IMG/VR virus record: IMGVR_UViG_2660238318_000012 | Length of the DNA: 16,061 bases | Strand: one strand, 5' to 3' | Source of the DNA: a virus | Lineage: Duplodnaviria; Heunggongvirae; Uroviricota; Caudoviricetes | Part shown: in pieces, positions 1 to 16,061 of the stretch | Numbering within the stretch: the first letter of the stretch is position 1 | Layout: the number at the start of each line of letters is the position of its first letter | The notes under the pieces: model-generated | The model's input: only the letters and a program-made list of their open reading frames with translations | Database searches by the model: none | What the model was told of the DNA's origin: nothing | Made by a program: the position numbers and the translations under genes

Positions 1-1461
1 ATGAAAAAATTACTGCGTCTTTTTTTCCCGCTCTCGCTGCGGGTACGTTTTCTGTTGGCAACGGCAGCGGTAGTACTGGTGCTTTCGCTTGCCTACGGAA
101 TGGTCGCGCTGATCGGTTATAGCGTCAGTTTCGATAAAACTACGTTTCGGCTGTTACGTGGCGAGAGCAATCTGTTCTATACCCTTGCGCAGTGGGAAAA
201 CAATAAGTTGCATGTCGAGTTACCCGAAAATATCGACAAGCAAAGCCCCACCATGACGCTAATTTATGATGAGAACGGGCAGCTTTTATGGGCGCAACGT
301 GACGTGCCCTGGCTGATGAAAATGATCCAGCCTGACTGGCTGAAATCGAATGGTTTTCATGAAATTGAAGCGGATGTTAACGATACCAGCCTCTTGCTGA
401 GTGGAGATCATTCGATACAGCAACAGTTGCAGGAAGTGCGGGAAGATGATGACGACGCGGAGATGACCCACTCGGTGGCGGTAAACGTCTACCCGGCAAC
501 ATCGCGGATGCCAAAATTAACCATTGTGGTGGTGGATACCATTCCGGTGGAGCTAAAAAGTTCCTATATGGTCTGGAGCTGGTTTATCTATGTGCTCTCA
601 GCCAATCTGCTGTTAGTGATCCCGCTGCTGTGGGTCGCCGCCTGGTGGAGTTTACGCCCCATCGAAGCCCTGGCAAAAGAAGTCCGCGAACTGGAAGAAC
701 ATAACCGCGAATTGCTCAATCCAGCCACAACGCGAGAACTGACCAGTCTGGTACGAAACCTGAACCGATTGTTAAAAAGTGAACGCGAACGTTACGACAA
801 ATACCGTACGACGCTCACCGACCTGACCCATAGTCTGAAAACGCCACTGGCGGTGCTGCAAAGTACGCTGCGTTCTCTGCGTAGTGAAAAGATGAGCGTC
901 AGTGATGCTGAGCCGGTAATGCTGGAGCAAATCAGCCGCATTTCACAGCAAATTGGCTACTACCTGCATCGTGCCAGTATGCGCGGCGGGACATTGCTCA
1001 GCCGCGAGCTGCATCCGGTCGCCCCACTGCTGGACAATCTCACCTCAGCGCTGAACAAAGTGTATCAACGCAAAGGGGTCAATATCTCTCTCGATATTTC
1101 GCCAGAGATCAGCTTTGTCGGTGAGCAGAACGATTTTGTCGAGGTGATGGGCAACGTGCTGGATAATGCCTGTAAATATTGCCTCGAGTTTGTCGAAATT
1201 TCTGCAAGGCAAACCGACGAGCATCTCTATATTGTGGTCGAGGATGATGGCCCCGGTATTCCATTAAGCAAGCGAGAGGTCATTTTCGACCGTGGTCAAC
1301 GGGTTGATACTTTACGCCCTGGGCAAGGTGTAGGGCTGGCGGTAGCCCGCGAAATCACCGAGCAATATGAGGGTAAAATCGTCGCCGGAGAGAGCATGCT
1401 GGGCGGTGCGCGGATGGAGGTGATTTTTGGTCGCCAGCATTCTGCGCCGAAAGATGAATAA
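1..1461 (+). CDS. phoQ: Sensor histidine kinase PhoQ of the PhoPQ two-component system, complete 486 aa
   Basis: Full-length ORF with N-terminal transmembrane segment, periplasmic acidic patch ([15 protein letters not shown]), HAMP region, H-box ([12 protein letters not shown]) and ATPase G-boxes ([16 protein letters not shown]). Sequence recognised as E. coli PhoQ from memory; no search run. Confidence 0.97.
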
Positions 1462-1579
1462 ATATGTCCTTTTACCACTACATCAAGTCATTGATTCGAT
1501 CAAACAATTTTCATTGAAAAAGTGCCAAAAATCGCAAATTGACTACACCATTAACTACACCGTTCGGTGCACTGTATGA

Positions 1580-1605
1580 AACAACGTGGAACAAATAGAC
1601 ACAAG
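1580..1605 (+). repeat. Phased 10-bp AACAA repeat array (site A) at island left end; shares 15-mer AACAACGTGGAACAA with site B
   Basis: AACAA at 1580, 1590 and CACAA at 1600, exactly 10 bp apart; the 15-mer at 1580-1594 is identical to 9056-9070. Confidence 0.45.
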
Positions 1606-1973
1606 AAATATACAGGCGGGTAATCTTTCCAGGGGGAAGCGCACCAATTCATGAGGGGCGTTAATGTCGATATGGGGATCCCCATAACGGGGCTACCGGA
1701 TTTTTTTTCCGGTTAACCTTTAATCAGGCTGGTGGGTTTTACATACCCTTGATCACCGTAATGATGATCCAGATGTGCACCTTTTCCACCAATGGCGGAA
1801 AAGCTCCAACCGTAACGATGATCGCTATGGTTGCCTCGATGGTCTGCGTGGTCATTATGACCGTTCAGCCAGTGACCTTAATCAGAATTTTTCGCTAAAA
1901 AATGACGTTGGCCACGTCATCCGGAAAGCACAAAATCACGTCGATTTTTAATGAACGGTTAAACCGTCTTTTT

Positions 1974-2008
1974 GTCACGGTGTGTCACTGGTTGTCACTC
2001 TCCGTCAC
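1974..2008 (+). repeat. Four GTCAC repeats at exact 10-bp phasing; candidate arm-type recombinase or excisionase binding array
   Basis: GTCAC at 1974, 1984, 1994, 2004; adjacent palindromes ACGGTT-A-AACCGT (1955-1967) and ATGACGT-N5-ACGTCAT (1902-1920). Confidence 0.4.
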
Positions 2009-2257
2009 GATTGAGGTGGTGGTCATTCTGCCCGACCGCGCATCTTTGCGCTATCGGGAATATCAAACAGTTACCTCGCCGACTTCCTCAAATTGAGGTT
2101 TCCGAAAATATCAGAGCGGGTTAGCGATTAAGCTGACGAGTAATTAAACTGCGAAAATTTCGTAGTTTCTGAATATATTCCGGCCTGCTGGTTAACAGTC
2201 CTCAGATGTGAGGGATGTAGCCAGCGCAATTTTGCGCTTTGCTTTAATCTCAGTGAG

Positions 2258-2539
2258 TTACCGCCGTAACCGCTCCGGCTTCTTCCAGTGGTACGTGATT
2301 TTCTCCTTCTCCCGATACAGTTCAACGCGGCGATTGTAGGCCAGCATTTCCAGAACGCGGATCCGTATGTCGCGCATATCCGCATCATTAAGCTGGATAC
2401 CATCACGGCGCATCACCTCAGCAACAACACGCGCATAATTTTCGGCTGTCACGCTGTCCGGCTGCGTGGTCTGTTCGTCAGCCTGCTGGCTGATTCCAGA
2501 GACGCGGCGGATTAATCGCAGTATTTCGGCTTCTGTCAT
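2258..2539 (-). CDS. Hypothetical protein, 93 aa, last gene of the packaging operon
   Basis: ORF with GAGG Shine-Dalgarno about 9 nt upstream of ATG, starting 13 nt after terL stop; charged, protein-like composition; no recognisable domain. Confidence 0.55.
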   Translation of the reverse strand: MTEAEILRLIRRVSGISQQADEQTTQPDSVTAENYARVVAEVMRRDGIQLNDADMRDIRIRVLEMLAYNRRVELYREKEKITYHWKKPERLRR

Positions 2540-2552
2540 GCTGCTGACCTCA

Positions 2553-4214
2553 TTACACCCCGCTAAATTCTTCCAGTTTCTGGCGGTGGCTGTCGCTTAT
2601 ATCAAAAGCAAAATCCTCATGCTCTGCCTGGAATGTACCAAACGCCATCAGCGCCGCTACGCTCGGGTCTATCTTGTTCGGTGATTTTTTCTTGTTCGGC
2701 TTGATATTGGCGTTCGCGTCACTCTGCATCACGACGTTACTCATCGACCAGGACAACACCGGATCGCCACGATGCACAATCACCCTGCGGTTAACAAAAA
2801 CTTCGAACGATTTCGCCGCCGGACTGAATCTGAGGTAGGTTTGCGGGAACGGCTCCACCTCAAAACCAGCCCCCTGTAATTGCGTCCTGAGATGCGTGGC
2901 GTTCCACGTATCAAAGCCCACCAGCCTGATATTAAATTTCTCCGCATCCTGCATGATGTCATCTCTGATCCGGTCGTAATCAATGCAGTCACCTGGCGTT
3001 GTGCGTATCCAGCCCGCTTTAGCCCACTGGCGATAGACAGCGCGGTTTTTATTGGCGGGGTTCTGTAGCTGGAACTCCGGCAGATAATGACGGGAAATCA
3101 GCATAATGGTTTTACCGACCGGAAAGGCATAGCATACGCTGGAAATATCGCTGGTTGATGATAAGTCCAGCCCCGCGTAACACTCCTGACCGTGTAAATC
3201 TTCCTCCGTGAACGTTCCGGCACACTCAGCCCATGCACCATTACCCATCCACGGGGTAGTCCCCTGACACCAGATATTAAATCGCTTTGTCATCATCTCC
3301 ACCCACTGCGACGGAATACCCCGCGCTTTCTGGATGGTTGAGGCCAGTTTTTCACGATCCACGGAAACATCAATATTAGGGTTCGCCTTTATCCACATCG
3401 CCGGATCATCAACCTCGTTTTCGTCGTCCAGTTCGTAAATCAGTACAAAAATTGAATCGTTAACCTCTTCGCCGTCCAGGATCTGGCAGCAATAATCATA
3501 GTGCTGTTTACAGGCTGAAACGACGTTACTGCCCGATGTGGTAATGGCAAATAACAGCCCTTCGGGACGTGCGCCCATCCCCAGCTCAAGCGCGGAATAA
3601 ACGCCGTTATCGGGGTGTAGGTGGTATTCGTCCACGATGGAAAGACTGGGGTTTGTCCCCTCGATGGTTGCCGCTTTTGCTGCCAGCGGCTTTAACAGGC
3701 TGTTGCTTTTCGGGTGTATCACCTTATGCGCCTGAATATTCACCCGCCTGCGTAACGGTCGGGATAAAAGGCACATCTGACGCGCATTATCAAACACGAT
3801 CCGCGCCTGGTCACGGCTCACCGCTGCGGTGTAGATATCCTGCTGACCGTTCTCCATAATCAGAAACCAGTTAGCCAGAATCGCGGCGGTCGTGGATTTC
3901 GCATTTTTGCGCGGCACTTCGATAAAGGCGCTCGTGTATTTGCGCCGTCCGGTGGCCTTAACCTTAAAGCCGAGGATGCACGCAAAGGCGAACTGCTGCC
4001 ACGGCTCCAGCTCAATGGGTCTGCCACGCATCGGTCCTTTTACGTGCGGGCACACCCTGGAAAAGGCAATAAACCGCTCCACAACCTCACGATCGAACGT
4101 GTAAAGGGGGCTTTTAAGGTCCGAAAAGTACCGTTTAACAGCCTGTTTTAACCGTTTACAGGCCGGAATTTTGCCCGTTTTTACGTCTTCTGCGTACTTA
4201 TTCCAGGCGGTCAA
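2553..4214 (-). CDS. terL: Terminase large subunit, 553 aa
   Basis: Walker A-like VPRKNAKST near the N-terminus, ATPase then nuclease domain layout typical of Terminase_1 family; 5' end overlaps terS by 17 nt. Confidence 0.95.
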   Translation of the reverse strand: MTAWNKYAEDVKTGKIPACKRLKQAVKRYFSDLKSPLYTFDREVVERFIAFSRVCPHVKGPMRGRPIELEPWQQFAFACILGFKVKATGRRKYTSAFIEVPRKNAKSTTAAILANWFLIMENGQQDIYTAAVSRDQARIVFDNARQMCLLSRPLRRRVNIQAHKVIHPKSNSLLKPLAAKAATIEGTNPSLSIVDEYHLHPDNGVYSALELGMGARPEGLLFAITTSGSNVVSACKQHYDYCCQILDGEEVNDSIFVLIYELDDENEVDDPAMWIKANPNIDVSVDREKLASTIQKARGIPSQWVEMMTKRFNIWCQGTTPWMGNGAWAECAGTFTEEDLHGQECYAGLDLSSTSDISSVCYAFPVGKTIMLISRHYLPEFQLQNPANKNRAVYRQWAKAGWIRTTPGDCIDYDRIRDDIMQDAEKFNIRLVGFDTWNATHLRTQLQGAGFEVEPFPQTYLRFSPAAKSFEVFVNRRVIVHRGDPVLSWSMSNVVMQSDANANIKPNKKKSPNKIDPSVAALMAFGTFQAEHEDFAFDISDSHRQKLEEFSGV

Positions 4215-4509
4215 GCTCGTCCTCTTCTTCTGTTTCCGGTGGATTTTTACGGCGGCTTATCGGGTCAAAACCGAGCAAGGAGGCCATTTTTATCATCACT
4301 CTTTCAGCGTCGGATTTTGCGCTTAATGCGGGGTTTCTGCTCTCGCCGCCCTGACTGTTAACAATGCTGAACCCGCGCGCCGCAAGGTCTGCAACGGCTT
4401 TCCGGTAAATGGAGTAGTTGACGCAATACAGTTCCAGATTGCTCCAGTCGGCGGGGGTCAGGTCTCCCCGTTCCGCAAGCTGCCGCGATTTTTCCCGCCA
4501 CTGCTTCAC
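4198..4509 (-). CDS. terS: Terminase small subunit, P27 family; annotated GTG start probably truncated by a frameshift (true start likely ATG near 4570)
   Basis: Core resembles P27-family TerS. The conserved N-terminal motif KPDPAYLDDIAVKQW lies in frame upstream of the GTG but is cut by TGA; an ATG with GAGG RBS sits in the -1 frame across a G6 tract. Confidence 0.8.
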   Translation of the reverse strand: MKQWREKSRQLAERGDLTPADWSNLELYCVNYSIYRKAVADLAARGFSIVNSQGGESRNPALSAKSDAERVMIKMASLLGFDPISRRKNPPETEEEDELDRLE

Positions 4510-4745
4510 GGCGATATCATCCAGGTAGGCGGGGTCGGGTTTGTCCTGAAAACGCCCCCCACCCCGTCATACAGCCTCATCAGCGATTGCGGAAACATTC
4601 CATAACCTCGCGGTCACGGTCGGTTAATCGCTTCGCTGTGATGCGTTCTGCGCGTCCTGACGCTTTATCTTTATGCCCTGTTTCCTGTGTCTTCCATGCG
4701 TCACGCTGCCTTATAAGTCCACGGATAAGGCGGTTTTGTTCCCGC

Positions 4746-5186
4746 TCATTCATCAGCGTCATACATCCAGTTATTGCGGTTAGCAGCCCGTTCTTCCTCT
4801 TCACGAAATCCACCTGCGGCACGCTTGCTTTTTGTTGCCGGATCAAGCCATTTCGTTTTCTGGTTATGACACGCCTGGCACAATGGTTGATGGTTCCATT
4901 CGGGCCAGAAGAGAACATCATCACCGCCATTAATCGGGATAATGTGATCCACCACCACGGCGGGCGTATATATCCCCTTCTCAAGGCATCGCACGCATAA
5001 CGGGTTTTTACTCAGATACATGGCGCGGTATTTGTCCCACTGTCTGGAATATCCACGCGCGCGGCGGTGTCCTCGTCTGGCATCCTCTGCACGCCATGCC
5101 GCCCGCCTGTGCTCCTCACACTTGCCGGATTTAACGCGCCTGTTACAGCCTGGTTCTGTGCATCGTCTTAATGGTTGCCACGGCAT
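4746..5186 (-). CDS. HNH endonuclease associated with cos-type terminase, 146 aa
   Basis: Cys-rich N-terminus (CTEPGCNRRVKSGKCEEH), HNH core (VDHIIPINGG ... NHQPLCQACHNQK); located immediately upstream of terS as in HK97-like packaging modules. Confidence 0.9.
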   Translation of the reverse strand: MPWQPLRRCTEPGCNRRVKSGKCEEHRRAAWRAEDARRGHRRARGYSRQWDKYRAMYLSKNPLCVRCLEKGIYTPAVVVDHIIPINGGDDVLFWPEWNHQPLCQACHNQKTKWLDPATKSKRAAGGFREEEERAANRNNWMYDADE

Positions 5187-5482
5187 CAGTACCCCCCCAC
5201 ATCACGGTAAGCCGTCCAGAGTGCGCCTATCGTCATGGGTACGCGTGTTTTTGCGTTATCCGCGACAATCTGGCGATTTTCATACAGGTGAGCGATAAAC
5301 ATCATGCAGCCAATCTTTATGGCTGGCGTGAACGCCAGCCCGTCATCAAAGCGCCTGCCTATGTGTATCTGGCACGCCTCAAGCGATGCGGCAATGTATC
5401 CGCTGATTAACTGGTCTTCATCGTCGCCATCGATGCGGCAATGGAGTTTCACTTCTTCCAGGGTGATAAGTTCTTCTGTCAT
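5186..5482 (-). CDS. Head-tail connector protein, gp6-like, 98 aa
   Basis: N-terminal LTLEEVKLHCRIDGDDEDQLISGYIAAS matches the gp6-like connector signature; start and stop overlap neighbouring genes. Confidence 0.75.
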   Translation of the reverse strand: MTEELITLEEVKLHCRIDGDDEDQLISGYIAASLEACQIHIGRRFDDGLAFTPAIKIGCMMFIAHLYENRQIVADNAKTRVPMTIGALWTAYRDVGGY

Positions 5483-5817
5483 TTTTCCGCGCCCTCACGA
5501 CAAAGAATTTCAAGGCGTGTCCTGGCGGCATCCGGCAGCGGCTGCCCGATGATATTCAGTACACGCCCCGCCAGCGGCCCCGTACTGACCTTTATCCGGC
5601 TGGTGGCGTTGATGTCCTTCCGGTACCGTATCCAGATCCTTACGGTACCAATCGCCAGCTCTGCGCCCGATGAAATGGCCTCCTTGCTGCTGACCATGTT
5701 CACGCTTGCCCAGAGTGTGTGACCGTCCTCCCACGTTTCGAGTATTTCGCCGGTTATATCCCTGGTCTGTTTCAGGGTCTGAATCGTTATCCTGTCACGC
5801 AGTCGCCCTATGTTCAT
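5479..5817 (-). CDS. Head closure / head-tail adaptor protein, 112 aa from the ATGA-overlap start; longest ORF starts at 5859
   Basis: MNIGRLRDRITIQ ... RIWIRYRKDI motif typical of phage head closure proteins; ATG at 5815-5817 overlaps portal stop. Confidence 0.75.
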   Translation of the reverse strand: MNIGRLRDRITIQTLKQTRDITGEILETWEDGHTLWASVNMVSSKEAISSGAELAIGTVRIWIRYRKDINATSRIKVSTGPLAGRVLNIIGQPLPDAARTRLEILCREGAEK

Positions 5818-7069
5818 TCCGGTTTTTCTCCCTCGCTGATTTTTACTTCCTGTTTCCATGCCTGGCTGAACTCATCACCACCATCACGCGGTGACAGCCC
5901 TTCACGTTCGCGGGCTTCGTTCGGACACATAACGTCGGATTTTATGCCGCGCTCATAGGTGGCAAAGCGTTCGCCAGGTGTGGCCCGTAACAGGTCCGCG
6001 CTGTCAAACTCCACCTGATACCGGATACCAGGTACAGGCGAGGCCACCAGCAAGGCGTTTTTTATCTGCTGCTCAAAGTTCGCCAGCCACGGGCGCATCG
6101 TCATGNNNNNNNNNNNNNNNNNNNNNNNNNNNNNNNNNNNNNNNNNNNNNNNNNNNNNNNNNNNNNNNNNNNNNNNNNNNNNNNNNNNNNNNTGTTGCTG
6201 TATTCCTGCAAAAAAATCGGCGAGACGTTGAACATTCGGGCGATGTCTTCAATGGTGAAGCGACGGGAGGCCAGCCATTCGGCATCCTGATTACTCATGC
6301 CCAGCTGCTGATAGCTCATCCCCCCTTCAAGGATGGGCGTTTTTCCGGCGTTTCTGGCCCCTTTGTAGCGTTCCAGTGCGGCTAATGCCTGTTTGCCCCT
6401 CACGCCGTCCAGCCATTCGCCTGACGTGATAACCCCTGCCGCCATCATGCCATCACGCATCACGCTCGCGCCGTGGCGTTGTTGGGCCAGCCCAAGCCCC
6501 AGCGATTCGCGGCAGATGGTTACAGGTGAGCGCCCCATAAAACCGTCATCCGTGGAGTAACGAAGGTGGAGAACCTCCCACGGTAAATAGTTGCGGATGT
6601 TTCCGGTGTAGGCGTCAGTGATGCAGTAGCGCCAGTTATGATCACCTGTCTGCTCCACGTTCACCGACTGCGGCGGGTAAGGATGTAAAGCCGCCGGAAA
6701 ACCATCACGCCCCCACTGAATAACCGCATAAGCATTACCACTTAACAGGCAGTAGCGGATCATCATTCGCTTAAACTGGTAGGGTGTCTGCCACGCGTTC
6801 GGGCGCTCGTTGAGGATGTGATCGACCGGATGAGAATCAAGCCATTCGCGGGCCTCCTTCCCCTTCTCATTGCGTACCAGGTACAGGTAACACGGCATGG
6901 TAGCCACCGCGTCAGAGATGACCGTGACGGCGTTCATGACGGCGGGGAGTGATTCCGCTGTCCCAGATGATACGTACTCACCCGCCCCCGTGTTCGATGT
7001 GCCGGCCAGCGCCATAAATTCATCAAGCGTCATGCTGCGCTGCTCTTTTTTTCGTCTGAAAGGCCACAT
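5814..7069 (-). CDS. Portal protein, HK97 family, interrupted by an assembly gap (N run 6106-6192)
   Basis: N-terminal 322-aa ORF (6101-7069) and C-terminal 96-aa ORF (5814-6104) both read as portal sequence; frame across the gap is undefined. Confidence 0.85.
6106..6192. other. Assembly gap, 87 N
   Basis: Run of n characters directly visible in the sequence. Confidence 0.99.
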
Positions 7070-7070
7070 A

Positions 7071-7643
7071 TCACACCCCCGCTAAATCCGCCCACCAGCG
7101 GCGATTATCCGCACGCGGCATTTTTTCGGGGTGCTGCTCATACAGGGAACGGCGGGCCAGCTCCACGCCGGAATCGGGGTAAGCCGGTACCGATGTAACG
7201 GTAATTTCGTACAGTTCCGCCACCAGCACGGTGCGCACGCATGGATCTGTTGTGGTATCCCATACATCCTTACGGGAGCGAAAGCCAAAGCTCATCCCCG
7301 AGATGTCCCCACGCTTAACCAGTTCGATAACGTCGCGCCCTGTACTGGTATCCGGTGGGGTCAGTTCAAAGCGTAACCCTGTTTCGTCCTCTTCCAGTTT
7401 CAGCGTGCCGGAACGGGTGCGCCCCAGTAACATGCTGTGGTCATGCTCATACAGGCCGCGAACGTCATTACCCGCCGCAAGCCATTCAGTAAACGCCCCC
7501 CGCTGGAATTTTTCGTAAAACTCACCCCATAACAGTTCTGAAAGCTTATCCCAGCGAACAACGTAGCCCGTCAGCGTACCGGCTCCGCTGGTGGTGATTT
7601 CCGATGACCGGATTTCCATACTCTTCATAATTTTTTCACCCAT
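7071..7643 (-). CDS. Prohead maturation protease, HK97 family, 190 aa
   Basis: GLYEHD motif and overall HK97-protease-like layout; positioned between capsid and portal genes. Confidence 0.9.
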   Translation of the reverse strand: MGEKIMKSMEIRSSEITTSGAGTLTGYVVRWDKLSELLWGEFYEKFQRGAFTEWLAAGNDVRGLYEHDHSMLLGRTRSGTLKLEEDETGLRFELTPPDTSTGRDVIELVKRGDISGMSFGFRSRKDVWDTTTDPCVRTVLVAELYEITVTSVPAYPDSGVELARRSLYEQHPEKMPRADNRRWWADLAGV

Positions 7644-7652
7644 AAAACACTA

Positions 7653-7672
7653 AAGGGGCTTTTTAGCCCCTT
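7653..7672 (-). terminator. Intergenic hairpin between capsid and protease genes; candidate partial terminator or attenuator
   Basis: Perfect 8-bp stem AAGGGGCT/AGCCCCTT with TTTT loop, followed on the minus strand by UAGUGUUUU; 10 nt after capsid stop. Confidence 0.4.
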
Positions 7673-7682
7673 CTGTATGCTG

Positions 7683-8012
7683 TTAATCGTCGTCTTCCGG
7701 CAGTGCCAGAATCTTGATCGCGTTCGAATCCACCACGCCACCGCCTAAATATTTTTGCGTGAAAATTTTGATGAATCCTGGTTCTGTCAGGTTGTCCGGT
7801 CTGGTGCGAACACCTGTTTCGTGATCAACAATGTAGTAACCGCGTTTGAAGTCACCCAGGGCAATAACGTTATCAGGCATAAACTCCAGATATTCGACCG
7901 GAAGGCCCAGCAACGTATCAGGATCACCCGCCTGTAAACGGTCGCGCCAGATATAATCACCGTTCGCGTTCTTCACCTTCTGAAGTTTTGCCGCCGTCGT
8001 GGAGTTAACCAC
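7683..8012 (-). CDS. Major capsid protein, C-terminal 109-aa fragment; in frame with and directly after a TGA that ends the upstream fragment
   Basis: Contains HK97-fold C-terminal consensus (ALGDFKRGYYIVDHETGVRTRP ... GGGVVDSNAIKILAL); the ORF track places it in the same frame as 8013-8888, starting immediately after its stop. Confidence 0.8.
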   Translation of the reverse strand: MVNSTTAAKLQKVKNANGDYIWRDRLQAGDPDTLLGLPVEYLEFMPDNVIALGDFKRGYYIVDHETGVRTRPDNLTEPGFIKIFTQKYLGGGVVDSNAIKILALPEDDD

Positions 8013-8840
8013 TCAGACCGCGTTTTTGCGGTATTTTTTACGTAATGCAAATTTCAGGTCGATCAGCGGGTCCGCAGATGTCCACGCCAGAGATTCGGAA
8101 GGTTTAATTACCTGCAACGTACCAAAATCACGCTCTTTGTCGTTCTTCTCTGCACGGGGTACGGATAAAAAACCTTTTGCTTTTTTGTCACCGTCGCCCA
8201 CAACCAGATCGCTTTCTTCGGTTTCCGTGAAGGTGTCGCCAATCTCACCCGTCAGCCATGAAAGGATGTCCACATCGGAAAAATCCACGATTTCCTGTGT
8301 GGTGCGCGGGTACGCATAGACCGGATACAGCTTAATGCTCACCTCGTTAATCTGCGGGGTGCTGGTCTGTTCGCGTGCCTTACCCTCTTCACCGTGGTTA
8401 ACGGTCGCACCGCCAGCGGAAACAAGCTGCTTAAACTCGTTGCTGCTGATTTTCTTCACGGTACAGATGCGACGCATGGTGGATTCATCCGCCAGCATTC
8501 GCATGATTTCGGTGTTCAGTTCAGGGATAACGGTATAACCACCATCAGCGGGAACGCCTGTACTTAATGCGCGGGTTTCACCGGTCAGAATGTAGTTACG
8601 TAGTTCTGCGGGGTCAGTGGTCTGGCTGCTTTTACCTGGCTTGCTGCGCTCTTCGTCTGCAATGGCTTCAAGGCGGGAAATGTCTTTATCGAGGGATTCA
8701 GCTTTAGCGCGTAATTCGTCAAATTTTGCGCCCTCAGCATCGTTAAGACTGCGGTTTTCTTTTTCAGCGTTCTCCAGCATGTCGCGCATCTGATTTTTAA
8801 TGGCGGTTTTCTGCTGGCGTAATTCGATTATTCTCTGCAT
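8013..8840 (-). CDS. Major capsid protein, HK97 fold, N-terminal fragment with coiled-coil delta/scaffold domain; ends at in-frame TGA. Longest ORF begins at GTG 8888
   Basis: ATG at 8838-8840 has AGGA RBS; coiled-coil N-terminus (MQRIIELRQQKTAIKNQMRDMLENAEKENRSL ...) then capsid body. Fragments sum to about 384 aa, the size of an HK97-type capsid protein. Confidence 0.8.
   Translation of the reverse strand: MQRIIELRQQKTAIKNQMRDMLENAEKENRSLNDAEGAKFDELRAKAESLDKDISRLEAIADEERSKPGKSSQTTDPAELRNYILTGETRALSTGVPADGGYTVIPELNTEIMRMLADESTMRRICTVKKISSNEFKQLVSAGGATVNHGEEGKAREQTSTPQINEVSIKLYPVYAYPRTTQEIVDFSDVDILSWLTGEIGDTFTETEESDLVVGDGDKKAKGFLSVPRAEKNDKERDFGTLQVIKPSESLAWTSADPLIDLKFALRKKYRKNAV

Positions 8841-16061: not shown

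Follow-up and report, generated by a model that had tools for sequence, protein, structure and literature searches.

The window analysed here, a stretch of 16,061 nucleotides, carries an island of about 14.6-14.8 kb that extends from position 1462 to just beyond 16061 and whose genes all lie on the minus strand. Pfam searches identified an integrase, an AlpA-family protein, a D5-type primase, a capsid protein, a protease, an HNH protein and TerS. The tyrosine integrase gene (14832..16061, minus strand) is intact; its product contains the domains PF13356, PF22022 and PF00589, with an N-terminal domain of the arm-binding type (PF13356, Arm-DNA-bind_3). This integrase is 97.8% identical to that of EcCICFT073, the prototype Gram-negative PICI from E. 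coli CFT073, and 91% identical to the integrases of islands at the tqsA site. The AlpA-family regulator (14269..14457, minus strand; PF05930, E = 5e-18) is a candidate accessory or excision protein, and a role of AlpA in EcCICFT073 induction has been described (PMC6092414). A replication origin with at least 12 copies of the iteron GGTAGAYAG (10300-10540) lies beside the primase gene. The last gene of the island operon is a 93-aa ORF (2258..2539, minus strand; phrog_1561), and between this ORF and phoQ lies the 0.8-kb interval examined here (1462-2257).

Identity of the island

Gram-negative PICIs are elements of 10-15 kb at a dedicated attachment site without prophage use, and both the PICI and cf-PICI families have been described (PMC6092414; 10.1101/2022.09.08.507074). 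The window island is ~14.8 kb long, occupies the EcCICFT073 site, encodes an integrase, alpA and a primase with an iteron origin, and is transcribed unidirectionally. Full relatives (denoted by L numbers) have phoQ on one side, roxA on the other and no tail genes; among them, L001, L004 and L005 have no annotated lysis or tail gene, and the window ORFs correspond to the same genes. We are therefore confident that the island is a PICI of the P4-integrase-type satellites, capsid-forming but decayed, which inserted between phoQ and roxA by site-specific recombination. The interval 1462-2257 is, with similar assurance, its integrase-distal end at a known satellite attachment site. Sibling islands occupy tqsA, clpS and another site near thiamine-kinase genes.

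Of 5426 complete E. coli genomes, 1145 contain parts of the 0.8-kb stretch, and a megablast search of GenBank phages returned no match. Among 965 homologs of the 93-aa ORF, all 120 listed are at least 88% identical, and a search of GTDB genomes with this ORF yielded one near-identical Shigella locus and one spurious match.

The cf-PICIs (EcCIEDL933 family; L001, L004, L005 and L007) share the same operon, running through genes for capsid, protease, portal, head closure, connector, HNH, TerS (P27 type) and TerL to the 93-aa ORF; as in the window they are transcribed unidirectionally, measure about 15 kb and have a non-coding tail before the attachment site (10.1101/2022.09.08.507074). Compared with them, the window copy has an in-frame stop in the capsid gene (8013-8015) and a 97-bp deletion at about 4528-4534, in which the HK97-like cos segment and the start of terS were lost; an N-run masks part of the portal gene (6106-6192). 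Thus, although all genes are recognisable, the copy lacks a complete head/packaging module of its own with its own cos. Judged from its sequence, the window island is a cf-PICI member by descent that is decayed rather than functional, and it is probably not capable of self-packaging because cos is lost and the capsid gene carries a stop codon.

The insertion point and att core

Comparison of the left junction with relatives and with K-12 identified a 10-bp att core, AAATATGTCC (1460..1469), that shares two bases with the end of the phoQ stop codon (TAA, 1459-1461), such that insertion regenerates the stop. The left junction in the window reads GAATAAATATGTCC/TTTTACC, L001 and L012 have GATAAAATATGTCC/ATACTTCACG at their right junction, and the empty site of K-12 is GAATAAATATGCCCATACTTCACG, with AAATATGCCC occurring once. 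The core is accordingly found at the left end of the window and at the right junctions of L001 and L012, and as a single copy in K-12. The window shows the left junction only, and the core assignment rests on relatives at the same site whose integrases are 95-98% identical. An earlier note on this DNA held that the core could not be set without the right end; the relatives at the same site were sufficient to do so. On this comparison, the exact insertion point can be placed at the phoQ stop codon.

The same note had placed an island junction with an att arm directly after the phoQ stop, which the junctions of K-12 and the relatives bear out. It had also suggested comparison with an island-free phoQ downstream region: phoQ and roxA are separated by only 75 bp in the K-12 empty site, so the 0.8 kb is island-specific. 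The absence of roxA from the window, noted correctly at the time, follows from the position of the window end, since position 16061 is the integrase start codon; the second arm and the second core copy lie just outside, and in relatives roxA lies about 250 bp beyond the integrase start.

Excision would join ...GATAAAATATGTCC TTTTACCAC... as the attP junction of the circle, for a predicted attP reading of ...CACTAATTGATAAAATATGTCC/TTTTACCACTACATCAAG..., and would leave the predicted empty site GAATAAATATG(T/C)CCATACTTCACG.

An arm module duplicated on both sides of the core

Next to the core, three sets of candidate protein binding sites were found. A predicted IHF consensus site, AATCAATGACTTG (1484..1496, minus strand), is located between the core and the arm-type repeats; the pattern WATCAANNNNTTR has only 3 matches in 16 kb, this site among them, and inspection by eye revealed the IHF consensus at the equivalent position, as AATCAATGGCTTG in L001 and as AATCAACGTGTTA in the tqsA-type L004. 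Two 12-bp direct repeats on the plus strand, ATTGACTACACC and ATTAACTACACC (1538..1561), are candidate integrase arm-type sites. They contain the 8-mer ACTACACC (1542-1549 and 1554-1561), which occurs nowhere else in the window (two copies, 0.23 expected). Taken alone, a tandem 8-mer is not significant (148/1000 shuffles), and its weight comes from conservation rather than from chance statistics. The distal half of the arm module (1578..1604, plus strand) consists of three (G)AACAA/CACAA repeats in 10-bp phase, with AACAA at 1580 and 1590 and CACAA at 1600. These repeats are candidate sites for an accessory protein, which may be a directionality factor or AlpA. They occur on both arms (on the integrase-proximal arm as AACGTGAAACAAGCTGGAACAAG, in L007 and L017 as GAACAATATCGAACAACCACGAACAA), and the island encodes AlpA. 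The earlier note had proposed excisionase sites in this region; the AACAA repeats stand as candidates for them, not as demonstrated sites.

No part of the tail is better conserved than the arm module: 20 of 21 loci align over 1521-1620, with identities of 94-97%. The module is kept at four att sites (phoQ, tqsA, clpS and one more). In L001, L012, L004, L005 and L006 the ACTACACC pair is also present on the other arm, 24 bp from the int start. On that side the module is the outermost element, with nothing beyond it, and by symmetry the arm studied here should therefore end near 1605. An integrase with a PF13356 domain is accompanied by ACTACACC pairs on both arms that are distinct from the core.

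A circular metagenomic contig of 11,098 bp, derived from a sibling island (L073), contains both copies of the module joined through a core of the tqsA type, TGCTGTTAT, and the module spacing equals the predicted 233 bp; this circle shows only that relatives excise. An excised phoQ-type circle built in silico had no match in IMG/VR, and in JGI metagenomes it gave 13 matches, all to unrelated AT-rich DNA. Together with the comparison of relatives below, these data make it likely that the recombination machinery is confined to the first ~150 bp, about 1460-1605.

A conserved block containing a palindrome, a hairpin and a Chi site

Beyond the arm module, a palindrome with 11-nt arms that are 91% complementary (CGATATGGGGA/TCCCCATAACG, 1668..1689) is centred on GATC. 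Its perfect core, TATGGGGATCCCCATA (1671-1686), spans 16 bp and not the 14 bp given earlier, and a perfect palindrome of such length arose in 11/1000 dinucleotide shuffles. In most relatives, whatever their packaging type, its centre is found 113-153 bp past the start of the arm module, while in at least 13 loci a 7-bp deletion removes the right half and cuts the palindrome to a 12-bp core. The only second copy of the half-site was a chance-level match inside int, and a role of the half-site as operator was rejected on this basis. The palindrome is followed by the inverted repeat ACCGGA-T8-CCGGT (1695..1713), which is predicted to fold on both strands; in relatives, either arm may contain a single-base insertion (ACCTGG..CCGGT or ACCGG..CCAGGT). 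This hairpin was discarded as a canonical terminator, there being no U-tract after it on either strand.

A Chi octamer, GCTGGTGG (1728..1735, plus strand), lies inside the invariant motif AATCAGGCTGGTGGG. A Chi in plus orientation is present in the tail of all 12 loci checked and in 36 of 44 IMG/VR loci. Identity is 97% across 19 loci in the 1721-1740 bin and 77% in the next, high conservation stopping about 10 bp to the right of Chi. The excess of Chi is 30-fold. Overall, the 1606-1745 block is almost as conserved as the arm module, and it is present in the circular sibling L073, so that a part in recombination is conceivable.

It is conceivable, but in our estimation unlikely, that the tail is not filler but a conserved functional unit found in all E. 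coli PICIs with this integrase family, made up of the palindrome, the T-loop hairpin and an invariant Chi located just past attP. The Chi at 1728 is presumably the only correctly oriented Chi for RecBCD entering from the terS-side cos end. If the proposal were true, the tail unit could protect injected or packaged linear DNA, or could concentrate RecA-mediated exchange and thereby account for the reshuffling of modules between the int/att and packaging sides.

Organisation of the remaining tail

The rest of the interval is rich in short modules. Eight hairpins with 6-bp stems are present compared with 1.7 expected (4/1000 shuffles). Scanning 1440-2600 on both strands for a hairpin with a U-tract identified a single predicted intrinsic terminator of the island operon (AUGACGU-GGCCA-ACGUCAU then U6; 1897..1921, minus strand), 336 nt beyond the stop of the 93-aa ORF; a separate terminator-scan program did not list this site. 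On the plus strand, that program reported a weak terminator-like site, ACGGTTAAACCGT then CTTTTTG (1955..1972). In L007, L015 and L018 the 1955-1972 hairpin contains a U-G wobble, by eye, and pairs on the plus strand only.

Immediately adjacent is an array of four GTCAC units (1974..2008, plus strand; copies at 1974, 1984, 1994 and 2004), the sole such cluster in the window. The spacing is exactly 10 bp and a run of four was obtained in 0/1000 shuffles. The repeats and palindromes reported in the earlier note were all recovered at the coordinates given there, and by the shuffles GTCAC phasing and hairpin density exceed chance. The array is present in the window, L001, L006 and L007, is absent from L003, L004, L005 and L012, and occurs in 24 of 44 IMG/VR loci. 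It moves with the 93-aa-ORF side and not the att side; in L006 it abuts the stop codon of this ORF. If the tail unit proposed above were real, the four GTCAC units could be an optional site for a helper or host protein.

Closer to the operon, alignment detected two copies of a ~45-bp unit. The distal copy (2036..2080) comprises a short hairpin, about 15 nt and AGTTACC, and from its sequence looks like what is left of a former 3' end of the 93-aa ORF. The ORF-proximal copy, a hairpin with AGTTACCGCC (2222..2266), overlaps the stop and last codons of the ORF; here the hairpin AGCGCAATTTTGCGCT then TTGCTTTAAT is scored as a plus-strand terminator-like site. Copies of the hairpin differ (GCGCA..TGCGC, CCCA..TGGG, GCTCA..TGAGC) and pairing is kept. 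Between the two copies, a module common to most relatives (2086..2166) includes a hairpin, CCTCAAATTGAGG (2086-2098), and a palindrome, ACTGCGAAAATTTCGTAGT (2148-2166), with 97% identity over 15 of 21 loci in the 2081-2100 bin.

Small ORFs in the tail matched no Pfam or PHROG family and were rejected as genes, being broken by indels between alleles. A hotspot for cargo or defence genes after the packaging operon has been suggested (10.1101/2025.02.11.637232). In 42 of 44 IMG/VR loci the arm module and a homolog of the 93-aa ORF are 393-774 bp apart, and 10 of 10 assemblies show this arrangement; none of the tabulated gaps is wide enough for a cargo gene, and with no cargo gene in the 10 assemblies or 42 IMG/VR loci a cargo hotspot between the ORF and att was rejected. 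Matches of the tail to relatives form a mosaic pattern, and the tail is common to PICIs with different packaging systems. These observations argue strongly that 1606-2257 is a non-coding stretch downstream of the last operon gene, a mosaic of exchangeable modules that is not part of att.

Alternative functions of the tail

A functional RNA encoded in the tail appears unlikely. Such an RNA might be a structured 3' UTR on the minus strand, where 1770-1976 folds with z = -3.7 (0/200 shuffles; plus strand, -1.9), or a plus-strand small RNA running from a promoter-like site at 1738-1765 to 1955-1972, with plus-strand terminator-like sites beyond, and several hairpins keep their pairing despite changed sequence. 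However, searching 1300-2700 on both strands against Rfam 15 gave no match even at E = 1, the fold of 1600-1750 is no better than that of shuffles (z = -0.7 and -1.5), and promoter and terminator counts are within the shuffle range. Furthermore, conservation is lowest in 1741-1860, where two alleles differ by indels, and palindromes would fit DNA-level sites equally well.

The earlier note had read the whole 0.8 kb as a functional att arm, with the palindrome, the T8 hairpin and the GTCAC array as further integrase or excisionase sites. This reading holds for about 150 bp (the core, ACTACACC and AACAA repeats), and we consider its extension to the other elements quite improbable. In its favour, 1606-1745 is nearly invariant beside the module in phoQ- and tqsA-site islands with the same integrase family, the block also occurs in the excised circle L073, and the GTCAC units resemble the core of lambda Int arm-type sites (CAGTCACTAT). 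Against it, the int side has nothing past the module. L006, with an integrase that is 87% identical, and L007 also have the module, but in both it is followed by a different segment of 450 bp. The palindrome has lost its right half in the loci with the 7-bp deletion. Moreover, the GTCAC array, over 500 bp away from the core, is missing in about half of the relatives and in EcCICFT073, which excises and integrates (PMC6092414).

It is very improbable that the palindrome and T8 hairpin form an HK97-like cos, with cleavage in GGGGATCCCC and TerS bound to CTACCGGATTTTTTTT 15 bp from the centre. The geometry is the same as that of the HK97 TerS site CTAACCCGATTTTTT, located +15 to +29 from the cut (10.1101/2023.07.17.549218), and the packaging genes of the island are HK97-like (10.1101/2025.02.11.637232). 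Nevertheless, an HK97 cos homolog that fits better in both position and sequence lies between HNH and terS in L001, L004, L005 and L007: the gap in these relatives contains a G-run, a CCCC motif, CGCCTCCTCAAA and a CACGGGAATTTTTT series, paralleling HK97 cos (GGGGGGGGG...GACCGCCGCCAAA/GTTTGAA...AACCCGATTTTTTT). This HK97-like cos lies outside 1462-2257 and within the segment deleted from the window island. The block is also kept by EcCICFT073, whose lambda-type cosN copies (presumably cos1 and cos2 of PMC6092414) flank rppA. In addition, the block is absent from L007, which encodes an identical TerS, and in L004 and L005 the 7-bp deletion alters the spacing. The look-alike at 1671-1708 is probably a coincidence. 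A lambda-type cos in the tail was likewise rejected, with cosN flanking rppA in EcCICFT073 and none in the window.

Finally, although the GTCAC array offers four identical units in exact helical phase and P4 has iteron clusters that lie kilobases apart, a replication element (second-origin iterons or crr of the P4 type) is highly improbable, because the origin iteron is different, the island has no second GTCAC cluster, and the array is optional and independent of replication-protein type. It is found alongside a D5-type primase in the window but with RepA-type helicases in L001 and L006, and islands of either type can lack it.

Discussion

The attP of heterobivalent tyrosine integrases (lambda, P4, P2, HP1) consists of a short core and separate arm-type sites. 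The phoQ island shares the main features of this arrangement: a core duplicated at the junctions, core-unrelated arm repeats on both arms, arms of unequal length (here about 150 and 72 bp), an IHF consensus placed between the core and the arm-type repeats, and an integrase with a separate arm-binding domain. What sets the island apart from these attP sites is a unique pair of ACTACACC 12-mers which, together with AACAA repeats, makes up a single module of 65-80 bp on each arm. Read around the excised circle, int would be followed by a module, about 150 bp, the core, about 72 bp and the second module, both modules being in direct orientation. IHF at 1484-1496 would bend the arm, the integrase would grip the ACTACACC repeats through its N-terminal domain and act on the core through its catalytic domain, and an accessory protein would use the AACAA repeats.

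EcCICFT073 is a close counterpart. It has the same phoQ/roxA site and the same core, carries the arm module on both arms, and shares both the palindrome/T-hairpin/Chi block (93% identity) and the terminal 93-aa ORF. It differs in encoding rppA with two flanking lambda-type cosN, together with capsid-like and decoration genes, in place of a full HK97-like head/packaging operon, and its tail is 554 bp long and lacks the GTCAC array. The window island is not a new kind of system, but a known satellite type at a known site.

For the E. coli PICI integrase family, these results provide a testable attP layout composed of the core, an IHF site and a duplicated arm module. This layout could be of use in annotating islands, in designing excision assays and in engineering PICIs as delivery vehicles.

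The junction beside phoQ is island DNA

The 0.8 kb following phoQ (1462-2257) had been described, from sequence alone, as an island junction dense with repeats and palindromes, in a pattern typical of an att arm. All of the listed features, including the paired direct repeats (1542-1561), the AACAA array, the T8-loop hairpin (1695-1713) and the GTCAC array, are present in the window, while the perfect palindrome, given as 14 bp, spans 16 bp (1671-1686) inside 11-nt arms. In comparison with 1000 dinucleotide shuffles, the exact 10-bp spacing of the four GTCAC repeats never recurred (0/1000), a palindrome of equal length arose in 11/1000, and the number of 6-bp-stem hairpins (8 observed, 1.7 expected) was matched in 4/1000. 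The sequence ACTACACC occurs twice in 16 kb, both times inside 1462-2257.

Because only 75 bp separate phoQ from roxA in E. coli K-12, the 0.8 kb is island DNA and not a region present unchanged in island-free strains. The proposed alignment with the island-free site was carried out using K-12 and relatives, and it sets the insertion point. The empty site in K-12 reads GAATAAATATGCCCATACTTCACG, the left junction in the window GAATAAATATGTCC/TTTTACC, and the right junction just before roxA, in the best complete relative (L001, 97%) and in EcCICFT073, GATAAAATATGTCC/ATACTTCACG. The direct repeat common to both junctions is the core AAATATGTCC (1460-1469), which takes in the final two bases of the stop codon of phoQ and regenerates the stop. 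Sibling islands at tqsA carry a 9-bp core, TGCTGTTAT, at the equivalent position.

While phoQ (1-1461) lies on the plus strand, 1462-16061 is one element with every gene on the minus strand. Pfam matches identified a tyrosine integrase with an N-terminal arm-DNA-binding domain (14832-16061), AlpA (14269-14457), a DUF4222 protein, a D5-type primase (10547-12295), an HK97-fold capsid protein, an S78 prohead protease, an HNH endonuclease, a P27-type small terminase and a large terminase (2553-4214). L001 holds the same element between phoQ and roxA; it includes genes for portal, head closure and connector, whereas tail and lysis genes are absent. This gene set matches the capsid-forming phage-inducible chromosomal island (cf-PICI) family (10.1101/2022.09.08.507074). 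EcCICFT073, the prototype Gram-negative PICI of E. coli CFT073, occupies the same phoQ-roxA site and encodes an integrase 97.8% identical to that of the window. By descent the island is a capsid-forming PICI at the EcCICFT073 site, here a decayed copy.

Close copies were found in an NCBI assembly (L019; 100% identical over 1-6105 and 99.96%, one mismatch, over 6193-8583) and in Shigella flexneri SFBU1023 (98.5-100% identical). An 87-N run of masked or unresolved bases stands at 6106-6192, within the portal gene region. In E. coli O157:H7 TX 265-1 (L003, 26808-29350) a classical PICI fills the phoQ-roxA site, its integrase end interrupted by an IS3-family element.

An arm module lies near the core

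Positions 1538-1604 form one module, two 12-bp ACTACACC units followed by three AACAA-type repeats. The right junctions of relatives show it repeated in direct orientation on the integrase-proximal arm, its start being 24 bp away from the start codon of int and its distance to the core ~150 bp. Islands at four sites, phoQ, tqsA, clpS and one other, carry the module, and no other part of the interval is shared as widely (20/21 loci, 94-97% identity). Core and module are separated by a stretch with an IHF consensus (1484-1496), which in our reading of the alignments occupies the same place in tqsA-type islands.

L073 (IMGVR_UViG_3300045988_152974), an IMG/VR contig of 11,098 bp whose ends overlap by 118 bp, is a circular form of a tqsA-type sibling. 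Its order is int, module, ~150 bp, TGCTGTTAT, ~72 bp, module, palindrome, T8 hairpin and Chi, and its modules are 233 bp apart, the spacing predicted from integrated junctions. For the sibling, this in silico result takes the place of the PCR that had been suggested for the excised circle. A search of IMG/VR and JGI metagenomes found no excised phoQ-type circle.

In its core, its arm repeats and the arm-binding domain of its integrase, the junction matches an arm of a heterobivalent tyrosine-integrase attP, and it probably works like one. The integrase arm-binding domain would use the ACTACACC repeats, and an accessory protein would use the AACAA repeats. The earlier note had assigned the whole interval to an att arm with integrase and excisionase sites; this holds for about 150 of 796 bp (core to module), and the remainder is read as tail.

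The remainder is read as the tail of the island operon

Among 21 loci, conservation is highest at the arm module, the palindrome (1661-1680) and a Chi-containing motif (1721-1740), and it drops right after Chi. Two allelic forms exist for 1745-1870, and about half of the loci carry a cassette (1866-2010) that contains a predicted minus-strand intrinsic terminator (a hairpin at 1903-1921, then U6), a weak plus-strand terminator-like site and the GTCAC array. The array is present in 24/44 IMG/VR loci and adjoins the stop of the 93-aa ORF in the related locus L006. A ~45-bp unit (a hairpin plus AGTTACCGCC) occurs in two to three copies; the hairpins differ in sequence with pairing kept, and the units have the look of vestigial 3' ends of this 93-aa ORF, which closes the operon. 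Over 1770-1976 the minus strand has an unusually good fold (z = -3.7), which fits a hairpin-rich 3' untranslated end. Given this mosaic conservation, the alleles, the optional cassette, the ORF-end remnants and the folding, we read 1606-2257 as the operon's non-coding tail, apparently made by repeated module exchange, and as holding transcription-termination elements between the convergent phoQ and island operon.

The 93-aa ORF (2258-2539, phrog_1561) is the invariant last gene before the tail/attP in lambda-cos PICIs and cf-PICIs. It has no Pfam match. Once the island is excised as a circle, this ORF stands upstream of int, with both genes on one strand, and it might have a role connected with att or the tail.

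A cos site was rejected for the tail block. CTACCGGATTTTTTTT begins at a distance of exactly 15 bp from the centre of the palindrome and resembles the HK97 small-terminase site (10.1101/2023.07.17.549218), a likeness judged coincidental. EcCICFT073 carries the same block (93% identity), yet in that island the exact lambda-type cosN copies lie far from the ends, on either side of rppA; they are presumably the cos1 and cos2 sites tested in PMC6092414 and PMC6739421. Moreover, the stretch from HNH to terS in cf-PICI relatives holds a clear homolog of the HK97 cos, alike in both position and sequence, and L007, with an identical small terminase, lacks the block. The GTCAC array is also rejected as replication origin: GGTAGAYAG iterons beside the primase gene form the origin, and no second GTCAC cluster exists elsewhere in the window. 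Cargo is not accommodated, as just 0.4-0.8 kb separates the 93-aa ORF and the arm module in 10 assemblies and 42/44 IMG/VR loci; in the assemblies gene calls in this gap are tiny ORFs only, and no gap in the IMG/VR loci is wide enough for a cargo gene. The tail has no Rfam match (1600-1750 folds no better than shuffles), and its small ORFs lack family matches and are broken by indels between alleles.

The origin lies at 10300-10540, directly downstream of the D5-type primase gene, where at least 12 GGTAGAYAG/CTRTCTACC iterons, pointing both ways, surround an A+T-rich stretch. The HK97-like cos of cf-PICIs lies between a small ORF after HNH and terS (L001, 23310-23420; L004, about 19040-19150; both on the minus strand) and consists of a G-run, CCCGACCCCGCC, CGCCTCCTCAAA, then CACGGGAATTTTTT about 30 nt before the terS ATG, paralleling the HK97 junction GGGGGGGGG...GACCGCCGCCAAA/GTTTGAATTTAACGCTAACCCGATTTTTTT. 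No mapping of such a site was found in the cf-PICI preprints searched.

Chi octamers (GCTGGTGG) number 13 in the 14.6-kb island, compared to 0.44 expected from shuffles, and phoQ has none. Nine of the 13 are on the coding (minus) strand, and the Chi at 1728 is the only plus-oriented one from the att end up to the cos position on the terS side. A literature search found no paper describing Chi enrichment in PICIs. This strong excess is a residual curiosity, as are the optional GTCAC array and the conserved block of palindrome and Chi.

Excision and packaging

Compared to L001, L004, L005 and L007, the window has a 97-bp deletion between two CCCCGCC repeats (4521-4540, junction about 4528-4534), through which both the start codon of terS and the HK97-like cos segment are lost. 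A GTG at 4509 is now the earliest usable start and gives 103 aa rather than 118 aa. S. flexneri SFBU1023 (L008) shares the deletion, and L019 and L023 are identical or nearly so to the window over this stretch, with terS likewise called short (108 aa). In the major capsid gene (7683-8888) an in-frame stop replaces Trp at 8013-8015; apart from this stop, identity to the intact protein of L001 is 99%, and the same split is called in L023. The integrase and att arm are intact. These results suggest that the island may still excise, while self-packaging has probably been lost. The metagenomic sibling L073, with its intact attP, shows that relatives circulate in excised or packaged form.

Follow-up and report, generated by a model that had tools for sequence, protein, structure and literature searches.

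[quoted passage not shown] The window, the whole stretch that was analyzed, is the 16,061-nt IMG/VR record IMGVR_UViG_2660238318_000012, and its terS region was examined on the minus strand. The original prediction placed the lesion in a G6 homopolymer: a P27-type N-terminal motif lies upstream of the GTG but is closed by a TGA, an ATG preceded by GAGG lies in the adjacent frame, and contraction of the run would fuse the two into a normal TerS. The minus strand reads ...CGC TGA TGAGGCTGT ATG ACGGGGTGGGGGGCGTTTTCAGGACAAACCCGACCCCGCCTACCTGGATGATATCGCC GTG AAG CAG TGG..., and the features that the prediction named (GAGG, ATG, TGA, G6 and GTG) are all present as listed below, together with those identified in this analysis. 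A 1-nt contraction of G6 would indeed join the ATG frame to the terS frame, and the 5′ end of terS is truly disrupted, with the start and the N-terminal arm gone.

4578-4575, minus strand: GAGG, just after the stop of the upstream 60-aa ORF (CGC TGA TGA GGC); taken by the original prediction for a Shine-Dalgarno sequence
4570-4568, minus strand: ATG proposed by the original prediction as the terS start
4517..4570, minus strand: chance ORF of 17 codons, MTGWGAFSGQTRPRLPG and a stop, opened by the ATG at 4570-4568 (translation)
4569-4567, minus strand: TGA in the terS frame
4543..4565, minus strand: conserved non-coding block GGGGTGGGGGGCGTTTTCAGGAC, with G6 (4555-4560) inside it, probably belonging to the island's cos region (alignments of relatives)
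4560-4555, minus strand: G6 (C6 on the plus strand)
4528..4534, minus strand: deletion junction, the sole remaining copy of the 7-bp direct repeat CCCCGCC (three-way alignments and in-silico deletion)
4198..4509, minus strand: terS remnant, a 103-codon GTG ORF (Pfam PF05119, NCBIfam TIGR01558, identity check against IAI39)
4509-4507, minus strand: GTG of the terS remnant
4200-4198, minus strand: terS stop

In translation, the terS frame 5′ of the GTG reads ...RFQDKPDPAYLDDIAVKQW and, after its stop, RGGGRFQDKPDPAYLDDIA. The 17-codon ORF stops 7 nt 5′ of the GTG, and no Shine-Dalgarno-like sequence was seen 5′ of the GTG in the minus-strand sequence of the window. The remnant is 100% identical to residues 16-118 of the TerS of Escherichia coli IAI39; it has no start codon, ribosome-binding region or N-terminal arm, and codons of TerS origin begin at the deletion junction (4534).

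Alignment to intact relatives revealed a 97-bp deletion, not a frameshift. A 651-bp query over the region matched 515 complete E. coli genomes, and every top match was split in two pieces spanning approximately 748 bp. In the alignment, 97 bp (98 in some alleles) that are present in E. coli IAI39 and 2014C-3307 are absent from the window, and outside this gap the window is identical to both, including GACGGGGTGGGGGGCGTTTTCAGGAC. Two CCCCGCC copies stand 97 bp apart in intact relatives and one is kept in the window (4534-4528); in-silico removal of the DNA between the repeats of IAI39 yields the window sequence exactly. The missing segment consists of the initial 27 nt of terS, preceded by 70 nt of non-coding DNA rich in A/T tracts, and it carries the true terS start ATGGCAAGACCACCGAAAGCCCCCGCC (MARPPKAPA...), also given as MARPPKAPAYLDDIAVKQW... 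As judged from these alignments, the real lesion of terS is a 97-bp deletion between two 7-bp CCCCGCC repeats, with loss of the start codon. The reverse polarity, an insertion of 97 bp in E. coli, was rejected: the segment was judged ancestral because it holds the conserved terS start.

This deletion also accounts for the motif read upstream of the GTG, which proved authentic in part. AYLDDIAVKQW is its sole genuine TerS portion, and "KPDP" is translated non-coding DNA that the deletion set beside terS codon 9/10; KPDPAY resembles KAPAY because the deletion endpoints resemble each other (AAACCCGACCCCGCC versus AAAGCCCCCGCC). Mechanistically, the event joined the CCCCGCC in non-coding DNA 3′ of the G-rich block to the CCCCGCC in terS codons 7-9, and endpoints of this kind are what replication slippage or microhomology-mediated deletion usually leaves behind. 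Besides the 70 nt of intergenic DNA, it removed the region of translation initiation with its ATG and, within the first 6-9 codons, the N-terminal arm MARPPKAP, and it left a 103-codon GTG ORF, with no recognizable ribosome-binding site, behind an untouched G4-T-G6 block.

The distribution of the deletion was assessed in complete genomes, draft assemblies and metagenomes. A 90-bp sequence strictly inside the deleted segment was found at 579 places, spread over 534 complete E. coli genomes, and the flanks at 558 places; by these counts, no deletion allele was seen among complete E. coli genomes. The exact 43-nt junction was found in S. flexneri SFBU1023, which has the same gap as the window in a three-way alignment. 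A look-up of the 103-aa product located this junction, again accompanied by G6, in a metagenome scaffold from ENA (L011, with 11 similar places), and three unlabelled NCBI draft assemblies (L013, L014 and L015) carry it with G6 as well; G6 was present in all deletion-bearing copies inspected. At least 1000 contigs, which were checked in part, have the 103-aa product on record, and some of them have other lesions in place of the 97-bp deletion; the accessions named Shigella flexneri are AAN42762.1, AAP16651.1, ABF03368.1 and ADA73543.1. Because the junction is identical in several independent assemblies, the comparison of these sequences establishes the deletion as real and inherited in S. flexneri, and sequencing or assembly error is excluded as the source of the 97-bp gap. 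Small deletions at short direct repeats have formed pseudogenes in the course of Shigella genome reduction, and the present lesion is a typical case: a clonally inherited, microhomology-flanked deletion inactivates a mobile-element gene, with nothing notably different.

We then considered what the G-rich block represents in relatives that retain terS. E. coli IAI39, 2014C-3307 and O157:H7 86-24, all with an intact 118-aa TerS, have exactly the G4-T-G6 tract of the window, and in the PGAP annotation of IAI39 the 60-aa ORF ends at CGC TGA, followed by a 122-nt spacer and then the 118-aa TerS. GGGGTGGGGG and GTTTTCAGGAC are invariant in 7 diverse aligned elements, one from Klebsiella, and the bases 5′ of the block vary among them (GTATGAC, GTCAGAG, GCCGGAC, CACCGAT). 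[quoted passage not shown]

The best TerS-derived IMG/VR loci, 80 in number, were retrieved by TerS peptide patterns only and are therefore unbiased as to the G-rich block. The block is found in every one of the 80, 84-87 nt 5′ of the terS ATG, and every one encodes M[A/S]RPPK.PAYL and agrees with intact TerS from its first residue. Over the intact elements as a whole, the tract occupies non-coding DNA 84-93 nt before the genuine terS ATG. The second G-run is 5 nt long in 44 of these loci, 6 in 32, 7 in 3 and 8 in 1, so that the length variation which the original prediction suggested looking for exists (5-8), among elements with intact TerS. The ATG that it proposed is present in 29 of the 80 and absent from 51, and in relatives with intact TerS the ORF that it opens has 31 codons and no relation to TerS. 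A second set of 120 IMG/VR loci, found via the block, gave the same picture for the tract, and the deletion occurred in none of them (0/120). Across the sequences compared, the terS frame does not depend on how long the tract is, and the proposed ATG, the GAGG and the G-run fall within a conserved non-coding block (GGGGTGGGGG..GTTTTCAGGAC) approximately 85 nt 5′ of the genuine start. One E. coli lineage (e.g., L006 around 364-505) keeps the frame 5′ of terS open through the block; automatic callers report a 165-aa TerS for this lineage (56 of 120 cluster representatives; P0035-P0098) and PGAP gives 118 aa, and the 165-aa calls are probably over-extensions of the gene.

The TerS family itself provides a further view of the missing N-terminus. 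The genuine family N-terminus is M-A-R-P-P-K-A-P-A-Y-L-D-D-I-A, and in a 48-sequence alignment R3, P5, K6, P8 and L11 are conserved at 90% or more and Y10 is invariant. A 5.8-billion-protein search supplied 120 cluster representatives; the truncated Shigella form is the sole one among them to start at the equivalent of the GTG, and the shortest natural forms still begin MKAPKYLD. The GTG is therefore not a natural terS start, in line with the original prediction; the N-terminus, however, was lost by deletion and not by the frameshift that it invoked. The remnant scores above the curated cut-offs for both PF05119 (83.4 bits; cut-off 24.7) and TIGR01558 (51.7 bits; cut-off 45.6). Its PF05119 (Terminase_4) match covers profile positions 3-97 of 98, so the whole domain, which starts at residue 16 of intact TerS, is kept; its TIGR01558 match covers profile positions 13-99 versus 1-99 in the intact protein, where the match starts at residue 6. 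A complete N-terminus (profile positions 1-12; M-x-R-P-P-K-x-P-x-Y-L) is lacking from the GTG ORF. A low-confidence AlphaFold2 model of a full-length homolog, built from the 48-sequence alignment (pLDDT 62.9), suggests that residues 1-8 form an extended arm and residues 9-28 helix 1; on this low-confidence model, the GTG ORF would lack the first two turns of the predicted helix 1. A rare deletion-bearing variant, P0031 (139 aa; Logan, 4 contigs), reads the TGA equivalent to 4569-4567 as Leu, giving a 139-aa ORF fused to upstream sequence (…AVLRGGGRFQDKPDPAYLDD…); it reflects a mutation or an error.

The remainder of the window was annotated by Pfam scans and by synteny with the IAI39 island at the same site. 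The island is inserted between phoQ and roxA, and its gene order is int, alpA, DUF4222, primase, capsid, protease, portal, head completion, connector, HNH, 60-aa ORF, terS, terL and 93-aa ORF.

1-1461, plus strand: phoQ, flanking the island; intact, 486 aa
1462..16061, minus strand: island, between phoQ and its own integrase (Pfam scans and synteny with the IAI39 island)
14832-16061: integrase, Phage_integrase with Arm-DNA-binding domain (Pfam)
7683..8888, minus strand: major capsid gene, in which an in-frame stop (8013-8015) takes the place of W276
4746..5186, minus strand: HNH endonuclease gene of the packaging module (Pfam PF01844); intact, 146 aa, length as in IAI39
4580..4762, minus strand: 60-aa ORF between HNH and terS, conserved and intact (WP_000174068.1 in IAI39)
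2553..4214, minus strand: terL, intact, 553 aa, TTG start (4214) (Pfam TerL_ATPase and TerL_nuclease; 5 amino-acid differences from IAI39)

The replication and regulation module matched Phage_AlpA and D5_N/Pox_D5 primase, and the head and packaging genes matched, in order, Phage_capsid, Peptidase_S78, Phage_portal, Phage_HCP, Phage_connect_1, HNH, Terminase_4 and TerL; the 60-aa ORF had no Pfam match. The start of terL overlaps the 3′ end of terS by 17 nt, and terL translation is probably coupled to terS. Apart from the W276 stop, the capsid protein (385 aa) is 99% identical to an intact E. coli O103 allele, and this nonsense codon is a second inactivating lesion in the same island, bearing out the decaying element that the original prediction had offered as one possibility. 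A run of 87 N at 6106-6192 lies inside the portal gene, where IAI39 and S. flexneri SFBU1023 have 43 nt, and the portal appears split by it into 322 aa and 96 aa. An Rfam scan of the whole window found no family, and tail-related families were absent both from the ORFs scanned with Pfam and from the annotation of the syntenic IAI39 island. The regulatory region at 12637-13989 has no counterpart in the IAI39 island, the ORF at 13465-14211 (minus strand, 248 aa) has no Pfam match, and 267 bp at window 1986-2252 are absent from IAI39. Relative to the window and IAI39, the phoQ part of S. flexneri SFBU1023 (aligned to window 1-940) shows approximately 20 single-base indels and local scrambles, which look like assembly errors.

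The gene content and order of cf-PICIs have been described, with S. flexneri among the host species (bioRxiv 10.1101/2022.09.08.507074), and the window carries an S. flexneri cf-PICI. It has the integrase/AlpA/primase module and its own capsid, protease, portal and connector genes followed by hnh-terS-terL, with several genes damaged, and within the ORFs scanned it shows the expected size and lack of tail genes (approximately 15 kb). Like the cf-PICIs EcCIEDL933 and KpCIDSM30104 (bioRxiv 10.1101/2022.09.08.507074; 10.1101/2025.02.11.637232), it has the same module order over approximately 14.6 kb with no tail genes detected, and the HNH-to-terS region of the E. coli O157:H7 element is 97.9% identical to that of the window. 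Unlike the known cf-PICIs, the window copy is defective: its terS is without start and arm, probable cos DNA is deleted, and its capsid gene has a nonsense codon. These lesions predict failure of helper-induced excision, of small-capsid formation and of transfer.

HNH-dependent cos packaging of the HK97 type was reportedly described by Kala et al. in 2014. HK97 TerS binds 15-29 bp downstream of the cos cut, in an A-tract, via an arginine of its N-terminal arm (PMC11331095). As in HK97 packaging, the HNH gene of the window adjoins terS and terL, and cos would be expected between HNH and terS. Unlike the HK97 protein, the P27-family TerS of the window has no detectable sequence similarity to any solved TerS, and the analogy is functional only: a PDB sequence search with intact TerS matched no chain at E <= 1, and a Foldseek search of the TerS model (pLDDT 62.9) against the PDB returned nothing at E <= 0.001.

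A further indication of where cos may lie comes from vB_KppS-Ant (LR881103.1), a linear 16.5-kb record with the cf-PICI gene set. Its virion DNA came from K. pneumoniae DSM30104 and is >99% identical to part of that genome (PMC8006926). In the same paper it is described as a filamentous ssDNA prophage; it is a cf-PICI from the host of KpCIDSM30104, a cf-PICI that has been studied experimentally and has cohesive ends on the DNA that it packages (bioRxiv 10.1101/2025.02.11.637232). The vB_KppS-Ant record ends at ...GGGGTGGGGGAGGTTTTCAGGAC (exactly ...CAGGAC) and starts 22 nt before the terS ATG. L064, a contiguous copy 99.6% identical to it, has 69 extra nt between the record ends (L064 7079-7147), and these 69 nt are homologous to the non-coding DNA deleted in the window. 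The vB_KppS-Ant library was prepared with Nextera XT and assembled with SPAdes, with no re-orientation described. Tagmentation libraries under-represent physical DNA ends, and the cohesive ends are most simply placed inside those 69 nt. From this one virion-derived record and the analogy to HK97, the GGGGTGGGGG..GTTTTCAGGAC block plus the approximately 70 nt after it is a candidate cf-PICI cos region.

Several other sources were consulted on this region. Cos coordinates are not given in the cf-PICI papers (bioRxiv 10.1101/2022.09.08.507074; 10.1101/2025.02.11.637232), and termini are not reported in the Klebsiella phage paper (PMC8006926). Ends of IMG/VR contigs near the block were rejected as cos ends; they are inconsistent (12, 21, 22 and 39 nt after CAGGAC) and mostly belong to prophage predictions. 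Folded as a single strand, the intact intergenic DNA scored no better than shuffled sequences (z = 0.40). Neither a promoter nor a terminator was predicted on the sense strand, whether the intergenic region was scanned in its intact or its deleted form, and the deletion is therefore not obviously a promoter loss.

With the lesion and its surroundings defined, the alternative explanations can be weighed. The original prediction held that terS is interrupted by one extra G in G6, through a sequencing error, a fixed frameshift or phase variation controlling packaging, and that G5 would restore TerS from the ATG at 4570. A G5 contraction would give a 123-aa ORF that still scores as Terminase_4, and G-run length does differ among elements, as in homopolymer contingency loci subject to slipped-strand phase variation. 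The same G6 nevertheless stands 5′ of an intact 118-aa TerS in IAI39, 2014C-3307, O157:H7 86-24 and others, and G5, G6, G7 and G8 all occur with intact TerS. The required ATG is missing from 51 of 80 relatives, it and the GAGG lie in non-coding DNA of intact elements, and the family N-terminus is MARPPK.PAYL, not MTGWGRFQDKPDPAYL. Slipped-strand control is further contradicted by the constant G6 of the deletion-bearing copies inspected: unlike the run of a contingency locus, this one is outside coding sequence and unrelated to the terS frame, with no on/off lengths among related copies. A homopolymer sequencing error does not fit a G6 junction that is identical in the window, SFBU1023, three NCBI drafts and a metagenome scaffold. 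In any of these forms, an interruption at G6 is refuted by the alignments and extremely unlikely. That the 97-bp gap is an assembly artefact of one genome has a probability close to nil: the run of N in the portal gene does show that the record is not flawless, but the identical junction recurs in independent assemblies from different projects and technologies, and the 103-aa product occurs on at least 1000 contigs.

A different possibility accepts the deletion and supposes that a truncated TerS is expressed from the GTG at 4509, e.g., by re-initiation after the 17-codon ORF, with some packaging or decoy function. The ORF keeps the complete Pfam domain with 100% identity to the intact protein, the upstream stop lies only 7 nt before the GTG, so that re-initiation is conceivable, HNH and terL are intact in the window, and the truncated allele is very widespread. 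This wide distribution is, however, explained by clonal descent, and no Shine-Dalgarno-like sequence precedes the GTG. The ORF has lost the conserved N-terminal arm together with the initial two turns of helix 1 as predicted, and a start at the GTG equivalent occurs in 0 of 120 representatives besides the truncated Shigella form. The capsid gene carries a nonsense codon, and other island copies have additional HNH and terL lesions. We regard expression of a functional truncated TerS as unlikely. A more elaborate proposal, that the deletion created a new translational arrangement in which the 17-codon upstream ORF with its GAGG drives an arm-less TerS kept as a domesticated gene, e.g., as a decoy against HNH/cos phages or incoming cf-PICIs, is very unlikely.

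We consider it highly probable that the window holds an S. flexneri cf-PICI whose small-terminase gene is truncated by the 97-bp deletion, and that the island is immobilized and decaying. From a lesion whose structure and inheritance are established by the alignments and the recurrent junction, we infer the functional consequences: TerS would not be made, or would be made without its DNA-contacting arm; terL would lose translational coupling to terS; and the DNA most likely holding the cohesive-end cut site and the TerS binding site would be gone. In combination with the capsid nonsense codon, the deletion would leave the island unable to package itself. As a counterweight, HNH and terL are still intact in the window, and decay is not far advanced. 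This is ordinary decay and pseudogene formation in a known satellite family, and its practical value is mainly for annotation: the 103-aa "P27-family small terminase" of S. flexneri genomes is a 5′-truncated remnant, and its island is properly classed as a defective cf-PICI. The allele carried by S. flexneri is also a natural deletion of the candidate cf-PICI cos region, which may help students of these satellites.

Copies of terS that lack the deletion can yield the same 103-aa call from other causes, namely an ATG→ATA change, a C5→C4 frameshift in codons 7-9, or long-read homopolymer errors. The C5→C4 change occurs in GCA_015219765.1 and LR134246.1, and ATG→ATA in a Logan assembly (L018, L019 and L012, at approximately 2960-3000 of each locus); further lesions in HNH and terL occur in other copies. 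Of the two homopolymers, the genuine hot spot is the C5 run within terS rather than the G6 that lies upstream of it.
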